Shown: piece by piece, positions 1 through 64,000 of the stretch
How the letters are laid out: the number at the start of each line of letters is the position of its first letter
How positions within the stretch are numbered: the stretch's first letter is position 1
DNA from: Shigella phage A2
Sequence record: OP197928
DNA length: 64,000 nt
Strand: one strand, 5' to 3'
The notes under the pieces: model-generated
What the model saw: the letters and a program-made list of their open reading frames with translations, nothing else
Database searches by the model: none
What the model was told of the DNA's origin: nothing
Position numbers and translations under genes: made by a program

Positions 1-2178
1 TTAGGCCGCAAGGGCCTTCATAGTTTTAGCGATTTGGGAAACTTCATCATCGCTTAAAGAATTGCGATAACCGATGAAGTCGGAAACAATACGGAATTTC
101 TTGGTAAACTCAGCAACCATTTTATCACTGTTTTTTGAAGCATTATTTGATAATACATCAAAAAGATTAGTTACTGTCCAGATATCATGACCGATGGTAT
201 CTTTTCCACCATTGAAATATACACCGCGTAATGAACTAACCATATTACCAAGTCGTGTATATTCTTCAGAAACTTCATCTGTACTGAAGTACTTCATCAT
301 AAAATCTAGTTCAGGATACTTGATAATTTTATCAATATATCGTTGAGCTGAACTTGAATAACCTACATACTTATCATAATCTACAGCATCAAAAGCATCT
401 ACATATAAATCACGCAGGGTTTCAAAAATACATTGGCACTGACCAAGTTCTTTTACCTTTTTCTGCAAAAGCGGACGAATAACATAAAATTCATTAATGC
501 CAATAAGATTAGCCATACGAGTCAAAATACTCGTAGACGGATTACAAAGCGATGTAGTACCATCCATAGAGAAAATATCAGAACGATGCATGTATGCTAC
601 ATAACCAGTAATTTCATCTGCTTCTGACGTAAGTGTAAACAGTTCCTCTTTTTCCCAGCGCCCGTCTTTAATTTCAAACTTAAATGCAGTAGCAGCTTTA
701 GGACGAGGAGCTTTACTTTTAACTGCCTTTGGAATATAACTTTTAACTAAAGCTTCAATTTCTGACAAATAATGAATGTTAACTTCATCACTTTCAAACA
801 TTGCCATAATATCAGGGAGTAAATCAATCTGCGATTCTACTTCCGGATTAATAAACAGAAGACGCTCATTATGATGAATATTCAAAGTGTTATTAAATTC
901 ACTATCATCTAACGCATGTGCTAATCCACGGACAATATTAACACGATTTTTAATATTATCAATAACGATATTAATTTTTGTTGTATTAATGCCAAACAGA
1001 CGATAACTTGATGCAATGGCTGAAGTTTCATGGCTTTGCTTAATGCGTTTCAGTCGAGGGTCAAGATTTACTTCATACACAACCCCTGCATTGCATAACT
1101 TACTGTCAGGTTCAAACATGCTCTGCATCTTTTTATATGACAGATTTTTAGTCGTAAATTTGACTGAATTACTAATCATATAATCTCGAGCAGAATATCC
1201 CATCTTCATCAATTCACGGTATGTATGACGAGGAGATGTAGATTCTTTAAATCGTTTTACATCTTCATTGAATGCTTTCTCACTAAGCTCTTTAACACGC
1301 TCAATAATATTTTTACGAGTACGATCATCTAGTGAAAGAGCTTCGCGTGATGGAGCAATATCAAGTGAACCCATTGGAAACTTAATGTAATTCACTTCAT
1401 TGCGGATGCTTAACCAGTTACGGTCTCTAATAACACCATCAATAGGATAAACAATACCACCGTAGATAGCATACAATCCACCACGATCTGGCCAATATCT
1501 TTCTGGATTTACGCCGTAATAGTCATCAAAATCCGGAAAATAATCAATTTCACGGTCAAGACCATTAATGATAGCCAAATCTTTGAATGGTCGCATGATA
1601 TAAGAAACTTCATAAGCAAAGTTTCTAAAGTCTTTTTCTTCAACTGGAACTACGATTTCAATACCAGTTTTATCATCTGGACCCATTTCTTTCACGAATG
1701 TAGGTTTAATTTGTGGACCATCGCCATCCATGTAAGCTACATAACCACGAATTTCACCTTTATGATACGAAGTAATACTAAATGTATCAGTATAACTAAA
1801 CGGAGATTTAGAACCTAAACCAAATCCACCAATGAAATCATTAGATTCAGCCTTAGATGAACTAAAGTATGAATTATACAACCCAGGAGAATTATCATCA
1901 CCCTGAATATCAAAATCGCTCATACCTGGACCAAAATCTCGGCAAACAAATCGCGGATCTAATCGTCCTGGAACTTGAATGATAAATTTTTCAGGATTTC
2001 CATTAAGAGCATGGGCATCAATCATGTTGGTAATCAATTCACGGACTACTGCGCGAATCTTGTTTGTATACAAATCAGATGACAGAATTTTAAATACTTT
2101 AGGATTTGCTGCGATGCTAAATGCTTTTGATTTAGCACCATTACCAAGAATTGTTTCTTTTTCAGTGGTGATAATCAT
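1..2178 (-). CDS. rIIA: rIIA protein, complete (725 aa); window begins at its stop codon
   Basis: 725-aa ORF; N-terminal ATPase-like motifs ([15 protein letters not shown]); length and sequence as recalled for T-even rIIA. Confidence 0.92.
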
Positions 2179-2188
2179 AATTTCCTCA

Positions 2189-2392
2189 TTAATTCATATT
2201 GCGTTTAATAACTTCAGCAACTTCTAGTAGTTCATCTTTAGTTGCAGTGTCGGATTGAATTTTATCTCTAATATCCTTAAAGCGGTTTTTAAACTCTTCG
2301 GCTTCTCCCATATCGAAAAAGCGTTGAATGATTCTATATTCTCGATGAACTGCTTTATCAAAAAGTTCTAAATTTACTTTATATGATTTCAT
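2189..2392 (-). CDS. hypothetical protein (rIIA.1 position), 67 aa
   Basis: minus-strand ORF immediately downstream of early promoter at 2418-2447 and upstream of rIIA. Confidence 0.55.
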
Positions 2393-2417
2393 TTCAATAT
2401 CCTCATTTGCCCAATTA

Positions 2418-2447
2418 ATTATACCACATCCTTGTGGTAAAGTAAAC
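2418..2447 (-). promoter_or_regulatory. early promoter (GTTTAC -35, 18-bp spacer, TATAAT -10)
   Basis: reverse complement GTTTACtttaccacaaggatgtggTATAAT. Confidence 0.6.
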
Positions 2448-4267
2448 TACTGGCTCATCCATTCTTTACGAAGGTCAGCATTATCTCCCATGAGCATTTC
2501 AAAAAGCTCTTTCCAGTTCTCAGGAAGTTTAACAACATCATATACTGGGTTTTGAATCATCTCACGATATTCAGATTTTTCCAAAGAGCCAAGTCCCTTA
2601 ATATAACGGATGCTATGTTTAGGTAGAGCATCTTTGGCACTCTCATATTCAGCAACTGTATAAAACCATTCTTGTTTTTTACCGACCTGAGCGATGATTA
2701 CAGGAGTTTTGACGAAGCGAATTCTTCCTTGTTCAAACAGTTCTGGCCAATTACTAAAAAATCCGAGCAGAGAAGGATAAATGCTTCCTAGACCATCATG
2801 GTCAGCATCAGTCATAATAGCAATATTATGATAATTCAAGTTTTCAGCCTTTTCACCAAGAACTAATCCAGTGATTGCGCAAATATCAAACAGTTCTTTG
2901 TTTTTAAGCATATCAGCATATGACATACCCCAGCTGTTAAGAACTTTACCGCGCAATGGATAACCACCATGAAGTTCTTTATCGCGAACATCAATAAGAT
3001 ATCCGATAGCAGAATCACCCTCAGTCAAGAAAAGAGTAGTGTCAGCATCTTTACCACAAAGATTCGCTTTAATATGTTTATGAACCTTAGCTTTAGAAGC
3101 CTTTTTAGCTGCTTTAGTTTCTGCTGCCTTTTCTGCTGCCAATTTACGAGCCAAGGCAGCTTCAATAATTGGCATTAAAATTGCTTCATTATTTAGAATA
3201 GCGCGTGAAATCTTTTTAGCATCAAGCTGAATATGACTACGAATTTCGCCAAATGGAGAAGTCAAACGCTCTTTAGTTTGAGAATCAAATCGCATGTTTT
3301 TCATATCACGGACAAACATAACGATAGTCAAACATTCTTTGACACGTGCTTTAGTTACATCAATTTTGAACTTACGTTTGATTTGTGGAATAAGGTCTTC
3401 ACAAATATCATCCATAACACAGTCAATGTGATGGCCACCATTCTTAGTGTGAATGTTATTCACGTAAGTTAATTGACGAAATCCATCCGGTGAACGACCA
3501 ACCGCAATAGAACAATTTTCTTGTTCTTGAACAATAGCATGTTCATCATACTGTCGTGCATATTTCTTAAAATTGCCCTGAACCTTTTTACCGTTAAAGG
3601 TAAATTGAATATCAGGATAAACAACAGCAAGTGTCTGGAGACGATCTAGTGTAATGTCAAGATAAACTTGGGACAGCTCATTAGTTTCAAATGACATAAA
3701 ATCTGGAATGAAAGTAACACGAGTTCCTTTCCATTTTCCAGGAATATCTTCCCATGATTTATTTTCCATGCCGTTTGAACAACGAACTACAATATTATTT
3801 TGACCGTCGCCAGTTTCACCGACAAACATCACAGAAAAAATGTTAGTTAAACTAGAACCAACACCATTCATACCGCCAGTGACGCGTTCTTTATCATCAC
3901 CAAAGTTACCACCTGCTTTTGGAATAGTCCAGGCAGCAACAGGACCAGGAATTTCTTCACCAGTAGGTGTTTTAACCATCGCTTGTGGAATACCGCGACC
4001 ATTATCTTCAACTGTTACTTGATTATTTTTAATAGTAACATTAATTTTATTTGCGAATTTAAACTTAGTACGAATACCTTCATCTACTGAGTTATCGATA
4101 ATTTCATCAATAAGCTTAACAAGACCAGGTACATACTGAACACTTTCCCATTTACCAAACAGAAAGCGCTCATGCATTTCATTAGCTGAAGAGCCAATGT
4201 ACATGCCGCTACGCTTTTTGATATGTTCAATATCGCTCAGAATTTTAATTTCATTCTTAATCATCAC
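2447..4267 (-). CDS. 39: DNA topoisomerase II large (ATPase) subunit, single 606-aa ORF equivalent to T4 gp39 plus gp60
   Basis: GHKL ATPase motifs (IDNSVDEG, VEDNGRGIP, GGMNGVGSS); uninterrupted reading frame through the region that is split in T4. Confidence 0.9.
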   Translation of the reverse strand: MMIKNEIKILSDIEHIKKRSGMYIGSSANEMHERFLFGKWESVQYVPGLVKLIDEIIDNSVDEGIRTKFKFANKINVTIKNNQVTVEDNGRGIPQAMVKTPTGEEIPGPVAAWTIPKAGGNFGDDKERVTGGMNGVGSSLTNIFSVMFVGETGDGQNNIVVRCSNGMENKSWEDIPGKWKGTRVTFIPDFMSFETNELSQVYLDITLDRLQTLAVVYPDIQFTFNGKKVQGNFKKYARQYDEHAIVQEQENCSIAVGRSPDGFRQLTYVNNIHTKNGGHHIDCVMDDICEDLIPQIKRKFKIDVTKARVKECLTIVMFVRDMKNMRFDSQTKERLTSPFGEIRSHIQLDAKKISRAILNNEAILMPIIEAALARKLAAEKAAETKAAKKASKAKVHKHIKANLCGKDADTTLFLTEGDSAIGYLIDVRDKELHGGYPLRGKVLNSWGMSYADMLKNKELFDICAITGLVLGEKAENLNYHNIAIMTDADHDGLGSIYPSLLGFFSNWPELFEQGRIRFVKTPVIIAQVGKKQEWFYTVAEYESAKDALPKHSIRYIKGLGSLEKSEYREMIQNPVYDVVKLPENWKELFEMLMGDNADLRKEWMSQ

Positions 4268-4291
4268 TTATCCTCGTTTGGTTTCGGGAAT

Positions 4292-4317
4292 ATTATACTC
4301 CGGTAATCATAAAGCTA
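4292..4317 (-). promoter_or_regulatory. middle-type promoter upstream of gene 39 (imperfect MotA box TAGCTTTA, 12 bp, TATAAT)
   Basis: reverse complement TTTAGCTTTAtgattaccggagTATAAT. Confidence 0.35.
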
Positions 4318-4334
4318 AAGGCCCGAAGGCCTTT
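4317..4334 (-). terminator. UUCG-tetraloop stem-loop (possible terminator / RNA stability element)
   Basis: AAAGGCC-UUCG-GGCCUUU on minus-strand RNA. Confidence 0.45.
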
Positions 4335-4603
4335 TATTTAAAACGGATAGTCGAATCTTTGAAGAATAGACCAGAACATACTGTTCCTTCTACTTTCTGC
4401 CCGGTAGGTCCAACAGCACGAAATCCAGTATGTTGGAAATCATTTTCAGAACAACCGAACCAATTATATCCAGTGATTTCAATATTAGTAAAACCACTTG
4501 AAGACAAAACTTTGGTTGCATTATCAGCATCAGTACATCCTACTAAAGATACTGCTAATACTAATGCTGCAATAGAACGATTAATATATTTCATAATTTT
4601 CAC
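4334..4603 (-). CDS. putative lipoprotein, 89 aa
   Basis: N-terminal signal peptide with lipobox LVGC; stop overlaps UUCG hairpin. Confidence 0.55.
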   Translation of the reverse strand: MKIMKYINRSIAALVLAVSLVGCTDADNATKVLSSSGFTNIEITGYNWFGCSENDFQHTGFRAVGPTGQKVEGTVCSGLFFKDSTIRFK

Positions 4604-4971
4604 TTAAATTTAATGGCTTGAAGAAGACTAATAATTCTCAAGCGACTTCTTTCATCTTTAACTGTAAAAGAAAGAGGGTCACCAGATTTCATAGTAATAG
4701 TACATTCAAAATCAAAATCTTCTGTGACTTCTTCGAAGAAGTCAAATTCTTCATCATAAATTAGAACATTACTCTGACAACTATGAAGAATTTTTCCATC
4801 ATTTCCAGATGCTGTACTAATCATTGTAACATTATGACCTTTCATATCTTCAACGATAAATTCACTAGTCAATATTACGGCATTAATAGAACTATTCCTA
4901 TTACTAGCAGAAAGTAGATATTTCTGTTCTTCACCTTCACGAATACGATATTTCTTACCGATTTTAAACAT
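4600..4971 (-). CDS. hypothetical protein, 123 aa
   Basis: minus-strand ORF, 4-nt overlap with upstream gene. Confidence 0.5.
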   Translation of the reverse strand: MFKIGKKYRIREGEEQKYLLSASNRNSSINAVILTSEFIVEDMKGHNVTMISTASGNDGKILHSCQSNVLIYDEEFDFFEEVTEDFDFECTITMKSGDPLSFTVKDERSRLRIISLLQAIKFK

Positions 4972-4973
4972 AA

Positions 4974-5150
4974 TTACCCTTTAAGTAAGTCGTAAAATCC
5001 ACCATTCACATGCTTAGGAGCAGAAGGCCGACGAATAGACAGACGATGACATTTAGGGCAAACATCATTTTCTCGTTCAGAAATCTTTTTAATTTTTTCA
5101 TATTCATGCCCGCAATCTTCGGATTGGCATTTATAATCATACATTGGCAT
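4974..5150 (-). CDS. small zinc-ribbon protein (FmdB-like CxxC..CxxC), 58 aa; not in supplied ORF track
   Basis: ATG at 5148-5150 preceded by AGGA; translation MPMYDYKCQSEDCGHEYE...CPKCHRL; stop TAA at 4974-4976. Confidence 0.5.
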   Translation of the reverse strand: MPMYDYKCQSEDCGHEYEKIKKISERENDVCPKCHRLSIRRPSAPKHVNGGFYDLLKG

Positions 5151-5152
5151 AA

Positions 5153-5578
5153 TTATTCCTTAAAATGAGCTTTCAGCATCTGATACAAGGACCATGCCTG
5201 TTCATTATTTTCAATAGTAACTTTCATGACAGGAAATTCTGTGAAATCTTCTATTTGTTCTTGCTCTTGCTCTTCCTGCTCTTGCTCTTCAGCTGCCTGA
5301 TATGGATTTTCCACTTCATCAAAGAACTCGGCTTCGTTAGTAGAGAGCCAGATAAAGTTTTCGTCAAGGATATCACCATGTGTTGCATATCCAATTGTGC
5401 CAGTAAATGACATAATTTTAGTAGGACGACCAAGATGGTCAACATCTAAAATTTTAAAAGGATGCATACCTAAACGTCGTGCATAAATTCCGTTATCAGT
5501 ATGGTCTTTAATAAAAGCTTCTTGAGCTTGTTTATTTTTAAATTGATACCATTTATTAACTTCAAATTTAATAGCCAT
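5153..5578 (-). CDS. hypothetical protein with acidic EQ-repeat tract, 141 aa
   Basis: minus-strand ORF; low-complexity [12 protein letters not shown] segment. Confidence 0.5.
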
Positions 5579-5793
5579 TAATAAATTTCCTTCCAGTAAG
5601 TTGTGCCATCTTCAGTAATTTCACGAAATACACCGTAAATTGGTTGTTTATCACCAACCTTTTCATACACATAAACCGAAGTCAAGTGAGTAAACTTAAC
5701 GGTATGTTCCTTTTGAACTACTACCAAATCTGGATCGAATAATACATCTTCAAATTCGTCATTAGTGCAGTTCTGAACAATTTTACGTTTCAT
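5578..5793 (-). CDS. hypothetical protein, 71 aa
   Basis: minus-strand ORF, start/stop overlap with neighbours. Confidence 0.45.
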
Positions 5794-5806
5794 TACAATT
5801 TCCTCA

Positions 5807-6076
5807 TTAATTGAACAGTGGAGCGATGCGTTTCAGAAGAGTAGCAGCACCTTTAGCGAATTTTACATCATGAAAAACAGTTTCTTCTTCCGTTACAACA
5901 CGAGCTTTAATGTTTTCACAATCCCAATTTTTGCGAACAATCTTCAAAAGCTGCAGTAAATCTTTACATTCAGCAATATCGATAACACATCCACGAGAAT
6001 CTTCCATTATCGCACGATAACCGTAAGCCATACCATAATAATTGAAAGATTGCTCGATGATAATTAAATTTTCCAT
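5807..6076 (-). CDS. hypothetical protein, 89 aa
   Basis: minus-strand ORF downstream of promoter/inverted repeat at 6101-6149. Confidence 0.45.
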   Translation of the reverse strand: MENLIIIEQSFNYYGMAYGYRAIMEDSRGCVIDIAECKDLLQLLKIVRKNWDCENIKARVVTEEETVFHDVKFAKGAATLLKRIAPLFN

Positions 6077-6119
6077 TTTATTCTCCGAGTTGTTTTCTGT
6101 ATCAGTAGTTGATATTGAT

Positions 6120-6149
6120 ATAGTACCATAATCAACTACTGATGTATAT
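6120..6149 (-). promoter_or_regulatory. early promoter with degenerate -35 (ATATAC) and -10 TACTAT, inside 13-bp inverted repeat
   Basis: tggTACTAT -10 block as in other early promoters; AT-rich UP element. Confidence 0.4.
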
Positions 6150-6183
6150 AGTTTTATGAAAAAATTTTAAACTTTATGCAAAT

Positions 6184-6603
6184 TTATGCTAAAGCTGCTT
6201 CGCACCATTTTTTAATTTGGAATTCAGGAACTACCATGAACTGGCCTGCAAAAACAATATTGTAGAGCTTGACACCATCTTCTACCCAACGGTCCGAAAT
6301 AAAACCAGCGACTTGATTCGTTGTCCATGGAGTTCCATCTGTTGCCGCCGCAATTGTGAATTTATGGTCTTTTACAACTAAAACTGAAGAACAAAGTTTC
6401 CATTTAAATGCGCTTTCTTCTGGCTCAATGAATTGGCTTGAGACATAACCAATGTTACCATCAGCGTCACGAACTTTAACCTCGTTACGACCAAAAACTG
6501 GATCACTTACAGAAAGAACTTCAACCAACTTTCCTGCAACTTTAGAACGAGAAGCAACGGATACATATACGTAATCACCAGTAGAGAGATTTACAATATT
6601 CAT
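6184..6603 (-). CDS. hypothetical protein, paralog family member 1 (139 aa)
   Basis: shares C-terminal motif GFISDRWVEDGVKLYNIVFAGQF with the next two genes. Confidence 0.55.
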   Translation of the reverse strand: MNIVNLSTGDYVYVSVASRSKVAGKLVEVLSVSDPVFGRNEVKVRDADGNIGYVSSQFIEPEESAFKWKLCSSVLVVKDHKFTIAAATDGTPWTTNQVAGFISDRWVEDGVKLYNIVFAGQFMVVPEFQIKKWCEAALA

Positions 6604-6615
6604 AATAATAATTCC

Positions 6616-7089
6616 TTAAGCTTTACGAGGAGAAGCATAACGAGTGATTTCAGATTCTTCAACAACCCGGAAGTCACCTAAGAATACGATATTGTATAGC
6701 TTTTTACCGTCTTCAATCCATTGGTCTGTGATAAAGCCACACATCCTATCAGTTTTACTTGGACCAGCGAAATCATCAATATAATCGAATTCTTCATCAG
6801 TTACAAATTCAACGCCTTTACACAACGCCCATTTAAATTGTGCATTAGACTCAGTGGATTCAACTTCTTCAACAGAAGCAAAATGAGAGCTAACACGAGT
6901 TTCCAGAAATTTAGGACTTACGTAAGCGTACTGAGTTTCAGTTTTTCCAGAACTAGGAATGATTCGAACTTTAACTTCTATAACACGACCAGTACCATTA
7001 GTACGAAGTCCTACCACTTCAACTAGACGACCTGCAGCTTTAGAACGAGATGCAGACGATACACGCTTAATTTCACCGATAGTAATCAT
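6616..7089 (-). CDS. hypothetical protein, paralog family member 2 (157 aa)
   Basis: motif GFITDQWIEDGKKLYNIVFLGDF; N-terminal SRSKAAGRLVEV shared with member 1. Confidence 0.55.
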   Translation of the reverse strand: MITIGEIKRVSSASRSKAAGRLVEVVGLRTNGTGRVIEVKVRIIPSSGKTETQYAYVSPKFLETRVSSHFASVEEVESTESNAQFKWALCKGVEFVTDEEFDYIDDFAGPSKTDRMCGFITDQWIEDGKKLYNIVFLGDFRVVEESEITRYASPRKA

Positions 7090-7133
7090 AATTTTTCTCT
7101 CTTTGTTGTTAAGATTTATTCTCCATGAGAGCC

Positions 7134-7161
7134 ATTATAACAGGCTCTCTATAAAGTAAAC
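7134..7161 (-). promoter_or_regulatory. early promoter
   Basis: reverse complement GTTTACtttatagagagcctgtTATAAT. Confidence 0.5.
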
Positions 7162-7656
7162 TTAATTAAGGATATTAATTACTGCACTACGTGGAACTAC
7201 ACTAAAATCACCTGCATGAACAACGTTCAGAAGTTCAACACCGTCTTCAATCCACTGATCAGTTACCCATCCACTCACTGGACCTGCGAACGGACGTCGA
7301 ATTGAAACAGCTTTACACAACAAATCAGTAGGCTCAATAGGCTTAACCAGAGTACCGTACATACAAGCGATATCCATATCAATACAGATGTCTTTAACGG
7401 GTTCTACTTCTTCAATCAACAGTTCAAAGTCGGTGCTTGGAAGGGCGGTAGTAGAAATTGTACCGTATGAATTTTTAATTTCTAAGAATAACCAAGGGCC
7501 TTCAGCTTGTTTGATGAAGTTAACAATAGTGAAACTATTACCTTGAGTGGCGCCTAAAATTTCACAAAACTTTTCATAAGCTCGCACTGAAGCACCATAC
7601 CAGTTGATTTGCTTTTCGTCTTTCAGGATGTAAGTAGCTGTAGTACTGATATTCAT
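7162..7656 (-). CDS. hypothetical protein, paralog family member 3 (164 aa)
   Basis: motif GWVTDQWIEDGVELLNVVHAGDF. Confidence 0.55.
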   Translation of the reverse strand: MNISTTATYILKDEKQINWYGASVRAYEKFCEILGATQGNSFTIVNFIKQAEGPWLFLEIKNSYGTISTTALPSTDFELLIEEVEPVKDICIDMDIACMYGTLVKPIEPTDLLCKAVSIRRPFAGPVSGWVTDQWIEDGVELLNVVHAGDFSVVPRSAVINILN

Positions 7657-7668
7657 GATGTTTTCCCC

Positions 7669-8172
7669 TTAATCTAAGGTAATAAAGCCTTTTAATTCGG
7701 CATGTGACTTGCGGAACATTACTTGATGACCGCCAATGATAACTTGGTCATCAGGTACTTCGTATACAGCGAGATAAAATCCTTTAGAAGCTAATTCTTC
7801 ACGCTCTTCTCGTGTGAACCATCTCATCATATCATATTCGCTAGCGAAAGCAAAATGATAAAGAGCTATAAACCATCCTGGAATATAGTGATCTACGCCT
7901 ACATATTCTTCTTTCTCAAAGTTAGTATTAATTGCTATATTAGCATTTTTAACTAATAATTTGTCTTCGTGCGGAAGAGGAATTCTTTTATTATCATTAC
8001 TATGATGCATAAAATTAGGTCTGTCATAACCTACGTGTAATAACCACTCTTCGCTCCATGAATCCATTATACTCCTGTATGGCGTTATCTGAACACAAAG
8101 ATTTCGACGTATTGTTATAGCATCTTCATAATTAAGAATACTAAAAGATGATTCAACACGATAAATTTTCAT
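7669..8172 (-). CDS. hypothetical protein, 167 aa (start moved to internal ATG downstream of promoter)
   Basis: ATG at 8170-8172 with GAGGA SD; track start lies upstream of the early promoter. Confidence 0.5.
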   Translation of the reverse strand: MKIYRVESSFSILNYEDAITIRRNLCVQITPYRSIMDSWSEEWLLHVGYDRPNFMHHSNDNKRIPLPHEDKLLVKNANIAINTNFEKEEYVGVDHYIPGWFIALYHFAFASEYDMMRWFTREEREELASKGFYLAVYEVPDDQVIIGGHQVMFRKSHAELKGFITLD

Positions 8173-8199
8173 TTTATTATCCTCAGTAGCTATGGTGTT

Positions 8200-8229
8200 A
8201 TAATACCACAACTAACCGAGGAAGTAAAC
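8200..8229 (-). promoter_or_regulatory. early promoter
   Basis: reverse complement GTTTACttcctcggttagttgtggTATTAT. Confidence 0.55.
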
Positions 8230-8235
8230 AACTTT

Positions 8236-8919
8236 TTATCGTTTTGTTGGAAGAGAAAGAGGATCGCACTCTTCCTCTGACGGAGCATCTTCAAGACCCA
8301 TAGCATATCGCAAAGCATACTTCATCATCAGGATGTCTTTCGCACAGTCATGAATAGAATCATGTGCAACGAATCCATCTAAAGTTCCCTTTGGAAGAGG
8401 ACATGTGGTCATATCACGAACAAGCAGAAGTGCTTCAATTCTAGTACGAATATCACGTTGATTCCAGAATTTACAAGGTTCTAACTTAAACGTATCAAGC
8501 TCATTCTCGGAAACGCCGTTAAGACGTTGAATATCGCGAATGAGATCGACTAAAATTGGAAAATCAAACGACATTCCACGGCACCAGCCTTGAGATTTCC
8601 AAGGATCGATATTATGCGCATTGATGTAATCATTAAATTTTGCAATACCATCGATAGTGCTTACATCTTCATCTGATGGCGCAATATTTTTTCGAGCTTC
8701 AGGAGATTGATTCTTCCACCATTCGATAGTGCTTTTAGTAAAAAGACGATGTCCTTTTTGACTTTTTAAGTCAAATTTAATTTTAATCCCACGTGAAACT
8801 AGTTCATCGAATGTTTCAACAACTTCTGGGTTAGGGTCAAAAGCAATTACAGCCAAATCAATAACAGCTGCTTTTTCACCGCTTCCCATTGTTTCAAAAT
8901 CTATAATAAAATCAAACAT
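8236..8919 (-). CDS. dexA: exonuclease A (DEDD-type 3'-5' exonuclease), 227 aa
   Basis: 227 aa, N-terminal FDFIIDFETMG exonuclease motif; matches T4 DexA as recalled. Confidence 0.85.
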   Translation of the reverse strand: MFDFIIDFETMGSGEKAAVIDLAVIAFDPNPEVVETFDELVSRGIKIKFDLKSQKGHRLFTKSTIEWWKNQSPEARKNIAPSDEDVSTIDGIAKFNDYINAHNIDPWKSQGWCRGMSFDFPILVDLIRDIQRLNGVSENELDTFKLEPCKFWNQRDIRTRIEALLLVRDMTTCPLPKGTLDGFVAHDSIHDCAKDILMMKYALRYAMGLEDAPSEEECDPLSLPTKR

Positions 8920-9161
8920 TAAATTTTCCTCGCTAAATCACGAATTTGACCTACAGTATAGTCTTGAATATAAACTTTATTAATAGGCTCATCAATAAAT
9001 TTTGCCATAGATTCAATGTCTTTTTGTATTTCTTCAAGACTGTATACTATCTTTAAAGCTTTTTCGCGAGTAGTAATATTTTCAGGACCCTGATTTTCTT
9101 CAATGACAGCTTTAACATTTGTCATAAGAGATTTAAATTGGTACCAACTTAATTCAATCAT
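8919..9161 (-). CDS. hypothetical small protein, 80 aa, paralog of next gene
   Basis: ATG at 9159-9161 with SD; C-terminal LEEIQKDI...DYTVGQI resembles neighbour. Confidence 0.45.
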   Translation of the reverse strand: MIELSWYQFKSLMTNVKAVIEENQGPENITTREKALKIVYSLEEIQKDIESMAKFIDEPINKVYIQDYTVGQIRDLARKI

Positions 9162-9399
9162 TAATAATCGCCTCATAAAGATAGCTAATTTCGCCTAAAA
9201 CATAATCACTGATTGTAACAGTTTTCACTTCGCCACAAAAGAATTCTAACGCAATTAAATCTCGTTCAATTTCTTCTAATTGAAGCATTAACTTTCCAGA
9301 TTCAATTTTTACGTTTCTACGATTTTTACTATAAGCTAATTCATAAATTTCGCTAACTTTATCTTGAAGCAGATAAAACTGGTCTTTAGTTATTTCCAC
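9154..9399 (-). CDS. hypothetical small protein, about 81 aa (probable GTG start)
   Basis: GTG at 9397-9399 preceded by GAGGAAG; LEEIERDL...DYVLGEI motif. Confidence 0.4.
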   Translation of the reverse strand: MEITKDQFYLLQDKVSEIYELAYSKNRRNVKIESGKLMLQLEEIERDLIALEFFCGEVKTVTISDYVLGEISYLYEAIIND

Positions 9400-9646
9400 G
9401 AATAGCTTCCTCAAATTTAATTAGTAATTTACAGATACTTTCATCTAGTGTAATTACCGTATCTGTATTACTGTGATATGATTGTTTTTCAATTCGTTTA
9501 ATTGCTAATATAGTATCACTTATAAGATAAAGCTTATGAAGGAGCTCAGCTCCTGTTACCATAACATCGAGATTATCTTGCTTATTAGTATGCTTCCTTA
9601 TACCATCTATTAGACGATTTAAATATTTTGAATTGATGTTAATCAT
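9386..9646 (-). CDS. hypothetical small protein, 86 aa
   Basis: ATG with GAGGCT SD directly downstream of dda. Confidence 0.45.
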   Translation of the reverse strand: MININSKYLNRLIDGIRKHTNKQDNLDVMVTGAELLHKLYLISDTILAIKRIEKQSYHSNTDTVITLDESICKLLIKFEEAIRGNN

Positions 9647-9652
9647 ATAGCC

Positions 9653-10972
9653 TCACACATAAAACACATCATAACGACCACGTGTTACACCAACATAAAG
9701 AAGTTGTTGAGCTAATTCAGCATCTGCATAATGAATACAAGGCGTATAAATGAAAGCACGGTCTACAGACATACCCTGAGCTTTATGGAATGTTGATGCA
9801 GGAAGTGCTTTCACTTTACTAAACTGTGATTTAGCATCCCAAAAATCACTCCACGGAGCTTTTCCGCCTTTGTTCCAATTTTTATAAGTTTCTGCCGTTT
9901 TACCTAAAAATAGGTTAAACTTATATAGCTCTTCATCAGATGAAATTATTTTAATCTTTTCACGATAATATTCATCATCGCCATAAGTTTCTACTGTTAA
10001 ATCCCAATGACGAATTAAGTATTCTCCAGGAACACCACGAGCTTTAACAAAGGTTGATGTATACTCTGCTTCTATAATACGAACTAATTGTCCATTATTA
10101 AAAATAATTTCTGACACAGGCTTTCCATCAATTTTATATGTTTTAATTAATGGTTCCTGCATTACAATAATTTCACCGACAATAAAATCTTTATCAGTTT
10201 CAAAAATCTTTTTACGAATAATGCTATTTAACTTGTCAACAGATTTATTCGTAAATGCCATTACGCGATTTTCAAACAAATCATCTAGAGATTTGACGAT
10301 TGAAAAATAATTTACCATAAAATCGCGTAAAGCGGTATCACCAGTAAATCCACGTACTCCATGCCCGTCAACAACTTTATCATAAATCCACTTACCGTTA
10401 CGAACGTCAGTAGCTACATCAATAATAGGAGCATTACTGCGTTTAACTTCAGTGAGTTCACACTGATAAAAATCTTTATGCGTAAAGAATGGACTGATAT
10501 AAGCAGTATTTTCTCCTGGGTCAACAGGTCTAATTTGCTTATTATCACCTATTCCAATTATAGTACACCACGGCGGGATAGTTGAAAGCAGAATTTTAAA
10601 TAGCTTTCTATCATACATTGACACTTCATCGCAGATTAATACTCTGCATTTAGCTAAATCTGGTACTTCCTTCTGCTCAAAGAGGACATTTTCTTCATAT
10701 GTTACCGGGTTAATTTTGAGAATACTGTGAATAGTACTCGCTTCTTTCCCTGATAGTTTTGAAAGAATCTTTTTAGCTGCATGAGTAGGAGCTGCTAAAA
10801 TAATGCCAGTTTCGCCCGTAGATATTAAGGCTTCAATGATGAACTTAGTAAGAGTAGTCTTACCAGTACCAGCAGGTCCATTAATAGTTACATGATGTTT
10901 CTTTTCTTTAATAGCCCTCATAACAATGTTAAAGGCATTTTTCTGGCCTTCAGTCAAATCATCAAATGTCAT
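9653..10972 (-). CDS. dda: Dda DNA helicase (SF1B), 439 aa
   Basis: Walker A GPAGTGKT; sequence essentially as recalled for T4 Dda (MTFDDLTEGQKNAFNIV...). Confidence 0.95.
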   Translation of the reverse strand: MTFDDLTEGQKNAFNIVMRAIKEKKHHVTINGPAGTGKTTLTKFIIEALISTGETGIILAAPTHAAKKILSKLSGKEASTIHSILKINPVTYEENVLFEQKEVPDLAKCRVLICDEVSMYDRKLFKILLSTIPPWCTIIGIGDNKQIRPVDPGENTAYISPFFTHKDFYQCELTEVKRSNAPIIDVATDVRNGKWIYDKVVDGHGVRGFTGDTALRDFMVNYFSIVKSLDDLFENRVMAFTNKSVDKLNSIIRKKIFETDKDFIVGEIIVMQEPLIKTYKIDGKPVSEIIFNNGQLVRIIEAEYTSTFVKARGVPGEYLIRHWDLTVETYGDDEYYREKIKIISSDEELYKFNLFLGKTAETYKNWNKGGKAPWSDFWDAKSQFSKVKALPASTFHKAQGMSVDRAFIYTPCIHYADAELAQQLLYVGVTRGRYDVFYV

Positions 10973-11280
10973 CGTAAATTCCCTGCAATTGGTATACTAA
11001 CAATACGCCCAGTATCTAAAATTCGCCGATATAATCTTTGTGTGTCTACATCAGGCTTAACATGTTTAACTTCTATTTTATTAAACCAAAACTTGCGTGG
11101 AGTCTCAACTAATCTTGGAATTCCCTTACCTAAAGCTAATCGATACTGCTCTTTAAGAGTAGTAAATACTTTATCAGCAATATTCCATTCAAAAAATACA
11201 GCAGGACGATGTTCATCAAGCGGAACTGGCGCCGTAAATCCGTCTTTGTCTCGGTAAACTATCGCATATACATAAACCAT
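10969..11280 (-). CDS. hypothetical protein (dda.1 position), 103 aa
   Basis: ORF with 4-nt overlap to dda start. Confidence 0.55.
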   Translation of the reverse strand: MVYVYAIVYRDKDGFTAPVPLDEHRPAVFFEWNIADKVFTTLKEQYRLALGKGIPRLVETPRKFWFNKIEVKHVKPDVDTQRLYRRILDTGRIVSIPIAGNLR

Positions 11281-11281
11281 A

Positions 11282-12037
11282 TTATCCTCGGATAAGTTTA
11301 AAAATTGAACAATTTAGCGGGTATCCTCTTTTCAGTTTAAGTTTATCAATAAAAGACAAGTTTTGATACCGCTTTACACCTTGAATAATTTTATCACACA
11401 TATCATATTGCATTTCTGCTTCTGACAACTTTTTCACAATTTTCCAATCCGAGCCTTTAAGAAGAACGTTCAGTTTAACAACTTCAGCGCCTTCTGCTAT
11501 GCGAGAACCATCAATACGAGCTTTAAGTGCTATAATTCTTAGCTTAATGTCAGAGGTCTGTTTTGATTTAGAAAGCTGAGAAATGTGTTCAATTCGGTTT
11601 TCACGTTTTTTCTGTATAGCTTTAATTTGATTATAAGTCTTTTTGATTTTAGCCCATTTCTTTTCATCTAAATTTAGTTTATGAACTTTTTTCGCAGATG
11701 AACGACCAATTCGCAAAGCAAATAAATCACGCTTTTCAATCAACTCTTCTAAAGTATAATCAGAACGAAATGTATTATACTTTTTCTTTACTGCAATAAC
11801 ATTCCCTTTAATGTATCCAATGTTATTATCAAAACGTTCTAATGATAATTTCTCTCCTTCAATACGATTATCAAAAGGTTCTCCCGAGTAAGCACAAACT
11901 TTTTGATCTAAAATGTTCTTAATGTAATTGAAGTCTAAGTTAAAATCTTTAGAACGTCTTTTTGCAGATGCCTGAGTATGCTCTAAACGACGTTTAATTT
12001 TACGAATTTGGTTATTAGACATATTATGCAGTTTCAT
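11282..12037 (-). CDS. srd: Srd-like protein (position and size of T4 srd), 251 aa
   Basis: 251-aa basic ORF between dda.1 and modA, preceded by early promoter. Confidence 0.55.
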   Translation of the reverse strand: MKLHNMSNNQIRKIKRRLEHTQASAKRRSKDFNLDFNYIKNILDQKVCAYSGEPFDNRIEGEKLSLERFDNNIGYIKGNVIAVKKKYNTFRSDYTLEELIEKRDLFALRIGRSSAKKVHKLNLDEKKWAKIKKTYNQIKAIQKKRENRIEHISQLSKSKQTSDIKLRIIALKARIDGSRIAEGAEVVKLNVLLKGSDWKIVKKLSEAEMQYDMCDKIIQGVKRYQNLSFIDKLKLKRGYPLNCSIFKLIRG

Positions 12038-12073
12038 ATTTTTATCACATCTTACGGACGGTTAACTACTTAT

Positions 12074-12103
12074 ACTATAACATTTTTACTTTAACTTGTA
12101 AAC
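12074..12103 (-). promoter_or_regulatory. early promoter upstream of srd
   Basis: reverse complement GTTTACaagttaaagtaaaaatgttaTAGTAT. Confidence 0.5.
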
Positions 12104-12159
12104 AATTTTATGAAAAATGCTTTAAAAATTTCATGGTATAATGAATCTAAGTCCTTCCA

Positions 12160-12762
12160 TTATAGATTAAATCCTTCAAAATCAAGAGTATAGATAGTGT
12201 ATGTTGAATACTTTTTATACTCATATCTATCTGCAATTCTAAATACACTTCCAGCTGGTATCATTACTTCTTGTTCATCTGAAACTAATTCCATATTACG
12301 ATAACGATGGCTATCCGGAAACTTAAAGTTTGGATTGTATTCTTTACAGCGTAGAGCTTTTATAGCATACTCCTGGAAATTGAATACCATAGGAGCTTTG
12401 AATTCAAAAATAACTTGTGTGTTATACTCTAAACCAGAAGCAAAATGTAGAGCTATATTTTTATCGTATGAAGCTGATACGACTTTATCAAATGTAATAA
12501 TATCAATTCCTTGATTTAATATTTGTTTAGTCTCAACTGGAACACCTCTCCAAAGAGGTTTATCGTTTGGAACCAAACGAGATTTGATTATTTCATTTAA
12601 CCAAGTATGGTCATCTGGTTTATTAGTAATACAATGAATTAAAAGTTCAATTTCAGATAAATTAAACCCTTCAGAAAGTAATTCTTCACGAATAGAAGCA
12701 CGCACCGATGCATCCATTGATTTTATTTTAAAATCTTTTAGTTGCATTATTGAGTATTTCAT
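12160..12762 (-). CDS. modA: ADP-ribosyltransferase ModA, 200 aa
   Basis: 200 aa, paralogous to adjacent 207-aa gene; size and order as in T4 modA/modB. Confidence 0.7.
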   Translation of the reverse strand: MKYSIMQLKDFKIKSMDASVRASIREELLSEGFNLSEIELLIHCITNKPDDHTWLNEIIKSRLVPNDKPLWRGVPVETKQILNQGIDIITFDKVVSASYDKNIALHFASGLEYNTQVIFEFKAPMVFNFQEYAIKALRCKEYNPNFKFPDSHRYRNMELVSDEQEVMIPAGSVFRIADRYEYKKYSTYTIYTLDFEGFNL

Positions 12763-13382
12763 TCAACTACCTCAATATCATAAACTTTAAATGTTCCAAA
12801 TGAATCGTGTAATTTTTCTTTTGAAATAGAAGTTATTCTATACTTTCCAATTGGAATCATCCATTCTTGTTCATGCACAATCATCATTAAGTTATCAGTA
12901 CGCTCTGAATCTAACCCATCAGTATCTTCATATGTATACTTAAACTCAGTATTAGGAGAAGAAAGTATAATATCGCTGATATGGTCAGAATAATTAAAAG
13001 CTTTATCAGTTTTTAAACGAAGTATTGTTTCAGTGAAATATTCAGCATAAGAAAAAGAACACGCTGTATGCAAACTAGTAGTAAATGAATCTACCCTGTT
13101 CGTTGAAAACACTTCTCCAACTTGTAAATCTTTAATAAGTTCTTTTGTCGATTTTGATATACCACGATATAATTGATAAGGCGATTTAGTTAAATGCTTT
13201 TTAATGATTTTATTCAACTGCCTATGAATAGCTTCATTCTTTTTGGCTTCCATACATTGCCAAAGAACAGACTGCTCAAAGTCAGTAAATTTTTCACAGA
13301 CTTTTTTATACATATCATATTGAAAATCAACGCTTTCAGCTTTTATAGATAACTGTTCAACATCTGCAGGATTAATAATCAT
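12759..13382 (-). CDS. modB: ADP-ribosyltransferase ModB, 207 aa
   Basis: 207 aa; R-S-E type ART arrangement (..YRGISKSTKE..); early promoter immediately upstream. Confidence 0.7.
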   Translation of the reverse strand: MIINPADVEQLSIKAESVDFQYDMYKKVCEKFTDFEQSVLWQCMEAKKNEAIHRQLNKIIKKHLTKSPYQLYRGISKSTKELIKDLQVGEVFSTNRVDSFTTSLHTACSFSYAEYFTETILRLKTDKAFNYSDHISDIILSSPNTEFKYTYEDTDGLDSERTDNLMMIVHEQEWMIPIGKYRITSISKEKLHDSFGTFKVYDIEVVE

Positions 13383-13408
13383 GATAGCCTCCGTATACTT
13401 CAGAAGCT

Positions 13409-13438
13409 ATCATATCATTGTTAGGAAGGAAAGTAAAC
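13409..13438 (-). promoter_or_regulatory. early promoter upstream of modB
   Basis: reverse complement GTTTACtttccttcctaacaatgaTATGAT. Confidence 0.5.
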
Positions 13439-13449
13439 AACTTTTTGAA

Positions 13450-13632
13450 TTATTTTGCCCAGGGAGCCCAAGGCGGAGGGTCAAGATGGTATGAAGCTAG
13501 TTCTTCTAGAAGAGCATCTGGGGCTTCAATTCCATAATTCTGTAATACTATACGGTACTCTTTCTTATAATCACTAGAATCATTCTGGTTATTCGTAGAA
13601 TGATTATCTTCTAACATCTCAAATAAATCCAT
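13450..13632 (-). CDS. hypothetical protein, 60 aa
   Basis: minus-strand ORF. Confidence 0.35.
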   Translation of the reverse strand: MDLFEMLEDNHSTNNQNDSSDYKKEYRIVLQNYGIEAPDALLEELASYHLDPPPWAPWAK

Positions 13633-13640
13633 ATTAATTC

Positions 13641-14111
13641 CTAGCGATAAAAACCAAATTTACGATTAGCTTCAATAATCTTTCTTTCTTCTTCGGACAT
13701 TCTCCAGCGTAGTCCAACATCAAAATGAGCCCAGACCATCCTAACAAATGCATTTATATCTTTAATATCTTCAATAATGAATGTTTTACTTTTAGAAGGT
13801 TGACTCGCTAATTTAACTTTATCGTCTTCAAACAGGTCAAAAAGACCATATTCATGAGCTCTTTTATAGCCTTTAATAGTTAAAGCTTCAGAAGAAGAAA
13901 ACGGTGAATCAGTATTCTGCAAAATATCTTCAGTATGCTTTATAATTAGAATAACATTTTCTGGATATTTTCTTTCTTTTATATCTTTAATTAAAAAATC
14001 CGGATTTTCTGCTAAAGGAATAATTAATGAGCAATTTTTATCAAGTGTATTTACTGATTTACCTTCTTTAGACATAAATTCTATTGAATAATGTTTTGCT
14101 ACTTCAATCAT
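13641..14111 (-). CDS. hypothetical protein, 156 aa
   Basis: minus-strand ORF. Confidence 0.5.
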
Positions 14112-14268
14112 GTGATTTCCTTTTGCCTACTAATGGACCATCAGGAATTTTGTTTTCCTGGATATATTTCTCATTTTCTTCCATCATTTTACTGCCAATT
14201 TTAAGAAGCAAATCCATTGCTTCATTTGCTTTAGCTTTAGCCTCTTCTAACATCATATTCTTGTTCAT
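14104..14268 (-). CDS. hypothetical small protein, 54 aa; not in ORF track
   Basis: ATG 14266-14268 overlapping upstream stop (ATGA); translation [21 protein letters not shown]... Confidence 0.35.
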
Positions 14269-14468
14269 GATTTATCCCCATAGATGTCTCTCATCAATTT
14301 AAGCGCTGAGCGTTCTAATTTCTTTTCTTTCTCAGCACTAATCATTGATTTCATCCATTCTTCCGATTCGTTCTGCATTTCTTTATTTGCTTGTTCAACC
14401 CAACCATCATCAATATACATTGAGTTTGGTCTATTGAACCATTCAAGCATCTTCTTCAGAACTTTCAT
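14265..14468 (-). CDS. hypothetical protein, 67 aa
   Basis: minus-strand ORF. Confidence 0.4.
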
Positions 14469-14940
14469 TTGTTTTACCTAAAACAACAGTAGGAGCATCA
14501 TCAAATTCATGAATTTTTAGCAAATTTGGATGTAAACTATTCCATACAGAAGAAATAAAGTATGATAAAGCATCTTCGTCCACAATTATAAATTTATTTC
14601 CTTTATCTATTTTCCAACTATATACTGAATCGTACGAATAAAAAGATAAAGGTTCATCATTATATTTTTCTGTGTTAACATTAATGTATTCTGATTTAGT
14701 AAATGCTTCAATTGCTCTAAATGGAATATTTGGCACAGTTTCAATAATACCAATCTTTTTAAGTTTTATTTCAGCATCTTCTGGAACTGGCATTGAAACG
14801 AAATTTTCTACGAGATACATTGGGTCACAATAACCCTTATCAATCATTACTGCTACGGTAATTGGAACGTCTTTAGCAAACGACAAACTATTACTGCTAA
14901 TATACATTTCAAACAAAATCGCTTCCATAATTTTCCTCAA
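14443..14940 (-). CDS. hypothetical protein, about 165 aa
   Basis: minus-strand ORF, ATGA overlap with upstream gene. Confidence 0.5.
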
Positions 14941-15275
14941 TCACAAGATGTAGATGAACAACTAGAATCACAAGAACTTCCACACGAATCGCCTGCCCAT
15001 ACATGAACAGGAACATTAGTGTCATATGAATCAGAACTAGACTGTGTATTCTGCGTATTAGATGATGTAGATGTTGACCAACGCCAAGGATTTTTATAAT
15101 ATTCTTGGGCTTCTTCATAAGTCATAGTAACTGCTTCTACTGTTCCATCTCCCATATAAACATATTCAACTACAGTTAAAGGAAGGTAGTCATTTGAAAT
15201 AGGAACTACACCTTCTCCGGGAGTTGTAGAGAAAAAATCCGTAAAGAAACTTTTAAACCAATTAAAGATAAACAT
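14937..15275 (-). CDS. hypothetical protein with Cys/Ser-rich C-terminus, 112 aa
   Basis: C-terminal [15 protein letters not shown]. Confidence 0.5.
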
Positions 15276-15481
15276 TACAAAAAGCCTCTTTTGAATTCAA
15301 CTTGCTTCTCGCCATAATCATAACGAATCTCTGCATTAAATTCGACAGAACCATCTGCGTACATCATAAATGAATGCACAACAACTTCTGTAGACCATGG
15401 CTGCAGTTCATATTTCTTCATTACATGCCGTGAAATGATAATATCTAAATCTTCATTTGGTTTAATCCAGCGATTTAACAT
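15275..15481 (-). CDS. hypothetical protein, 68 aa
   Basis: first ORF after early promoter 15508-15537. Confidence 0.45.
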   Translation of the reverse strand: MLNRWIKPNEDLDIIISRHVMKKYELQPWSTEVVVHSFMMYADGSVEFNAEIRYDYGEKQVEFKRGFL

Positions 15482-15507
15482 AGTGCTCTCCTCTATAAGA
15501 TAATTTT

Positions 15508-15537
15508 ATTATACCATACTCATTTTGGAAAGTAAAC
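15508..15537 (-). promoter_or_regulatory. early promoter immediately downstream of soc terminator
   Basis: reverse complement GTTTACtttccaaaatgagtatggTATAAT. Confidence 0.6.
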
Positions 15538-15544
15538 CGGTAAA

Positions 15545-15573
15545 ATGAAAAAGGACTCCCGAAGGAGTCCTTG
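15545..15573 (-). terminator. intrinsic terminator downstream of soc
   Basis: GGACUCC-UUCG-GGAGUCC followed by UUUUU. Confidence 0.7.
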
Positions 15574-15578
15574 AATTA

Positions 15579-15815
15579 TTAACCACCTATTTCTGTAGGC
15601 GTAAACATTGCAGCATTCTTAGTTTTCCAAGTTGCTGCATCGGAAACTACATCAGAATAAGCTGCTTTTTCTGACGGAAAGATTTGATAATGAGAATCTG
15701 CAATACGGTGTTCATTTGAATATACATCAAATGCTACAGAAACTTCCATACCTTTAACTTCTTTGCCTTCACCTGCTGGATGAGTAAAGGTCTTGATGTT
15801 AACGAAACCACCCAT
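15579..15815 (-). CDS. soc: small outer capsid protein Soc, 78 aa
   Basis: VNIKTF...SVAF..YS..H.I...HYQ.FPSEKAAYS core; late promoter TATAAATA about 30 nt upstream; terminator downstream. Confidence 0.75.
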   Translation of the reverse strand: MGGFVNIKTFTHPAGEGKEVKGMEVSVAFDVYSNEHRIADSHYQIFPSEKAAYSDVVSDAATWKTKNAAMFTPTEIGG

Positions 15816-15846
15816 AATAAACTCCTTTATTGTTTAATTACAGGTG

Positions 15847-15854
15847 TATTTATA
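15847..15854 (-). promoter_or_regulatory. late promoter (TATAAATA) for soc
   Basis: exact TATAAATA on minus strand about 30 nt upstream of soc ATG. Confidence 0.6.
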
Positions 15855-16024
15855 TCAGTCTTCAATGAAAACTTGTGCTAGGAATTCGTGTTCATCATGA
15901 ATTTGTTTATATAAAGCCATTACAGCATTTATATTAGAGCTATCTACTTTAAGCTGATAAGCATACCACTCGTGTAAATTAATTAAAGCTTTTTGTCGTC
16001 TAATAAATTCTTCTTTGGATATTT

Positions 16025-16225
16025 TCATTTTGAATGCTCTATAATTAATTTTAAGGCTTCTTCACTGACAAAAATTTCATCAGGACCTTCTTCTACAACC
16101 CAATCAACCACACGAAGCTGATTAGATAAGAGCTCACATACGAGCTCCTTGTCATAATTTTTAAATAGCTGGTCAATACGTTTCTTGTGGGCTTTCTTAA
16201 GCTGGCGTTTATTTAAACGAGCCAT
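16025..16225 (-). CDS. hypothetical protein, 66 aa
   Basis: minus-strand ORF upstream of soc. Confidence 0.4.
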   Translation of the reverse strand: MARLNKRQLKKAHKKRIDQLFKNYDKELVCELLSNQLRVVDWVVEEGPDEIFVSEEALKLIIEHSK

Positions 16226-16743
16226 TAATAACCTCGGTCTTGACGAGCGAAGTTTTCAGCATTTTTCAGATAATAAAGTTTAAAGATTTCTTCAGCCGTA
16301 AGACCGAGACCTTGGAACATGTTCAGAACGAAATGAAGAATATCAATCATTTCGAATTTAATTTCCAACTGGTCTTGTGGAGACAAATCAGTAATTAAAG
16401 TTTCACGGCGTTCACCATGCTGTGACTTCCAAGGTTTCCATACAGCAGATGCATCTTTTTCACCATTGCTCATACCACCAAGAGAAGTCAATAGTTCGCG
16501 GAATTCATCATCAATATAATCTTTCTGATTACGCAGCCAATCAACAACTTCGCCTGCGGTAGCCAAATCATCAGGATGACGGTTATATTCAGGTTTATCT
16601 TTAGCTAAACGAACCTGCAGAGATTTCTGCATATCAAGCATAACCTGCAGCGGGTCTTTTTCATCACCGAGAATATCCCAGTATTCATTTTGAGCTTTAT
16701 CAGCGCCTTCAATCAGTTGTGAACATTCATTAAAGTAAGCCAT
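16225..16743 (-). CDS. 56: dCTP/dUTP pyrophosphatase gp56 (MazG-like), 172 aa
   Basis: ATG 16741-16743 with AAGGA SD; MazG-like core; size matches T4 gp56; MotA-box middle promoter upstream. Confidence 0.8.
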   Translation of the reverse strand: MAYFNECSQLIEGADKAQNEYWDILGDEKDPLQVMLDMQKSLQVRLAKDKPEYNRHPDDLATAGEVVDWLRNQKDYIDDEFRELLTSLGGMSNGEKDASAVWKPWKSQHGERRETLITDLSPQDQLEIKFEMIDILHFVLNMFQGLGLTAEEIFKLYYLKNAENFARQDRGY

Positions 16744-16777
16744 TATTTTTCCTTTCAATTCATGGGTTAGTAGATTA

Positions 16778-16802
16778 ATTATACAATAAATATATAAAGC
16801 AA
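16778..16802 (-). promoter_or_regulatory. middle promoter for gene 56 (MotA box TTGCTTTA, 11 bp, TATAAT)
   Basis: reverse complement TTGCTTTAtatatttattgTATAAT. Confidence 0.6.
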
Positions 16803-16814
16803 TAAGGAGGACAT

Positions 16815-17015
16815 ATGGTACAAAAATTAATGGCACTTGTTAATGCCATAAAAGGTAATAAAAAACGTATAGCTTTTACTATTTCTGCTATGGTAGGAAT
16901 TTTACTCTGGAACTTTATTTTATCACCAATTGCAATTGCGCATGGTGTTAATATTCCAGTAGTTACTCTTGATACATTCGTAGATCTAGCATTTGCTTTA
17001 GTTGGGTTAATTTAA
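16815..17015 (+). CDS. small hydrophobic (2-TM) protein, 66 aa, plus strand
   Basis: AAGGAGG 6 nt before ATG; lies in the 56-61 intergenic gap not covered by any minus-strand ORF. Confidence 0.45.
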   Translation: MVQKLMALVNAIKGNKKRIAFTISAMVGILLWNFILSPIAIAHGVNIPVVTLDTFVDLAFALVGLI

Positions 17016-18040
17016 ATCTTGGCATATTTAGATAGCCGCATTTTAGCCATTAACCCCTGGGCAATATTATTTTTCATATATTCCATAATTTGTTCAGGGG
17101 TTGCACCTTCCTTTCTAATCATATCATTGACATCTTTTGATTTCCAGGGAGATTTATCCCAAAACATAACCCTTTCTCCTGCATCAACTAATTTAGTCAT
17201 TCGTTTGATAGTGTCAGGGTGACGAGGTTCATTATCTAAAACCCACACTCGTCTATCTTTAAATGGAACAACTTCTAGGTCTAATTGACCACCCGTAATA
17301 GCTATACCATTTTCAATAAAAAGTGAATCTATAGGTCCTTCTAGAACATATACATCACCATCTTTAACTCGTTCGACTCCATATATTTTTGTTGCCTCAG
17401 GATAAGCTTTAATGGTGATATATTTTTGAGGAGCATCTTTCTTTAATGCACGTCCTTGAAAAGACTCAGCTTTTCCATTAGCATTATAAATTGGAATAAC
17501 AAGACGAGGCTCAGAAATTTCCTTTTTGTATGTTCCCGGTGCTATGCTATTAACTAATTTAGGCCATTCAGTTGTAAACCAAAGATATTTCCATTTATCC
17601 TTTGGAATACAACGAGCTTTTACATATTTTATAATTGGATGGTCTTCCGCCAGTTTATCTAATCTAACACATGACGGAAGAGATTTAATTATTTTCTTCT
17701 CAAGTTGTTTAGGAAGTTCTTTAGGTTTTTCTACTGGACGACTTTTACCTTTTTCTTTTCTTATTTCAAAGATATACTCACGATATAAATCAGGTTCAAA
17801 CTCCTTTAAATATATTCCGATTGGTGCATGATAGTTACAGTTATAACAATGAATATTTCCTTCATTATTATCACCATAATACCATCCACGGGCTTTATTC
17901 TGGTCGGTTTTTGAATCTCCACAAACAGGGCATCTAAAACGTAATTTAAAAGTTGAACTATTATTTACTTGTGTGAATTTAGGTAAATGAGCCAATGCAC
18001 GGTATGCAAACTCATTATCAATCCAAGGTATTGATGACAT
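17012..18040 (-). CDS. 61: DNA primase gp61, 342 aa
   Basis: N-terminal zinc ribbon CPVCGDS...CYNC; TOPRIM-like core; 342 aa as T4 gp61. Confidence 0.9.
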   Translation of the reverse strand: MSSIPWIDNEFAYRALAHLPKFTQVNNSSTFKLRFRCPVCGDSKTDQNKARGWYYGDNNEGNIHCYNCNYHAPIGIYLKEFEPDLYREYIFEIRKEKGKSRPVEKPKELPKQLEKKIIKSLPSCVRLDKLAEDHPIIKYVKARCIPKDKWKYLWFTTEWPKLVNSIAPGTYKKEISEPRLVIPIYNANGKAESFQGRALKKDAPQKYITIKAYPEATKIYGVERVKDGDVYVLEGPIDSLFIENGIAITGGQLDLEVVPFKDRRVWVLDNEPRHPDTIKRMTKLVDAGERVMFWDKSPWKSKDVNDMIRKEGATPEQIMEYMKNNIAQGLMAKMRLSKYAKI

Positions 18041-18042
18041 TT

Positions 18043-18207
18043 TTACTCTTCTTTTTCTTTAGATTCCTCTTTCTTCTTTTTAGGAATCTGTTCAGGGCCT
18101 TTATTTACTACAGCACCTGATGTTGTTCCAGTAGAGATATTTTCAGGATTACCACCTGAATCTCCAGCAACCATATCTTCTTTAATAAATTCTTTATATG
18201 TTTTCAT
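18043..18207 (-). CDS. small protein with internal-protein-type capsid targeting sequence (MKTYKEFIKE), 54 aa; not in ORF track
   Basis: ATG 18205-18207 with AGAGGT SD; N-terminus matches CTS consensus MKTYQEFIAE; Gly/Lys/Glu-rich remainder. Confidence 0.5.
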   Translation of the reverse strand: MKTYKEFIKEDMVAGDSGGNPENISTGTTSGAVVNKGPEQIPKKKKEESKEKEE

Positions 18208-18208
18208 A

Positions 18209-18565
18209 TTAACCTCTATTCATAAAAGCATTAAAAATTTGGTCATCAATCGATGGAATAGCAACTTTTTCTGCATCATTTAACAAATCATTAATTTCAT
18301 CAGATAGCATAACACATGTATCTTTATTTCCTGTAATTGTTACTGCGCAATTACGAACATTTTCTTTATTAAATTTTAGGTTAATATTTTCGTAATGAAA
18401 ATCCTTTAATGCTGAATATATTTTTAAAATAAAATTGTCTTTTACTACAATAAACCCAACCTCACTATTAAAACGTGGTTCATGGAAACTGTAATAAACC
18501 TTTTCATCTATAAAATCGTATGAAATTTTTTCCATTTTTAAATATGAAAATTCAGAACTATACAT
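18209..18565 (-). CDS. hypothetical protein (61.1 position), 118 aa
   Basis: minus-strand ORF. Confidence 0.5.
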   Translation of the reverse strand: MYSSEFSYLKMEKISYDFIDEKVYYSFHEPRFNSEVGFIVVKDNFILKIYSALKDFHYENINLKFNKENVRNCAVTITGNKDTCVMLSDEINDLLNDAEKVAIPSIDDQIFNAFMNRG

Positions 18566-18577
18566 ATCAACCTCTAA

Positions 18578-18871
18578 TTACTCACCTACCACTTCAGCGA
18601 TGATATTTTTGTTATTAAAGTTTTTATCGCAATACAGAACATAATTATACTGCATTACACCACCAGACTTAAGCTGTTTTTGTACTTCAGCTTTCATTTC
18701 AGGACGATCACGCTCAACGATATTCATAATATCCGCTTCAATTTGAGTTTCAACTTCAGTCTGATCTGCAGTCATAGACCATTCACACAAATCTTTATCA
18801 TAACCTGCCATAGCAGGCTGAGCAGCACAAGAAGCCAAAGTAAAAATTGTAGCAAAAATAAATTTTTTCAT
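18578..18871 (-). CDS. sp: periplasmic protein, probable Spackle (Sp, superinfection exclusion), 97 aa
   Basis: signal peptide MKKFIFATIFTLASCAAQPAMA; 97 aa; in the 61.x cluster as T4 sp. Confidence 0.55.
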   Translation of the reverse strand: MKKFIFATIFTLASCAAQPAMAGYDKDLCEWSMTADQTEVETQIEADIMNIVERDRPEMKAEVQKQLKSGGVMQYNYVLYCDKNFNNKNIIAEVVGE

Positions 18872-18899
18872 GATAATCTCCTCAGTAGTTTATGTTTAT

Positions 18900-18929
18900 A
18901 TAGTATCTCAATTTCCAACAAAAGTAAAC
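18900..18929 (-). promoter_or_regulatory. early promoter upstream of sp
   Basis: reverse complement GTTTACttttgttggaaattgagaTACTAT. Confidence 0.5.
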
Positions 18930-18931
18930 AG

Positions 18932-19189
18932 CTATTTTAAAACTTCTGCATAATCACATGTTACAAACTGTTTCTCTAGCTTAACGATCTTACGAAAATG
19001 CCTTTTACACTGACGAATCTGCCTCTTCGTAGGACGTACAACAAACTTAATAAATTCCACTCGACCAAATGGAGGACTTTCTTCTGCTGGAATATCTAGC
19101 ACCAATTCCCACGTATCTGCAATAAGTGCTTTGAATTGAGTATTTTTCCTGGCGTTATACGGAGTAGGTTTAAATAAAACAATATGCAT
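18932..19189 (-). CDS. hypothetical protein (61.4 position), 85 aa
   Basis: minus-strand ORF. Confidence 0.45.
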   Translation of the reverse strand: MHIVLFKPTPYNARKNTQFKALIADTWELVLDIPAEESPPFGRVEFIKFVVRPTKRQIRQCKRHFRKIVKLEKQFVTCDYAEVLK

Positions 19190-19190
19190 A

Positions 19191-19373
19191 TTATCCTCGG
19201 CAATCTACTTCACATACTTTCTTGTCATCAATGAAAGCTTTAACTAATGCTTTATTAACTTCAGCATATTGAGTAGTAGCCCATTGAACGTCATCTTTCA
19301 TCATTGTGGTTTCTTTAGTAAACATGCTTTCATTCTTAAACCACCCCATAAAAACTACCTTTACCAATTCCAT
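19191..19373 (-). CDS. dmd: Dmd antitoxin (inhibitor of RnlA/LsoA), 60 aa
   Basis: 60 aa, MELVKVVFMGWF... immediately upstream of gene 41 position; own early promoter. Confidence 0.65.
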   Translation of the reverse strand: MELVKVVFMGWFKNESMFTKETTMMKDDVQWATTQYAEVNKALVKAFIDDKKVCEVDCRG

Positions 19374-19403
19374 AACAATCTCCTCATTTAACCAACAAGA
19401 CTA

Positions 19404-19433
19404 CTATACCATAGTCTCGTCAGCTTGTAAACT
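19404..19433 (-). promoter_or_regulatory. early promoter upstream of dmd
   Basis: reverse complement GTTTACaagctgacgagactatggTATAGT. Confidence 0.55.
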
Positions 19434-20859
19434 AAAATTTTAATTCATTCGCCAAAGCATCTAACTGAGCTCGAGTGGATTCATTTCTTTGATAGCGATT
19501 CTGCTCAGCTTGTATCTGTTGTGAACCTGCTACCTCACTCACTTCAGTTGGAGTAGAATCTTGTTCAATTTCTACCCATTTCTGATTTCCTTTTTGAACA
19601 CCCATCAAAAACTTATTCCATTTGTTCTTATCGCCATATCGTGATTTGATTTGCTTAATGAGTTGTTGTTCAGCAGCTGCTAGCTCCTCGGTTTCAATGA
19701 CCGCAAGCATAAAATCGGCTGTCGCTGGAAGACCAGCCGATTCTGCGATATCACTCATGTTAACATCAGAAGAATCCCAAGCCTGTTTACCAACCTGAGC
19801 TGCAGTCCAAAGAACAGTTTCGGTTTCAACAGCCAGAGCACGCAATTCCTCTGCAATAGCTTTAACAGTTGTGTAACTATTTTCTGAATAAACTCTGATG
19901 CGGCAAGATTTACAAATACCCAGATAGTCGACAATAATGATTGTTGGAACAAAATTCTTCTTGAGCTTCAATTCGTTTAAAAGTGATCGAAATGTATTAG
20001 CATCTGCTCCACCAGTAGGATACTGTTTAACGATTAAACGACCGAGAGTAGATTTCTCACGCCATTTTTCCATTTTTCCTTTATACTCAGCGTAAGAAAT
20101 ATGCCCATCATCAATGTCATCAAGAGAAACATCAAGCATATTAGCGTCAATACGTTTAGCGCAGACTTCTTCTGCCATTTCCATGGAAATGTAAAGAACA
20201 TTATGTCCGAGCTGTAAATAATCTGCCGCTAATGAACACAATCCTAATGACTTACCAACGTTAACACCAGCCATTAAAACGTTCAGTGTTCCAGTTTCAG
20301 CTCCGCCTTTAGTAATTTTGTTTAGAATTCTGAGTTTAAATGGAACCTTACGAGCTTTATTCATATAAGATAGCCAACGTGCTTCGTAGTCATCCATCCA
20401 ATCATGACCAACGTAACTATCAAATGAAATTGATAATGCTTGGCGCATGATGTCAGGAATAGCACCAACATCCGGCATTTTCTTATTTCGTTTTTCCGGA
20501 GGAAGCTCAGCATTAGTTTGAATTTCGATTATTTTAGACGTAGCATTAAACATCGCCTTTTGCTGAACATATTTTTCTGTTTCTTTTACTAACCAGCTGT
20601 GGTCTTCTGGAGAATCAGCCAGTTTTGAAATAAGTGTTTTTACACCAGAATATTCTGTTTCAGTAAATGAACTATTTTCTAATGCAACATTTAACGCATT
20701 AATAGATGGAACGCTATGATACTCATTAACATGAGATTTAATTAATTTGAATGTATTTTTAGCTGGACCACTTTCAAAATATTCTGAATCCATATATGGC
20801 CAAACTTTTGAAAAATAAGCTTGATCAAATATGAGATGAGAAAGAATAATTTCTACCAC
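19432..20859 (-). CDS. 41: replicative DNA helicase gp41 (DnaB-like), 475 aa
   Basis: Walker A GVNVGKS; 475 aa. Confidence 0.9.
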   Translation of the reverse strand: MVEIILSHLIFDQAYFSKVWPYMDSEYFESGPAKNTFKLIKSHVNEYHSVPSINALNVALENSSFTETEYSGVKTLISKLADSPEDHSWLVKETEKYVQQKAMFNATSKIIEIQTNAELPPEKRNKKMPDVGAIPDIMRQALSISFDSYVGHDWMDDYEARWLSYMNKARKVPFKLRILNKITKGGAETGTLNVLMAGVNVGKSLGLCSLAADYLQLGHNVLYISMEMAEEVCAKRIDANMLDVSLDDIDDGHISYAEYKGKMEKWREKSTLGRLIVKQYPTGGADANTFRSLLNELKLKKNFVPTIIIVDYLGICKSCRIRVYSENSYTTVKAIAEELRALAVETETVLWTAAQVGKQAWDSSDVNMSDIAESAGLPATADFMLAVIETEELAAAEQQLIKQIKSRYGDKNKWNKFLMGVQKGNQKWVEIEQDSTPTEVSEVAGSQQIQAEQNRYQRNESTRAQLDALANELKF

Positions 20860-20868
20860 ACTTACTCC

Positions 20869-21213
20869 TTAAAAGAATTTAAACTTTTTCTTTGACCTTT
20901 TATTAAATGCATCTTGTAGTTGCATTGTAATACATTTTTCTACATGAGGAGCTAACTCAGCTTTTCTTTCTTGGTCAAGAACAGCAAAGTCCATTACGAC
21001 TTTTCCATTAACCCAATCTAATTTTGTCACATACACAATGTGTGTAGAACCATCTTCTAGTTTAATGACAATCTCCTGGATAACATTTTCCATAGCGGAT
21101 TTAATTATCTTAAGAGACTCATTAAAAAGACGTTCTTTTCTTTCTTCTTCCCCCTCCGAAGAGGGGGATTCATCGATAATTTCTAGATCTAAATCTAAAT
21201 CATCTTTATTCAT
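20869..21213 (-). CDS. 40: gp40-like protein (head assembly factor position), about 114 aa
   Basis: ORF between uvsX and 41; start chosen at ATG with GGAAGA SD overlapping uvsX stop. Confidence 0.5.
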   Translation of the reverse strand: MNKDDLDLDLEIIDESPSSEGEEERKERLFNESLKIIKSAMENVIQEIVIKLEDGSTHIVYVTKLDWVNGKVVMDFAVLDQERKAELAPHVEKCITMQLQDAFNKRSKKKFKFF

Positions 21214-22387
21214 TAAATTCTTCCATATCACTTAACTGCTCGAGGTCAGTTTCTAAATCAGCAGCTGATTTACTTTTACTTTCTGGAGATTTAAATTTTT
21301 CAACCTTTGAGTTAATCAATTCATCAACTTCAGCTTCAACAATTTCATTACTATCAATAGCACCTAACTGATAAGCACGTTTAATAGCATCTCGGAATGG
21401 TTGATGCTTAAATAAAGGACCCCAGAATGTGGTGCAGTTGGTATCTTTTGCACGCCAAGATTTTTCTTCGCGAATCATCTCACCGGTTTCTTCATCAAGA
21501 AATTCACGAGCATACCAACCATTTTTAGGTTTTACCACGAATCCTAATTCTAGAGCCATATCTAACAATCCAGAATAAGGATCGATACCGCCGTCAAATT
21601 TAACATCAATAAAGAATTTACTTTTTTCTTTAACGGTACGAGATTTTTCTACATTTAGAACAAATTGATACCCTTGAAGATCAGAACCATCTTTAATCTG
21701 ACGTTTACCGATAATGAATACGGTATCAGCCGAATACATTACGCCTGTACCACCTGTCATCACGGTTTTACTAAACATTTCAATTGTTTCAATTGTATGG
21801 TTAACCGCAACGCACGGAATATTTTTAATGCTAAAATAAGGAGTAACAATACGGAATAATGACTTCAGTGATTTAGCACGAGTCATATCTGCCACAGATT
21901 TTTCATTCAAGGCATCTTCCGTTTCTTTCTTAGAAGCCATATTACCAATTGAGTCGATGAATACAATAACTTTTTCACCGCGCTCAATAGCTTCAAGCTG
22001 ATTCACCATATCAATTTTCAGCTGTTCAACTGACTGGATTGGCGTATGAATTACTCGTTCCGGGTCAACTCCCATTGATCGCAAATAAGCTGGAGTAATA
22101 CCAAATTCGCTATCATAGAATAGACAAACCGCGTCAGGATATTTGTTCAAATACGCCGCAACCATAGTCAAAGACATATTTGATTTAAAGTGTTTAGAAG
22201 GCCCTGCGAAAATAGTTAAACCAGACTGCATACCACCATCAATCGCACCAGAAATAGCAATATTAAGCATTGGAATTTTTGTACGAATTACATCCTTTTC
22301 ATTAAAGAATTTAGATGTAGTCAGTTCAGCAGTCATTTTAGAAGTGGAAGCTTTAATCAAACGGGATTTTAAATCTGCAATAGACAT
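21206..22387 (-). CDS. uvsX: UvsX recombinase (RecA-like), 393 aa
   Basis: RecA fold motifs (GPSKHFKS Walker A); close to T4 UvsX as recalled. Confidence 0.9.
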   Translation of the reverse strand: MSIADLKSRLIKASTSKMTAELTTSKFFNEKDVIRTKIPMLNIAISGAIDGGMQSGLTIFAGPSKHFKSNMSLTMVAAYLNKYPDAVCLFYDSEFGITPAYLRSMGVDPERVIHTPIQSVEQLKIDMVNQLEAIERGEKVIVFIDSIGNMASKKETEDALNEKSVADMTRAKSLKSLFRIVTPYFSIKNIPCVAVNHTIETIEMFSKTVMTGGTGVMYSADTVFIIGKRQIKDGSDLQGYQFVLNVEKSRTVKEKSKFFIDVKFDGGIDPYSGLLDMALELGFVVKPKNGWYAREFLDEETGEMIREEKSWRAKDTNCTTFWGPLFKHQPFRDAIKRAYQLGAIDSNEIVEAEVDELINSKVEKFKSPESKSKSAADLETDLEQLSDMEEFNE

Positions 22388-22440
22388 TCATTTTTTCCAT
22401 AGGCATCATTATATTTTCCTCACTGGTTAAAGATAGAGTA

Positions 22441-22465
22441 ATTATAACACAATAAATTTAGGCAT
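22441..22465 (-). promoter_or_regulatory. possible middle promoter upstream of uvsX (imperfect MotA box)
   Basis: reverse complement ATGCCTAAAtttattgtgtTATAAT. Confidence 0.3.
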
Positions 22466-23307
22466 TAATCAACTGCTATCGGATGAATAGCATTAAACTT
22501 ATGAAATGCTTCTGATTTTTCTTTACGAGAAACACACATGCGAAGAACCTTTAATGGCTCGTCTTCTTCACCCAACGATTTTCGTTTTTCAATATTAGAA
22601 GTTTTCCAACGAGCTTGCTCTGGAAACTCTCTATTGATTTGCTCAAGCGCTCTATTATGTTTAGAATTACTACGAATTGAACTACACCCACCAGGAGCTT
22701 GCGCTTTACCTGATACAACCAGATATTTGAACAAGGCCAAATGCGGATAACCTTGATTAATTAAATTGAGAAATGCATACATATCTTCGCACAAATCAAT
22801 TTTTCCATACCCAATTTGTTCTGTCGTAAGTTTTCCAAGGTCATACCATGTATTCGTGAATCCATATGAATTTTCACGATAATTACCCCAAGATGAAGTA
22901 ATTTTAAAAATAGGTAGACGAGCATGGCCATGATAATACCCGCAATCCATGGCATCCTCAACATATTGAATCAATTCATAGAACTGTTCACGAGTCAATT
23001 GATTGACTTTATCTACGCAACGACGGTCATCTCTTTTTCGCATTGAACTCATACGAATAGTAGTATCATCGTCAATCATCCAGATTCGTTGACCTGCATA
23101 CATATCAGTAATTGCTTTACGAGTACCAGCAATTCCGTTTACATCATCAGGAATAGTTATAATTTTAGCTCTAGACCCATAAGCGTCATAATAAGCTTTT
23201 TCTTCATGTTCACGCACTACAATATGGGGTTCATAATCAGTCGGAAACATATCAAGGGCAGAAACTGCCCCGACCCGCTGATAACTTGGAATTACGAATT
23301 GAATCAT
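22465..23307 (-). CDS. glycosyltransferase in the beta-gt slot; candidate HMC beta-glucosyl-alpha-glucosyltransferase type, 280 aa
   Basis: DxD-type motif IWMIDDDTTI; located between uvsX and 42; length unlike T4 beta-gt (351 aa). Confidence 0.5.
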   Translation of the reverse strand: MIQFVIPSYQRVGAVSALDMFPTDYEPHIVVREHEEKAYYDAYGSRAKIITIPDDVNGIAGTRKAITDMYAGQRIWMIDDDTTIRMSSMRKRDDRRCVDKVNQLTREQFYELIQYVEDAMDCGYYHGHARLPIFKITSSWGNYRENSYGFTNTWYDLGKLTTEQIGYGKIDLCEDMYAFLNLINQGYPHLALFKYLVVSGKAQAPGGCSSIRSNSKHNRALEQINREFPEQARWKTSNIEKRKSLGEEDEPLKVLRMCVSRKEKSEAFHKFNAIHPIAVD

Positions 23308-24044
23308 TTCCACTCACCGTTATAATCTTTTTTCACAATATGAGTTTCGCCAGTATTCCACCAATGATCAACCAAGTAAAAATGACGAGAATATACATGA
23401 AGACTTCCAACATTCCATATAATAGAACCTGCTTTATACTGACGAGTTGAATCGCCTGCATTCAAATCAGATACTAATTTATCTAATACGTATTTTTGCC
23501 ATGCATAATCATTACGGAATCCGAAGACCACGTCATTTGAGCGCATGCTTACTACTGCATTGACTTTCTTGTCACGAATCAGATACTGTACGGTATTCGT
23601 ACACATGAAATCTGACATACCATCTTTATTATAGTCAAACTGCATAGATGGACGAGTATAAATCATGATACCACGTCGAGAATCAGGATTTTGACCAAGT
23701 TCAGCTAAACACATATCATACTGGGCATAGTTATCTTCTGACCAAATAGCCCAACCATAATTCGAGTTAATTTCGCCTTTAGAAGATGCTACCTGCTGCC
23801 AAATCTTTGGTGTTTCACCTGGAATATCTTTAACAAACAAGCTCTTAGATTTATACCATTCAAGTTCGCGCTGAATGTATTCATCATTAAGAGCACCAAA
23901 AATAAACGGTTCATCTGCTACAAATGATGCGCCAATAATTTCAATAGTTTTAACACCAGTTTTATCAACTACGAAATCTTTTTCTTTTAATGCAAGCCCC
24001 AAATGAAGACGGATTTCTTCAACTGTCATAGAGTCACTAATCAT
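23304..24044 (-). CDS. 42: dCMP hydroxymethylase gp42, 246 aa
   Basis: thymidylate-synthase-like fold; 246 aa, N-terminus MISDSMTVEEIRLHLG. Confidence 0.9.
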   Translation of the reverse strand: MISDSMTVEEIRLHLGLALKEKDFVVDKTGVKTIEIIGASFVADEPFIFGALNDEYIQRELEWYKSKSLFVKDIPGETPKIWQQVASSKGEINSNYGWAIWSEDNYAQYDMCLAELGQNPDSRRGIMIYTRPSMQFDYNKDGMSDFMCTNTVQYLIRDKKVNAVVSMRSNDVVFGFRNDYAWQKYVLDKLVSDLNAGDSTRQYKAGSIIWNVGSLHVYSRHFYLVDHWWNTGETHIVKKDYNGEWK

Positions 24045-24151
24045 TTAAACCTCAATTGATACATTCATATTTAACTTGTAACAGTAATAAACCCCAACCT
24101 AAAATAATAGTTGGAATCATAAGAGGAACCGTTACACTATAGTATATACTT

Positions 24152-24177
24152 ATTATAATCATCAAGATTAAAAGCAA
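24152..24177 (-). promoter_or_regulatory. possible middle promoter in imm-42 intergenic region
   Basis: reverse complement TTGCTTTTAatcttgatgatTATAAT. Confidence 0.35.
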
Positions 24178-24197
24178 CACTGTTATAATTTTGCTTT

Positions 24198-24449
24198 TCA
24201 TTCCTTCTCTCTGATGATAATTACCTGATTTGGTTGTGCAGACTTTTTAGTTTCACCCGCAATTGACCAAATAAATGTAATAAACCAACCAATAATTGAC
24301 CAGTTAAACAGTAAAGATGTGAAAAAGATTCCTACTGTCGATTTTGACCCACGCATCAAAGCAATAAACCATGGAAGCATGTATATAATAATAGCCAACA
24401 CACCTGAAACTAAAACCATAAAAATTGAACCTGCTACTAAAGTTTCCAT
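24198..24449 (-). CDS. imm: immunity (superinfection exclusion) membrane protein Imm, 83 aa
   Basis: 83 aa, two hydrophobic TM segments. Confidence 0.7.
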   Translation of the reverse strand: METLVAGSIFMVLVSGVLAIIIYMLPWFIALMRGSKSTVGIFFTSLLFNWSIIGWFITFIWSIAGETKKSAQPNQVIIIREKE

Positions 24450-24464
24450 ATTTTCCTCACTTAG

Positions 24465-24836
24465 TCAAATTTTTACGCATGAATTATAAGAATTCACTAC
24501 ATACTCCATCGGAGCATTTTTACCAGTACGCCATTGGTAATTATTGGCCCAATTAGCCCAAAGCTCGGCGCAGTAGTTTTCAATTTTTTCTTCGCGTGTA
24601 ATTACATCAGAATTACGATATGCTTGAGCAGATTCATCTGGACGAATAGCTTCGTCAAAATTCGCCTGCATTTGTTCGACTGTTTGCTTTGGAGCTTCTT
24701 TATAACACTTGACATTAGGATTATAAAATTTGCTTGAACAGTTTACAATTTTTCCTGCATCAGACTGATTTACTACCGGTCCTTGAGCTACACAACCAGT
24801 AAGACCTAATGCAATAACCAAAATAGCGATTTTCAT
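24465..24836 (-). CDS. putative lipoprotein, 123 aa
   Basis: signal peptide with lipobox LTGC. Confidence 0.5.
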   Translation of the reverse strand: MKIAILVIALGLTGCVAQGPVVNQSDAGKIVNCSSKFYNPNVKCYKEAPKQTVEQMQANFDEAIRPDESAQAYRNSDVITREEKIENYCAELWANWANNYQWRTGKNAPMEYVVNSYNSCVKI

Positions 24837-24846
24837 AATAATTTCC

Positions 24847-25083
24847 TCAAATGCAAGTAGTAATTACTCCAGTAGTGCTTATGCAGGTATTACCCATTTG
24901 CACACCTAAAGATCCATTTGTATTCACATGAAGATTATCATCAATTTTAACTGATATTTTACCATTAGTGTGAATAACAGTGCTAGATTCAATCACAGGT
25001 TGAGTATCATTTTCAACACTAACAAATGGAACAGCTGCTAATGCAACTAAACACACTGCTAAACAACCATAAACAATTTTCAT
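24847..25083 (-). CDS. small secreted/membrane protein, 78 aa
   Basis: ATG 25081-25083 with GGAGAA SD; N-terminal signal-like MKIVYGCLAVCLVALAAVPFVSV. Confidence 0.45.
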   Translation of the reverse strand: MKIVYGCLAVCLVALAAVPFVSVENDTQPVIESSTVIHTNGKISVKIDDNLHVNTNGSLGVQMGNTCISTTGVITTCI

Positions 25084-25117
25084 TTTATTCTCCAAATCCG
25101 TATCAGTTGATAGTTGT

Positions 25118-25147
25118 ATAGTACCACGGAAGAACAGGGATGTAAAC
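25118..25147 (-). promoter_or_regulatory. early promoter downstream of gene 43 terminator
   Basis: reverse complement GTTTACatccctgttcttccgtggTACTAT. Confidence 0.5.
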
Positions 25148-25228
25148 AGTTTTATGAAAAATTTTTTAATGAATTCCAAAGGTCCAGAATCATCTATTTT
25201 TCTTAAGTATAGATTTATATTACTTGTA

Positions 25229-25252
25229 TGAAAAGGGGACCCGGAGGTCCCT
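25229..25252 (-). terminator. intrinsic terminator downstream of gene 43
   Basis: GGGACC-UCCG-GGUCCC followed by CUUUU. Confidence 0.65.
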
Positions 25253-25264
25253 AGATTTATTCTA

Positions 25265-27961
25265 TCAGCCAAACAGGAAGTCTAACGAAGCTTTTTCCTC
25301 ATAGTCCATACCTGCCGATTCACACATACCCGCAAGTGGTTTAACAAACGATTTTTGGAACAAAGTTGAGTAGTCAATCCAAGACAGTACGTCAGAACGA
25401 ATTTCTTTTGGAAGTTCTGTGCCCGACGGCCAAGCAATGCACTTATCACCAAACGGATTTCCTTCACGTAATGGAAGAACCATTACTTTATTTCCATCCA
25501 AAATTGGAGCTACACCTAAACCGTTAACAGCTCGACGATAAGTTAGCACACCACGAATATGGAACGGGCATTTAAACCCTGGCCAACCTTTATCATCATA
25601 TTTCGCTATATCGTTCGCGGTTTTTACTTCAGCAATAACTTTATAGTCAAGCTGACGATATTCTTTCTCGAAGTTCTTGTAATATTCTTGGACAGACTCT
25701 TCACCTTCCTGAAGAATACGACGGATACTTTCTTCAAGAGCTTCTTGGACCGCTTTAGGCGTTGAACTTTGCTGAGTTTCCATACCCATGATTTTTAGAT
25801 GCGGTTCAGCAAATCGCTTATCTTCCATATCATAAACGTTCAGAGCATAACGCTTTTTCGCTTTCCAAAATCCACCAACGCCCTTTGAACCAAGTGGAGG
25901 GCAAGAAATAGCTTCACGGTCCATATGCATCAGATGCTCGCGGTTATTCATATAATCACATAACTCACGATATGCAACATCAATCATAGGTTCCATCTTT
26001 TTCTTACCGAACTGATTCATGAATTCAACTAAATCGTTCTGCTCTTTGAATCGGTCAAGACCAACTTTTTCAATAACTTTATCTACACAAACATATACCG
26101 AATCAGTATCACCTGCTGCGATGAAATCTTCACCATTAGTTCCGCATACTTTATTCAGATATTCATTAATTTTACGAGCAATCCACTGAATACCAACTTG
26201 GCCGAAAATTGTGATAGCAGTAGCATTTCGCAAATCATAGTAACGGAAATGAATATTACCAAGAGCACCATAAAGACTGTTAATAAGAATTTTACGGTTC
26301 AGCTGATTTGTGTTAGCAAGTGTAGCTGCTTTTTCACATTCTTCGATCAGACTATTAAGAACAGATTCAGTGTAATTCGATAATTCATTTAAGAAATCAT
26401 CACTGAACTTAACATATCGTTCAACTTCAGGTTTAGTTGAACAAGACCCTGCGCCTTTCATAATAATCTTTTTAATAGCTTCGGCATTCATTTCTTCAGC
26501 GAACATTTTCTTTTTCCAATCTTTACGCTGGAAAAATACTTTAGCGATTTCCTTTGGAATGATACCTTCTTGATGCTTATCATACATCCATCCATTCGGA
26601 GAACAAGAATATTCATCACTTGGTTTAGGAGCTGTTCCTGCGATATATTCATGAATTGGATGAACTTTAAACTGACCACGAATAGTCTCAGGACTAATGT
26701 TAACCTGACGAATAATGCTCGGATACAGAGACGTCAAGTCAAAACTCATAATATATCGACGAGCAATTGGTTTAGGTTCAAACACAAATGCACCCGGAAA
26801 ACTCTGTTTAACATGCGAACCTTGTTGAGGAATAACCTTATGTTCACCTTTCAATGAGTTAAAAATAATGGCATCCCAGGTTTTAATAGGACTCATTACA
26901 CCAGAAAAAGGCATTTTAGCGTAATAAGACATACTTAAAACTAGATCGATAAACCCGCGAATTTTATCAATTGCTTGAACTGATTCTACGTCAATGATGT
27001 TATAACTAATGTATCGTTGATGATTAGTCTCACGAAGTTTATTAATAGGACCGTCGTATGGTAATTTACCTTTTTTGGTTTCATGCTGAGCAACTGATTC
27101 CAAAGAGAACGATGGCAAATTAGTAAATGCGAACTTCTTGTATAAATCTAAATAATCAAGAATAGATACGCCATCAATAGAATAAATTTCTTTGCTACCG
27201 TACATATTTTGAATTAGTTTAGATTTTACTCGACCGATTGGAGAGAAGCGTTTCATACTGCGTTCACCGAGAACCATTTTAACACGGTTCATGATATACG
27301 GAACGTCAAATCCCTCAATATTCCAACCGGTAAAAATAGCAGGTCGTTTCTGTTCCCAAAGATTGATATATTCCATGAGCATATCACGCTCATTATCGAA
27401 TGGCATATAAATTACTCGGTCAAGAATTTCTTGAGGAACTTCATCACCACCTTCACAGTCAAGCTTAGCAGCTAATTTTGCATCCCATTTTGATACTGAA
27501 CCGTACATTGAATTCAACAAATCAAAGACGTAAAAACGATCGTCAATTGAATCATAATGAGTGATAGCATCAATTTCATATTCTGCTTTCATTGGGTCAG
27601 GAAATTTATCACCAGTAACCTCAATGTCACAGTTAGCTACACGAACAAATTTTCGGTCATAAACAATTTCTGAACCATATGTATCACTGATATAAGCGAG
27701 TTTAAAATCGTTCATACCGAGAGCTTCGAGACCGATGTCTTCCATCCGCTTCATCCAGTCTCGTGCATCTTTCATTGATGGAAATTTTTGAGGAGCGCAA
27801 TTTTTACCATAAATGTCTTTGTATTTTGACTCTTCCTTACAATGCCTAAACATAGTCGGAAGATATTCTACTTCACGAGTACGTTCCTTTCCGTTTTCAT
27901 CAATATAACGTTCAACAATGTTATTTCCGACTGTTTCGATAGAGATATAAAATTCTTTCAT
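25265..27961 (-). CDS. 43: DNA polymerase gp43 (family B), 898 aa
   Basis: 898 aa; exonuclease and polymerase motifs (DIE, YGDTDS); translational operator hairpin upstream. Confidence 0.95.
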   Translation of the reverse strand: MKEFYISIETVGNNIVERYIDENGKERTREVEYLPTMFRHCKEESKYKDIYGKNCAPQKFPSMKDARDWMKRMEDIGLEALGMNDFKLAYISDTYGSEIVYDRKFVRVANCDIEVTGDKFPDPMKAEYEIDAITHYDSIDDRFYVFDLLNSMYGSVSKWDAKLAAKLDCEGGDEVPQEILDRVIYMPFDNERDMLMEYINLWEQKRPAIFTGWNIEGFDVPYIMNRVKMVLGERSMKRFSPIGRVKSKLIQNMYGSKEIYSIDGVSILDYLDLYKKFAFTNLPSFSLESVAQHETKKGKLPYDGPINKLRETNHQRYISYNIIDVESVQAIDKIRGFIDLVLSMSYYAKMPFSGVMSPIKTWDAIIFNSLKGEHKVIPQQGSHVKQSFPGAFVFEPKPIARRYIMSFDLTSLYPSIIRQVNISPETIRGQFKVHPIHEYIAGTAPKPSDEYSCSPNGWMYDKHQEGIIPKEIAKVFFQRKDWKKKMFAEEMNAEAIKKIIMKGAGSCSTKPEVERYVKFSDDFLNELSNYTESVLNSLIEECEKAATLANTNQLNRKILINSLYGALGNIHFRYYDLRNATAITIFGQVGIQWIARKINEYLNKVCGTNGEDFIAAGDTDSVYVCVDKVIEKVGLDRFKEQNDLVEFMNQFGKKKMEPMIDVAYRELCDYMNNREHLMHMDREAISCPPLGSKGVGGFWKAKKRYALNVYDMEDKRFAEPHLKIMGMETQQSSTPKAVQEALEESIRRILQEGEESVQEYYKNFEKEYRQLDYKVIAEVKTANDIAKYDDKGWPGFKCPFHIRGVLTYRRAVNGLGVAPILDGNKVMVLPLREGNPFGDKCIAWPSGTELPKEIRSDVLSWIDYSTLFQKSFVKPLAGMCESAGMDYEEKASLDFLFG

Positions 27962-27962
27962 A

Positions 27963-27997
27963 GATATTCCTTAGTTTATAGCCCGAGTTATTAGGCT
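27963..27997 (-). promoter_or_regulatory. gene 43 translational operator (autogenous repression hairpin plus SD)
   Basis: minus-strand RNA AGCCUAAUAACUCGGGCU (5-bp stem, 8-nt loop) followed by AAGGAA SD and AUG, as described for T4 gene 43. Confidence 0.65.
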
Positions 27998-28020
27998 CTT
28001 GATATATTATACTCCAAATA

Positions 28021-28036
28021 AGGGGCCGAAGCCCCT
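28021..28036 (-). terminator. UUCG-tetraloop stem-loop upstream of gene 43 operator
   Basis: AGGGGC-UUCG-GCCCCU. Confidence 0.45.
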
Positions 28037-28041
28037 TTGCT

Positions 28042-28278
28042 TTAAATTTCTATTGTGCGACGCGATATAACGGACTTGCCATCTTTATTTGTGGTTTTGA
28101 TAATCGCATGAAATGCGAGCTGGTGCGGGTAAACTAATCGTTGGAATTCTTTTTGGAATTCTATTTGTTTATCTTCCGGGAGGTCAAAAACCAGTTGGGT
28201 AGAAGACAGACCATATGTTTGTTTTAGATTTTCGAATATTAGAAAAGCTTCGGTAAACTGAATCTCTGATTGCGTCAT
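28042..28278 (-). CDS. hypothetical protein between regA and 43, 78 aa
   Basis: ATG 28276-28278 10 nt after regA stop. Confidence 0.4.
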   Translation of the reverse strand: MTQSEIQFTEAFLIFENLKQTYGLSSTQLVFDLPEDKQIEFQKEFQRLVYPHQLAFHAIIKTTNKDGKSVISRRTIEI

Positions 28279-28288
28279 ATAATTTGCC

Positions 28289-28657
28289 TTAATTACCAAT
28301 CGTATATTTAGGAACGAGTTTCCATTCGTGTTTTTGTTTAAAAGAAATAACTCGGAAGTTATTGGTTAAATCTTTCATAAAAGTTCTTTGACCAGGAACG
28401 ATTTCAATCAATCCCCAATCTTCTAACAGCCATGCAATCGAATCACGACGAACTTCATCTTCTTCTGTCATTTCAACTTGACGACCATCCATACGAAGCA
28501 TTTCTTTAAAATGAACGATATAGTATAGTCCTTTTTTCTGAAGAATATGGCAGGACTGATACAGAACTTTATCTTTATTATTAGCAATTCCCATACGAGT
28601 CAAAGTTTCTTTTACTTTCAGAAAATCTTCAGGTTTTTTAAGAGTAATTTCAATCAT
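28289..28657 (-). CDS. regA: translational repressor RegA, 122 aa
   Basis: 122 aa, MIEITLKKPEDFLKVKETL... Confidence 0.85.
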   Translation of the reverse strand: MIEITLKKPEDFLKVKETLTRMGIANNKDKVLYQSCHILQKKGLYYIVHFKEMLRMDGRQVEMTEEDEVRRDSIAWLLEDWGLIEIVPGQRTFMKDLTNNFRVISFKQKHEWKLVPKYTIGN

Positions 28658-28658
28658 T

Positions 28659-29222
28659 TTACCATTCCAATGCTAGTTTTTTGAGTTGTTTCTGTTCTTT
28701 TACGTTCTTAGTCACTTCTTTCAAAAAATCATCCGTGACTAATCCTTTAAGTTCTTTTAATACTAAAGGCAGTTTTCCATTTTTAGTAAGAATTGATTTA
28801 TAGTTAATTGCATCATTTGTATTAACTTGATACCGCTTAGCAAGTAACTTAATAATCAATACTTCGGTGGAATCTTCAACTAGTTTTGCCCATTTACCAT
28901 ATCTTTTACCACGAGGAACTGCAGCCATTAGATAATTAAAATGAGCTTCATCGCTTAAACCTGATCCAATTAAATTCATAGCATATACAGCTGGCATGCA
29001 CTCTGGAAATTGTGATAATGCATTTTCAACCATGAATTTTGAATAATCTTTTTGAGCAATAGAGCATTTAGTTTTATTATTAATAGCTCCAATTATTTCA
29101 AAAAATTCATTTTCAGCTTTTTCTTTAAAAGTATCAGCAGCAGATTGGACAGCTGTCCAATCTTTAGAATACCAAGCAACTTGATGCTCGTTTAATTGAA
29201 TATCATCTTCAAATAAGCTCAT
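28659..29222 (-). CDS. 62: clamp-loader small subunit gp62, 187 aa
   Basis: 187 aa, adjacent to gp44. Confidence 0.85.
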
Positions 29223-29223
29223 A

Positions 29224-30183
29224 TCACTTCCACTGCATTTCGCATGCTAATTGAATGAAAAGATATGCTAAATGTAATTCCGTATTAGCCGCAATTCCAT
29301 GATACTGGTTATTTTCACCAACAATTTCATACATACGAATAATACTTTGCGGAGTTACGCGTGTATAGATTTCTTCGGCAAGCTTACCTACGAACCACGA
29401 ATAATCAGCTGCGTATTTTGGCGCTAAAGCTCTGAGCTGTTTAACATCTTTATTTTTGAGAGATTCAAGAACATCATCAATAGCGCCACGATCGTTAGTA
29501 ACCAGTGATAAAATACCAGCATCCAAAACACCTTTAGATGAATAACTATCGAGCTCACCAATAGTTTTACGAAAATCAGGAAAATTCTTTTTAACCAAAG
29601 CTGCTACAACTTTCATATCAGCTATAGCAATTCCTTCATGCTTGCAGATTTCAGTCAATCGACGAATCATCTGCTTCATCATTTCAATTTTATCTTCATC
29701 GGTCGGTTGACCGAACGTAATAACTCGGCAGCGTGACTGAAGTGGTTTAATAATACCATCAATATTGTTAGCAGTAATAATAATACTACAGTTTGAGCTG
29801 TAAGCTTCCATAAAGGAACGAAGATGTCGCTGAGACTCTGCTAATCCTGAGCGGTCAAATTCATCAATAACGATTACTTTTTGACGCCCATCAAATGAAG
29901 CGGCGCTAGCAAAATTAGTCAAAGGACCACGAACGAAATCAATTTTACAGTCTGATCCATTTACAAACATCATATCAGCATTTACATCATGACACAATGC
30001 TTTCGCTACAGTTGTTTTACCTGTTCCTGGAGAAGGAGAATGAAGAATAATATGTGGAATCTTACCTTTACTTGTAATAGATTTAAAGGTTTCTTTATCA
30101 AAGGCGGGAAGAATACATTCATCGATAGTAGATGGACGATATTTCTGTTCAAGAATGTGTTCTTTTTCATTTACGGTAATCAT
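29224..30183 (-). CDS. 44: clamp-loader ATPase gp44, 319 aa
   Basis: Walker A SPGTGKTT; start at MITVNEK with GAGGAA SD. Confidence 0.9.
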
Positions 30184-30216
30184 AATTTCCTCATTCAAGT
30201 TTTAGTGTAAATTATA

Positions 30217-30234
30217 AAGGGCCGAAGCCCTTTA
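30217..30234 (-). terminator. UUCG-tetraloop stem-loop between genes 45 and 44
   Basis: AAAGGGC-UUCG-GCCCUUU. Confidence 0.45.
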
Positions 30235-30921
30235 TTAAAAATCGTGGGTAGAATCAGCTTCAAGAGCTACTACATAATTCGCGTGTTCACCTTCAAATTT
30301 AGCAGCGCCTTGTTTACCTTTTGCCCAGAGCAGAAGTTTATAATTTCCTGGTTGCATTTTCATATTTGCCATATTGATAATGAAATTAAATGTATTTTCA
30401 CCATCATAATCACCAAGAGTCAAAGAATATTTAACACGGGTCAGAGCAGAATCTTCTACTTTATTAAAACCGTTAATTACGATTTTACCTTCTTTTACCG
30501 TGATAGCAATTGTATCAATTTGCAGACCACGAGATACACGCAACAGTTGTTGAAGGTCTTCAGCTTTAATTTCAGTAACAACAGATGCTACCGGGAATGG
30601 AATTGGTTTATTAGGAGCAACTACTGTACTCGGATCGGCTGCTGGCCAAAAAATTGTTGAACGAGCATCAGCAATTTTAATATTACCATCTTCTGACTGG
30701 GAAATTTCTGCATCATCATTAACTAGAGACAGAATACCGAGAAAACCGTTCAAATCGTAAATTGCTACATCAAAATCAATAACGTCAGAAATATTTGCTT
30801 CCGCATAAGTTGTACCATTAACTGCGCGAGTCATAATAAATTGACCGGATTTAAGCATAATACCGGAGTTAATAGTAGCGAAATTTTTAAGCAGAGCAGT
30901 AGTATCTTTAGACAGTTTCAT
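30235..30921 (-). CDS. 45: sliding clamp gp45, 228 aa
   Basis: 228 aa; MotA-box middle promoter upstream. Confidence 0.9.
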   Translation of the reverse strand: MKLSKDTTALLKNFATINSGIMLKSGQFIMTRAVNGTTYAEANISDVIDFDVAIYDLNGFLGILSLVNDDAEISQSEDGNIKIADARSTIFWPAADPSTVVAPNKPIPFPVASVVTEIKAEDLQQLLRVSRGLQIDTIAITVKEGKIVINGFNKVEDSALTRVKYSLTLGDYDGENTFNFIINMANMKMQPGNYKLLLWAKGKQGAAKFEGEHANYVVALEADSTHDF

Positions 30922-30950
30922 GTAATTTCCTTCAATTCAAATGAGATTTA

Positions 30951-30976
30951 ATTTTATAACTAATTTAATAAAGCAA
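30951..30976 (-). promoter_or_regulatory. middle promoter for gene 45 (MotA box TTGCTTTA, 12 bp, TAAAAT)
   Basis: reverse complement TTGCTTTAttaaattagttaTAAAAT. Confidence 0.6.
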
Positions 30977-31366
30977 TTAACGATTAAAATCAGCCGCAAT
31001 TGTTTCCGCAACAATTTGAGCAGCAACAATTAGGCGTTCATCTGCATTGCCGCAATATTCATCTTCAAGGCGTTCACCACATGAAGTCATAATAAATTTA
31101 GCACCAGCGTTTAGGGATTCTGTAGTATGTTTACGCATTAGTTCAATCCATTTATTACTTACTTCACGATCGATAGCTTCATAATACGCATGACGAGCAG
31201 GTGCAGATTTAATTTTGTTCTGAATAACTTCCATTGCGTTATCAGAAAGAGACAAAACCCATGCTCGACGAATTTTATTTTGGTTTTGTGGATTTGATTC
31301 AGAACGCACGTGTTTTGGCTGAATATCTTTTACATCAACAGTATAATTCACAGTAATTTTAGTCAT
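30977..31366 (-). CDS. rpbA: RNA polymerase binding protein RpbA, 129 aa
   Basis: 129-aa ORF between 45 and 46. Confidence 0.6.
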
Positions 31367-31375
31367 AATACACCT

Positions 31376-31564
31376 TTAGTCATAATAATCAGTAACAGTC
31401 CAAGCTTCATTTCTATTGGACATTATTTTTGTATATTCTGCTTTAAATGCATTCCTAAGCATAGATTCAGTAACTATATGCTCTTCATTAGAAAAATTAT
31501 TTCTCAGAATATATCGTTTTATTTCAGGAATAGTTAATAGATGCTGTCCAGTTGAATATTCCAT
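31376..31564 (-). CDS. hypothetical protein (45.2 position), 62 aa
   Basis: minus-strand ORF. Confidence 0.4.
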   Translation of the reverse strand: MEYSTGQHLLTIPEIKRYILRNNFSNEEHIVTESMLRNAFKAEYTKIMSNRNEAWTVTDYYD

Positions 31565-31619
31565 GTTTTTCCTCCATAGAGATTATACTCTAATAAATTA
31601 AAGCATAATCTCTTATAAA

Positions 31620-33302
31620 TTAAACCATTACAGTAAATCGACCAACTTTCTTCATTTGAAGATGCTGACCATATTCTTGTGGGTCATGGTCTTTATGCGA
31701 AATTATAAAGACATTAGTGTTTTTCATTGAATTTATAATATTAGCTACACCTTTAATACCTTCGGCGTCAAATGACCCATCAAACACTTCATCGAGTATT
31801 AATGTACTAATACTAACACCAGATACAATAGAAGCAATATCACGCCAAGTAAATAAAAGAGCAATATCAATTCGTGCTTTTTCACCTTCACTAAATGAAG
31901 CATAACTAAAATCTTCACGACCACGGGATTTAATTGTCTCATTAAATTCTTCATCTAATGTAAACACATAATCCGCTTCCATTATTTTAAGATAATGGTT
32001 AATTTGCTTATTAAATAATGGAATGTACTTTTTAATAATAGCGCCTTTAATACCAGAATCTTTGAGCATATCAGTCAAAATTCCTCTATGGTATTTTTCC
32101 ATTACTAAATTAGTTTTTGTCTTAACAATTTTATCAAGTTCTTCTTGAAGCAGTGCTATTTCATCAGCATGGTCAATAAACTCAGAAGATGCTTTTTCTA
32201 TAGCTGCTTTAACTTTTTTAGCTTTATCTACAGTCGTGATTAGAGATTTCTTTTTATTGCGAATATCATTTGCCAACGACTGTTGAGTTTTAATATTATC
32301 TCGGTATTCATCAACAAGAACTTTTAAATTATCACGGTGTGTTGAAAGCTGTTCAAACGAATGCGTACATTCAGAAACTTTATCTTTAATTTTAGAAACA
32401 ACTTTATCACCTGAACTTAATTGTGACAAGCAGGTTGGACATAATCCACCTTCGTGATACATATTAATGACTTTATTATACGAGTCAATTTTTGATTTAA
32501 TTAAAACTGCTTCTTGACCGATTTTATTAAATGCATCAGTCGGGTCTTCATCTAAAACAATATTAACTAATCTTTCGTTAGCTTCTTCTATTTCCGATTT
32601 TAACGTTCTAGCTTCTTTTGCCAAATCATCATACATATTTTGCAGACGAGTAAGGTTGTCACCCGTTAATTTTTTCTGGCGTTCAACGTTATCATTATAT
32701 ATTTTAATTTGTTGGATAATACTATCTTTTTTAACATCAAGCACTTGGTTCTGCGAATTTAATTCGCGTATTAGTGCTTTATTAAGCTTATCCATTTCAG
32801 CTAATGTTCCTACCTCAAGCAGGTCTTCCACAAGCTTTCTTCGTGCAGGGGTCGACAAACCCATGAAAGGGGTATACCCTGCTGTACCAAGGACAACAAT
32901 CTGCTTGAAACTGGCATATGACATTCCGATAAGCTGTTCAAATTCTGCTTGGAAATCTTTACTGCTGGCAGATTCATTAAGACGTGTACCGTTAACGGTG
33001 ATTTCGAAAACGTTTGGTTTTTGTCCTCTTTTGATATAATACTTTTTCTCATCATATTCCATCCACAGTTCAACTAAAAGTTCTTTCTTATTTGTGCTGT
33101 TTATTAATTGACCTTTCTTTACATCACGAAATGGCTTGCCAAAAAGCCCAAATGTGATGGCTTCTAACATAGTAGACTTACCACCGCCATTTCGTCCAGT
33201 AATAAGAGTTTTTTGAACCTTATCTAATTGAATGTCAATAGGATTTCCACCTACTGACATTATATTTTGATACCTAACTCGGTTTAATTTAAAATTCTTC
33301 AC
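31620..33302 (-). CDS. 46: recombination nuclease subunit gp46 (Rad50/SbcC-like ATPase), 560 aa
   Basis: Walker A GRNGGGKST, coiled-coil with CPTC zinc hook, C-terminal signature. Confidence 0.9.
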   Translation of the reverse strand: MKNFKLNRVRYQNIMSVGGNPIDIQLDKVQKTLITGRNGGGKSTMLEAITFGLFGKPFRDVKKGQLINSTNKKELLVELWMEYDEKKYYIKRGQKPNVFEITVNGTRLNESASSKDFQAEFEQLIGMSYASFKQIVVLGTAGYTPFMGLSTPARRKLVEDLLEVGTLAEMDKLNKALIRELNSQNQVLDVKKDSIIQQIKIYNDNVERQKKLTGDNLTRLQNMYDDLAKEARTLKSEIEEANERLVNIVLDEDPTDAFNKIGQEAVLIKSKIDSYNKVINMYHEGGLCPTCLSQLSSGDKVVSKIKDKVSECTHSFEQLSTHRDNLKVLVDEYRDNIKTQQSLANDIRNKKKSLITTVDKAKKVKAAIEKASSEFIDHADEIALLQEELDKIVKTKTNLVMEKYHRGILTDMLKDSGIKGAIIKKYIPLFNKQINHYLKIMEADYVFTLDEEFNETIKSRGREDFSYASFSEGEKARIDIALLFTWRDIASIVSGVSISTLILDEVFDGSFDAEGIKGVANIINSMKNTNVFIISHKDHDPQEYGQHLQMKKVGRFTVMV

Positions 33303-33514
33303 AAAAGATTCCTTTTAATGTATCTTTTAGACCATTCTATCATATCATCATAATCTAAAAAGTATTCATCAAATTCAGCCATGCAAACAACACCTTGTGC
33401 TGTTTTTGATGTAATATAAATTATTCCAACATATCTGGAATCTTCTTCAGTATAATCAATATTTGCTATGAATTCATCATTAATGTCAAATGTCGAAAAC
33501 TTCACAGTATGCAT
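33299..33514 (-). CDS. hypothetical protein (46.1 position), about 71 aa
   Basis: ATG 33512-33514 with AAGGAT SD. Confidence 0.4.
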   Translation of the reverse strand: MHTVKFSTFDINDEFIANIDYTEEDSRYVGIIYITSKTAQGVVCMAEFDEYFLDYDDMIEWSKRYIKRNLL

Positions 33515-33749
33515 CCTTAATACAAGATACAGCCATATCTCGTAATGATTTAGGTGTGTCATTATCTAAAATGTTGAAGTTAAAAGATACAGCCCAGTCA
33601 GTGCACACTGTAACCTTTTTAATACAATTATCTTCAACCTCTAACGGTTCAAACCAATATTCAATAATTTCTTTATGCCCAATATCATCTTTTACTTCGC
33701 ATTCAAAATGCTGACTCATCATAACATTTTTAAATTCATCAAAAGTCAT
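33486..33749 (-). CDS. hypothetical protein (46.2 position), 87 aa
   Basis: minus-strand ORF, 4-nt overlap with gp47. Confidence 0.45.
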   Translation of the reverse strand: MTFDEFKNVMMSQHFECEVKDDIGHKEIIEYWFEPLEVEDNCIKKVTVCTDWAVSFNFNILDNDTPKSLRDMAVSCIKDAYCEVFDI

Positions 33750-34765
33750 TGTGTTGCCTCTACATATAACTGATTCGCATATTGAATAAGTGCTTCACGG
33801 TCAGAATCAGTGATGTCTGGAATTGCATTAATGTATTCTTCCATTAACGTCTGAAGAGATTGAACTTCAACTTCTTCACTGTCATCTGACTCGACAGAGT
33901 TATCAATTTTTGACACAACTCGTAATGAATGCACAACTTTTTCTAGTTCAGATTCGAACTTAGTTAAATTTTTGTCTACTTCAGTTACTATAACACGTAC
34001 TGATAGATTTGTAAAATCTTTATAGTCAATTTTTCCTTTAAATGGATAATGAATTCTACGATGCCAGGTAGTGTTGTTTGGAATAAATTCCATTCGTTCT
34101 GTTTCTGTATCAAACATCCAGAACCCACGAGGGTCATTCTCGTCACCTGCAGTTAGTGTCCATGGTGTCCCAATATATCTGACGTTAGCAGCCTCAGAGA
34201 TAGTATGGAAGTGACCAGACCACACTTCTTTATAAGTCTTAAGGAAATCGGGTTCAAGACCGTGAGATTTCATTCCTTTATAAAAATAAAATCCGTTCAG
34301 CTCCCAGTGACCAACACAAAAAGAAGCAGATGAAGTTTTGATGTGCTCAAGAATTTCACCAGTATTTTCTTCACACATCCAAGGAATTAAATCAATTAAA
34401 CATCCGTCAAAATCTACTGTAGTAGGCTTATCATATACTTTAACATTAGGATATTTAGCCAAAAGCTCAGTAGAGGCATTTGGAGTTAAAGTATTTTTAA
34501 AGTGCATATCATGGTTTCCTACAACAGTATGTAGGGTAATACCAGCATCATCAAGCATTTGAACTATTTCACGAGCGAACTCCATAGTTTTATGTGTGAT
34601 TGCTTTTCGCACATCAAAAATATCGCCATATTGAATCCAGGTAGTAATTCCATTTTTCTTAGAATATTCTATTGCTTGTTTAATTCCATCCAACTGAATG
34701 GATTGAACCCACTCATCATCGGCTTTAACGCCTAAATGCCAATCACCTAAATTTAAAATTTTCAT
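33746..34765 (-). CDS. 47: recombination nuclease subunit gp47 (Mre11/SbcD-like phosphoesterase), 339 aa
   Basis: metallophosphoesterase motifs (GDWHLG, GNHD, GHxH). Confidence 0.9.
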   Translation of the reverse strand: MKILNLGDWHLGVKADDEWVQSIQLDGIKQAIEYSKKNGITTWIQYGDIFDVRKAITHKTMEFAREIVQMLDDAGITLHTVVGNHDMHFKNTLTPNASTELLAKYPNVKVYDKPTTVDFDGCLIDLIPWMCEENTGEILEHIKTSSASFCVGHWELNGFYFYKGMKSHGLEPDFLKTYKEVWSGHFHTISEAANVRYIGTPWTLTAGDENDPRGFWMFDTETERMEFIPNNTTWHRRIHYPFKGKIDYKDFTNLSVRVIVTEVDKNLTKFESELEKVVHSLRVVSKIDNSVESDDSEEVEVQSLQTLMEEYINAIPDITDSDREALIQYANQLYVEATQ

Positions 34766-34925
34766 ATATCAAGAACCGTCATTGAAATGCAAAATAAAAT
34801 TATTGAAATAAACCCATCTGGTGTGCTAAAGAACCCAATCCAACATGCTCTAGTGAATAGATAAAATGCAAGAAAAAGTATCACATATCCAAGAAATATC
34901 ATTATATCAAACTCCGTATAAAGCT

Positions 34926-34943
34926 AAAGGGCCGAAGCCCTTT
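34926..34943 (-). terminator. UUCG-tetraloop stem-loop downstream of alpha-gt
   Basis: AAAGGGC-UUCG-GCCCUUU. Confidence 0.45.
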
Positions 34944-36144
34944 ATTTTGTAATAATGTCAAACTGTTCTTTAAAGCAGAAGCTTGAATCTTGATGCTGAT
35001 ACAAAAATTCATAAGCTTTTTCACGTTCGCGGTCATAAAGAGTTCGGTCAGATGACAGTTCTTTAATACGTTCAAATGTTGATTCCATATCATTTTCATC
35101 AAACCAAATGATACCGCTATCATGCGAGGTCAAAGGAGTATTATCAACACGGAATTTTAAATTTTCGCCAGTAGATTTCCAAAATACCGGAATTGTTCCG
35201 CATGCACCAAGCTCGAGATGAGTATATTCTAAAGAACGCTGTAGATATTTTTTGTCCAACTTACTCAGCTGATAACCAAATCCGGATTTACTCATACGTT
35301 CAAGCATTTCGCTATTTACATAACGGTCAAGAATTTGCGTTGGCAAATTAGGAGCAATTTTAATTTGGTCTACTTGATGAAGACGATAATACTCGTATGG
35401 AATTCCTTTTTCTTTAATAGGAATGAACGCTGGAGAACGTTCCAGACCTTCCATAATAGTACTTAGTCCTGCAGGTTTAAGATGTTTTTCGTGAAAATCA
35501 AACATCTGATAAAAACCTTTCCATGTAGTCGTACGACCAATCCAACGGTTGATATTCATGTTAATTTCAGAAACATCTTTCCAGTAGGTTGATCGAACTT
35601 TCGCAATATCCATAGGAGGCTGAAAGTTATATACTGTCGGTGCTTCTTCAATATCATCAAACAGAGAAACAGTTTCTGGATACCATTCTTTCATCAGAAC
35701 TTTATTAAAATCACCATTATCAGAATGGCTAAAAATAACATCAGCTCGACGAACAGTTTCTTCTAATCCCAAATTTCGGCGCAAAGAAAGAGAAGAATGG
35801 TCATGTTGATAAACTACAACACGAACCGAAGGTTTAATGTTATCAATAATTTTTTTATAGTTATTAATAGTGTCTTCTTCGACTGAAGTAGCAGGAACTG
35901 AATTGATAATTAGAATATCACAATCATTTACCAGCTTAAGTGTTTTATCGTATTCTTTTGCCAATAAAACCGGAATTGAAAATGACTTATAATCATGCGC
36001 GCAATTACGAGTAAATGATTTATCTTTAGCATAAACCAAAGTTACTTCATGACCATTTTTAATAAACCAATCACGTTGCTCAAGAGAAAATTTAGTTACG
36101 CCGCAACCTTCAAGACCTCGAGCCATAAAAATGCATACTTTCAT
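34942..36144 (-). CDS. a-gt: DNA alpha-glucosyltransferase, 400 aa
   Basis: 400 aa; sequence as recalled for T4 alpha-gt (..CIFMARGLEGCGVTKFSLEQRDWF..). Confidence 0.9.
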   Translation of the reverse strand: MKVCIFMARGLEGCGVTKFSLEQRDWFIKNGHEVTLVYAKDKSFTRNCAHDYKSFSIPVLLAKEYDKTLKLVNDCDILIINSVPATSVEEDTINNYKKIIDNIKPSVRVVVYQHDHSSLSLRRNLGLEETVRRADVIFSHSDNGDFNKVLMKEWYPETVSLFDDIEEAPTVYNFQPPMDIAKVRSTYWKDVSEINMNINRWIGRTTTWKGFYQMFDFHEKHLKPAGLSTIMEGLERSPAFIPIKEKGIPYEYYRLHQVDQIKIAPNLPTQILDRYVNSEMLERMSKSGFGYQLSKLDKKYLQRSLEYTHLELGACGTIPVFWKSTGENLKFRVDNTPLTSHDSGIIWFDENDMESTFERIKELSSDRTLYDREREKAYEFLYQHQDSSFCFKEQFDIITK

Positions 36145-36168
36145 TTAATATCCTCATTGTTTTGGTTT

Positions 36169-36193
36169 ATTTTACCAAAAATTTATAAAGCAA
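36169..36193 (-). promoter_or_regulatory. middle promoter for alpha-gt (MotA box TTGCTTTA, 11 bp, TAAAAT)
   Basis: reverse complement TTGCTTTAtaaatttttggTAAAAT. Confidence 0.55.
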
Positions 36194-36195
36194 TA

Positions 36196-36212
36196 TAGGA
36201 GCCGAAGCTCCT
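36196..36212 (-). terminator. UUCG-tetraloop stem-loop upstream of alpha-gt promoter
   Basis: GGAGC-UUCG-GCUCC. Confidence 0.35.
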
Positions 36213-36387
36213 ATCCGCATAATACACCATACAGAGGCTCATTAGAGCTTCTAAATTTTATACGCTTATATGTTATAGTTCCTTCTGCTTTAGCTTTATC
36301 ATGAGACTCTTTAAAGCGTCTCATCATTTCTACTTTAGAGGAACGAATTTTATTATAATCTATTTCAGAAGTCTGGGTGTTCATCTT

Positions 36388-36591
36388 TCATAACTGCCAC
36401 CATTTTTTGACTTGATAAGAATCAACCCACACTTTCATATTAGGGTCTGCTCTTACAATAGGAGGATTAACTTCTTTAATTGAACTATCATGGTATTCTT
36501 TTTCAGAAATTTTCACACAAAGATGACCATTCAAAGATTCAGTAAATCCTGCATTAATTTTAAGACGCTTGAATTTTACGTGTGTAAGCAT
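36388..36591 (-). CDS. hypothetical protein, about 67 aa
   Basis: ATG 36589-36591 with GAGGAT SD; overlaps upstream gene by about 30 nt. Confidence 0.35.
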   Translation of the reverse strand: MLTHVKFKRLKINAGFTESLNGHLCVKISEKEYHDSSIKEVNPPIVRADPNMKVWVDSYQVKKWWQL

Positions 36592-36877
36592 CAATCATAT
36601 CCTCAATCTGCGATCTAGTAGTCTTCCAAAGAATACTGATGAGTTCATCGTTATATGGCTGTTTTAGAATATCCCGACTTTTCTTGATAGCATATTCGTA
36701 TTGAGCAAAATTATTGTTTTCAGCTGCAATCTGAGCATGCTTATAAAGACGGTTCAGTTCGCGTTTGTTTTTAGACAATAACTTATTTGCTTTTCTTTCT
36801 GCTTCAAGACGGTTCTTTTCTTCAATAGAAGAAATAAGCTTTTCCACTTCATCATTAATTTCGGGTTTATCAGTCAT
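36560..36877 (-). CDS. hypothetical protein, 105 aa
   Basis: minus-strand ORF. Confidence 0.5.
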   Translation of the reverse strand: MTDKPEINDEVEKLISSIEEKNRLEAERKANKLLSKNKRELNRLYKHAQIAAENNNFAQYEYAIKKSRDILKQPYNDELISILWKTTRSQIEDMIDAYTRKIQAS

Positions 36878-36878
36878 A

Positions 36879-37097
36879 TTATTTCTCTAATATAAAATAA
36901 AAATCATCATCTGTTAAATGATACCGATAGTTTAATTCTACACCATTAGATTTAAAAGCGGTATCATACGGATTTTCTGGATCAATATCAATGTCAAGAG
37001 CTAAAACTTCCCTGAGATACATTTTAAGTAAATAGGGAATAGCTTCAACTTCAGGTATTTCTTCCAAGAATCCGGAGAGGTTAATCGTTAGCCTCAT
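36879..37097 (-). CDS. hypothetical protein, 72 aa
   Basis: minus-strand ORF directly downstream of gene 55. Confidence 0.45.
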
Positions 37098-37638
37098 ATA
37101 AAAAATCCAAACTAGGAGAATCGTCTACAACACTTTTCTTTTCAGCCCCCGGTGTTCTATAGGTTGATTCTTCGTAATGCGTCATTTTATCGTAGATGTC
37201 TTGAATAAAAGTTTCATCTACTAACGCAACCATATCGTCGTCACGGCTGTCATAGACATTGTGAACGAAGTAACTATATTTCTTTGCAACTTCCTTACGT
37301 TCTTTTTTAATACGTTGGACGAATGCATTAAAACAAGCTTGAGTTATATATGCATGCGGGTTTTTATATTTCGTTTCATCAAAATTGTGAAGCCCCTTAA
37401 TAGAAGCTTCTATACCATCTGCAATCATTTCTTGTTTCCAAGACTGGGTGTATCCTGAAAAGTTGAAACGTTTAGATAAGCCTTCTGCAATAAGCATAAT
37501 GGCTAATCCGATAGTATCATTCTGACGAACTACTTTATTTGGGTCTTTATTATTTGCTAATTCTGTTTTCCAATCAATAATAGCTTGTAAAAGCTCTTTA
37601 TTGTTTACGTAATTATATTTAGGCTTAGTTTCTGACAT
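37081..37638 (-). CDS. 55: late-transcription sigma factor gp55, 185 aa
   Basis: start [17 protein letters not shown] with GAGGTG SD; 185 aa. Confidence 0.85.
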
Positions 37639-37716
37639 TTTCACCTCTTAGCTCAATTCATAGATCTATTATATCATAATATTTGAAGATCTATCTTAAA
37701 GCACAGAGGATATCAG

Positions 37717-37986
37717 TTATCTAAGTAAACAGTATGCTTGGAATACTTTCTCCATCATCTTTTTAAATTCATGAATATCTATATAATGACTAGTTAGATC
37801 AGCATGATATAAAAAGTCTAAAAACTTTTCATGTGTACTAACATATTCACTTTCATTTAATTCAGAAACATGACTTTCCCAATATCCAACACCAGTCTTA
37901 TTTGGGAAAAATGAAATTTTCATGTATTGGTCAACATAGAAAATGCCATAATTTTCAATAGTAATAGAAATATTAATAAATTTCAT
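37717..37986 (-). CDS. hypothetical protein, 89 aa
   Basis: minus-strand ORF. Confidence 0.45.
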   Translation of the reverse strand: MKFINISITIENYGIFYVDQYMKISFFPNKTGVGYWESHVSELNESEYVSTHEKFLDFLYHADLTSHYIDIHEFKKMMEKVFQAYCLLR

Positions 37987-38204
37987 ACATTCATCAACTT
38001 AGCCGCTTCGAGAGCTGCATCTAGTGAATCAAACTGGTCAACGTATTCAATCAATTCGCCATAATTAGCGTATAACCACCATTGGCTAAATTCATACTCA
38101 AGGATGAATCCATTTCCTTCAATTTGAGTTAAACCAATGCCATTTGTATTTACTTCATATCCGGCAAGACGTAAATCGTTAATAAGAGCTTCGTTCATAT
38201 TCAT
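37983..38204 (-). CDS. hypothetical protein, 73 aa
   Basis: minus-strand ORF, 4-nt overlaps. Confidence 0.45.
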   Translation of the reverse strand: MNMNEALINDLRLAGYEVNTNGIGLTQIEGNGFILEYEFSQWWLYANYGELIEYVDQFDSLDAALEAAKLMNV

Positions 38205-38527
38205 ACCTTAGCAATTTTCAGGTCAGCAAATTTTTTCTTGCGTTGATTTTTCATACGACGAATAGTTTTATCGGAAATTTCATGTTTTTGATAAGCTTTA
38301 GATTCTACACCAAAAGCTTTAACATCAAATTCTGACAAGATATATTGAACCAACAATTCACGGACAGTATTTCGTCCAATCTTCTGATCATTCTGTTTCA
38401 TCGTCTGATGAAGCTCTTTTTCCCATTTATCCAAAATTTGAGGAGTTACAATATCGCCTTTTTCTAGCAGAGAAACTACTTTATCATATGCATAAGAATT
38501 GATGGCGTTTTTAATTTGAATAGTCAT
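38201..38527 (-). CDS. hypothetical protein, 108 aa
   Basis: minus-strand ORF following terminator at 38561-38582. Confidence 0.5.
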   Translation of the reverse strand: MTIQIKNAINSYAYDKVVSLLEKGDIVTPQILDKWEKELHQTMKQNDQKIGRNTVRELLVQYILSEFDVKAFGVESKAYQKHEISDKTIRRMKNQRKKKFADLKIAKV

Positions 38528-38560
38528 ACATTATCCTCAATTGCGTTAAAATTTTATTAT

Positions 38561-38582
38561 CCAAAAAGGGCCGAAGCCCTTA
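38561..38582 (-). terminator. intrinsic terminator
   Basis: AAGGGC-UUCG-GCCCUU followed by UUUUUGG. Confidence 0.6.
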
Positions 38583-38780
38583 GCTAAACTGTTTGGCACC
38601 CTTCCAGCCTTCGTACATCATTGCGGCTGATATTAATATTGCTCCTGCGCATTTTGAATATTTGTGATTCCAAAACCAGTTCAGAAAAACTTCGTCATCA
38701 ATACCCTGGGCTATCATATTTTCAAAGAACTGGCGACGAGCTTCAGCAATTCGTTGCGATAATTTAGATTCAGGATTCAT
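38580..38780 (-). CDS. hypothetical protein, 66 aa
   Basis: minus-strand ORF. Confidence 0.4.
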   Translation of the reverse strand: MNPESKLSQRIAEARRQFFENMIAQGIDDEVFLNWFWNHKYSKCAGAILISAAMMYEGWKGAKQFS

Positions 38781-38996
38781 TTAAATTTTCCAATTACCAT
38801 TTTCATCAATAAATTTAATCCAGTCATTTACTGACCACTTGGTCGTATCGCCTTTTGGAGCAACATTTAAAGTATATAATCCCTGTTTAAAAAGCATGCG
38901 TTTGATATTCATATTTTCCTCAGCTGTAACGATAGCACTCGTTTGATTTACGCTTAGCAACTCGTTGAGAAGTATTGTAATCAAAATCATCGTCAA
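38781..38996 (-). CDS. hypothetical protein, 71 aa
   Basis: minus-strand ORF. Confidence 0.4.
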   Translation of the reverse strand: MTMILITILLNELLSVNQTSAIVTAEENMNIKRMLFKQGLYTLNVAPKGDTTKWSVNDWIKFIDENGNWKI

Positions 38997-39258
38997 TGTA
39001 AACTGATTTTTTCAACTTTCTTACTTCACCACGCAGTTGACGATTCAATTCATTTTTAACCTCTGAATCAACACCTCGCATACGTCGCCATTTATCTGAA
39101 CGAAAAATGTTTTCAACCATATCTTTATGACTTACCCCATCAGGAGCTTTACGCTTTCCGAAATAGTCATAATCACGAACTTTCAAGTCTTTACGACGAT
39201 ACGTTTTACCCATGGAGTTTAATTTCCTTAGCAACTGAACTAAATACAGCACGATCAC
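38920..39258 (-). CDS. hypothetical basic protein, 112 aa
   Basis: minus-strand ORF; Arg/Lys-rich. Confidence 0.4.
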   Translation of the reverse strand: MIVLYLVQLLRKLNSMGKTYRRKDLKVRDYDYFGKRKAPDGVSHKDMVENIFRSDKWRRMRGVDSEVKNELNRQLRGEVRKLKKSVYIDDDFDYNTSQRVAKRKSNECYRYS

Positions 39259-39388
39259 AAATCATGTGTTTATGTAACTTAAGTATAAGATAATAAACAT
39301 CATAACCATTTACGTAAGTAACACGAACAACATTACCATTAATAAAATAATATTGTCCCTTTTTAATTTCTTTATCAACCACAACCAT
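39206..39388 (-). CDS. hypothetical protein, 60 aa
   Basis: first ORF after early promoter 39419-39448. Confidence 0.4.
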   Translation of the reverse strand: MVVVDKEIKKGQYYFINGNVVRVTYVNGYDVYYLILKLHKHMICDRAVFSSVAKEIKLHG

Positions 39389-39418
39389 ATCAAATCCTCA
39401 AAGGCAATTCATATGTTA

Positions 39419-39448
39419 ATAATACCACGGTTTGAACTTGTTGTAAAC
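39419..39448 (-). promoter_or_regulatory. early promoter
   Basis: reverse complement GTTTACaacaagttcaaaccgtggTATTAT. Confidence 0.55.
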
Positions 39449-39518
39449 AACTTTGTGAAAATTATTTTAGGGAATGATAAGAAGGGAACGATAGCTTAGA
39501 ATGGTAATATACAGAATG

Positions 39519-39544
39519 TAAGAAAGAAAGGCCCAGAGGGCCCG
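39519..39544 (-). terminator. intrinsic terminator downstream of nrdH-like gene
   Basis: GC-rich stem GGGCC/GGCCC followed by U-rich tract UUUCUUUCUU. Confidence 0.5.
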
Positions 39545-39546
39545 TC

Positions 39547-39918
39547 TTAGTCTTCTATGATATCTCTATCATATCCAAGTGAAATGAGAGTTTCTTTGAA
39601 GTGTTTAATGTTCTTTTGTCTAGAATCATTAATGAAAATGACAGGATACCGAATATTAAGAGATGTGAATCCGGCGCGTTTGGCAAGAGATACAATCAAT
39701 GGGCGATCGTACTCAATCTTACCATTATTAGTAAGAACTTTATAGAAAGTAAAAGGAGCATTGAGCTCCTTTAGAAGTTTTGTAACTGATTGACATCCAG
39801 GACAACGACCTACTTCATCTGGAATTCCATAGACTTCAATCTTATTCTTTAAGTTCGAGTTTTGTTCCACGAGAAATAATTCCTTGATAAGCCCAGTATG
39901 GCGGGTTAACAGAATCAT
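39547..39918 (-). CDS. glutaredoxin-like protein (NrdH-like), about 123 aa; start uncertain
   Basis: redox motif CPGCQ after beta-strand KIEVYG; start placed at first in-frame ATG, overlaps upstream ORF. Confidence 0.5.
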   Translation of the reverse strand: MILLTRHTGLIKELFLVEQNSNLKNKIEVYGIPDEVGRCPGCQSVTKLLKELNAPFTFYKVLTNNGKIEYDRPLIVSLAKRAGFTSLNIRYPVIFINDSRQKNIKHFKETLISLGYDRDIIED

Positions 39919-40153
39919 CGCCAGAATTTTCTTCAGGAAAATAAACCTGGATAACGAAGCCGGATTCATCAAAGGTGAAATAAGTAGTAGGCAGTTCACC
40001 TAACAAATCGGCACGAGCGTTGATTTCTTCGAGGTCTTGTTCACGTCCAGCCCAGAAGCTTGGGTTCAGACTACATTCATAGAAATAATAGTCATTACCG
40101 AACATATCAAACCCATTCCAACTCTCTACTACATACCGCTCAAAACTAATCAT
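39842..40153 (-). CDS. hypothetical protein, 103 aa
   Basis: minus-strand ORF. Confidence 0.4.
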   Translation of the reverse strand: MISFERYVVESWNGFDMFGNDYYFYECSLNPSFWAGREQDLEEINARADLLGELPTTYFTFDESGFVIQVYFPEENSGDDSVNPPYWAYQGIISRGTKLELKE

Positions 40154-40155
40154 AA

Positions 40156-40371
40156 TTAAGCCTTTTTATCAAGAACAGCATTCAGCTTGTTAGTAATTTT
40201 ATCCAGACGCTCATTGAACTCACTAGAAGATAGTCCTTTTTCTGGAGAAATCAAACTAATCACGAAAAATATAGCAATAAAAGGAATAAGGAAAATAGCT
40301 CCAACTGCCATAAACAAAAAGAATGTTACAGTTGTAAGAAAATCAGCTAAACCTTTACGAAATTTATACAT
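40156..40371 (-). CDS. small membrane protein, 71 aa
   Basis: two hydrophobic segments. Confidence 0.45.
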   Translation of the reverse strand: MYKFRKGLADFLTTVTFFLFMAVGAIFLIPFIAIFFVISLISPEKGLSSSEFNERLDKITNKLNAVLDKKA

Positions 40372-40485
40372 ATTTACCCTTAATTAATTAACCAAGCATT
40401 GATAAGCACTAAACTATATTGCGAATAAAATTCTGGACCAAAATGAAAAATCATATCATTTATAGTATCCATAATGTAATTCAAT

Positions 40486-40956
40486 TTAATCATGTGTCCA
40501 CACCCCATCGGTATTTGACCAAAGTCGCTGATTATCTGATCCTCGCCACAGCTTTTTGGTCGGAAGATTTTTCTCATACTTCCCATCAATAATAACATCA
40601 ACATATTTAAGCATTTCTAGTTGTTTAATATCTTCAAACTTATATCCTGTCCACAACCAAATGCTTTTATTGGGATAAAGATTTTTAATAGTTTGAACCA
40701 CAGAGTGAATCACGTCTCTGTTATCAGGATAAAGAGGGTCACCTCCGGTTATAGTTAATCCTTCTATATAATCATTATTCAAACATTCAATTAATTGTTC
40801 TAGTGTTTCACCAGTGAATGGAATACCATTTCTAGCATTCCATGTTGATTTATTATAACACCCTTCGCATTTATGCAAACAACCTGTAACGAAAAGAACG
40901 ACCCTGCAGCCAGGGCCATTCACAAAATCGCAAGGATAAAATCTATCATAATTCAT
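40486..40956 (-). CDS. nrdG: anaerobic ribonucleotide reductase activating protein NrdG (radical SAM), 156 aa
   Basis: Cys cluster CRVVLFVTGCLHKCEGC; 156 aa; directly downstream of nrdD. Confidence 0.85.
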   Translation of the reverse strand: MNYDRFYPCDFVNGPGCRVVLFVTGCLHKCEGCYNKSTWNARNGIPFTGETLEQLIECLNNDYIEGLTITGGDPLYPDNRDVIHSVVQTIKNLYPNKSIWLWTGYKFEDIKQLEMLKYVDVIIDGKYEKNLPTKKLWRGSDNQRLWSNTDGVWTHD

Positions 40957-42770
40957 TGGTGTTTAACCCTATGCATGATTTCTTTATTTTTACCGAGATT
41001 AAATCCGCGTTCGTTCGGATTTCCCAAATAGCCGCATGTTCTTCTTATTGTGTTCATCTTTTTAGGATCAGTTTCTCCACAAATAGAACAAACAAATCCG
41101 TTTTCAGTAGGAGTCATTTCATGAGTACTTCCGCATGTAAAACATTTATCTACTGGCATATTAACACCAAAATAATCTAAATGTTGTGCAGCATAATCCC
41201 ACACGGCCTCAAGACCCTTTAAATTGTTTTTCATATCTGGAAGTTCAACATAAGAAATGTGACCGCCTGTTGCAATGAAATGATATGGCGCTTCACGAGA
41301 AACCTTTTCAAACGGAGTAATATTTTCTTCTACTGAAACATGGAAACTATTAGTGTACCAGCCTTTATCAGTAACATCCTTTACACTTCCATATTTTTCA
41401 GTATCAAGTTTACAGAAGCGATAACAAAGGTTTTCAGCAGGAGTCGAATATAAACTAAAAGCAAAACCGGTTCTTTCAGTCCACTGTTTAAGATGAGCAT
41501 TCATTTTAGTTAAAATTTCCTGTCCAATATCACGACCGACAAGAATATTCAATTCATGAATACCAATGTATCCTAAAGACACTGAACTTCTGCCATTTTT
41601 AAATAACTCAATTATATCGTCATCAGGTTTAAGACGAACCCCGAATGCACCTTCTTGGTAAAGAATAGGAGCAACAGTCGCTTTAACTCCTTTTAAGGAA
41701 CTAATTCTACACATCAATGCTTCAAAACACAAATCCATTCGTTCATTGAACAATTCGGCAAATTTCTGTTCATTGAACTGTGTTCCAATATAAGAATCTA
41801 ATGCAATACGAGGAAGATTCAATGTTACAACGCCAAGATTATTACGTCCATCAAGAATTTCATTACCAGTCGAATCTTTCCATACGCTCAAGAAACTGCG
41901 GCAACCCATTGGAGAAACAGGAATAGATGAACCTGTGATAGCTTTATTGTTCTTAGCTGAAATAATATCAGGATACATTCTTTTGCTTGCGCACTCTAGA
42001 GCAAGCTGTTTAATATCATAGTTCGGATCGTCTTTATAAAGATTAACACCTTCTTCAACGAACATAACAAGCTTAGGGAAAATAGGAGTTATCCCATCAC
42101 GACCTAGACCTTTAATACGATTTTTCAGAATTGCTTTCTGAATCATTCGTTCAGTCCAGTCAGTTCCTGTACCAAATGTAATTGTTACAAAAGGTGTTTG
42201 TCCGTTTGAACTAAAGAGAGTATTTACTTCATATTCATAAGCTTGGAATGCATCGTATACGTCTTTTTCTGTTTTAGATTGGGCATAATTCAACGCATCA
42301 GCGATTTGCCATTTTTCTGCATCCTCAATATGTTTTGCATAGGTGCGTTTAACGTAAGGAGAAAGTACTTTATCTACATTAGCAAAAGTCGTTCCGCCGT
42401 ACTGATGCGAAGCAACCTGTGCAGTAATTTGTGCCATAATTGCAGTCGCAACGCCAATTGATTTAGGAGTTTCAATCTGCGCATTACCAAGCTTAAATCC
42501 GTTCTCAAGCATTCCTTTTAAATCTACTAAACAACAATTAGTAAATGGAAGAGCAGGGGAATAATCAATATCATGGAAATGAATAATTCCGCTTTCATGC
42601 GCTTTCATAATAAAAGACGGGACCATATTTTTGGCAATGTGTTTAGACACAATACCAGCCATAAGGTCCCGTTGAGTTGGAAAAACACGAGAATCTTTAT
42701 TAGCATTCTCGTTTAAAAGGTCTTTATTAGTTTTATGAATCAATCCTTCAATTTCTTTTTCAATTGTCAT
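40953..42770 (-). CDS. nrdD: anaerobic ribonucleoside-triphosphate reductase NrdD, 605 aa, uninterrupted (no intron)
   Basis: C-terminal glycyl-radical motif RRTCGYLG and Zn ribbon CFTCGS...CSICG; single continuous ORF. Confidence 0.9.
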   Translation of the reverse strand: MTIEKEIEGLIHKTNKDLLNENANKDSRVFPTQRDLMAGIVSKHIAKNMVPSFIMKAHESGIIHFHDIDYSPALPFTNCCLVDLKGMLENGFKLGNAQIETPKSIGVATAIMAQITAQVASHQYGGTTFANVDKVLSPYVKRTYAKHIEDAEKWQIADALNYAQSKTEKDVYDAFQAYEYEVNTLFSSNGQTPFVTITFGTGTDWTERMIQKAILKNRIKGLGRDGITPIFPKLVMFVEEGVNLYKDDPNYDIKQLALECASKRMYPDIISAKNNKAITGSSIPVSPMGCRSFLSVWKDSTGNEILDGRNNLGVVTLNLPRIALDSYIGTQFNEQKFAELFNERMDLCFEALMCRISSLKGVKATVAPILYQEGAFGVRLKPDDDIIELFKNGRSSVSLGYIGIHELNILVGRDIGQEILTKMNAHLKQWTERTGFAFSLYSTPAENLCYRFCKLDTEKYGSVKDVTDKGWYTNSFHVSVEENITPFEKVSREAPYHFIATGGHISYVELPDMKNNLKGLEAVWDYAAQHLDYFGVNMPVDKCFTCGSTHEMTPTENGFVCSICGETDPKKMNTIRRTCGYLGNPNERGFNLGKNKEIMHRVKHQ

Positions 42771-43240
42771 TTTAAACTCTTTCTAAGCTGCTTCTTAAAT
42801 GAAGCTATTAATTGTGTTTTAGTGTCAGATTCATTATATTCAAATCCTCTTTGAAGCATCTCAGCCATCATTTCCTCTTTTCCTAAACGAGAAAATTCCT
42901 TTGATTTATCTCCAACAAAGTTAGGGTGAATATTATTTTGGGTGTAATCGGATTTTAAATAAGTAAGTAAATTTTCTAACCATTCAAGATAATCAACACC
43001 TTGTCCCTTTAAGCCAGAACGATTAAATTTATGCTTCATTTGACCTTCTGCGGCATTGCAGAGATTACAAAGCAATCCACGTACCTTTCCTGCTTTTGGT
43101 CCATTTAATTCATGGTCATGGTCGAGGTGATTAGCTTGAACATCAGGATTTAGTTCTCGTTGGCAAATTAAGCATTTACCATTTTGTGCATCATAAAATT
43201 TCTGTTTTTCTTCTTTATATAATTTGCCAGTCAATAACAT
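42767..43240 (-). CDS. 49: endonuclease VII (Holliday junction resolvase) gp49, 157 aa
   Basis: sequence as recalled for T4 endo VII (MLLTGKLYKEEKQKFYDAQNGKCLICQ...HLDHDHELNG). Confidence 0.9.
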   Translation of the reverse strand: MLLTGKLYKEEKQKFYDAQNGKCLICQRELNPDVQANHLDHDHELNGPKAGKVRGLLCNLCNAAEGQMKHKFNRSGLKGQGVDYLEWLENLLTYLKSDYTQNNIHPNFVGDKSKEFSRLGKEEMMAEMLQRGFEYNESDTKTQLIASFKKQLRKSLK

Positions 43241-43245
43241 AATAA

Positions 43246-43270
43246 ACCCTTACCTTAAATAGATAAGGGT
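43246..43270 (-). promoter_or_regulatory. hairpin sequestering the gene 49 ribosome-binding site
   Basis: 7-bp inverted repeat ACCCTTA/TAAGGGT whose 3' arm contains the AAGGG SD 5 nt before the gene 49 AUG. Confidence 0.45.
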
Positions 43271-43282
43271 ATTTATTATTTT

Positions 43283-43768
43283 TCAAGTATTGTAAAACAT
43301 TTGATTCAATCGCTTATATTGCCGAATCTTTTGGTCAGAAAAAGAAATTTGGGTTTCAAGCCATTCAATATATTCTGCCGCAGCTTGCATCAAATTTCCT
43401 TCATAGCCATCGTTATTTTCTTGTGCAGCTAATTTAGCTAATGCGTATGAAATACGTTCACCTTGAAAATCAGCTTTAGGCTTCTGAACAACTTGATTAG
43501 TTCTCTCTACAACTTCTTCAATTTCGCCATTTTCTACTGATTCAGTATTCCACAAGCACCAATACGTAATTGGCTTATCGTAGATGTTAATAATCTTTCC
43601 ATCAGAAAGTTCAATTTCAATAATTCCAGTATCAGGCTCTATATCATCTTCACATTCTTTTGCAAGTTCACGAACTTTAAAGACAGTACCTGCACTAAGT
43701 TCCGGCCAGTAATTACACAGCCCTGTATCAGCACGATTAATTCTAAACCACTTATCTACTGTAATCAT
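43283..43768 (-). CDS. hypothetical protein at pin position (possible Lon protease inhibitor Pin), 161 aa
   Basis: ATG 43766-43768; 161 aa matches recalled Pin length; position between 49 and nrdC. Confidence 0.45.
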   Translation of the reverse strand: MITVDKWFRINRADTGLCNYWPELSAGTVFKVRELAKECEDDIEPDTGIIEIELSDGKIINIYDKPITYWCLWNTESVENGEIEEVVERTNQVVQKPKADFQGERISYALAKLAAQENNDGYEGNLMQAAAEYIEWLETQISFSDQKIRQYKRLNQMFYNT

Positions 43769-43891
43769 GTCCCATCTCCATATCAATTAAGTCATTTATC
43801 GTTGGTTCATTATATATTGTTTCTTCATCAGTGTAAACCGGTTCTTCCGGCTCTGGCTCTACAGTTTCCCATCTAGCCGCCCACCAAGGTT

Positions 43892-44212
43892 TTATAGCGT
43901 AATCCATTCTCGTACTGTCTGAGTTACTACACGTTCATGGGGCTCGACTAGTTCAACAGTCGGAACTGCATAATACCAGTCAGAATGATAAGAACCTGAC
44001 CGAGATTCATTTACAGCCACATGTACATTATGTTTTGGACTAAAGTAAACACACTGACGATATTGACATTTACCATCTTGCACCCAGTCTTCTATTTCGA
44101 CAGGTTTAAGATAATCGGAAAAATCGAAATCATAGTTTTCCGAAAATGCATCATGGTCTTCAATGATTTCGCTCAGAACTGCATCAACATCTAATTTATT
44201 TTCAATAGTCAT
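43892..44212 (-). CDS. hypothetical protein, 106 aa
   Basis: minus-strand ORF. Confidence 0.45.
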   Translation of the reverse strand: MTIENKLDVDAVLSEIIEDHDAFSENYDFDFSDYLKPVEIEDWVQDGKCQYRQCVYFSPKHNVHVAVNESRSGSYHSDWYYAVPTVELVEPHERVVTQTVREWITL

Positions 44213-44222
44213 TTTTCACCAA

Positions 44223-44417
44223 TTAATTTCGCAATTTATTAAGTTCTTCATAATCAATCCAGGATTCTAATCCTGATGGCAAATCAGATTCAATTTCCCA
44301 AAGAAGCTCTTCAATTTTCTGAAGACGATCTAGTTCTTCAGCTGGAATAGTAACCATTGATGGAGTTCTTGATACACTAATATCGTAAATCATATTTACC
44401 CCAGTTTGACCATGCAA
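44223..44417 (-). CDS. hypothetical protein, 64 aa
   Basis: minus-strand ORF. Confidence 0.4.
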   Translation of the reverse strand: MHGQTGVNMIYDISVSRTPSMVTIPAEELDRLQKIEELLWEIESDLPSGLESWIDYEELNKLRN

Positions 44418-44611
44418 TCACCGTATTTCCACTTAGAAATAGACTTTTCACCATTAGAATAATGAACTTCGAGTTTAGCACGATTATTTTTAATTTGAAT
44501 AACCTTGGCTGTCATCAAAGTTCCATACCCATAATAAACTGCAACTTCATCACCTACATATACCGCGCTTCCGCGGTAATCATGAATATAGTCAGTTCCT
44601 TCGAGCATCAT
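44396..44611 (-). CDS. hypothetical protein, 71 aa
   Basis: minus-strand ORF. Confidence 0.4.
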   Translation of the reverse strand: MMLEGTDYIHDYRGSAVYVGDEVAVYYGYGTLMTAKVIQIKNNRAKLEVHYSNGEKSISKWKYGDCMVKLG

Positions 44612-44871
44612 TTAAAATATTCTCGCAGTTGGTCAAATCCACCAATATGACTTCCATCAGGAGCAAATACCTGGGGCATTGTCAAGCCGATTTGAGTATC
44701 ACGACCTAGTTTAGTTAGAAGCTCAGCGATTTTCTCATCATCAAAAACACCTTTTTCCGGCATAATGTTGATAAATTCAAATGGCTGTTTCTTCACAGTC
44801 AAAAGACGTTTTGCATTATCGCAATACACGCATTTATGAATGTTGCTATCATAACCATATACTTTAAACAT
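44608..44871 (-). CDS. nrdC: glutaredoxin/thioredoxin NrdC, 87 aa
   Basis: active site CVYC; 87 aa; as recalled for T4 thioredoxin. Confidence 0.85.
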   Translation of the reverse strand: MFKVYGYDSNIHKCVYCDNAKRLLTVKKQPFEFINIMPEKGVFDDEKIAELLTKLGRDTQIGLTMPQVFAPDGSHIGGFDQLREYFK

Positions 44872-44872
44872 A

Positions 44873-45115
44873 TTATTCCTTAATTCCTAGTACTTGTTTA
44901 AAAGTCTCGTCGTAATCAAGACTTTGGCCCGTTTGTTCTTTATGTTTGTATATAATATCACTTACTTCTGATAGCATATTTTTATATGAACGAGTTAAAG
45001 CAGATTTAAGCACGCTATATCTATCAGGAAATTTACCATGTTCATTATAATAAGCTATTGCTAATTCACGGACTGCCTTTTCAGCAGTCTCCATATATTC
45101 TTTACGCTTTGTCAT
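44873..45115 (-). CDS. hypothetical protein, 80 aa
   Basis: minus-strand ORF. Confidence 0.45.
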
Positions 45116-45419
45116 TTTCTTCTCGGTTAAATCGGTGTTTGCAATGACGGCATTTATAACGAAGATTACTAGTCTGCCAATGAACTAATTGTACCTGTTC
45201 GGTACCACATTTTGGGCAGTTCGGAACACTCTTAGAAGCCCTTTCGCGACGTTCAACCATAGCCATAATAGCATCCCAGGCTGGAGGTTTAAAATCTAAA
45301 TCGTCACAACCATGAATCTTTCCACGCATTTCTAAATCGTCTTCTTCACCATCCATAATAATTTTAATTAGACTGGAATTACTTGAAGCTGCAATATCTT
45401 CTAATAAGCGCTTTTTCAT
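45102..45419 (-). CDS. hypothetical protein with C-terminal C4 zinc ribbon, 105 aa
   Basis: CPKCG...CRHCKH. Confidence 0.45.
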
Positions 45420-46345
45420 TTCAATACCTCAATAGCATTACGTAAACCATTTGCTTTTGCATTAAGAGCTTTTAACAATTTGGTGTGTTCGGCAATCTGG
45501 GATTCAACTTCAATTAAGCGAGCATTGAGATATTCACGTTCTTCGCTCAGGTTATCAACCTTTTCTACTTTAGGCTCTTTTACAACTGTCTTATATGTAT
45601 TAGGGTTCTTCAGTTTAATTAGAATGCGTGAACTGTATAACATTGAACCATTATCTTCGATTTCGTCATACATTTCTACTACGTCCATGATTTTTAACAT
45701 CATGCGGAGTTTATAAGACAATGAACGAATAGTTTTGTTGTGCTTATTAATTTCTCTAGAGTTCATGGTGCCGAGATTACGTGAGTAATAATAAGGAACC
45801 TGAATATTAATTAACACTGATGAACCACCTGGCTTGTGTGTTACTTCATCAGCAATAACCCAATCCTTAACATGAACTGTATTTGTACGGTCATCGCCTG
45901 CGGTAAATAGTTTGCGAGCATGCTTAAAAAGCATATTCACTTGGTCATTGAATTGACAAGCAAATTTATCAGCAAATTTAGTTTCAGGAATGGTAGATAA
46001 CCAATCAGCCAAATGGGTCTTTTTAACATCGTTAACAATAGTAAATTCAACCAAATCGGTTATAGATGTCTCAGATTTAATGAAGCTCGGCTTCATAAAG
46101 TTTTTAATGTTATCACGAGCTACAGTAGAAGATAACATACGAGAACGTTTAAACCATTCAAGCAAATTGCCTAACGAATGAGAATAAGCGTTTTGAGTAT
46201 CTTTACAGATATGATTTTCCTGACCAACATATTGAAGGAAATCACGAAGAATATTATTGATTACTGCTCTGTGTCCGATCTGATAATTACGGTGTTTAGT
46301 AATAAGACTGTCAAAATAATCAATATAATGTTTACGAGTTTTCAT
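45416..46345 (-). CDS. hypothetical protein with C-terminal coiled-coil tail, 309 aa
   Basis: globular N-domain plus about 45-aa heptad-like C-terminus. Confidence 0.55.
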   Translation of the reverse strand: MKTRKHYIDYFDSLITKHRNYQIGHRAVINNILRDFLQYVGQENHICKDTQNAYSHSLGNLLEWFKRSRMLSSTVARDNIKNFMKPSFIKSETSITDLVEFTIVNDVKKTHLADWLSTIPETKFADKFACQFNDQVNMLFKHARKLFTAGDDRTNTVHVKDWVIADEVTHKPGGSSVLINIQVPYYYSRNLGTMNSREINKHNKTIRSLSYKLRMMLKIMDVVEMYDEIEDNGSMLYSSRILIKLKNPNTYKTVVKEPKVEKVDNLSEEREYLNARLIEVESQIAEHTKLLKALNAKANGLRNAIEVLK

Positions 46346-46398
46346 GTTCTTCTCACTTGGTTAATGAATTTATACTCCGAGCCATCCTTGGCTTTAAA

Positions 46399-47400
46399 TT
46401 ACTTAATTAACTGTAAAGCTTGTTCCAAACGATCAAGGCGATTAACAGATTCTTCCCAAATCCTTTTAGCCTTCTCATATTCTTTCTGCGCTTTATTAGA
46501 AATTTCTAGAACTTCTTTATAAGCTTTTTCTAGTGCAATAACTTCTGGACGAACTTCTATCGGTTCAGGCGAATCGTCAAGACATTCCATTAGTTCTTCA
46601 AGGGTAGTTTCTTCTTTAGGAGTATTCACAATTTCATCACATTTTTGTTGGTAAATTTCTTTATCAGTCGGTGAGTACGTACGTTTCACTTCACGAAGGC
46701 TAATTATAATTTTATATCCTTCCCAACCACACATATTTTTGAAAGGATATGTATGAATACTTTTTACGGTTTCCATACAGCCCAAAGCCGCCTCTAATTG
46801 ATAAGTTATAGTGCTAGCAATTGAGAAAAATTTATTAATATTCTTTTGGTTAGCGTTTGGTGTAAAAAATCCATAATTCACAAAAATAGCTACTTTATTT
46901 TTATCAAGCTCATATTCTTTTACGATAATCATATCAGAAGCCAAAGGATGAATTTGACGATAATCGCCATAACATAATTTAGAAGCTGATTTTAGAATTT
47001 GTCCTTTGAAAAGTCTGAAATTACTAATCCAACGACGAGTAAAAATATTCTCAGGGTCTTCTTTATTATTAAGATGATAAGAATTAACATCACCGAACCA
47101 ATTATATCCTACTACATCTTTAGTTCGTTTAATTTCTTTCCCAAATTTACTAAGAATATCTCTGTTGACTAAGTATGAAAGAAGACGAGACCCTTTAAAG
47201 GTTTTCTTAATGTCATCTTTATCTGTACGACTAGAAATTTCACGAACTTCGTGAATAAATCTGCTGGAAGAAACAATGCTTACATCAATATTATTGAGCC
47301 ATTGATTGATAATAGAAAGAACACTATTCTGACTAGACATAGGTTTAACTTTATCATCAATAACGCTATTGAATGATTTGATATATTCGTTACGAGTCAT
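46399..47400 (-). CDS. hypothetical protein with C-terminal coiled-coil tail, 333 aa
   Basis: start ATG 47398-47400 with GAGGAG SD downstream of early promoter; coiled-coil C-terminus. Confidence 0.55.
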   Translation of the reverse strand: MTRNEYIKSFNSVIDDKVKPMSSQNSVLSIINQWLNNIDVSIVSSSRFIHEVREISSRTDKDDIKKTFKGSRLLSYLVNRDILSKFGKEIKRTKDVVGYNWFGDVNSYHLNNKEDPENIFTRRWISNFRLFKGQILKSASKLCYGDYRQIHPLASDMIIVKEYELDKNKVAIFVNYGFFTPNANQKNINKFFSIASTITYQLEAALGCMETVKSIHTYPFKNMCGWEGYKIIISLREVKRTYSPTDKEIYQQKCDEIVNTPKEETTLEELMECLDDSPEPIEVRPEVIALEKAYKEVLEISNKAQKEYEKAKRIWEESVNRLDRLEQALQLIK

Positions 47401-47428
47401 ATTAATCTCCTCAGTAGAAAGTAAGAAC

Positions 47429-47458
47429 ATTATACCACATCCTTGTGGCAAAGTAAAC
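47429..47458 (-). promoter_or_regulatory. early promoter
   Basis: reverse complement GTTTACtttgccacaaggatgtggTATAAT (near-duplicate of promoter at 2418-2447). Confidence 0.6.
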
Positions 47459-48483
47459 TAGTTTAGTGCATTTAGTGCATTGTTCAGTTTAGAACGTTGC
47501 TTCGTAAGATTTTTGACTTTTTCTTGAGCTTTTTCTAGCATCTTTTCAGCTTCTAGCACTTCATTAGTTGCTTTAACGAGTTCATCATCTACTGCCTTGA
47601 TAGACTTCTCAATCGCATCGGCATGCCATTTTTCAACAGGTTTAAGACTCGGATTTTCAACAGGAAGAAAATTCACTTTATTGAATTTCCATGCATCCTT
47701 ATTACCTGAACTATACATCCAAAATTTAGGATCGTTTGATGAGTAATTAGATAAATTTAAATTTAAGTTATCTTGCACTTCTTGCTTTTTCTCTTGTGTA
47801 ACTTCGTCCTTTCTCAAAAAATCATATTTAAATGAAACGATCATATCAAGTTCATATGTTGTCGTATCTAATTTAAATCGTTCGAAATGCTGCGAAATCT
47901 TAGATTGAACAGCAGCAACAACATCCATATACTTAAATGCTTCTGTCAACTGCGATTTAAGGCATTCGCAAATTGAAAGAGAATTTTTAGTACTAGGTTT
48001 AAAGCTAATTCGTGCAGTTCTATTATTTTCTTTTAATGGTCTTACTTCCATCTGAAGAGTATAACCATCAAATTTCAGGTTCTTTAAGTTAATGTCAGAA
48101 CCTTTTAATCGACTAGCCGTCGACAAAATTTGCTTTAATTGTTTACGGAATAGAGCAATAAATCTCCATTCAATACGATAATGATTTGGATTAAAAAATC
48201 CAGATGATAAATCGACCTTACTCTGACCAACGCCTTGAACAAATAGAGGATTTTTATAATCAATAGTTTTACAGAAATCGGTGAGCTGCTCACGAGCCGT
48301 CATTTGTGTAATATACCCCGCTTTACTAAAATGACGTAACCATTCATTGCTATTCATATATTTAAAGTGAATATCACGATTAACTTTATCAGGGTCTAAA
48401 TTATTTTGGCACAAAAATGTCATAACATTACGGGTATAGCTGGCATTACGAACCATATCTTCAATTTGAGAACGAGTTTTCAT
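47458..48483 (-). CDS. hypothetical protein with C-terminal coiled-coil tail, 341 aa
   Basis: coiled-coil C-terminus DDELVKATNEVLEAEKMLEKAQEKVKNL. Confidence 0.55.
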   Translation of the reverse strand: MKTRSQIEDMVRNASYTRNVMTFLCQNNLDPDKVNRDIHFKYMNSNEWLRHFSKAGYITQMTAREQLTDFCKTIDYKNPLFVQGVGQSKVDLSSGFFNPNHYRIEWRFIALFRKQLKQILSTASRLKGSDINLKNLKFDGYTLQMEVRPLKENNRTARISFKPSTKNSLSICECLKSQLTEAFKYMDVVAAVQSKISQHFERFKLDTTTYELDMIVSFKYDFLRKDEVTQEKKQEVQDNLNLNLSNYSSNDPKFWMYSSGNKDAWKFNKVNFLPVENPSLKPVEKWHADAIEKSIKAVDDELVKATNEVLEAEKMLEKAQEKVKNLTKQRSKLNNALNALN

Positions 48484-48491
48484 AGTGTTCC

Positions 48492-49400
48492 TTAAGATTT
48501 AAGTAAATCAACAATTTTAATTAATTTTTCACGCTCAGATTTAGCTTTACTACTCAATCCAGATAGTCTGAAAATTTCATCGTCATACTGTTGAATAGAA
48601 ATATTCAGCTCTTCAATTTGCTTATTAAAATAATCAATTTGCTCAGAATGTTTTTCATTACTGCGAACTGGTACAGGTTTTGTAGGTAATTTAGATGAAC
48701 TGGATTCATCCGGGCGATAAATTAAAATACAACTTGAACCAATCGGGCATTTAGCACCAGACACATATTCTAATGTTCCGGCTTCTTTTAAAACTTCAAA
48801 AGCTAAACAGAGATGATGCCCCATATTAACATAATCTGTAGAGCGAGCTCTGACGTAATAATCATCGCCGCGAATACTAAATTTAAAGCATTTAAGGTCT
48901 TCTGTATTATTGGTCTTAAAAATCATTTGTTTATCTAGACCTTTAGCTAATCGAGCGCCTAATGCTAATAATCGTCGTTGATTTTCCCACAAATCTGCGA
49001 TCATTTGGTCAAATGATAATTTCGGCATTAGTCGACCGTAAAGATCATAGCCTTTATTATAATTGCGAAGAATTTCACTTGCATTAATACGAGACAATGC
49101 TCCAATTTTATTAAGGGCTTTCATAATGCGATTAGATAAACCCATTCCAGACCCGTTTGTTCGCTGTAAATGTTTTTCTAATCCAAATCCAATATCAACT
49201 TTAAACTTATCTAAAATTTCTGCATGAACATCTCTGTCAATAACATCCAAATCCAAAGTTGGGTTAAATCTATGAAAAAATTTATCTGGCTCTCCACGAC
49301 GAAGTACAGTCCATTCATTCAATTTTTTATTAACTAAAGATTTAATTACTGCATTGACATTATTAATTACTACTGACATATTTTCCTCACTCAATTTCAA
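48492..49400 (-). CDS. hypothetical protein with C-terminal coiled-coil tail, 302 aa
   Basis: coiled-coil C-terminus. Confidence 0.55.
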   Translation of the reverse strand: MKLSEENMSVVINNVNAVIKSLVNKKLNEWTVLRRGEPDKFFHRFNPTLDLDVIDRDVHAEILDKFKVDIGFGLEKHLQRTNGSGMGLSNRIMKALNKIGALSRINASEILRNYNKGYDLYGRLMPKLSFDQMIADLWENQRRLLALGARLAKGLDKQMIFKTNNTEDLKCFKFSIRGDDYYVRARSTDYVNMGHHLCLAFEVLKEAGTLEYVSGAKCPIGSSCILIYRPDESSSSKLPTKPVPVRSNEKHSEQIDYFNKQIEELNISIQQYDDEIFRLSGLSSKAKSEREKLIKIVDLLKS

Positions 49401-49794
49401 TTTTACTAAATATACAGAATATGATGGAAAAGACTATATAAGCACCGCATACAGATTGAACTAATACCATTCCAAAGAACCAAACAATATTATCAAACAA
49501 TGTCTGTTTTACGTCGAAAGGACGTAAACTTACAGTAATATTATCGCCTTTTTCTATTGATGAATACATCTCTGGGGAAATATATTCGCTAAATCTATAA
49601 CCGTCTTTGAGTTCATATACGGCAATAAACGATAAACTAGACCCCTTTCCTTGAGTTCCTGTAAGGGTATTAACTACAGTAACATCATAATCTTTATAAT
49701 GCATATAATCATTAATTGCGTAATAACCATATGCAATTACTATACATAAACAACATATCAATAAATTCAATCTTTTAATTATCAACTGTTTCAT
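49387..49794 (-). CDS. membrane protein, 135 aa
   Basis: N- and C-terminal hydrophobic segments. Confidence 0.5.
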   Translation of the reverse strand: MKQLIIKRLNLLICCLCIVIAYGYYAINDYMHYKDYDVTVVNTLTGTQGKGSSLSFIAVYELKDGYRFSEYISPEMYSSIEKGDNITVSLRPFDVKQTLFDNIVWFFGMVLVQSVCGAYIVFSIIFCIFSKIEIE

Positions 49795-49849
49795 AATAAT
49801 CTCAATTAAAAGGGCTTAGAACCATTATACCATCCTTGGTATAAAGCGG

Positions 49850-50377
49850 TTATGCGAGTACCGTCTTTAACCGTTCTTCAAATTTCCGAAGAGTGTTCTG
49901 GCGTTCAGCTCTTTGCTTTTTGTAAGTTTCAATACGCTCTGAAATGAGAGTGTATCGTTCATTTACTGATTCTTTCATAAAATCAGGAATTTCACGAGAA
50001 GCTTTAATCTCGTCAAATTTATCAATAACAGCTTGCTCTTCAGCAATTAAGTTATCATACATCAAAATATCTTTCTTGATGAACTCAATATCTTCTTGAG
50101 TTACACGAGATAATTTAGATGCTTTATCCTTTTTGTACTGTTCGTTAGTATCACGAGACCAGTGTAATGTACGATTTTTATTCGTATTCTTGTAAATTTC
50201 TACAATACCAATCTCATCGATAATAACGATCCAATTCCAACGGGATTTGTAAATTTGTCCTCCATCAACCGTGATTTCACCACCGATTGAGACATCATTA
50301 AAGAACTTGCTTTGAGCTTCAGATTTAAATTTACCATCATTGTAGTTTACCAAGTTGAAAATATCTTTAGCATTCAT
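49850..50377 (-). CDS. hypothetical protein, 175 aa
   Basis: ATG 50375-50377 with GGAGGA SD downstream of early promoter 50406-50435. Confidence 0.55.
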   Translation of the reverse strand: MNAKDIFNLVNYNDGKFKSEAQSKFFNDVSIGGEITVDGGQIYKSRWNWIVIIDEIGIVEIYKNTNKNRTLHWSRDTNEQYKKDKASKLSRVTQEDIEFIKKDILMYDNLIAEEQAVIDKFDEIKASREIPDFMKESVNERYTLISERIETYKKQRAERQNTLRKFEERLKTVLA

Positions 50378-50405
50378 TTTCTGTTCCTCCGTAGTTGATA
50401 GTTGT

Positions 50406-50435
50406 ATAATACCACAGAGGAACAGTCTTGTAAAC
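50406..50435 (-). promoter_or_regulatory. early promoter
   Basis: reverse complement GTTTACaagactgttcctctgtggTATTAT. Confidence 0.55.
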
Positions 50436-50437
50436 AA

Positions 50438-50752
50438 CTAAAAGAAACTTCTTTCACAATTTTTTCCACTGAACCAAGCGCTCACTGCTTTCTTAGTCTC
50501 AGGAGCAGTGTTATCCATAAACCATTCAAAGGCAGCCTTTTTATGATTCTGGAGGGCTTCTCGGGCTTTAATCTGCTCACGGTCTATTAACACTAACATA
50601 TGAGCCTTTCTTGTCACCAAGGGCTTCTTATGATTCTTGGAGTATTCCCAGTCATTTGTCCAACGCATTGTCGTTGCGAACTGATGAACCGCGTCTTTAA
50701 TTTTAGTTTCGTAAATTTCACGAGCCTTTGAGTATAACATCATTACCTCCAT
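50438..50752 (-). CDS. hypothetical protein, 104 aa
   Basis: GGAGGT SD; minus-strand ORF. Confidence 0.5.
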   Translation of the reverse strand: MEVMMLYSKAREIYETKIKDAVHQFATTMRWTNDWEYSKNHKKPLVTRKAHMLVLIDREQIKAREALQNHKKAAFEWFMDNTAPETKKAVSAWFSGKNCERSFF

Positions 50753-50841
50753 TTACCAGTTTAATTCTAGTCATCTTTTTGATGGCAGTCCATATAATCT
50801 ATTTCTGAACTGCCTTTTTGTCATAGAAGGCCTCTTATGAA

Positions 50842-51810
50842 TTATTTCAGAAGAGTAACCTCAGCAATTTCTTCCCAACCGTTTTTGTCTGTCATAATAA
50901 AGTCAGCAAGATAAAGAGCAGTACGCAGTGAAACATTGCGTAAACGATTAACATTGACTTTCATCCATGATAATGCTTTATAAGTTTCTTCATCAGAAAG
51001 ACCGCGCTTTTGCATCATGTCAGTTGAAAGAATAACATCTTCAACCCTGACCATAATTTCTTCATTAGTGTGAACACCCAAATCCAAATAAACTGAGCGG
51101 GAAACTAATGCTTGTAAATGTGGAGCAAGTTTAGTACCACGATCTAATTCGCGGTCAATATCAACGTTTGTGATAAAAACAATCGTTCCTTTAAATTCAA
51201 ACTCACGCTCAATGCCTTTTTCTTCTAAGTAAGAAGATGCAGTGCTCCAGCAGACTTTACGGGTCTCTCCAGTGTCCAGAGCAGCTTTTAGAAGATTAAG
51301 AATGTCCATATCAGAGAAAACATCCACATCATCAATCAAAAGGACAGAATTCTCTTCACGATTATTCCAAAGCTGTTCATAAAGACCGATACCAGAGATT
51401 TTACCATTAATGCTTTTATATTCAATGTATCCAATATCATTTGCTTTATTTAAAGCTTTATCTAAAGAATACGTTTTACCAATACCCGCCGCACCAGAGA
51501 TAATTAATGAACGAATGTTTCCGTTAATAATACCATTCGTCATCATTCCCATAACATTAAATCTTTTATTAATGCGGGTTTTCATATCTTCATACGATTC
51601 TTTAACTTCTTCAACTTTTACACCATCATATGAAATGTCTGATTTGTAAACCCAAACACCGCGACGCTTACCGTCAATTTCAACAAAAACTTTACCATCT
51701 CCTTGTGCATCTACCGGAGCATTATCTGGGAACCATTCGCCTAAGAGCTCAAAAGTTCCAGAGATTTCTTTACCGAAGTAGATACCCTTATTGATAGTTA
51801 CAGTTTTCAT
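50842..51810 (-). CDS. AAA+ family ATPase, 322 aa
   Basis: Walker A ISGAAGIGKT, Walker B VLLIDDVD. Confidence 0.6.
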   Translation of the reverse strand: MKTVTINKGIYFGKEISGTFELLGEWFPDNAPVDAQGDGKVFVEIDGKRRGVWVYKSDISYDGVKVEEVKESYEDMKTRINKRFNVMGMMTNGIINGNIRSLIISGAAGIGKTYSLDKALNKANDIGYIEYKSINGKISGIGLYEQLWNNREENSVLLIDDVDVFSDMDILNLLKAALDTGETRKVCWSTASSYLEEKGIEREFEFKGTIVFITNVDIDRELDRGTKLAPHLQALVSRSVYLDLGVHTNEEIMVRVEDVILSTDMMQKRGLSDEETYKALSWMKVNVNRLRNVSLRTALYLADFIMTDKNGWEEIAEVTLLK

Positions 51811-51867
51811 TTTATTCTCCTTTGATTTGATAGGACTACTATAACATAGTCCTATCAGTTTGTATAC

Positions 51868-52068
51868 TTATTTTGACATTTCTTCGATGTCACGACGATA
51901 CCCGTCACGAACTTCACGAAGAGCTTCAAGGCCACACATAGGCTCGATACCAGTAATGTGAACTTGATTAATCTGATACTCTACATCTTCTAACTGAGCG
52001 AAAACATAACGACGTTCAGCTGCACAACCAGATTTAGCTTTACCGAAACGTTTATTCAAAGTAGTCAT
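51868..52068 (-). CDS. hypothetical protein, 66 aa
   Basis: minus-strand ORF after early promoter 52107-52136. Confidence 0.45.
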   Translation of the reverse strand: MTTLNKRFGKAKSGCAAERRYVFAQLEDVEYQINQVHITGIEPMCGLEALREVRDGYRRDIEEMSK

Positions 52069-52106
52069 TTTGTATCTCCAATTTACTCATTTGTTTTGAT
52101 AGTTGT

Positions 52107-52136
52107 ATAGTACCATAAAGCTTTATGCCTGTAAAC
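52107..52136 (-). promoter_or_regulatory. early promoter immediately downstream of terminator
   Basis: reverse complement GTTTACaggcataaagctttatggTACTAT. Confidence 0.55.
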
Positions 52137-52154
52137 CGTTTTGTGAAAAATTTT

Positions 52155-52184
52155 TAAAATAAAAAGGGAGCCCGAAGGCTCCCT
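52155..52184 (-). terminator. intrinsic terminator downstream of nucleotidyltransferase gene
   Basis: GGGAGCC-UUCG-GGCUCCC followed by UUUUUAUUUU. Confidence 0.75.
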
Positions 52185-52185
52185 A

Positions 52186-53199
52186 TCATTTATAATAACT
52201 TCGGTGGTTTTCAAGATAAACCCTCTCAAGGAAGTCATCCCAGAAACCCATGTCTACTTTTTGCTGCATACCGTTCTTAGAAGCTTCAATAGATGCTGCT
52301 TCTACTTGATCGACCACATCTTCCAAAAACTCTTGAACAGTTTTAAATGGGTGTTTACCCAGCTTCACGTCGAGAATAAATGGAGCGTCTTGAAGTGGAT
52401 AGACTAAGTCACCAGTTTTGTAAATTTCCAATAGTTGGAGTCCACCACGACAAGCATGACTCAGTGCTTTCCAGTCAATGCCCTCATTCGCTTCAGCCTT
52501 ACGAGCACGTTCACCGTATTCGGCATCAAGTTTATTCAAAGACTGCTTAAGCTCAATAAGAGAAAGTGTTGTCTGATATTTACGACCCAACACAGTGTAG
52601 AACGTTTGTGGACCGGTTTTCTCATGATTATGGAATACCCATTCACAAAACTCGTTTTCAGGGAGTCGGTGTTTGATATCTTCTACCTTAGTTCGGCGTA
52701 AACGATCTGGAATTCCCTCTTGGTAATCAACCCACTGGTCAGGGATTTGATTAACTACTTTCAATACATCACGTAATGCGGCCAAACGAGAACCCTTGAC
52801 ACCGTATTTAGAAGCTTGCTTGCGAACATATCCTAAATAGGATTTCATGTTAGTCGTATAAAAACGAGAACGATTGTCTTGAATAAACTTCCATACATCA
52901 GGCAAATCAGATTTAACTACCAGTTCAGGTGGAGTGTGGAGCATATCCAATGCTACGGTTTCACCATCTGCTGCTAATTTAAAGAAATACTTAAGACTGT
53001 ATAGTTCATGGTCAATATCATCTTTGGTGTTTTTAGATGATGTGTTGTTAGTGTTTTTACTCATATGCTCTTTAACATTTCCAATAAGAATATCGCGAGC
53101 AGGAGGAACAAAGATTTCTTTAAAATCTACATCAGATTCTGGAGTAGAAGTTCCATAAAGATGACTACCAAAATAGCTTTTCATTACTGTTTTCATCAT
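52186..53199 (-). CDS. putative polymerase-beta superfamily nucleotidyltransferase, 337 aa
   Basis: N-terminal GS-x10-DVD motif (GSHLYGTSTPESDVDF); followed by strong terminator. Confidence 0.5.
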   Translation of the reverse strand: MMKTVMKSYFGSHLYGTSTPESDVDFKEIFVPPARDILIGNVKEHMSKNTNNTSSKNTKDDIDHELYSLKYFFKLAADGETVALDMLHTPPELVVKSDLPDVWKFIQDNRSRFYTTNMKSYLGYVRKQASKYGVKGSRLAALRDVLKVVNQIPDQWVDYQEGIPDRLRRTKVEDIKHRLPENEFCEWVFHNHEKTGPQTFYTVLGRKYQTTLSLIELKQSLNKLDAEYGERARKAEANEGIDWKALSHACRGGLQLLEIYKTGDLVYPLQDAPFILDVKLGKHPFKTVQEFLEDVVDQVEAASIEASKNGMQQKVDMGFWDDFLERVYLENHRSYYK

Positions 53200-53657
53200 T
53201 CAGCCTTATATTCAATAACAGGACATACTTTAGCTTTACGCGCTTTTAAAAATTCGACGATAATAGATTTCTTTGGTTGAATAGGAGGTAAACCTTTATA
53301 CGCCCTATCAATATTTTCTACATGTAAAGCATAATCCTTTTTCCATTTATAATCTTTATATTTTTCATGCAGTTGTGCAGGAATAACAAATGAACCAATA
53401 ATAAGTAAAACAAGCAAAATAGCAAGTATAAATGCTGATGGAATAAGAGTCCATAAACTACCAAAAATAAGCCATTTCTGCATGATTTCTGCGCAGATGA
53501 TAGTTAGACCTGCGAGTATAGTACATCCGAAAAAAGAAACGAAAAATGTAGGGATAACAATAGACCAAAAGTATGCACACAGTGTCTTAGGTCGTTTCCA
53601 TTCGTCGTTAAACAGTTTGAATAATTTATAGTGCCAAGAGTTTTCATTAATAATCAT
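53196..53657 (-). CDS. integral membrane protein, 153 aa
   Basis: two long hydrophobic helices. Confidence 0.5.
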   Translation of the reverse strand: MIINENSWHYKLFKLFNDEWKRPKTLCAYFWSIVIPTFFVSFFGCTILAGLTIICAEIMQKWLIFGSLWTLIPSAFILAILLVLLIIGSFVIPAQLHEKYKDYKWKKDYALHVENIDRAYKGLPPIQPKKSIIVEFLKARKAKVCPVIEYKAE

Positions 53658-53659
53658 AA

Positions 53660-54181
53660 TTATCCTTTCATTGAAGGTGTAACAGTTGTTAAATACTTAA
53701 TCATAGCCTCAGCTTCTGATTTTGATAGTGAAATTTCTTCACCGTTTTGGCGAATAGAAACAAAATCTGGATGACGATCACCACCAGCTTTTAAAACACA
53801 CATATAAGTATCAGCTTCGCCTTCAATATTTGAAATGATTGAAGCAGTTCCACACGAATGTGGTTTTTGATAAATCAATACAGCTTTTCTTCCACCATTT
53901 GACTGTTCATAGGCTTTTAATACATCAAACAAATCAGTTCTTTTATCAATAGCTAAAATGTTATTTTCATCTTCAATGTTAAATCCTTCGGATACTTCAT
54001 AAAGTGTCACCCATAAATCGCCAATATCAATAACAGCGTTCACTTTTCCATGACTTTCAAGAGCATGACAAATTTTCTTGATTTCGTCATAACTCATTTT
54101 AATAATATCATCTCCTTGAATAAGAAAGATGTCATTTTTAAATTCAACACGAATTAAACCACTTTCACTTGAAATAAACAT
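53660..54181 (-). CDS. hypothetical protein, 173 aa, paralog of next gene
   Basis: C-terminus SKSEAEAMIKYLTTVTPSM resembles neighbour. Confidence 0.5.
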   Translation of the reverse strand: MFISSESGLIRVEFKNDIFLIQGDDIIKMSYDEIKKICHALESHGKVNAVIDIGDLWVTLYEVSEGFNIEDENNILAIDKRTDLFDVLKAYEQSNGGRKAVLIYQKPHSCGTASIISNIEGEADTYMCVLKAGGDRHPDFVSIRQNGEEISLSKSEAEAMIKYLTTVTPSMKG

Positions 54182-54187
54182 ATTTCC

Positions 54188-54733
54188 TCACTTTGAAATC
54201 ATAGTTGGAATGACAGAATCAAGATAAGTCTTTAGTGCAATAGCTTCGTCTTTGGTAAATGTGACAATATGTGCTCGAAAATCATCAATTTGACGAATAG
54301 TTAAGACATCTCCATCTTCATAACATTTTGATACGTTTAAAACAGTTTCATCATTCTGATTGCAAGCGTTAGTAATAATAGCATTGCAATTTTTAAACCA
54401 TTTTAAACTATGTTTTCTTTCATTAGAATAATAAAAATATTTAATCTTATCTATAAAACTATCCCAATGGATAACTGATAAGCATATTGACTCGCTTTCA
54501 ATATTAAATCCTGGGCATGAAGAATAAAAATGAATTTTATGCTCATCATTAATGCTTACAATTTTATCAGTATAAGGATTTTCAATTTTGGTTAAATGAA
54601 TGATTTCACTAGGCGTAAAATACAGCATATCGTCTTCTTGTGTCAAACGATACATATTATTTACTTTTTCTATAGCCAATTCACCAAAAAGTGAACTAAC
54701 TTCTAATACTAATCGTTTCGCCGCTACCGTCAT
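54188..54733 (-). CDS. hypothetical protein, 181 aa, paralog of previous gene
   Basis: C-terminus TKDEAIALKTYLDSVIPTM. Confidence 0.5.
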   Translation of the reverse strand: MTVAAKRLVLEVSSLFGELAIEKVNNMYRLTQEDDMLYFTPSEIIHLTKIENPYTDKIVSINDEHKIHFYSSCPGFNIESESICLSVIHWDSFIDKIKYFYYSNERKHSLKWFKNCNAIITNACNQNDETVLNVSKCYEDGDVLTIRQIDDFRAHIVTFTKDEAIALKTYLDSVIPTMISK

Positions 54734-54865
54734 TACATACTCCTCTGAATCATATCAATAATGTTGTTTACCAAATTATAAGTAAACATTGGGTAATTAT
54801 ATTGAATCATCACATACACAACAAACAAAACTTTCATTCTCTTCTCCTTGGCAGTTGACAAGATT

Positions 54866-54895
54866 ACTATACCATAACCTTGCCAACTTGTAAAC
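54866..54895 (-). promoter_or_regulatory. early promoter
   Basis: reverse complement GTTTACaagttggcaaggttatggTATAGT. Confidence 0.55.
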
Positions 54896-54897
54896 CA

Positions 54898-55071
54898 TTA
54901 AATGACGTTTTCAATAAAATTCTGAAGCTTTGTATGAGCATCAACCATGATTTTCAATTCTTCTTTAGCGAAAGCCGTACCTCTTTCCCGAGCAGAATAC
55001 TCATAGTCAGAAACTGCATTAGCATATTCTTCAATTAGCTTCATTAAAAACATCTGCTTTTCAGTTTTCAT
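54898..55071 (-). CDS. hypothetical small protein, 57 aa; not in ORF track
   Basis: ATG 55069-55071; MKTEKQMFLMKLIEEYANAVSDYEY...; early promoter just downstream. Confidence 0.35.
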   Translation of the reverse strand: MKTEKQMFLMKLIEEYANAVSDYEYSARERGTAFAKEELKIMVDAHTKLQNFIENVI

Positions 55072-55255
55072 TATTCCACCTAATCATTTCAAGATATTGA
55101 ACTAACTTAGCTTTGGATTTATCCAAATCCTTTTTAGCTGCTTCTATACCATCGTACGAATATCCTTCACAATGCTCAACTGCCAATTGGTATGAATCTA
55201 TTTCAATATCACGTGCTAATTTAATGATCTTTTCAAACTGTTCACGTGTTAGCAT
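55061..55255 (-). CDS. hypothetical protein, 64 aa
   Basis: minus-strand ORF. Confidence 0.4.
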   Translation of the reverse strand: MLTREQFEKIIKLARDIEIDSYQLAVEHCEGYSYDGIEAAKKDLDKSKAKLVQYLEMIRWNNEN

Positions 55256-55257
55256 AC

Positions 55258-55461
55258 TTAAACTCTCGTATTATGATCGATAATTTCATCAAGAAACATA
55301 TCTAAAGCTTCTACAGCATTATCAACTTTAGCTTCAAGTTCTTCAGCGCCTTTATTTGCAATGCCTGACGAAAACCAAGCAAAGTCACTAAGTTCCTCAT
55401 CTGCTTTACGAATTGAAGCCACTAATTCCTTGATTTTATCTGCTTGCTCTATACTAATCAT
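55258..55461 (-). CDS. hypothetical protein, about 67 aa
   Basis: ATG overlapping upstream stop (TAATG). Confidence 0.4.
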   Translation of the reverse strand: MISIEQADKIKELVASIRKADEELSDFAWFSSGIANKGAEELEAKVDNAVEALDMFLDEIIDHNTRV

Positions 55462-55694
55462 TATTCCACCACATATGACAGAGAGAATATTGCACACGCC
55501 ATGTGAGTTGCAACTTCATCACACATATTATAACGTTTCTTAAGAAATTCTACAAGTTCTTCACTAGTAACTTCATCCATGTCGACGAAAAAATCACCAT
55601 TAATGATGACGTAGATATTTCCTTCTTGATTAAGTGCTTCAATTTTCATGATGTTCTCCTCTTTATCCGATGGTTGTATAGTACCACAGCTCAA
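55461..55694 (-). CDS. hypothetical protein, 77 aa
   Basis: minus-strand ORF after early promoter 55678-55707. Confidence 0.4.
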
Positions 55695-55707
55695 ACGGAA
55701 AGTAAAC
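55678..55707 (-). promoter_or_regulatory. early promoter immediately downstream of terminator
   Basis: reverse complement GTTTACtttccgtttgagctgtggTACTAT. Confidence 0.55.
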
Positions 55708-55713
55708 CGGTAA

Positions 55714-55741
55714 AATGAAAAAAGTCTCCCGAAGGAGACTA
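55714..55741 (-). terminator. intrinsic terminator
   Basis: AGUCUCC-UUCG-GGAGACU followed by UUUUUUC. Confidence 0.75.
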
Positions 55742-55744
55742 ATG

Positions 55745-56131
55745 TTATTCGAGGGAAAGAAGATACTTACTCTGGTAAAACATCCCAGTAATATCATCTA
55801 TCGTGCTTTGAATGGCTGGAGGCATTTCTTTATAAATGCTGTTAGATTGGTCTAGTATGTGATCAATCATTTTAATTGTGTCGGTAGGAAGTTTACTGGC
55901 ATCTGGAATTGAAGGTGTGTATTTTCTACCAGAATACCCCAAATATTGCTCACCAAATTTATCAATCAAATCTGGCAACTCGGAGAAAATAAAATCGTAT
56001 GCTTTGTGTCTAGCATAACTTTTAGTTTCAAAATGTGCAGAATGAAAATAAGCTTGTGCAGCCATTAATAAACCTAAGTATTCATCTGCCTTTGAAGGTT
56101 TTCCACTTTGTGAAAAGTCGCTGAATTTCAT
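55745..56131 (-). CDS. hypothetical protein, 128 aa
   Basis: minus-strand ORF followed by terminator 55714-55741. Confidence 0.5.
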
Positions 56132-56421
56132 TCAGTCTCCAATTTAATGTTCATAATTCTAGCGTATGATTGTGCCATCTCCGCGCCTCGTTCTATACAT
56201 TCAAAATCAGAAGAGCACGGGTCATTTTTATAGGTCGTTCTCATAAAACTATAGAATTGTTCAGACGATTCTACGCTTTTATTTTCAAAAAGCATATAAA
56301 CATGTCTAATACCAGATTCCATAAATTTATCAAAATGAGGATCGACATTCGCTTCAATCGATGGAGATAAAACAAATGACAATCCTAGCATGGCAAAAAG
56401 TGCCGTTGCTTTTAAGGCCAT
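56128..56421 (-). CDS. rI: lysis inhibition antiholin RI, 97 aa
   Basis: N-terminal signal-anchor MALKATALFAMLGLSFVLSPSIEA; 97 aa as T4 RI. Confidence 0.7.
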   Translation of the reverse strand: MALKATALFAMLGLSFVLSPSIEANVDPHFDKFMESGIRHVYMLFENKSVESSEQFYSFMRTTYKNDPCSSDFECIERGAEMAQSYARIMNIKLETE

Positions 56422-56433
56422 AAAGGCCTCCTA

Positions 56434-56646
56434 TCATTTTTGTCCTGTATTTACTTTATGCCGATGCACGGCCTTAACTTTATCAAGGTATTTTTCAAAA
56501 TTTCGCAATCTAGTATAGTCTGCCGGAGATTGGTTGAGTGATACTTCTCGACGCAAAGCTGAAATGATATTTCCAACTTTCCTACGAATTTCATCTAATT
56601 GAAGCACAGTAAGATTGCGAAGTTGCTTTTCAGTTAATTGTAGCAT
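56434..56646 (-). CDS. hypothetical protein, 70 aa
   Basis: minus-strand ORF between tk and rI. Confidence 0.45.
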
Positions 56647-56688
56647 ATATACCCCTTTAGTTAGATAAACCTATTTATAACTTTTGCA

Positions 56689-57270
56689 CTAACCAAGCTT
56701 TTTAGTTAATTCATTCCAATGTTTTCTGCACAAAGAAACATAAATTTCATCACCAATACAGATTTGATTACCTTCTTTAACTGGTGTTCCATCTTCCATT
56801 AATCGAGCTGTCATAATCGCTTTTTTGCCGCAATGACAAACTGCCTTTAGTTCAATAAGTTTATCTGCAATCGCTAAAAGTTCTTTAGAACCTTCAAACA
56901 ATTTTCCAGCGAAATCAGTCCTTAATCCATAAGCCATAACAGGAACATTATATGTATCAACAATTCGGCTTAATTGGTGCACCTGTTCAGTTTTTAAAAA
57001 CTGAGCTTCATCTACAAATACGCAATGAATATCTTTTTGTGCTTCAGCCCATTTATAGAACTCGAAAATATCCATATCATCTGTAATAATATTCGCTTCC
57101 TGTTTAATTCCAATGCGAGAAACAACTTCACAGACAGAATCGCGAGTATCAATAGCAGGCTTAAGAACTAATACACTCATTCCACGTTCTTTATAATTAT
57201 GTGCAGCAGTCAAAAGAGAAGCAGATTTTCCAGCATTCATTGCTGCATAAGTAAAAATTAAACTCGCCAT
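56689..57270 (-). CDS. tk: thymidine kinase, 193 aa
   Basis: P-loop AAMNAGKS, C-terminal Zn-binding Cys; 193 aa. Confidence 0.9.
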   Translation of the reverse strand: MASLIFTYAAMNAGKSASLLTAAHNYKERGMSVLVLKPAIDTRDSVCEVVSRIGIKQEANIITDDMDIFEFYKWAEAQKDIHCVFVDEAQFLKTEQVHQLSRIVDTYNVPVMAYGLRTDFAGKLFEGSKELLAIADKLIELKAVCHCGKKAIMTARLMEDGTPVKEGNQICIGDEIYVSLCRKHWNELTKKLG

Positions 57271-57279
57271 ATCACCTTC

Positions 57280-57465
57280 TTAAAGCGTATTCACATAAGC
57301 TATTAATTCATTTTCTTTCTTATCAAACCGATCAGCAAATTCTTCCTGCTGTTCTGGAGATAGCGGGCCGTATTCATCATAAAAGGTGTTTGCTTCTATA
57401 TGCTCATCTAGAAGTTCATGGATAAGCTCAAACAATTTATCTTTTTGTTCTTTGCTTAGGCTCAC
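57280..57465 (-). CDS. hypothetical protein, 61 aa
   Basis: minus-strand ORF. Confidence 0.45.
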   Translation of the reverse strand: MSLSKEQKDKLFELIHELLDEHIEANTFYDEYGPLSPEQQEEFADRFDKKENELIAYVNTL

Positions 57466-57638
57466 AGTATGTCAATCCCCAAAAGTTTTAAAATGACTCG
57501 TTTCTGATTCATAACCGCTACGATTGAATGACCGTTGGGGTCTTTTTGACCCGATCCAATTATAAATCCTTTTTGTGCAGAAAGTTCAATCAAAACATCA
57601 AGTTCACGTAATAATTGATATTTTAAATCATCATTCAT
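57462..57638 (-). CDS. hypothetical small protein, 58 aa; not in ORF track
   Basis: ATG 57636-57638; MNDDLKYQLLRELDVLIELSAQKGFIIG...; 4-nt overlaps on both sides. Confidence 0.35.
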   Translation of the reverse strand: MNDDLKYQLLRELDVLIELSAQKGFIIGSGQKDPNGHSIVAVMNQKRVILKLLGIDIL

Positions 57639-57862
57639 TTTGGTTTACCTTCTTTAACGAAATCAGGATAAGGATAAAATCCCGAATAAAATCCTTCACC
57701 TTTATGATTGATGCATCCTTTATTAGAACAATAGCACCAATAATCGAAATCACAAGCCATTTCATCGTTGCATAAAGCAAAAACAACCGGCCACTTACAC
57801 TTTTCACAGTGGGCATTTTTAAGAATATTAGTTTGGCTCATAACCATGTAACCTTTAAGCAA
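57635..57862 (-). CDS. cysteine-rich small protein (8 Cys), 75 aa
   Basis: CEKCKW...C..DEMAC.F.YWCYCSNKGC. Confidence 0.45.
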   Translation of the reverse strand: MLKGYMVMSQTNILKNAHCEKCKWPVVFALCNDEMACDFDYWCYCSNKGCINHKGEGFYSGFYPYPDFVKEGKPK

Positions 57863-58050
57863 TATTCTTCTACATGTTGTTTACGACCTTTCTTATCAAT
57901 AAAGGTATATTCAACGAATGTTCCAATGTAGTCTTTATCTACATCATGTGGACTATTAATTGGACATTTAGTACGGCAAATGCGTTCCCATTGACGAATA
58001 ATTACTGCTTTGTTTTTAGGATCAAACGGATGCGGGTAATGTACTTTCAT
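57838..58050 (-). CDS. hypothetical protein, 70 aa
   Basis: minus-strand ORF. Confidence 0.45.
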   Translation of the reverse strand: MKVHYPHPFDPKNKAVIIRQWERICRTKCPINSPHDVDKDYIGTFVEYTFIDKKGRKQHVEEYCLKVTWL

Positions 58051-58501
58051 AATCCACCACTATTAAATCAATATCAGGAGTAAACATGTCGATTAATTTA
58101 GAAACCTTATCCCAATCGCCGCCAGCAATACCACAACCTATGCGTGGAATGTAAATTACTGGTTTAAACAAAAGGGTTTCTGCCTGTAGATTTAATTCTA
58201 TCATGCAGTTTACTAAAGCACCATAATCAAGATTAGGACCTGGTTCGTATTGCGTATACAAGTTATAACATATACCAAAACCATTAGGTTTATGTTTAAA
58301 AACAATAGACATATCGCCTAATTTATCACGAGAACCGTACTCAGTAGTGGTTTTATCTATTTCTAAAATTTTAGGATAGGCTCTTGCTAATTGACCCGCT
58401 ACACCTGAACCCATAGTATGAAAACAATTGCACCCGTGCGCAATAATATTACCTTGAAGAAATAGGGCGACAATATCGCCCTTGATATATTTTACAATCA
58501 T
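58022..58501 (-). CDS. macro-domain protein (putative ADP-ribose binding/hydrolase), 159 aa
   Basis: GDIV..(x)..NIIAHGCNC..MGSGVAGQLARAYP and C-terminal PRIGCGIAGGDW resemble macro-domain signature motifs (GDIT..VNAAN..GGGGV.GAI, ..STGVYGYP). Confidence 0.5.
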   Translation of the reverse strand: MIVKYIKGDIVALFLQGNIIAHGCNCFHTMGSGVAGQLARAYPKILEIDKTTTEYGSRDKLGDMSIVFKHKPNGFGICYNLYTQYEPGPNLDYGALVNCMIELNLQAETLLFKPVIYIPRIGCGIAGGDWDKVSKLIDMFTPDIDLIVVDYESTLPASV

Positions 58502-58839
58502 CTAGTACTCAATCCTCGATTATAAGAATCTACCAAACGGTCAACCATTGAATGACAAGCGGCTTTATCTTTTTCCTCCGCAACTGAACATTCTAAGGTA
58601 TTCCACTTTTTAGCATATCGTTTTAACAATGTATCATTTTTGTATCTGCTTGATTTATCTCTTTCTCCGTCTTTATATGCATATATTAATTTCTGTGCAA
58701 ATTCAGCTTGGCATGCTTTATTTTTCCCGCAATAATCCGCTGCAGTACGGTTTACATACTCTCTAATTTCAGTATATGATGTATCTGCTAACGCAGAAAA
58801 TGAAATTAATCCTATACATAAAACCAAAATTTTAGTCAT
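58498..58839 (-). CDS. secreted protein, 113 aa
   Basis: signal peptide MTKILVLCIGLISFSALA; 4 Cys. Confidence 0.5.
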   Translation of the reverse strand: MTKILVLCIGLISFSALADTSYTEIREYVNRTAADYCGKNKACQAEFAQKLIYAYKDGERDKSSRYKNDTLLKRYAKKWNTLECSVAEEKDKAACHSMVDRLVDSYNRGLSTR

Positions 58840-59377
58840 TTACTATTTCCAAAAGTTTATTATTTTTAAGGTAATTAGCCTTTTCTAGGACTTCAGAAGC
58901 ATATTTAGAGCCTGCTTTAACATTCCATCCCGAATTATAAGAGGATATTGCTTTTCTTATATCGCCCTTATGTATATTTAACCAATAAGAAAGTTCAATG
59001 TACGCCCAGGAAGCTGAATTGGATCGTTTATTCAACATTCTTTTTATTTCAGCATCGGTCATATTATAACCAAGTTCCTTAACTCTTGCTCGCATAGTAG
59101 GCAAATAATTTTGGAACATTCCATAAGCGTGATGCTTTGGTTTAGATTTTAAATTAACTCCGCCAGAGCTTTCTTGCCATAAAATAGCAGCCATTATATG
59201 ACCTAATCCGCTCTTGTGGATATTTTTGTGTGTTTTATATTTTCCATCCTTAGAAAACTGTTCCCCGAATTGATACGCGTAACGCATGTTATCGAGTTGG
59301 ACATTACTGAAAGTATGCTCGGAGCTATGTGCCATCATTGAAATGGCCAATAGACCAGCGAGTAGTGCTTTTCTCAT
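58832..59377 (-). CDS. secreted lytic-transglycosylase-like (SLT domain) protein, 181 aa
   Basis: signal peptide; SLT-like motifs WQESSGG, YGMFQ, SSYNSGWN. Confidence 0.5.
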   Translation of the reverse strand: MRKALLAGLLAISMMAHSSEHTFSNVQLDNMRYAYQFGEQFSKDGKYKTHKNIHKSGLGHIMAAILWQESSGGVNLKSKPKHHAYGMFQNYLPTMRARVKELGYNMTDAEIKRMLNKRSNSASWAYIELSYWLNIHKGDIRKAISSYNSGWNVKAGSKYASEVLEKANYLKNNKLLEIVND

Positions 59378-59384
59378 GCTTACC

Positions 59385-59846
59385 TCATTGAGTTTTAATT
59401 ACTGCTTTAGAAGCCTTTCCTGGTAAACGACGACTATTGATAATTGCCATCCTGCACTGGAGTGACGGGTTTTTGAACTTCTCATTAGGCTTACAAACTG
59501 TAAATCCAAGCCAAAGATTTCCATCTGTGATTTCTAAACGTCCAGGACGATATTCAACCCCATCAATAAAATCCTCGTCAATGTCAGGACGCGGAGGCAT
59601 ACTCAGGAATTCATTAACTTCTAAAACATGGTCTTTTATTTTATGGAATAATTCAAAAACATATGTCTCATCAATCTCCCGTTGAATTGCACGATCAAGA
59701 AGATGCTGAGAATATTTTAGATGAAACGATGAGACCCCTGCTGCTTTTGATGCCTCACGAATCTCATTGTTAATTTGACGAAACTCCGACTCAAAGTGAC
59801 GACGAAGCTTATTTCGACGGATAAAAACTTCTGTATTGATAGTCAT
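59385..59846 (-). CDS. regB: endoribonuclease RegB, 153 aa
   Basis: 153 aa, MTINTEVFIRRNKLRRHFESEF...; early promoter upstream. Confidence 0.9.
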   Translation of the reverse strand: MTINTEVFIRRNKLRRHFESEFRQINNEIREASKAAGVSSFHLKYSQHLLDRAIQREIDETYVFELFHKIKDHVLEVNEFLSMPPRPDIDEDFIDGVEYRPGRLEITDGNLWLGFTVCKPNEKFKNPSLQCRMAIINSRRLPGKASKAVIKTQ

Positions 59847-59873
59847 GTTATTCTCCTCTTAACTGATAGAAAA

Positions 59874-59903
59874 ATTATACCACAGTCAAGAGGAAAAGTA
59901 AAC
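59874..59903 (-). promoter_or_regulatory. early promoter upstream of regB
   Basis: reverse complement GTTTACttttcctcttgactgtggTATAAT. Confidence 0.6.
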
Positions 59904-59905
59904 AG

Positions 59906-60184
59906 TTATTCTTTAAATCTAATCAATTTATTCATAGACTTTGAAACTTCTGCACGAACCTCATGTAAGTTTTTAAGCTGTTCAAGACGCTGCTCATAGT
60001 AAGCAATTTCATCTTCTTCGAGACAGTCCTGTGAATCTTCTTTAAGATAACGTGCATAGTCCTGAAAAGCTTTACGGACTACTTCCTGGAAGTCATCAAG
60101 ACTTTGAATTTTCTTAGGAGCGGCAGATACACGACGAGGTGCAGTATAATACTCATAACCAAACCCTGCACTTAATTGAGCCAT
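59906..60184 (-). CDS. hypothetical protein (vs-region), about 92 aa
   Basis: ATG overlapping upstream stop (TAATG). Confidence 0.45.
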
Positions 60185-60450
60185 TAGTATTTTTCCTCTG
60201 GTTGGAACACTGCACGACAAGCCCACATACTGGCTTCTTTGAGTTTCGTTTTAGCAATAGTTAACTGATCGAGGCTTTCAGCATAATTCTTCGCGAGTTC
60301 ATCGTCTTCACAGCTATCAAATGCTTCCCAAAATTCATCGTATAAAGCATCAAAGATAAGTCCTAAACGAACTTCAGCGTCTTTAATAGCATTTACTTTA
60401 CCGATTTTTTCGTCGGTATGTGGCTTATAACCTTTAATATCTTCAATCAT
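60184..60450 (-). CDS. hypothetical acidic protein (vs-region), about 88 aa
   Basis: ATG 60448-60450 with GAGGAAG SD. Confidence 0.45.
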
Positions 60451-60664
60451 ATTTGACTTCCTCGCCAGTACATAAATCGTATTCAACTAAACGAATAGGT
60501 TCATGAATGCCATATCCTTGAACAGAAATTTCTGTCGTAGGATAAATTCCATCAATATCACCCATATTCCAGGCTTCATTAAATTGCTGTTCGCCTGAAT
60601 TACTAAACCACTCGGCGAAAGCATTTAGCACATCTTTAGAACCTTCAATAATTATCTTTGCCAT
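60443..60664 (-). CDS. hypothetical protein (vs-region), 73 aa
   Basis: TAATG overlap with GrcA-like gene. Confidence 0.45.
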   Translation of the reverse strand: MAKIIIEGSKDVLNAFAEWFSNSGEQQFNEAWNMGDIDGIYPTTEISVQGYGIHEPIRLVEYDLCTGEEVKYD

Positions 60665-61026
60665 TACAAACTCTCAGTAAAGGTACGAGCGATAACGTCG
60701 CGCTGCTGTTCCGGAGTCAGAGAGTTAAAGCGAACTGCATAACCAGATACACGGATGGTCAGCTGCGGATATTTTTCCGGATGCTTAACTGCATCTTCCA
60801 GAGTTTCACGACGCAGAACGTTAACGTTCAGGTGTTGACCACCTTCAATTTTAACTGTAGGCTGTGGCTCAATTTCAATTTCACGAGCATGCAAACCGTA
60901 GAAAATTTCTGGGTCTACAAAAGAGTCCTCTTTAAAGGTTTTAGAGACAATAATTCGTGCTTGAATACCATCTTCAAAATAAATAGTACCTTTATGTGTG
61001 CCTTCAAGAATTTGATATGCTTTCAT
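60664..61026 (-). CDS. autonomous glycyl-radical cofactor (GrcA/YfiD-like; T4 Y06I-type), 120 aa
   Basis: C-terminal glycyl radical motif [27 protein letters not shown]; C-terminal half matches E. coli GrcA as recalled. Confidence 0.8.
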
Positions 61027-61033
61027 ATAAACC

Positions 61034-61363
61034 TCAATTAGAAAATAAATTTATCCAAGATTGTTCTTTAATTAAAAATGGCTCAGAATCATATGCCATT
61101 AAACTTTGGGTGATTAGTCCTTTAAAAGGTCCATCAATAAATTCCATGGTAAAATATGGAATTTTATTCATTAACTGTGCGTTAGGAGCAGTGCACAACA
61201 CTCTGCATCCTTTGAATACGCCTTTTTGTAATTTGTATTGCTTGGGATAAAATTCGCTTAAAATGTTGTTATTTGCCAAAATTTCAAAATGATTCACCAA
61301 TTTATTTTTAATAGTTTTTGGCGAAAAATAAAGATATTCGAAAAGCTGAGTGTCTGTCATCAT
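61034..61363 (-). CDS. hypothetical protein, about 109 aa
   Basis: ATGA overlap with upstream gene. Confidence 0.4.
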
Positions 61364-61899
61364 TGCATTCCGATTACGAAAAACTGTGGACGAGTAATAC
61401 CACCAATGCAACATTTACTATTACAGCAGTAGTGTACAGTGTCAATATGGACGCTATAAATCTTATCCATATCAGGAGATTTGACAGGCTCATCAATTAT
61501 ATACAAAATTCGCGAAAGCGATAAACCTCTGAACTTGCTTCCTTTATTACCAATAAAACTGCGCACAGAATCAGTAAATAAACGAAAACGTATATCATCA
61601 TTAGAATAACGCGAAAATTCCTTTTTAATGTTATTTGCAGAAATTTTAGCGTAAGCTGAAGTATTAGAAAGAACAATAACTGTTCCGCCATCATACAACC
61701 AATTAGCAGCAAAGTTAGTCACAGCAATTGATTTACCGGATTGACGTCCACCATCTATACGAAGTGTGCAGTACTGTTTAAGTAATTCTTCAAATGGCGG
61801 GATATATTCGTTTTTACAAATTTCTTCTACTCTAGCGTCAGAATGGTGTGTAAAAGCATTCATCAGGGATAGATAAGGACCAGTTAAAAATGTTCTCAT
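61360..61899 (-). CDS. hypothetical protein with P-loop-like motif, 179 aa
   Basis: ATG 61897-61899; Walker-A-like GGRQSGKS. Confidence 0.45.
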   Translation of the reverse strand: MRTFLTGPYLSLMNAFTHHSDARVEEICKNEYIPPFEELLKQYCTLRIDGGRQSGKSIAVTNFAANWLYDGGTVIVLSNTSAYAKISANNIKKEFSRYSNDDIRFRLFTDSVRSFIGNKGSKFRGLSLSRILYIIDEPVKSPDMDKIYSVHIDTVHYCCNSKCCIGGITRPQFFVIGMQ

Positions 61900-62039
61900 T
61901 TTATTCTCTCTAAATTTGGGCCATTCCGTGGCGCATGAATTGTCCATTCCTGCATTACCCATTACCGCACTTGGGCTCGACCTTATTACAGGTTGGCGGG
62001 AATCCCTCACAGAATCATGAGGTCCAGGTTGTTCCCATA

Positions 62040-62513
62040 TTATTTGAACGATTTAACGTACTGAATAGAACCCTTACTATTCACAAAGGCAATTTTACCA
62101 TTTTTATTATACATGGTAGCAGTACGCTGATAACCATAGGTTTGTTTACCAGATTGATAACCAACTAATGCAAAATTATCTTCACCCATTTTATTCTGTT
62201 TAGCGCGAATGCGTTCATGACCATGTGCCATAAGAACCTTAGCATCACCAGTTGCAATGGATCGACGAGTTTTTTCATCTTCAACTGCATTAACAAAGTC
62301 GTCAAATGAATCAAATTTAGCATGAGATTTATTATACAGTTTTCCATCTACTGCATAATTATATCCTTGTACATCCATCTCAACTTCTGTACCATCATCC
62401 AATACAGCAGTGATTTTTTGACCTTTTTTAAATTTCAAAAGATCAGTAAAAGATTCAGCAATAATTTGAGAATTAATAGCTGCTTCAGTAATAAATTCTT
62501 GATATGTTTTCAT
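62040..62513 (-). CDS. putative head internal protein with capsid targeting sequence, 157 aa
   Basis: N-terminus MKTYQEFITE (CTS consensus); AAGGAAA SD. Confidence 0.6.
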   Translation of the reverse strand: MKTYQEFITEAAINSQIIAESFTDLLKFKKGQKITAVLDDGTEVEMDVQGYNYAVDGKLYNKSHAKFDSFDDFVNAVEDEKTRRSIATGDAKVLMAHGHERIRAKQNKMGEDNFALVGYQSGKQTYGYQRTATMYNKNGKIAFVNSKGSIQYVKSFK

Positions 62514-62529
62514 GTGTTTCCTTTAATTT

Positions 62530-62847
62530 TTATTCTTTAGGGAAGTTTTTAGAATATGCATCATAAAGCTTATTTCCAATACGGCGGAAAACTCTAGCCG
62601 CAAAACGATTTTCTGGGTTTTTAATCATGATTTGCATCATATAAGTACCCGCGTCAGAAAGAGCTTCTTCATAGTACCCGTTAATTTCTTTAAGAGTCCT
62701 ACGTTTACCGCCAGGACCATCAACAGTGATTTTCCATTTACCTGTAGAAGTGCGACTTGGCGGCTCAACTTGTTCAATCCAGATATAACCGCCTTCTACA
62801 CGTTGTCCTGCGGCAGATTCTGCAATAAATTCTTTATACGTTTTCAT
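62530..62847 (-). CDS. putative head internal protein with capsid targeting sequence, 105 aa
   Basis: N-terminus MKTYKEFIAE (CTS consensus). Confidence 0.6.
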   Translation of the reverse strand: MKTYKEFIAESAAGQRVEGGYIWIEQVEPPSRTSTGKWKITVDGPGGKRRTLKEINGYYEEALSDAGTYMMQIMIKNPENRFAARVFRRIGNKLYDAYSKNFPKE

Positions 62848-62856
62848 ATGTTTCCT

Positions 62857-63273
62857 TTAAATGTAAATATTTTTGCCGTAATACTTGTACCAGTGTGGCT
62901 TCATTAAAATTTTTTCATCGAGTCGTTGTTGACTCAATTTAATAGCTGATTTGCATGGATTATAATCATTTTTCCATTCTGCTGGAATATCACTGATGTC
63001 AGGAACTTCAGTATCTTTTATACTAAACCCACGTTTTAAGCATTCCGTTATAATGTCTGATTGACGCTTTCGCAAAAATTCTAACTTATCGTAAAAGAAC
63101 GTAACATGACCAGAACCTAAAATAAACTCGGAAGATATTTTAAAATCTTTAACCCGCTTACCATTTGCCACGTGTTTACGAACTATACCAAAAACACGTG
63201 GCAATTCACGGTATTCTGCGATTAAATGCTGATCAGCAAGTTCAGATACTAAAGTCAAATTAATACGAGTCAT
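62857..63273 (-). CDS. denV: endonuclease V (pyrimidine dimer DNA glycosylase) DenV, 138 aa
   Basis: [17 protein letters not shown]...YRELPRVFG; 138 aa. Confidence 0.9.
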
Positions 63274-63298
63274 TTTATCCCTCCAAGTAACTGTGAAT

Positions 63299-63328
63299 AT
63301 ACTATCACAGTTCTAGGAGAAAGTAAAC
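63299..63328 (-). promoter_or_regulatory. early promoter upstream of denV
   Basis: reverse complement GTTTACtttctcctagaactgtgaTAGTAT. Confidence 0.5.
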
Positions 63329-63332
63329 AACT

Positions 63333-64000
<668 letters not shown>

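Follow-up and report, generated by a model that had tools for sequence, protein, structure and literature searches.

A probable motB-family gene cluster sharing a C-terminal domain in the dexA-cef region of a T4-like Shigella phage

MotB of phage T4 (NP_049626; PF17613, PHROG 1671) is an early protein with a high, sequence-independent affinity for DNA, whether unmodified or glucosyl-HMC; H-NS and StpA co-purify with it, and it alters the DNase I footprints of H-NS (Patterson-West et al. 2018, PMC6070864; Viruses 2021;13:84, PMC7827196). On its overexpression 75 host genes are upregulated, about one third of which belong to the H-NS regulon; MotB is also toxic to E. coli and increases burst size twofold (PMC6070864; PMC7827196). 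It was described by Hinton’s group in 2021 that MotB and MotB.1 have a conserved C-terminal domain (CTD) in common and differ in their N-terminal domains (NTDs), possibly as a result of duplication (PMC7827196). In the same study MotB homologs were sorted into four categories and several copies were reported in some genomes, RB69 having a pair of motB genes together with a single motB.1 and a remnant of 29 aa; RB51ORF010 (YP_002853965.1) and RB69ORF010c appear among the MotB homologs of its Table S4, and the MotB CTD was placed in the cold-shock-like OB family by HHpred (PMC7827196). The NTD of MotB.1 has since been described as LSm-like and grouped with GoF and Frd.2 (PMC12152347, 2025).

The window analysed here is a stretch of 64,000 nucleotides from Shigella phage A2 (sequence record OP197928), a T4-like phage (Tequatrovirus) of the RB51/KRT47 type. 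Its region 5800-8300 shares 99.1% identity with Shigella phage KRT47, 98.9% with Aplg8, Sf23 and teqhad, and 94.4% with RB51 and RB68. Every gene in the cluster part of the window is located on the minus strand (Table 1), and the order of transcription, dexA, motB.2, motB.1, motB, ORF010c, ORF009c and cef, is the same as in RB51 and Aplg8. The genes of interest, three adjacent ORFs whose coordinates and lengths of 139, 157 and 164 aa had been given exactly in the original prediction, lie in the early region that runs from dexA to cef in Tevenvirinae and have their strand in common with their neighbours. The T4 locus differs in that it encodes motB and motB.1 only, ORF010c and ORF009c being absent.

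All three proteins pass the curated cut-off of 25 bits for Pfam PF17613 (motB), with scores of 72.1 (139 aa), 139.6 (157 aa) and 35.0 bits (164 aa). The 139- and 157-aa proteins belong to phrog_1671 (MotB-like transcriptional regulator; E 1e-50 and 3e-67, respectively) and the 164-aa protein to phrog_2333 (unknown function; residues 1-164, E 1e-82), the two PHROGs cross-hitting within the C-terminal domain. Given the identity to KRT47 and RB51, the matching gene order and annotations, the Pfam scores and the PHROG cross-hits, it is highly probable that the cluster is the motB family of a T4-like phage, located in its early and non-essential dexA-cef region and consisting of motB.1, motB and a second, shorter paralog with the domain logic described below.

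The 157-aa protein occupies the genomic slot of T4 MotB and has its two-domain layout, and the motifs SRSKAAG and DQW[IV]EDG..LYN are common to both proteins. It differs in its linker and in its CTD, which is acidic in the window and mildly basic in T4; the identity of RB51-type MotB to T4 MotB has been given as 45.96% (Table S4, PMC7827196). The 139-aa protein is identical in sequence to RB51 YP_002853965.1 and has neither the linker nor the basic charge of MotB. The 164-aa protein resembles T4 MotB.1 (NP_049627; PHROG 2333) in its location directly upstream of motB, its N-terminal family and its CTD; it is homologous over its full length to MotB.1 proteins (95% identity to that of phage SF and about 46-55% to the T4-type 143-aa protein), from which last it differs by an additional DMDIACMYGTLVKP segment in the linker. 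The family, its paralogy and its domain swapping are already known, having been published in 2021 with the exact 139-aa protein included. As the family and paralogy have been in print since then, the observation is an ordinary one. With a Pfam entry in existence, paralogy and domain swapping published and the 139-aa protein in a published homolog table, its discovery value is small. Its practical value for work on T4 early genes lies in three small corrections, relating to the fold of the CTD, an acidic second paralog in 207 of 773 phage records and an extra G in motB.1.

Table 1. Genes, protein domains and sequence elements of the motB cluster (window positions)
Feature	Position	Strand	Residues	Basis or remarks
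dexA	8236-8919	-		Comparison with annotated RB51, Aplg8 and T4 records
motB.2	7669 to about 8172	-		Comparison with annotated RB51, Aplg8 and T4 records
motB.1 (164 aa)	7162-7656	-		ORF list; ortholog annotated motB.1 in RB51 and Aplg8
motB.1, NTD	7405-7656	-	1-84	
motB.1, predicted disordered linker	7333-7404	-	85-108	pLDDT<50
motB.1, shared CTD (~55 aa)	7165-7332	-	109-164	
motB.1, core DNA copy 3	7240-7277	-		Repeat family D1; 76% identical to reference copy
Early-promoter-like element (candidate)	7134-7161	-		GTTTACT, 15 nt, TATAAT, in the 72-nt motB.1-motB spacer; sequence read; spacer short for sigma-70
motB (157 aa)	6616-7089	-		ORF list; annotated motB in RB51 and Aplg8
motB, basic KOW-like NTD	6904-7089	-	1-62	
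motB, acidic variable linker	6838-6903	-	63-84	Indels present
motB, CTD	6619-6837	-	85-157	
motB, core DNA copy 2	6706-6743	-		Repeat family D1, reference copy; inferred crossover site in natural fusion P0031
motB/139-aa gene junction (12 nt)	6604-6615	-		motB stop overlaps Shine-Dalgarno (TAAGGA); repeat family D5
Second MotB paralog (139 aa), RB51ncORF010c / RB69ORF010c type	6184-6603	-		ORF list; identity with RB51 protein
139-aa gene, KOW-like NTD	6424-6603	-	1-60	
139-aa gene, CTD	6187-6411	-	65-139	Almost without linker
139-aa gene, core DNA copy 1	6274-6311	-		Encodes ..SDRWVEDG..; repeat family D1; 68% identical to reference copy
ORF009c	5807-6076	-		Comparison with annotated RB51, Aplg8 and T4 records
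cef	5578-5793	-		Comparison with annotated RB51, Aplg8 and T4 records

The three genes had been described as a tandem triplication with a common C-terminal motif. Pattern searching located this motif in each protein, at residues 100-125 (139 aa), 118-143 (157 aa) and 129-154 (164 aa), the shared core being G[FW][IV][ST]D[QR]W[IV]EDG..L.N.V..G.F.VV, and confirmed that the N-terminal motif SRSK[VA]AG[KR]LVEV is limited to the 139- and 157-aa proteins. Translation of the 64-kb window in all six frames revealed no further occurrence of the D[RQ]W[VI]EDG core. A repeat search showed the core to be still recognisable in the DNA, as three 38-nt copies that are 68-76% identical. The similarity is far beyond chance in all three pairs (z 16-37). 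The 139- and 157-aa proteins align by BLASTP over their full length (E=6e-29, 39% identity; Smith-Waterman 36.7 sd over 1000 shuffles), and the matches of the 164-aa protein are confined to the C-terminal 42 residues with the 157-aa protein (E=7e-12; 18.1 sd over 1000 shuffles) and to the C-terminal 29 residues with the 139-aa protein (E=6e-11; 15.7 sd over 1000 shuffles). The middle portions diverge, as had been noted, forming a linker of variable length in MotB and a predicted disordered one in MotB.1, and being nearly missing in the 139-aa protein.

A KOW-like NTD with SRSKxAG followed by the CTD was found in both the 139- and the 157-aa proteins, the latter matching PF17613 over its full length. 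This architecture is not that of MotB.1, whose match to PF17613 covers protein residues 84-159 and profile positions 78-153 only. In profile-profile comparison the MotB-type and MotB.1-type CTDs are clearly related (hhalign probability 98.9%, E 2e-17), and no homology was detectable between the two NTDs (probability 0.3%). The paralogy is thus real and motB and the 139-aa gene are full-length tandem duplicates, but triplication of one gene is an overstatement, because the homology of MotB.1 is confined to the CTD. The possibility that the NTD of MotB.1 is a deeply diverged KOW domain, which would have rescued a true triplication, was rejected at the sequence level on the same value, as was an internal duplication in which the N- and C-terminal barrels of MotB would be diverged copies of each other (hhalign 0.6-2.6%). 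From these comparisons, the cluster appears to have originated by duplication and domain recombination rather than by simple triplication: an old tandem duplication would have given rise to motB and the 139-aa gene, and domain recombination to MotB.1.

The CTD family is narrow. When 1.84 billion proteins were searched exhaustively with HMMs of the three CTDs, only 27 clusters (50% identity) were returned, and a search for spread outside T4-like phages gave only these clusters and, in IMG/VR, only 3 loci. Within GenBank, 773 phage records possess a MotB-family match. About a quarter of them (207) contain an ortholog of the 139-aa gene with ≥80% identity, and the remaining 566 match it at <60% only, which is consistent with MotB itself. 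MotB.1 is matched in 739 GenBank phage records, in only 308 of these over most of its length; sampled records of lower rank have the CTD alone in common. The MotB.1-type CTD (DPTDLL...GWVTDQWIEDGVELLNVVHAGDFSVVPRSAV) is nearly invariant across at least four N-terminal arrangements, namely an LSm-like type A (proteins of 143-169 aa), a type B (177-183 aa; hhalign probability of A against B 54%), a doubled form (245-250 aa) and the KOW-like NTD of MotB (145-149 aa, e.g. in Enterobacter phage ZX14). The trio motB.1/motB/ORF010c is kept in Mosigvirus phage SHSML-52-1, in phiE142 (classed as Carettavirus) and in Tequatrovirus of the RB51 type; AV118 and JK45 lack motB.1.

Several proteins join parts of different paralogs. 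One of 163 aa, found on 5 contigs (P0028), is identical to T4 MotB at 92 of 94 positions up to FKWKL and thereafter to the CTD of the 139-aa gene at 68 of 69 positions, ending in a T4-like tail; it is encoded by a single gene in the slot of the 139-aa gene, flanked by a 181-aa MotB.1-type gene and ORF009c. Another (P0031) passes from MotB to the tail of the 139-aa gene, the switch occurring exactly at the WVEDG core, and a 43-aa protein (P0240) has the N-terminus of MotB.2 joined to the tail of MotB.1. These we read as natural mosaics between the paralogs, a modest addition to the published picture, and recombination at the conserved core probably keeps reshuffling the motB cluster. Whether the single MotB of T4 arose by fusion of the two paralogs of the window was also considered; by eye this is not obvious, the clear mosaics being P0028 and P0031.

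The same variation could be taken to mean that diversifying selection acts on paralogs which take part in an arms race against host defences or in superinfection exclusion, exclusion being one of the functions suggested in the original prediction. The early region around the locus is non-essential and mosaic, ≥80% of a 2.5-kb query is covered in only 42 of 686 related phage records, RB51-type and T4 MotB share less than half of their residues (see above) and NTDs are swapped between family members. At the codon level, however, a diversifying family is unsupported. Pairwise Nei-Gojobori dN/dS among orthologs (a small sample of 5-9 sequences) was 0.13 for the NTD and 0.14 for the CTD of the 139-aa paralog (linker not applicable), 0.29, 0.96 and 0.29 for the NTD, linker and CTD of MotB, and 0.28, 0.25 and 0.10 for those of MotB.1. 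The folded domains of all three proteins are under purifying selection (0.10-0.29 in all six domains; 5-9 sequences), so diversifying selection is not supported; the linker of MotB alone, which is the indel-rich, divergent middle of that protein, is nearly neutral. The MotB.1-type CTD is, moreover, almost invariant across architectures, and nothing points to exclusion: the proteins carry neither a membrane segment nor any other feature known from exclusion, and what has been published on phenotype concerns the nucleoid and H-NS. An arms race or exclusion is on this evidence very unlikely, and the locus varies instead by allele replacement and mosaicism or recombination, not by positive selection. 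The other suggested role, host interaction, agrees with what has been published on MotB, namely binding to host and phage DNA and co-purification with H-NS/StpA (PMC6070864; PMC7827196).

AlphaFold2, run with family alignments, confidently predicts two five-stranded beta domains for the 139-aa protein (pLDDT 87.5, pTM 0.76) and two beta domains for MotB.1 (overall pLDDT 79.9) on either side of the low-confidence linker. The shared CTD models as an SH3/Tudor-like barrel and not as an OB-fold, again a modest addition to the published picture: the CTD model does not show the pattern of a cold-shock-like OB-fold, in which a five-stranded barrel has a helix inserted between its third and fourth strands and the structural neighbours are of the kind of CspA or the C-terminal domain of eIF5A. 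The models resemble tandem SH3-like barrel proteins (53BP1 tandem Tudor, Spt5 KOW6-KOW7, KIN17 SH3-like tandem, NusG KOW) in fold only, with a sequence identity of just 9-23%, no sequence-level homology and no evidence of methyl-lysine cages or of ribosome or RNA-polymerase contacts. BFVD fold neighbours that have E ≤ 0.001 and a name are proteins of T4-like phages, several being named transcriptional regulator or KOW domain-containing protein.

How these domains divide their labour is much less certain than the identity of the genes, and the following division is put forward tentatively. Window MotB would act like T4 MotB, through its strongly basic KOW-like NTD. The net charge is +7 for this domain (pI 10.7) and -5 for the CTD, and both the 139-aa paralog (pI 5.4) and MotB.1 (pI 4.5) are acidic; from these charges, DNA binding by MotB most likely takes place mainly via the KOW-like head. 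The CTD would be the common SH3/Tudor-like module, for which docking or oligomerisation is more likely than the principal role in DNA binding. The two acidic proteins, the 139-aa paralog and MotB.1, would then carry different N-terminal heads on this module and have diverged functions on the MotB pathway. Taken further, the CTD could bring interchangeable heads (basic KOW, acidic KOW, LSm-like A/B) to one nucleoid target, e.g. H-NS/StpA filaments or MotB itself, with the 139-aa paralog and MotB.1 modulating or antagonising MotB; in this extended form the reading is possible, though doubtful.

Two other readings assign the binding differently. KOW and LSm domains frequently bind RNA, and MotB.1, possibly together with the 139-aa paralog, might act through its LSm/KOW-like NTD on RNA and not on DNA, as has been proposed for the GoF/MotB.1/Frd.2 group. 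The LSm-like N-terminal fold reported for MotB.1 (PMC12152347) is in line with this, as is the acidity of both proteins, which makes them unlikely non-specific DNA binders; overall we consider action on RNA to be distinctly improbable. Following the published structural reading, all three proteins could alternatively be nucleoid-associated DNA binders that employ a shared OB-fold CTD; in that case the paralogs would be redundant in part, adding to the dosage or widening the DNA preference. The HHpred assignment in PMC7827196 favours this, the CTD is the sole part common to all members and the best conserved part of MotB.1 (dN/dS 0.10), and in T4 MotB it is slightly basic. Overall, binding of DNA by an OB-fold CTD appears unlikely.

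One observation concerns motB.1 of T4 itself. The T4 reference (AF158101.6 / NC_000866.4) reads ATGGATTGGAAGATGG inside the WIEDG codons and, by one extra G, encodes a MotB.1 of 119 aa. The extra G is absent from 13 other records, of which eleven are named T4 or T4T (T4T HM137666; KJ477684, KJ477685, KJ477686; MT984581; MZ375356; OL964735, OL964745; OZ035787; OZ209023, OZ209057) and two are RB55 and RB59. In the two records inspected, MT984581 and T4T, the motB.1 CDS is 432 nt long and encodes 143 aa with a complete CTD; this 143-aa sequence is present on 256 contigs. In PMC12152347 the motB.1 expression gene was synthesised, the amber-mutant constructs were cloned from NC_000866.4 and MotB.1 was given as a 13.8-kDa monomer, a mass that fits the 119-aa form. 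The negative MotB.1 result of that study may reflect a truncated protein without the conserved domain, and T4 motB.1 experiments based on the reference probably employed such a protein. If the CTD is indeed a docking module, the published negative results on T4 MotB.1 would be uninformative, since the synthetic gene apparently encoded the 119-aa protein of the reference, which is truncated by the frameshift and lacks that module.

Regarding expression, the candidate early-promoter-like element between motB.1 and motB (Table 1) is kept at the equivalent place in T4 and Mosigvirus-type loci as GTTTACA-17 nt-TATAAT, and a better early-like promoter candidate is located upstream of motB.2 at 8228-8200. 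A generic sigma-70 scan was uninformative (18 sites against 12.2 expected), and one of its sites, 7112-7085, overlaps the start codon of motB and was judged spurious. Around the -10 element upstream of motB a stem can be drawn that reads GAGAGCC/GGCTCTC in the window and GGGACC/GGTCCC in T4, a difference which looks compensatory. As a conserved hairpin upstream of motB it did not hold, the stem being deleted in Mosigvirus-type loci and RNAalifold giving no consensus structure (-0.47 kcal/mol). The overlap of stop codon and Shine-Dalgarno sequence at the junction of motB and the 139-aa gene suggests that the two are co-transcribed and translationally coupled, and the 12-nt motB.2/motB.1 junction (7657-7668) is built in the same way.

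Two proteins of the motB family recovered in database searches, P0028 and P0031, are natural mosaics of the tandem motB paralogs. In P0028, a T4-type MotB segment (92 of 94 residues identical) is followed by the C-terminal domain of the 139-aa paralog (68 of 69) and then by a T4-like tail; P0028 alone fills the slot, as a single gene. In P0031, the change from MotB to the tail of the 139-aa gene falls at the WVEDG core. The structure of these two mosaics suggests that the conserved core acts as a recombination site. The coordinates of these and the other features described here are listed in the table.

Features of the motB region and of related loci (window coordinates unless a locus is named)
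Feature	Location	Strand	Details
P0028 mosaic	L013 3001-3492; L014 2199-2690; L015 37-528		
P0031 mosaic	L016 555-1073		
Extra G in T4 motB.1	T4 locus L003 (NC_000866.4 4000-10500), about 3303-3310	minus	homologous to window 7246-7260
MotB.1 linker motif	7339-7380		D[MF]D[IV]..[MT]Y....KP; residues 93-106
Early-promoter-like site	8228-8200	minus	GTTTACT-17 nt-TATTAT with TG
Inverted repeat	6101-6143	minus	20-nt arms, 85% complementary, 3-nt loop; between 139-aa gene and ORF009c
Inverted repeat	7127-7149	minus	7-bp stem GAGAGCC/GGCTCTC; encloses TATAAT upstream of motB
dexA.1	8919-9176	minus	85 aa
dexA.2	9154-9414	minus	86 aa
RB14ncORF017c	9386-9646	minus	86 aa

In the T4 reference, motB.1 is truncated to 119 aa by one extra G within the W-I-E-D-G codons (ATGGATTGGAAGATGG vs ATGGATTGAAGATGG). 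This G was present only in AF158101.6 and NC_000866.4; thirteen other records (eleven named T4 or T4T, plus RB55 and RB59) are without it, and in both of those that were opened (2/13) motB.1 is annotated at 143 aa. Since the motB.1 gene of PMC12152347 is synthetic and MotB.1 is given there as a 13.8-kDa protein, it was probably the truncated protein that was assayed in that study.

A short motif lies within the disordered linker of the window's MotB.1 and recurs at or near the N-terminus of 180-aa and 250-aa family members (P0138, P0142 and P0133); from its placement in these sequences it would be a mobile short linear motif. P0240, a 43-aa ORF, has the N-terminus of MotB.2 (MKIYRVESSFSIL.YED) fused directly to the tail of MotB.1 (GVELLNVVHAGDFSVVPRSAVVAILN). 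This ORF has the appearance of a remnant left by a deletion, much like the 29-aa peptide of RB69 that PMC7827196 mentions.

The mechanically called TTG start of motB.2 (8211) falls within the early-promoter-like site. Translation probably begins at the ATG at position 8172 (MKIYRVESS..., 167 aa), and the annotations of phages Aplg8 and RB51 place the start at the corresponding ATG. Of the two intergenic inverted repeats, the stem around the TATAAT has a T4 counterpart at the equivalent position (GGGACC/GGTCCC); it is absent from Mosigvirus-type loci.

A second run of small overlapping paralogs in the window comprises dexA.1, dexA.2 and RB14ncORF017c. BLASTP aligned dexA.1 with dexA.2 (E 8e-8, 29% identity); both match phrog_1700, and phrog_5263 is matched by dexA.2 and RB14ncORF017c. 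Their counterparts in phage locus L013 are covered by precomputed Pfam matches to PF26837 (Phage_T4_Y00H_G).

Follow-up and report, generated by a model that had tools for sequence, protein, structure and literature searches.

A conserved small open reading frame facing gene 61 in T4-like phages, with a predicted inner-membrane product and a candidate late promoter

The closest described relatives of the open reading frame (ORF) considered here are the hypothetical proteins of T4-like phages that go by the family names RB32ORF030w, RB69ORF029w and PHROG 2024. For RB69ORF029w, a single transmembrane (TM) segment at residues 21-41 has been predicted (Nolan et al. 2006, PMC1524935 supplement). 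With regard to expression, the nearest systems are the T4 late genes with gp55 promoters, such as soc, and the ORF resembles them in having an 8-bp box at the right distance, AT-rich sequence next to it and no need of a -35 element. Fifty T4 late promoters have been reported, of which 32 are perfect and nine have A for T at position -13 (Geiduschek and Kassavetis, PMC2988020); among the variants of T4 late promoters, A(-13) is the most frequent (PMC2988020; PMC1524935), and position -13 is poorly conserved in T4 relatives (Nolan et al., PMC1524935). With regard to the product, the small T4 envelope proteins Imm, Sp, RI and Ac, as well as the holins and pinholins, share with it a similar size and predicted membrane insertion, and, like them, it may act at the envelope. 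All early and middle transcription of T4 runs in the direction opposite to that of the ORF.

We analyzed a stretch of 64,000 nucleotides of Shigella phage A2 (hereafter the window), which is a Tequatrovirus (T4-like) segment. Over 16000-18100 its best match is Escherichia phage PinkRuby (98.4% identity), and the layout of this part is common to hundreds of records. An earlier note, made from the letters alone, had pointed to a plus-strand ORF between genes 56 and 61. This ORF is real and encodes the peptide quoted there (Table 1); the gap, put at about 270 bp, measures 268 bp (16744-17011), and the stop codons of the ORF and of gene 61 overlap within TTTAAA. The AAGGAGG Shine-Dalgarno (SD) sequence was also correctly recognized, although it lies closer to the ATG than the 6 nt given at the time. 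Every orthologue examined has a GGAGG-type SD in this position. As the earlier note had supposed, plus-strand genes are rare: a greedy count gives about 126 ORFs in the window, of which 120 lie on the minus strand and six on the plus strand, and the 66-aa ORF is the only one on the plus strand to combine an ATG with an SD, the others being TTG-started shadows of minus-strand genes.

Table 1. Positions in the window of the 66-aa ORF, its neighbors and the predicted signals around it
Feature	Position	Strand	Basis and remarks
Late box of soc, perfect TATAAATA	15847-15854	-	
Gene 56 (dCTPase/dUTPase), divergent upstream neighbor	16225-16743	-	ORF list, ATG at 16743, homologue annotation
MotA-type middle promoter of gene 56	about 16805-16778	-	TTATTGCTTTA, 11-nt spacer, TATAAT; sequence
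MotA box TGCTTTA of this promoter	16801-16795	-	followed by the 11-nt spacer
-10 TATAAT of this promoter	16783-16778	-	
Late-promoter-like box AATAAATA	16785-16792	+	A(-13) variant of TATAAATA; predicted transcription start near 16798
Shine-Dalgarno AAGGAGG	16804-16810	+	4 nt (ACAT) from last G to ATG; sequence
66-aa ORF (PHROG 2024 / RB32ORF030w / RB69ORF029w family)	16815-17015	+	ATG start; ORF list and sequence; predicted small inner-membrane protein
8-bp hairpin, then T-run; terminator-like, downstream of gene 61	16830-16849	-	inside ORF codons 6-12; terminator scan, RNA fold
Long imperfect hairpin	16993-17064	+	spans the overlapping stops of the ORF and gene 61; T-rich run after it
Gene 61 (DNA primase), convergent neighbor	17012-18040	-	ORF list, homologue annotation

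A homology search of the peptide, as the earlier note had proposed, places it in a known family. Residues 2-66 match positions 1-65 of the 65-position PHROG 2024 profile, that is, its full length (E=1.5e-31), and tblastn against 50,697 phage records finds the peptide in 698 of them, T4 included. The exact window protein has been deposited many times as "hypothetical protein" (e.g., RB68_032) and occurs on 154 public contigs. The ORF is thus an already catalogued hypothetical protein family, ordinary for T4-like phages but under-annotated. The window copy and the family members RB69ORF029w and RB32ORF030w are one gene, identical in position and orientation with respect to gene 61; the window copy differs in directly adjoining gene 56, with the dam cassette absent, and otherwise in nothing of substance.

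The T4 copy is 97% identical to that of the window over 66 aa, with two substitutions, and the tblastn search gave 98.5% identity for T4. In OZ209057, a T4 record of the 2020s, it is called as CDS_0033, flanked by the genes for the DNA methyltransferase and the primase. The T4 reference NC_000866 leaves it uncalled, and the 309 bp from dam to gene 61 (17626-17934) are without annotation; the ORF lies there at record positions 17738-17938 (3239-3439 of our T4 locus, L004). In a cluster look-up, the exact T4 protein was present only in assembly-derived collections and absent from NCBI protein sources. The T4 copy shares with that of the window the SD and the overlap with the gene 61 stop. It differs in having dam as its upstream neighbor, and its box, GATAAATA, overlaps the -35 of the putative early promoter of dam, not the gene 56 middle promoter.

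The earlier note had also presented the ORF as standing in the place of dam. The absence of dam from the 268-bp gap is borne out, and neither a Dam nor a SegF homologue is encoded in the 64-kb window (tblastn, T4 Dam best E = 0.68). The idea of a replacement does not hold and we rejected it: T4 carries both, with the same ORF between dam and gene 61. The absence of gene 69, claimed in the same place, is misleading. "Gene 69" is an obsolete reading, made in 1984 (X01416), of what are today gene 56 and segF; gene 56 is present in the window and segF is absent. At >=90% identity, 182 phage records have T4-type Dam and 502 have the ORF. On the strength of these counts, dam is an accessory cassette between the ORF and gene 56, carried by T4 and about a third of its close relatives, and the dam-less state shown by the window is the commoner one among Tequatroviruses. 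The ORF is found in at least eight genera whatever lies upstream of it, and it is tied to gene 61 and not to the presence or absence of dam. The lack of dam is a separate matter from the ORF, a common variant and not a trade for it. Elsewhere, the interval between soc and gene 56 (15855-16225, minus strand) holds two small ORFs of 57 and 66 aa that are soc.1/soc.2-like; T4 has the homing endonuclease gene segF there.

At nine loci from eight genera, the ORF runs on the plus strand towards the 3' end of gene 61 (tail-to-tail): Tequatrovirus (the window and T4), Mosigvirus (RB69, RB69ORF029w), Gaprivervirus (EAWsc9), Karamvirus (CkP1), Jiaodavirus (JD18), Moonvirus (KM16), Dhakavirus (PSD9), and Kanagawavirus (Q7622). 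The upstream neighbor differs among these loci and may be gene 56, dam or unrelated small ORFs, and 119 bp lie between the ORF and gene 61 in EAWsc9 and 17 bp in JD18. The region beyond gene 61 (18578-18871, minus strand, in the window, and in related loci) holds the counter-defence/superinfection genes 61.1, 61.2 and spackle; it is syntenic across genera and variable in content.

A profile search recovered 117 cluster representatives, mostly of 63-74 aa with a few shorter fragments, and the long contigs among them measure 160-175 kb. Across at least eight genera, protein identity is 27-54% and length is kept at 63-74 aa. In an alignment of 39 sequences, W32, N33, P38, A40, and G44 are invariant and P48 is present in at least 90%. 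Differences at codon positions 1, 2, and 3 number 30, 12, and 39 between the window and RB69 (dN/dS 0.22), 13, 4, and 36 between PSD9 and locus L019 (dN/dS 0.05), and 23, 10, and 37 between loci L009 and L020 (dN/dS 0.12). In moderately diverged pairs dN/dS is 0.05-0.3, more distant pairs being saturated. These comparisons clearly point to purifying selection on the amino-acid sequence. The earlier note had named lack of conservation of the ORF as a ground for refutation; the ORF is conserved, and under such selection.

Ahead of the ORF, the window carries the box AATAAATA and then the AT-rich TATAAAGCAATAA. In most lineages, a NATAAATA box ends 19-22 nt before the ATG, just ahead of the GGAGG-type SD; this distance is 12 nt in JD18-type phages and 16 nt in EAWsc9, and the upstream sequences are not alignable between genera. 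The box is a perfect TATAAATA in PSD9, Q7622, and loci L019-L021, AATAAATA in the window, RB69, the IMG/VR Dhakavirus-type loci (L014-L017) and L011, CATAAATA in EAWsc9 and JD18, and GATAAATA, with G at -13, in T4; ATTAAATA stands at the box position in CkP1, KM16, and L022 (Karam-, Moon-, and Gelderland-type). Counted on both strands of the window, ATAAATA has seven copies vs 40.1 +/- 6.2 expected from dinucleotide-preserving shuffles, a depletion of about six-fold. Five of the seven, the ORF's own included, lie at most about 40 nt upstream of a start codon, and ATAAATA is strongly avoided in the window unless it is used. No sigma-70-like promoter was found upstream of the ORF on the plus strand.

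Because the box is conserved in position, ATAAATA is depleted and the plus strand has no sigma-70-like site there, we infer that a gp55-type late promoter at the box drives the ORF, which would then be transcribed clockwise, counter to all its neighbors, from AATAAATA, with the start about 6 nt downstream of the box. This promoter may be weak or variable, since T4 has G at -13 (GATAAATA), an unusual variant, and the Karam-, Moon-, and Gelderland-type phages have ATTAAATA. The ORF also departs in two respects from the T4 genes with gp55 promoters: its box is the A(-13) variant and a predicted one, whereas the box of soc in the window is perfect, and it is a lone clockwise gene within about 64 kb of counter-clockwise genes. 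The HMM survey of Nolan et al. (PMC1524935 supplement) lists no RB69 late promoter at the position of the ORF. In the searchable literature, we found no transcript, ribosome-profiling or proteomic evidence for the ORF.

Other copies of ATAAATA in the window lie on the minus strand upstream of genes, at 15847-15853 (before soc), 43270-43276, 56672-56678, 63841-63847, and 63854-63860. The only other plus-strand copy, at 60979-60985, falls within the minus-strand gene 60664-61026, which encodes a protein with a glycyl-radical-like motif (RVSGYAVRF) at its end. This copy precedes no credible plus-strand ORF; it could be the start of a late antisense transcript or reflect a coding-sequence constraint.

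The ORF diverges from the MotA-type middle promoter of gene 56, as stated in the earlier note, and its SD, said there to overlap that promoter, abuts it. We took as a MotA promoter the motif (a/t)(a/t)TGCTT(t/c)A followed after about 11-13 bp by a sigma-70 -10, and this arrangement is found upstream of gene 56. The T4 homologue of this promoter is P(M)16.53 of record X01416, and independent annotations of the same promoter exist for SA20RB and fPS-2. T4 oriA is annotated 22 nt inside gene 56, and its primer probably comes from the gene 56 middle promoter; the ORF adjoins the oriA-equivalent region, in keeping with the vicinity proposed earlier. In the window, the plus-strand late box fits entirely into the 11 nt between the MotA box and the -10 of the opposite strand, and the MotA box itself adjoins the SD. 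Such nesting is not general, as the RB69 box stands immediately outside the MotA box. This overlap may be a matter of compaction, and a role in promoter switching is possible. In the dam-less genome of the window, the same 26 bp would serve gene 56 and oriA priming early and the ORF late.

Two hairpins bear on the ends of the transcripts. The shorter one consists of the palindrome ATGGCATTAACAAGTGCCAT followed by TAATTTTTGT; SA20RB and fPS-2 carry independent terminator annotations at this site, RB69 lacks the palindrome, and the hairpin resembles an intrinsic terminator that would end the transcripts of gene 61. The longer one, GGGTTAAT ... ATTAACCC (-19.3 kcal/mol, z = -1.9), lies at a site where the annotators of SA20RB placed a plus-strand terminator, and it might end or stabilize both convergent mRNAs. 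As the overlap of the stops leaves no room for a terminator before gene 61, a late transcript of the ORF would read on into gene 61 from its 3' end, as antisense RNA.

The product would be a bitopic inner-membrane protein of about 7 kDa. AlphaFold2, run on a 39-sequence alignment, gives helices at residues 2-11, 15-42, and 52-63 and a Pro-rich loop at 43-51, with a moderate mean pLDDT of 69. In all lineages, a basic cluster of 4-6 K/R precedes the hydrophobic core and essentially no K/R follows it, and the basic N-terminus would be cytoplasmic by the positive-inside rule. The single TM helix (about 15-42) would carry the invariant W32-N33...P38.A40...G44 motif, and a short acidic/hydrophobic C-terminal helix would lie on or beyond the periplasmic face. 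The C-terminal segment is strongly hydrophobic in Tequatro- and Mosigviruses and weakly so in Karam- and Jiaodaviruses, and in some genera its hydrophobicity is too weak for a membrane span. The "two-helix" hydrophobic peptide of the earlier note is thus borne out only in part: the model has the long helix 15-42 and, at the C-terminus, a helix of 12 residues (52-63), but that the latter spans the membrane is doubtful in some genera. The most economical model is an N-in bitopic protein whose short C-terminal helix is periplasmic or interfacial; a helical hairpin is an admissible alternative.

Searches for a function gave little. Scans of the protein with Pfam, NCBIfam (E<=10) and PADLOC returned no matches, and neither did an Rfam scan of the ORF region; a PDB-sequence profile search gave noise only (YejA, E=0.27), and Foldseek against viral structures (BFVD) recovered the protein's own family only. 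Besides fragments of close homologues, phmmer against 1.8 billion representatives retrieved three further small phage proteins. Three long repeat proteins among its hits (a tandem-repeat protein, one with SH3-like repeats and one with an "LLWNF" beta-propeller-like repeat) were set aside as spurious. No sequence or fold similarity to the ORF protein was detected in Imm, Sp, RI and Ac or in the holins and pinholins, from which it differs in this respect. Imm and Sp are early genes. As a guess held with low confidence, the protein may be a late-acting inner-membrane factor with a part in what happens at the envelope, for example in the timing of lysis, in keeping the envelope intact or in assembly on the membrane; this is drawn only from its inferred timing and location.

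Other explanations of the locus concern its coding status and its RNA. The ORF contains a hairpin that looks like a terminator of minus-strand transcripts, oriA adjoins the region and the T4 reference annotation leaves it uncalled, all of which would suit a frame open by chance in non-coding DNA, be it the 3' untranslated or terminator region of gene 61 or a part of oriA and its promoter. We rejected this because of the dN/dS values and the synteny, and find it scarcely credible: a chance frame would hardly keep 27-54% identity and 63-74 aa over at least eight genera with W-N, P, A, and G invariant, nor show substitutions biased to third positions with dN/dS well below 1 in moderately diverged pairs, nor conserve both SD and ATG, while the hairpin lacks conservation in RB69 and the region has no Rfam match. 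What matters at the locus could also be a late antisense RNA on the 3' end of gene 61, occlusion of the gene 56/oriA middle promoter, or both, with the peptide secondary. Such a role would agree with the tail-to-tail overlap of the stops with no terminator before gene 61, with the late box nested in the middle-promoter spacer and with the transcription of both strands of T4 at some sites at different times (PMC2988020). We judge it unlikely, however, given the purifying selection on the amino-acid sequence, the lack of conserved nesting (the RB69 box is outside the MotA promoter and the T4 box is by the promoter of dam) and the DNA that separates the ORF from gene 61 in EAWsc9 (119 bp) and JD18 (17 bp).

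The timing of expression and the role of the product also admit other readings. The ORF sits in the middle of the early-gene region, as would an early or middle gene read from a plus-strand sigma-70 or MotA promoter, but the plus strand has no sigma-70-like site upstream and a conserved late box there instead, so that we regard early or middle expression as highly improbable. A small, hydrophobic and probably late protein may recall a holin or pinholin, making membrane holes that trigger lysis, and the family is annotated as "holin family protein" in EAWsc9 and as "Holin" for OE5505. Nearly all other records say hypothetical protein, and three defining features of holins are lacking, on which grounds we rejected the assignment and consider it very unlikely. 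There is no profile match, with no Pfam or NCBIfam hit at E<=10 and a structure search that returns only its own family. The charged or hydrophilic C-terminal tail of the holin type is absent, 0-1 K/R following the TM segment and the end being hydrophobic in all six lineages examined. Finally, there is no lysis cassette, the neighbors being the dCTPase and the primase in the window and the position in related loci being on the primase side. T4-type phages, moreover, already use holin T with RI/RIII. A further reading makes the ORF a late envelope factor, such as an additional player in lysis timing, lysis inhibition or membrane-bound assembly, that 60 years of T4 genetics missed because the reference annotation omits it, with a nested late promoter that also helps to shut off oriA priming; this we hold to be distinctly doubtful.

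As a whole, the locus is best explained, and in our view probably, by a genuine protein-coding gene that is present across the enterobacterial T4-like phages (Tevenvirinae), expressed late and with a membrane product. The firmest part of this reading, as judged from sequence comparison, comprises the ORF itself, its strong SD, its conservation at the protein level and its fixed tail-to-tail position with respect to gene 61.

The ORF reveals no new kind of system, and its practical value is one of annotation: NC_000866 omits a gene that is conserved in at least eight genera and under purifying selection, and transcriptome, proteome or knockout-library studies of T4 mapped onto this record will miss it. 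It appears to be the sole clockwise gene in a 64-kb block of early genes. If the late promoter proves true, the ORF would add one more small membrane protein to the T-even late program, and its upstream region would be a compact case of early and late promoters on the same DNA by oriA.

What the first reader, a model, noticed from the sequence alone, without database searches (positions are those of the whole stretch)
18043..18207. Unannotated 54-aa ORF carrying an internal-protein capsid-targeting sequence, in the 61.x anti-host cluster
Between gene 61 and the 61.1-position ORF is a gap with no ORF in the supplied track. It holds an SD-preceded ORF translating to MKTYKEFIKEDMVAGDSGGNPENISTGTTSGAVVNKGPEQIPKKKKEESKEKEE. 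The first 10 residues match the capsid targeting sequence of T4 internal proteins (MKTYQEFIAE), which directs packaging into the prohead and is removed by the prohead protease. The remainder is Gly/Lys/Glu-rich and probably disordered. Injected CTS proteins are a known route for anti-restriction functions (T4 IPI* against GmrSD). It sits beside sp and dmd in a locus dense in host-takeover genes. I do not recall a CTS protein at this position in T4.
Basis: partly seen in the sequence, partly recalled or inferred. Interest (0 to 1): 0.6.

Follow-up and report, generated by a model that had tools for sequence, protein, structure and literature searches.

The report
T4 gene 61.1: capsid-protein mimic peptide
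The 54-residue ORF is the already annotated but uncharacterised T4 gene 61.1, and it turns out to be a free-standing copy of the major capsid protein's maturation-cleavage site and 'N-fist' behind an internal-protein-type targeting leader, so it is most likely a small, dispensable, protease-processed head peptide.

Summary
The ORF is real (window 18043..18207, minus strand; GAGG 5 nt before the ATG). It is not new: it is T4 gene 61.1 (NP_049649, 52/54 identical), found in about 1,400 phage records. Its first 10 residues match the internal-protein capsid targeting sequence (8/10 to the canonical sequence, 9/10 to this genome's own ipII-like gene).

The rest is not generic low complexity. Residues 2-42 are homologous, without gaps, to gp23 residues about 55-97. 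That stretch covers the gp21 cleavage site (E65|A66, in register with E10|D11) and the 25-residue N-fist of mature gp23*. Support: BLASTP 1e-8; hhalign 97%, E 3e-11; reciprocal PHROG hit; gp23 is the only PDB hit.

All 50 family representatives keep a gp21-type Φ-x-Glu site before this core. Distant T4-like phages carry a 135-165 aa long form, near the primase gene. The long form was detected in purified phiR1-RT particles (9 peptides, 62% coverage). T4 61.1 is early-transcribed and dispensable in two genome-wide screens. dN/dS is about 0.1.

Best reading: an accessory, prohead-associated, gp21-processed peptide. An anti-restriction role is untested. Interest is moderate.

The parts
18043..18207 (-). 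Gene 61.1: 54 codons plus the TAA stop (18043..18045).
   Evidence: ORF list and sequence. 52/54 identical to T4 gp61.1. Full-length match to phrog_1823, E 7e-34. dN/dS 0.16 overall.
18213..18216 (-). Shine-Dalgarno GAGG, 5 nt upstream of the ATG, inside the end of the upstream adfA-like ORF.
   Evidence: Read directly from the sequence.
18178..18207 (-). Leader, residues 1-10 (MKTYKEFIKE): CTS-type, ending in the gp21-type site I-K-E|D. It aligns with gp23 56-65 (AQAFGSFLTE).
   Evidence: gp21 specificity I/LxE from PMC12991175. dN/dS 0.12. AF2 helix at residues 4-13.
18100..18177 (-). N-fist-like core, residues 11-36 (DMVAGDSGGNPENISTGTTSGAVVNK), equivalent to gp23* residues 66-91.
   Evidence: BLASTP E 1e-8. 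hhalign 97.2%, E 3e-11. gp23 hits phrog_1823 at E 4.6e-10. The only PDB hits are gp23 chains, E 1.2e-5. N-fist defined as residues 66-91 in PMC7136217.
18046..18099 (-). Residues 37-54: GPEQIP (equivalent to the start of the gp23 N-arm), then the Lys-rich and acidic tail KKKKEESKEKEE.
   Evidence: hhalign and PHROG alignments run to gp23 residues 97-101. A basic cluster is conserved family-wide. The tail is less constrained, dN/dS 0.31.
17012..18040 (-). Gene 61 (DNA primase). Its ATG lies 2 nt after the 61.1 stop. This is the conserved downstream neighbour of the family.
   Evidence: Primase lies immediately downstream in VH7D, DP45, CC2, MM02, phiR1-RT and RB69, and two small ORFs away in RB49 and Miro; spacing varies from 2 to 142 nt.
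19403..19431 (-). Early-promoter-like site (TTTACA-17-TATAGT with TG) upstream of dmd. It is the probable start of the dmd-tifA-sp-adfA'-61.1-61 transcription unit.
   Evidence: Promoter scan; no terminator-like site was found between here and gene 61. The T4 61.1 transcript is classed early. The dmd-tifA early promoter is described in PMC9391042.

Best explanation
Gene 61.1 encodes a small accessory head-associated peptide. It descends from a duplication of the part of the major capsid gene that spans the end of the propeptide, the gp21 cleavage site and the N-fist.

Proposed mechanism. Step 1 (shown): it is transcribed early from the dmd promoter unit and translated from its own SD. Step 2 (inferred): its leader is an IP-type CTS that also mimics gp23 56-65. 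This leader and the following gp23-like segment engage the prohead scaffolding core in the way the gp23 N-terminal region does, so the peptide is built into proheads. Step 3 (inferred from the conserved I/L-x-E site, which is in register with gp23 E65|A66): the gp21 protease cuts after Glu10 and releases a 44-residue peptide, DMVAGDSGG...KEKEE. Step 4 (inferred; supported only by the phiR1-RT long-form proteomics): the processed peptide stays with the particle. Step 5 (speculative): it is disordered alone, so it would order only on a partner. That partner would most plausibly be the gp23* surfaces that normally hold an N-fist, or DNA via the Lys cluster. The result would be a dispensable stabilising or co-injected component, comparable to Soc, the internal proteins and internal peptides II and VII, not an essential assembly factor.
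For: Homology to gp23 55-97, ungapped and in register with the maturation cut: BLASTP 16/37, E 1e-8; hhalign 97.2%, E 3e-11, and 97.5%, E 8.5e-12 for the long form; reciprocal PHROG hits at E 4.6e-10 and 5.6e-8; gp23 chains are the only PDB hits.

All 50 representatives (50% identity level) keep a Glu 3-6 residues before the GD core. The P3 residue is hydrophobic in 41 of 50, and L or I in 29. This matches the gp21 I/LxE specificity.

The leader is 9/10 identical to this genome's own ipII-like CTS. Leader and core are under purifying selection (0.12 and 0.09).

The gp23 66-105 region lies inside the unexpanded prohead, probably on the scaffold (PMC9546572).

The long-form homologue Gp036 was detected in purified phiR1-RT particles with 9 unique peptides and 62% coverage. 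It ranks with true structural proteins and was re-annotated as structural by the authors.

T4 61.1 is dispensable, as the ip, soc and hoc genes are known to be (general knowledge). There is no autonomous fold.
Against: No direct evidence exists that T4-type gp61.1 is in proheads or virions, or that it is cleaved. The protein was not detected in a T4 infected-cell proteome.

There is no late promoter near the gene, whereas two TATAAATA motifs precede the e-denV-ip block.

The phiR1-RT particle list also contains carry-over proteins (gp32, lysozyme, DNA polymerase), as its authors note.

The leader is less conserved than true CTSs in other genera. The ancestral long form has a 105-aa helical N-domain of unknown fold instead of a CTS.

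The published high-resolution T4 capsid papers I searched contain none of the terms 'unassigned', 'extra density' or 'unidentified'.

Conserved placement next to the primase gene is not explained by a head role.
Confidence: 0.45

Rival explanations
1. Cytoplasmic mimic or decoy. gp61.1 is never packaged. Made early, it acts in the cytoplasm as a soluble copy of the gp23 N-terminal segment. It would occupy whatever recognises that segment: the GroEL/gp31 folding machinery, stray gp21 protease activity (as a competing substrate that blunts host sensors of phage protease such as the CBASS CdnG activation loop), or a host immune sensor of the capsid protein.
For: The transcript is early and there is no late promoter. 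The gene lies in the dmd/tifA/adfA anti-toxin island. It is dispensable on laboratory hosts, like other anti-defence genes. The gp23 N-terminus targets fusion proteins to GroEL (PMC3012670). A CBASS CD-NTase is activated when gp21 cuts an LPE loop (PMC12991175). gp61.1 is a disordered peptide carrying an optimal gp21 site.
Against: Conservation across Vibrio, Aeromonas, Acinetobacter, Pseudomonas and Sinorhizobium T4-like phages is unlike host-specific counter-defence genes. The long form was found in purified particles. The segment copied stops exactly before the Gol region that Lit senses (gp23 residues about 93-122, from my own recall of the literature). No binding partner was tested here.
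Confidence: 0.25
2. One reading: a CTS-packaged protein that is injected with the DNA and inhibits a restriction or defence system, like IPI* against GmrSD.
For: CTS-type leader. CTS proteins are a proven anti-restriction route: IPI* (PMC3012670) and Bas37_0260 against McrBC (bioRxiv 10.1101/2025.11.20.689424). Anti-defence neighbourhood. Non-essential.
Against: The payload is a 44-residue disordered copy of a capsid segment, not a folded inhibitor. It is broadly conserved and syntenic, unlike the hypervariable ip cassettes. HIDEN-SEQ's one conditional comparison listed for 61.1 was not significant (log2FC 1.23, p 0.22). There is no late promoter.
Confidence: 0.1
3. Replisome accessory factor. 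The family works with the primase or helicase, for example through its Lys-rich tail on DNA. The resemblance to gp23 would then be an evolutionary relic.
For: The gene lies between helicase gene 41 and primase gene 61 in every genus examined, directly upstream of the primase in most. Expression is early. A basic cluster is conserved.
Against: The conserved core is precisely the capsid N-fist plus a protease site, and it is under strong selection. The long form was detected in particles. The head chaperone gene 40 also lies in this replication cluster, so position is weak evidence. Knock-down and insertions cause no fitness cost, whereas gene 61 scores 'intermediate'.
Confidence: 0.1
4. The peptide has no function of its own. 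The ORF serves only to couple translation into gene 61, whose ATG lies 2 nt after the 61.1 stop.
For: The 2-nt stop-start spacing in the window and in T4.
Against: Amino-acid sequence is conserved with dN/dS about 0.1 across genera. Spacing to the primase gene varies from 2 to 142 nt, and two ORFs intervene in RB49 and Miro. There is no significant RNA structure at the junction (z -0.34). Transposon insertions in 61.1 are fully tolerated.
Confidence: 0.03

Closest known systems
T4 internal proteins IPI, IPII and IPIII, and other CTS-bearing proteins (e.g. Bas37_0260)
   Same: The N-terminal decapeptide MKTYxEFIxE ends in a gp21 I/LxE site. The gene is non-essential. Members are small and Lys-rich. 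This genome's own ipII/ipIII-like genes share 27 of the first 30 nucleotides with 61.1.
   Different: 61.1 is conserved and syntenic next to the primase gene, not in a hypervariable ip cassette. It has no late promoter. Its payload is a copy of a capsid-protein segment. Its leader drifts in other genera, and the ancestral long form lacks it. Packaging and cleavage are unproven.
Major capsid protein gp23, residues about 55-101 (end of the propeptide, E65|A66 cleavage site, N-fist 66-91, start of the N-arm)
   Same: Significant ungapped homology with the cleavage sites in register. The shared motif is [FY]xxF[LI]xE|xx[VI][AG]GDxGxNxxNI[AS]xGxT[ST]GAVxxxGP. Both are disordered until bound.
   Different: gp61.1 is a stand-alone peptide with no HK97-fold body. 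After GP it diverges into a Lys/Glu tail instead of the N-arm. It evolves faster than the almost invariant gp23 segment and shows no lineage-specific co-variation with it.
Prohead core peptides from gp67 and gp68, and internal peptides II and VII
   Same: Small, charged head-core components processed by gp21, with fragments retained in the head.
   Different: Genes 67 and 68 are late, lie in the head gene cluster, and are essential in HIDEN-SEQ. 61.1 is early, lies in the replication cluster, and is dispensable.
Soc (small outer capsid protein)
   Same: A dispensable small capsid accessory whose binding site is built partly by the N-fist. It is conceptually a non-essential cement.
   Different: Soc is a folded late protein that binds the outside of expanded capsids. 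There is no sequence relation to gp61.1.

Membership tests
T4 gp61.1 family (PHROG 1823; long form PHROG 2086) | Full-length sequence match to the family profile, and orthologous position upstream of primase gene 61. | tested here: met
   phrog_1823 at E 7e-34 over residues 1-54. 52/54 identical to T4 NP_049649 at the same map position.
CTS-bearing internal head proteins | N-terminal decapeptide matching MKTYQEFIAE. | tested here: met
   8/10 to the canonical sequence and 9/10 to the window's own ipII-like gene. These are the only three such ORFs in the window. Weak profile hit to phrog_5341 'internal virion protein', E 0.076.
CTS-bearing internal head proteins | A gp21 cleavage site (I/L-x-E) at the end of the CTS. 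| tested here: met
   I8-K9-E10|D11. The site is conserved in 50 of 50 family representatives. Specificity taken from PMC12991175.
CTS-bearing internal head proteins | Physical incorporation into the prohead core or virion, and removal of the CTS in vivo. | not testable with these tools
   Only indirect evidence: the long-form homologue Gp036 was found in purified phiR1-RT particles (9 peptides, 62% coverage). T4 gp61.1 was not detected in an infected-cell proteome.
CTS-bearing internal head proteins | Late (or early plus late) expression from a nearby late promoter, and location in the variable ip loci. | tested here: not met
   There is no TATAAATA near 61.1, while two lie upstream of the e-denV-ip block. 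The locus is the conserved 41-61 replication cluster.
CTS-bearing internal head proteins | CTS held constant within a genome across its internal proteins. | tested here: inconclusive
   Met in this window. Not met in JS98, where five proteins start MKTYxEF[IL]xE but gp61.1 starts MKSFKEVMNE. RB49 showed no IP-type ORFs in the 60 kb scanned.
gp23 N-fist / major capsid protein N-terminal region | Sequence homology to gp23 residues 66-91 with the cleavage site in register. | tested here: met
gp23 N-fist / major capsid protein N-terminal region | Being part of an HK97-fold capsid protein. | tested here: not met
   It is a 54-aa stand-alone ORF, and the long form's N-domain is helical with no capsid-fold match. 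Database labels such as 'major capsid protein' for this gene are therefore over-annotations.
Anti-toxin / anti-defence island genes (dmd, tifA, adfA) | Demonstrated inhibition of a host defence system. | not tested
   Only co-location. HIDEN-SEQ's one conditional comparison listed for 61.1 was not significant.

The most novel reading that the evidence does not exclude
gp61.1 is a trans-acting N-fist: a free copy of the capsid protein's inter-capsomer latch. It could plug N-fist sockets that lack a cis N-fist (around the gp24 vertices and the portal). Or it could serve as a molecular decoy of the capsid protein's cleavage-site region for host sensors of capsid protein or of prohead-protease activity. 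A corollary is that the internal-protein CTS is itself a mimic of the last residues of the gp23 propeptide ([FY]xxF[LI]xE), which would identify how the CTS finds the scaffold.
Probability: 0.2. Interest if true: 0.75.

Novelty: new variant of a known kind. Interest (0 to 1): 0.5.

Why it matters
Gene 61.1 is one of the small T4 genes that has had no function assigned since the genome was sequenced, yet it is conserved across the T4-like family (Straboviridae).

Recognising it as CTS-type leader, then gp21 site, then N-fist copy gives it a concrete, cheap-to-test hypothesis. It adds a candidate component to one of the best-studied virus capsids. It also links three motifs that have been treated separately: the internal-protein CTS, the gp23 maturation site and the gp24 propeptide. 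That link could explain how the CTS recognises the scaffolding core, which matters for T4 protein-packaging and vaccine platforms that rely on the CTS.

It also flags a widespread mis-annotation of this gene as 'major capsid protein'.

Tried and rejected
1. Co-variation between gp61.1 and the cognate gp23 N-fist in T4-type, phiR1-RT, RB49 and DP45. gp23 is nearly invariant, and an insertion in the phiR1-RT gp61.1 core is not mirrored in its gp23. There is no co-variation signal.

2. Co-variation of the gp61.1 leader with the same phage's internal-protein CTS. RB49 has no IP-type ORFs in 44-104 kb; only the gp24 propeptide resembles the leader. In JS98 the leader has drifted from the CTS.

3. 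Remnants of the long-form N-domain upstream of short forms. tblastn extended in frame, but the translations contain stop codons and are unconvincing. This was dropped.

4. Fold of the long-form N-domain. The model is confident (pLDDT 77-92 for residues 10-70), but there is no PDB match. BFVD matches to 387-913 aa proteins could not be identified, because the last homologue search listed only close relatives. P0054-type fusions are absent from cultured phages.

5. Pfam gave nothing for either form.

6. RNA structure at the 61.1/61 junction is not significant.

7. More virion proteomes. The fPS-2, fHyAci03 and fHy-Eco03 papers hold no usable data for this family.

8. Literature searches for gp61.1, P39228, NP_049649 and T4p034 found no functional study.

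9. The Gol/Lit decoy idea was rejected. The homology ends at gp23 residues about 97-101 and its strong part ends at residue 93, so it does not cover the Gol region (about 93-122, from memory).

Full report
**Observation**

A GAGG Shine-Dalgarno lies at 18213..18216, 5 nt before the ATG. The stop codon lies 2 nt before the ATG of primase gene 61 (17012..18040).

The surrounding genes, all on the minus strand, are:
- uvsX
- gene 40
- gene 41
- dmd (19191..19373)
- 61.4/tifA (18932..19189)
- sp (18578..18871)
- a 118-aa ORF (18209..18565)
- this ORF
- gene 61

This is the T4 order.

**Identity**

The ORF is not new. T4 annotates gene 61.1 (NC_000866 18966..19130, NP_049649, 'gp61.1 hypothetical protein') at the same place. 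Its product, MKTFKEFIKEDMVAGDSGGNPENISIGTTSGAVVNKGPEQIPKKKKEESKEKEE, is 52/54 identical to the window protein.

tblastn finds the peptide in 1,432 phage records, including Klebsiella, Aeromonas, Acinetobacter and Vibrio T4-like phages. It is a full-length member of phrog_1823. Pfam has nothing.

It shows 35% identity over 103 aa (E 5e-10), and the last 14 residues are identical.

**The CTS resemblance is real**

The first ten residues, MKTYKEFIKE, differ at two positions from the canonical MKTYQEFIAE. They differ at one position from the CTS of this genome's own ipII-like gene (MKTYKEFIAE, 62530..62847) and at two from its ipIII-like gene (MKTYQEFITE, 62040..62513). These three are the only ORFs in any frame of the window that begin MKT[YF].

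The first 30 nucleotides are 27/30 identical between 61.1 and each ip-like gene, but the upstream regions differ.

JS98 has a natural CTS with Lys at position 9 (MKTYQEFIKE). The leader ends in I-K-E|D, a canonical site for the gp21 prohead protease. gp21 cuts after Glu in I/LxE motifs (PMC12991175).

**The new finding: the rest is a copy of a capsid-protein segment**

Some records and UniRef label this gene 'major capsid (domain-containing) protein'. Following that lead gave four results:
- BLASTP of gp61.1 against a T4-type gp23 gives an ungapped alignment of residues 2-38 with gp23 57-93 (16/37 identical, E 1e-8).
- The reverse test holds. The gp23 N-terminal 132 residues hit phrog_1823 at E 4.6e-10 (gp23 59-101) and the long-form family phrog_2086 at E 5.6e-8.
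- Profile-profile comparison gives 97.2% probability (E 3e-11; gp61.1 1-42 against gp23 55-97) and 97.5% (E 8.5e-12) for the long form.
- A profile search of all PDB sequences returns only T4 gp23 chains (E 1.2e-5).

The alignment puts gp61.1 E10|D11 in register with the gp23 maturation cut E65|A66. It puts residues 11-36 on gp23* 66-91.

That stretch is exactly the 'N-fist' (PMC7136217). The N-fist is a 25-residue element that contacts four neighbouring subunits and helps build the Soc site (PMC9958956). The gp23 66-105 region is disordered and lies inside the unexpanded prohead, probably on the scaffolding core. It is externalised on expansion, and head-length mutations map to it (PMC9546572).

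**Family anatomy**

A profile search of 1.84 billion representatives finds 50 clusters: 22 short forms (50-90 aa) and 28 long forms (about 120-250 aa).

Long forms carry a conserved helical N-domain of about 105 residues (AlphaFold pLDDT 77-92 for residues 10-70). This domain has no PDB fold match. The C-terminal core is predicted disordered.

Long forms occur in Vibrio VH7D, Acinetobacter DP45, Aeromonas CC2, Mosigvirus MM02, Yersinia phiR1-RT and Klebsiella Miro, and reach Pseudomonas and Sinorhizobium phages. They lie directly upstream of the primase gene, except in Miro, where two small ORFs intervene.

All 50 representatives have a Glu 3-6 residues before the GD core. The P3 residue is hydrophobic in 41 and is L or I in 29. 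So the family-wide invariant is a gp21-type site, then an N-fist-like core, then GP, then a basic cluster. The IP-type leader is a feature of T4-type and some other short forms. It replaces the N-domain.

Codon analysis of 13 short-form genes gives dN/dS of 0.12 (leader), 0.09 (core) and 0.31 (tail). The window protein alone has no autonomous fold (pLDDT 59.5, pTM 0.18, helix at residues 4-13).

**Expression and experimental data**

There is no late promoter (TATAAATA) near 61.1. The window has four, and two of them lie just upstream of the e-denV-ip block.

An early-promoter-like site lies upstream of dmd at 19431..19403, and no terminator-like site lies between it and gene 61.

In T4, the 61.1 transcript is early and the protein was not detected in infected cells. 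ipII and ipIII transcripts are also classed early (PMC9697503, Table S2). If gp61.1 is cut after E10, its only good tryptic peptide becomes semi-tryptic, so non-detection carries little weight (inference).

The long-form homologue Gp036 of phiR1-RT was found in purified particles with 9 unique peptides and 61.9% coverage. It ranked among true structural proteins, and the authors re-annotated it as structural. They also caution that abundant non-structural proteins carry over (PMC6893735, Tables S3/S4).

T4 61.1 is dispensable:
- CRISPRi-ART score -0.84, 'Not Fit' (PMC11879866).
- 13 of 13 insertion sites hit, 'Non-essential' in HIDEN-SEQ, where genes 67 and 68 are essential and 61 is intermediate (bioRxiv 10.1101/2025.11.20.689424).

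**Interpretation**

The best-supported reading is an accessory, prohead-associated, gp21-processed peptide derived from the capsid gene's N-terminal segment. I give it about 0.45.

Shown: the homology, the conserved cleavage-type site, the CTS-type leader, purifying selection, dispensability, and particle association of one long-form homologue.

Inferred: targeting to the scaffold, cleavage after Glu10, and retention in T4-type virions.

Speculative: what the mature 44-mer does. It could occupy N-fist sockets, contact DNA, or be co-injected.

The rivals are:
- A cytoplasmic mimic or decoy of the gp23 N-terminus acting on GroEL/gp31, on gp21 or CBASS-type protease sensing, or on capsid sensors (0.25).
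- A replisome accessory factor, suggested by conserved placement near the primase gene (0.1).
- A mere translational-coupling ORF (0.03). This is contradicted by the selection pattern, the variable spacing, and tolerated insertions.

**Tests that weakened the simple CTS reading**

- In JS98, five proteins keep MKTYxEF[IL]xE, while gp61.1 has drifted to MKSFKEVMNE.
- RB49's leader, MIGFKQFVEE, has no IP counterpart in the 60 kb scanned.
- gp23 N-fists are almost invariant and show no co-variation with gp61.1.

**Comparison and novelty**

The gene itself is known and annotated. I found no functional study in the searchable literature.

It works most like the CTS/gp21-processed internal proteins and core peptides. 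It fails their expression and locus criteria, and its payload is unlike theirs. It is homologous to the gp23 N-terminal region but is not a capsid protein.

I rate it a new variant of a known kind, with moderate interest (0.5). It gives a specific and cheap experimental hypothesis for a conserved orphan gene of the best-studied phage. It also suggests that the CTS, the gp23 propeptide end and the gp24 propeptide are one motif class.

Noticed in passing
window 18209..18565 (-): The 118-aa ORF at the 61.2/adfA position is a half-size relative of T4 gp61.2 (AdfA, anti-DarT). It shows 35% identity to the C-terminal 100 residues, with an identical last 14 aa (SIDDQIFNAFMNRG). T4 gp61.2 itself looks like an internal duplication. 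Whether the short version still counters DarTG is unknown.
   Followed up: partly
window 62040..63827 (-): The gene order here is e, denV, a 105-aa CTS protein (phrog_3966, 'unknown function'), then a 157-aa CTS protein (phrog_3155, internal virion protein). T4 has e, ipIII, ipII, denV. So this phage carries a different internal-protein cassette.
   Followed up: partly
window 18178..18207 (-); L002 gp23 residues 56-65; L011 gp24 N-terminus: The internal-protein CTS (YxEFIxE), the last residues of the gp23 propeptide (FGSFLTE) and the gp24 propeptide (MTHIFTELLRE in RB49) share one motif, [FY]xx[FL][LI]xE| followed by the gp21 cut. The CTS may be a mimic of the capsid protein's propeptide end. 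I did not find this stated in the papers searched.
   Followed up: partly
L036 16261..16554 (-) = EF469154 72260..72553: JS98 has an unannotated 97-aa ORF starting MKTYQEFIKE in the ipI locus, between trna.4 and 57B. It is probably an unannotated internal protein.
   Followed up: no
L037 1818..2284 (-) = RB69 NC_004928 17317..17783: In the RB69 reference the long-form 61.1 gene is split by a frameshift into RB69ORF032c (63 aa) and 'gp61.1' (92 aa). The closely related MM02 has an intact 155-aa gene. This is either a genuine disruption or a sequencing error.
   Followed up: partly
proteins P0040, P0054, P0058 (metagenomic); BFVD A0A411BBR2, A0A1B1IT15: Some family members continue past the basic cluster into a second domain that begins with another CTS-like motif (..FKQFVE.LEADK). 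BFVD shows 387-913 aa viral proteins that contain a long-form-like region. Their identity could not be established, and a fusion partner might reveal function.
   Followed up: partly
public annotations (e.g. Klebsiella phage Miro CPT_Miro30; KP185; UniRef names): Many records annotate the gp61.1 family as 'major capsid protein'. This is an over-annotation that comes from the N-fist homology.
   Followed up: yes
window, whole: There are only 4 TATAAATA late-promoter motifs in 64 kb, against 10.5 expected from shuffles. This is consistent with the window being almost entirely early/middle genes.
   Followed up: no

Follow-up and report, generated by a model that had tools for sequence, protein, structure and literature searches.

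The sequenced window comprises 64,000 nucleotides of Shigella phage A2 DNA (sequence record OP197928), wherein the genes uvsX and 42 flank a gene for a 280-amino acid protein that corresponds to ba-gt (also g-gt or TAGT), the beta-glucosyl-HMC-alpha-glucosyltransferase of T4-like phages (Table 1). The program-made list of open reading frames gives this gene as 22465..23313 on the minus strand, with a GTG start and 282 codons for amino acids. An ATG at position 23307, two codons inside this longer frame, yields the 280-residue protein, and thus the coordinates and length proposed in a preliminary description of this DNA were right. The ATG overlaps the TGA stop codon of gene 42 (ATGA) within GGAAATGATT.

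Gene 42 is 96% identical in nucleotide sequence to its T4 equivalent, and there is synteny with phages AR1 and T2. The window also carries an a-gt gene for a 400-residue protein, as had been reported, which is syntenic with the a-gt of AR1. Its placement "downstream" of ba-gt holds only in plus-strand coordinates, as all of the genes lie on the minus strand and a-gt is upstream in the direction of transcription.

Table 1. Features of the ba-gt locus and its partner genes in the phage A2 window
Feature	Position in window	Strand	Description	Basis
ba-gt (g-gt / TAGT)	22465..23307	-	beta-glucosyl-HMC-alpha-glucosyltransferase, 280 aa	ORF, PF20691, PHROG 842, likeness to T2
IWMIDDDTTI	23056-23085	-	residues 75-84 of ba-gt	translation
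DDD	23065..23073	-	residues 79-81; DxD metal / nucleotide-sugar binding motif, closing strand E74-79	conservation and AlphaFold2 model
R11 codon	23275..23277	-	in motif IPSYQR; conserved family-wide, H in T2	153-sequence alignment
uvsX	21206..22387	-	flank of the ba-gt slot	PF21134 and PF00154
Gene 42	23304..24044	-	dCMP hydroxymethylase, source of the hmC precursor; stop codon runs into the ba-gt ATG	PF00303 (thymidylate synthase family)
a-gt	34942..36144	-	DNA alpha-glucosyltransferase, 400 aa; makes the alpha-glucosyl-hmC acceptor of ba-gt	PF11440, E = 4e-237
Segment without T4 homology	22376..23321	-	946 bp, versus 1941 bp (segA and b-gt) in T4	blastn of window versus T4

The slot between uvsX and gene 42 differs from that of T4

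In T4, the same slot holds b-gt (1056 nt, encoding 351 residues, as in the preliminary description) plus segA. Homology between the window and T4 ends 12 nt inside uvsX (window position 22375) and restarts at window position 23322, 18 nt short of the gene 42 terminus. As judged from this alignment, the presence of ba-gt in one phage and of segA with b-gt in the other is a clean cassette difference within a conserved slot. The phage A2 slot lacks a homing endonuclease gene, whereas that of T4 has segA.

The earlier impression that the phage A2 protein does not resemble T4 b-gt held up, as the best BLASTP comparison of the two gave E = 2.2, which amounts to nothing. Likewise, the T4 b-gt family model (PF09198) had no match in the ba-gt protein at E <= 1, and a tblastn search of the whole 64-kb window with T4 b-gt found no gene of this type (best E = 2.5).

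Several other features of the region were recorded. An 18-codon open reading frame, MMPMEKMNVYCRFKIPFD (window 22356-22409, minus strand), follows a Shine-Dalgarno-like sequence, GAGGAAA, and crosses the uvsX start codon out of frame. The stretch that includes it is identical in T2 and T6, and the reading frame may be due to chance. A 7-codon leader abutting the uvsX ATG had been considered for translational coupling and was rejected, because translation gives the out-of-frame 18-codon frame instead. A scan of positions 21100-25400 for promoters and terminators yielded 19 promoter-like sequences (19.0 in shuffled sequence) and 4 terminator-like sequences (2.1 in shuffled sequence), and hence nothing above the shuffled background. 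Farther away, about 240 bp in the interval between imm.1 and gene 43 (window 24837-25075) have no T4 counterpart and occupy the position of a small hypothetical open reading frame of AR1 (AR1_049) and T2. Finally, the open reading frame list includes a single 606-aa frame at window 2447-4267 (minus strand), in what we take to be the position expected for topoisomerase gene 39. T4 has gene 39 in two parts (39 and 60), and in T2/T6-type phages it is fused.

The gene encodes a member of the TAGT family with many close relatives

The ba-gt protein matches the model for TET-associated glycosyltransferases (TAGT, PF20691) with 38.9 bits against a gathering cut-off of 27.5, and the match spans profile positions 2 to 205 of 205. 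It also matches PHROG 842, "beta-glucosyl-HMC-alpha-glucosyltransferase", with E = 6e-89. No match to the GT2 model PF00535 was seen in ba-gt, as a Pfam search at E <= 1 returned PF20691 alone.

Close relatives are numerous. A megablast search with window positions 22300-23500 matched 591 phage records, with query coverage of at least 80% in 474 of them and a top identity of 98.8%. The matching records repeatedly annotate the gene as "beta-glucosyl-HMC-alpha-glucosyl-transferase", and it occupies the same position in many Tequatrovirus records. At the protein level, tblastn returned 688 records, including 249 with at least 99% identity and several phages with 100%. Below these, a group of T4-like phages of Klebsiella, Enterobacter, and Salmonella stands at about 65% identity. 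The exact phage A2 protein is already public on 153 contigs. Among the Durham phages, the enzyme of CP differs from that of phage A2 by one residue (V30A) and that of Some by two (A14T and Y40H). The enzymes of EL and Geo are seven residues away, and phage A2 carries none of their seven substitutions.

The arrangement had been proposed to be of the T2/T6 type, with a beta-alpha transferase in the b-gt slot, and this is what the comparisons reveal: 278 of the 280 residues are identical to the T2 enzyme, and family models and slot agree. How common this arrangement is had been underrated, however. In the genus Tequatrovirus, a-GT is commonly paired with TAGT, and T4 departs from this norm with its pairing of a-GT and b-GT, which occurs in only 6 of 753 genomes (PMC13216743).

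Predicted structure and conserved residues

An AlphaFold2 model of the ba-gt protein, built from an alignment of only nine sequences and of moderate confidence, has a mean pLDDT of 72.5 and a pTM of 0.73. Strands and helices alternate in the model, and residues 131-150 and 203-211 fall below a pLDDT of 50. The predicted fold is GT-A (nucleotide-diphospho-sugar transferase), as is typical of GT2-like inverting transferases, and so structure prediction agrees with the glycosyltransferase identity originally suggested by the DxD-type motif, which is present in the translation. Enzymes of the GT2-like GT-A class invert the anomeric configuration, and such a fold would fit the formation of a beta linkage from UDP-alpha-glucose. 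The top match in a BFVD structure search was the ba-gt of a Klebsiella phage (E = 6e-31), followed by TAGT-domain proteins. A PDB sequence search found no solved structure of any ba-gt family member, giving two matches at chance level (E of 1.6-2).

A profile search recovered 2165 representatives of the ba-gt family, 153 of which were aligned to score conservation. Ten residues (R11, R63, D79, D80, D81, D175, G186, G206, G207, and R212) are conserved at 93-100%, and all are present in phage A2. The three aspartates of the DDD motif (residues 79, 80, and 81) are conserved at 99%, 100%, and 95%, respectively. The identity of the gene, its synteny, predicted fold, conserved residues, and partner genes are established by the present analysis.

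R11 is altered in T2 and the T6 records carry lesions

R11 is found in 151 of the 153 family representatives, and the remaining two have gaps at this position. By comparison, R11H occurs together with P251S in all three GenBank T2 records and in SV76 (L004:2283-3125, L011:1286-2128, L012:1295-2137, and L013:101-943), and among 14 near-identical cluster members, H11 is confined to the T2 protein. A pattern scan of IMG/VR found the H11 codon context in 0 contigs and the R11 context in 5, a sample too small for a census.

Given its position in the family alignment, R11H may be a cause of the low gentiobiosylation of T2 DNA, wherein gentiobiosyl-hmC accounts for about 5%, versus about 72% in T6 (PMC6024577). 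The fuller proposal, that the ba-gt allele itself sets the extent of gentiobiosylation and that R11H causes the difference between T2 and T6, is tentative, and we would give it somewhat less than even odds. If R11H does lower gentiobiosylation, then the R11 allele of phage A2 predicts T6-like DNA. Such an effect would bear on the family and implies nothing unusual about phage A2.

Both GenBank T6 records are damaged in ba-gt, by different lesions. In MH550421 (L003:2138-2980), a CAG-to-TAG change creates an amber codon at codon 10, and the gene is annotated as 261 aa from Met20. In AP018814 (L005:2135-2974), one GAT of (GAT)3 is lost in frame, which converts DDD to DD. These two record lesions suggest possible variation in DNA modification among laboratory T6 stocks.

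Proposed pathway and composition of phage A2 DNA

We conclude, with a probability of roughly 0.9, that the gene encodes an inverting, GT-A-fold enzyme of the TAGT family and of the T2/T6 type that makes gentiobiosyl-hmC. Relatives and the literature are our guides to its donor, its linkage, the extent of modification, and the defense phenotype. A three-step route from hm-dCMP synthesis through alpha-glucosyl-hmC to gentiobiosyl-hmC has been described (PMC6024577, PMC11078745, PMC13216743). In phage A2, the gene 42 product would make hm-dCMP, and the phage polymerase would place hmC into DNA. After replication, a-gt would glucosylate this hmC in alpha linkage. The ba-gt enzyme would then bind UDP-glucose by means of its DDD residues and a divalent metal and attach another glucose to the alpha-glucose through a beta-1,6 bond, giving gentiobiosyl-hmC. 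The gene therefore predicts hypermodified DNA of this kind and not the mix of alpha- and beta-glucosyl-hmC of T4.

Related phages offer a guide to how far the last step would proceed. The DNA of CP, Some, and five other Tequatrovirus isolates is about two-thirds gentiobiosylated; for CP and Some, the modified cytosine measured is about two-thirds alpha-gentiobiosyl-mdC and about one-third 5-hmdC, with no beta-glucosyl form (PMC13390438). EL, BGP, and Geo have a 1:2:2 mix of hmC, alpha-glucosyl, and gentiobiosyl forms (PMC13390438). Because the phage A2 enzyme is one or two residues from those of CP and Some and seven from those of EL and Geo, its DNA is expected to be T6-like: gentiobiosyl-hmC would predominate, with a smaller share of bare hmC and not much alpha-glucosyl-hmC.

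Possession of the gene does not by itself reveal how far the DNA is gentiobiosylated. The T2 protein differs by R11H and P251S alone, yet T2 has only the few per cent noted above (PMC6024577), and enzymes seven residues away accompany the intermediate levels of EL and Geo (PMC13390438). These cases would be in keeping with a weak ba-gt allele in phage A2 as in T2, which would leave a few per cent of gentiobiosyl-hmC in DNA that is mainly alpha-glucosylated, and levels could also hinge on a-gt, expression, or the supply of UDP-glucose by the host. Such an allele is unlikely, because phage A2 retains the R11 that is changed in T2 and kept in 151 of the 153 aligned family members. The absence of every EL/Geo substitution and the closeness to the T6-like CP and Some also argue against it.

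Two other activities must be weighed. The enzyme could act directly on hmC as a beta-glucosyltransferase and so be a nonhomologous functional replacement of T4 b-gt, whose slot it shares; several records indeed label the gene "b-gt" or "putative beta-glucosyltransferase", and solitary TAGT homologs exist in phages that lack both a-GT and b-GT (PMC13216743). However, beta-glucosyl-mdC was undetected in ten Tequatrovirus phages that carry ba-gt (PMC13390438), the DNA of T6 deleted for ba-gt behaves as alpha-glucosyl-hmC only (PMC11078745), and a transferase of this kind would be expected to fill the approximately 25% of hmC that T2 and T6 keep bare. We consider direct action on hmC very improbable. 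Transfer of another sugar, such as arabinose, or modification of an acceptor other than DNA is harder still to credit: TAGT and GT-A enzymes are diverse, the donor does not follow from the fold, and arabinosylating relatives are known among T4-like phages (PMC6024577), but these belong to another genus (Mosigvirus) with different modification genes, and the phage A2 enzyme is nearly identical to those of phages with measured gentiobiosyl DNA (PMC13390438). A T2/T6-type enzyme that extends alpha-glucosyl-hmC to gentiobiosyl-hmC remains the reading that we adopt.

Consequences for defense

The preliminary description anticipated altered sensitivity to modification-dependent restriction, and this expectation is backed by published experiments with T6 lacking ba-gt (PMC11078745; bioRxiv 10.64898/2026.02.25.707755). 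Such T6 DNA retains only alpha-glucosyl-hmC and becomes a substrate for Brig1, an alpha-glucosyl-hmC glycosylase, to which the phage is then more sensitive (PMC11078745). Similarly, BapA frees glucose from T6 delta-g-gt DNA and not from wild-type T6 DNA (bioRxiv 10.64898/2026.02.25.707755). Gentiobiosyl DNA is nevertheless still cut by GmrSD and BrxU (PMC13216743, PMC13390438). The presence of gentiobiosyl-hmC in phage A2 would thus predict which defenses are escaped and which are not: its DNA would be shielded from systems that read or strip a single alpha-glucose, such as Brig1 and BapA, and would be left open to enzymes of the GmrSD and BrxU types. The same modification predicts how restriction enzymes would act on the DNA and how it would perform in sequencing. 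As these consequences for modification and defense are established for T2/T6-type phages, the value of the present analysis lies in annotation rather than discovery. The phage A2 assignment is the correct annotation of an already known gene that is ordinary among T4-like phages.

Comparison with known systems

One likeness is to GT-A glycosyltransferases of the inverting GT2 family, such as TarP (6h1j), AvpGT (9jma), and BcsA (4p00), which resemble the phage A2 enzyme at the level of fold only. T4 b-gt (PF09198) occupies the same genomic slot, accompanied there by segA. Both enzymes would be UDP-glucose-dependent, DNA-modifying glucosyltransferases that form a beta linkage, with the donor and linkage in phage A2 presumed from relatives. 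The two are without sequence similarity, and the GT-B fold of T4 b-gt (PMC13216743) contrasts with the GT-A fold predicted here. Their acceptors would also differ, being hmC for T4 b-gt and alpha-glucosyl-hmC for ba-gt.

The alignments that the preliminary description called for gave near-identity to the T2 and T6 enzymes and none to T4 b-gt. The two differences from T2 are R11 and P251, which in T2 are H and S. Relative to the reading frame of the T6 record MH550421, 276 of 280 residues are identical; three of the differences are substitutions (N, G, and H in T6 for Y40, D55, and R106 of phage A2), and the fourth is the amber codon of that record. Everything that could be run computationally (family model, near-identity, slot, conserved residues, GT-A fold, and a-gt partner) places the phage A2 gene with those of T2 and T6. 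The three share the 280-residue length, the position between gene 42 and uvsX, the ATGA overlap, and the a-gt partner, and they differ in nothing of substance.
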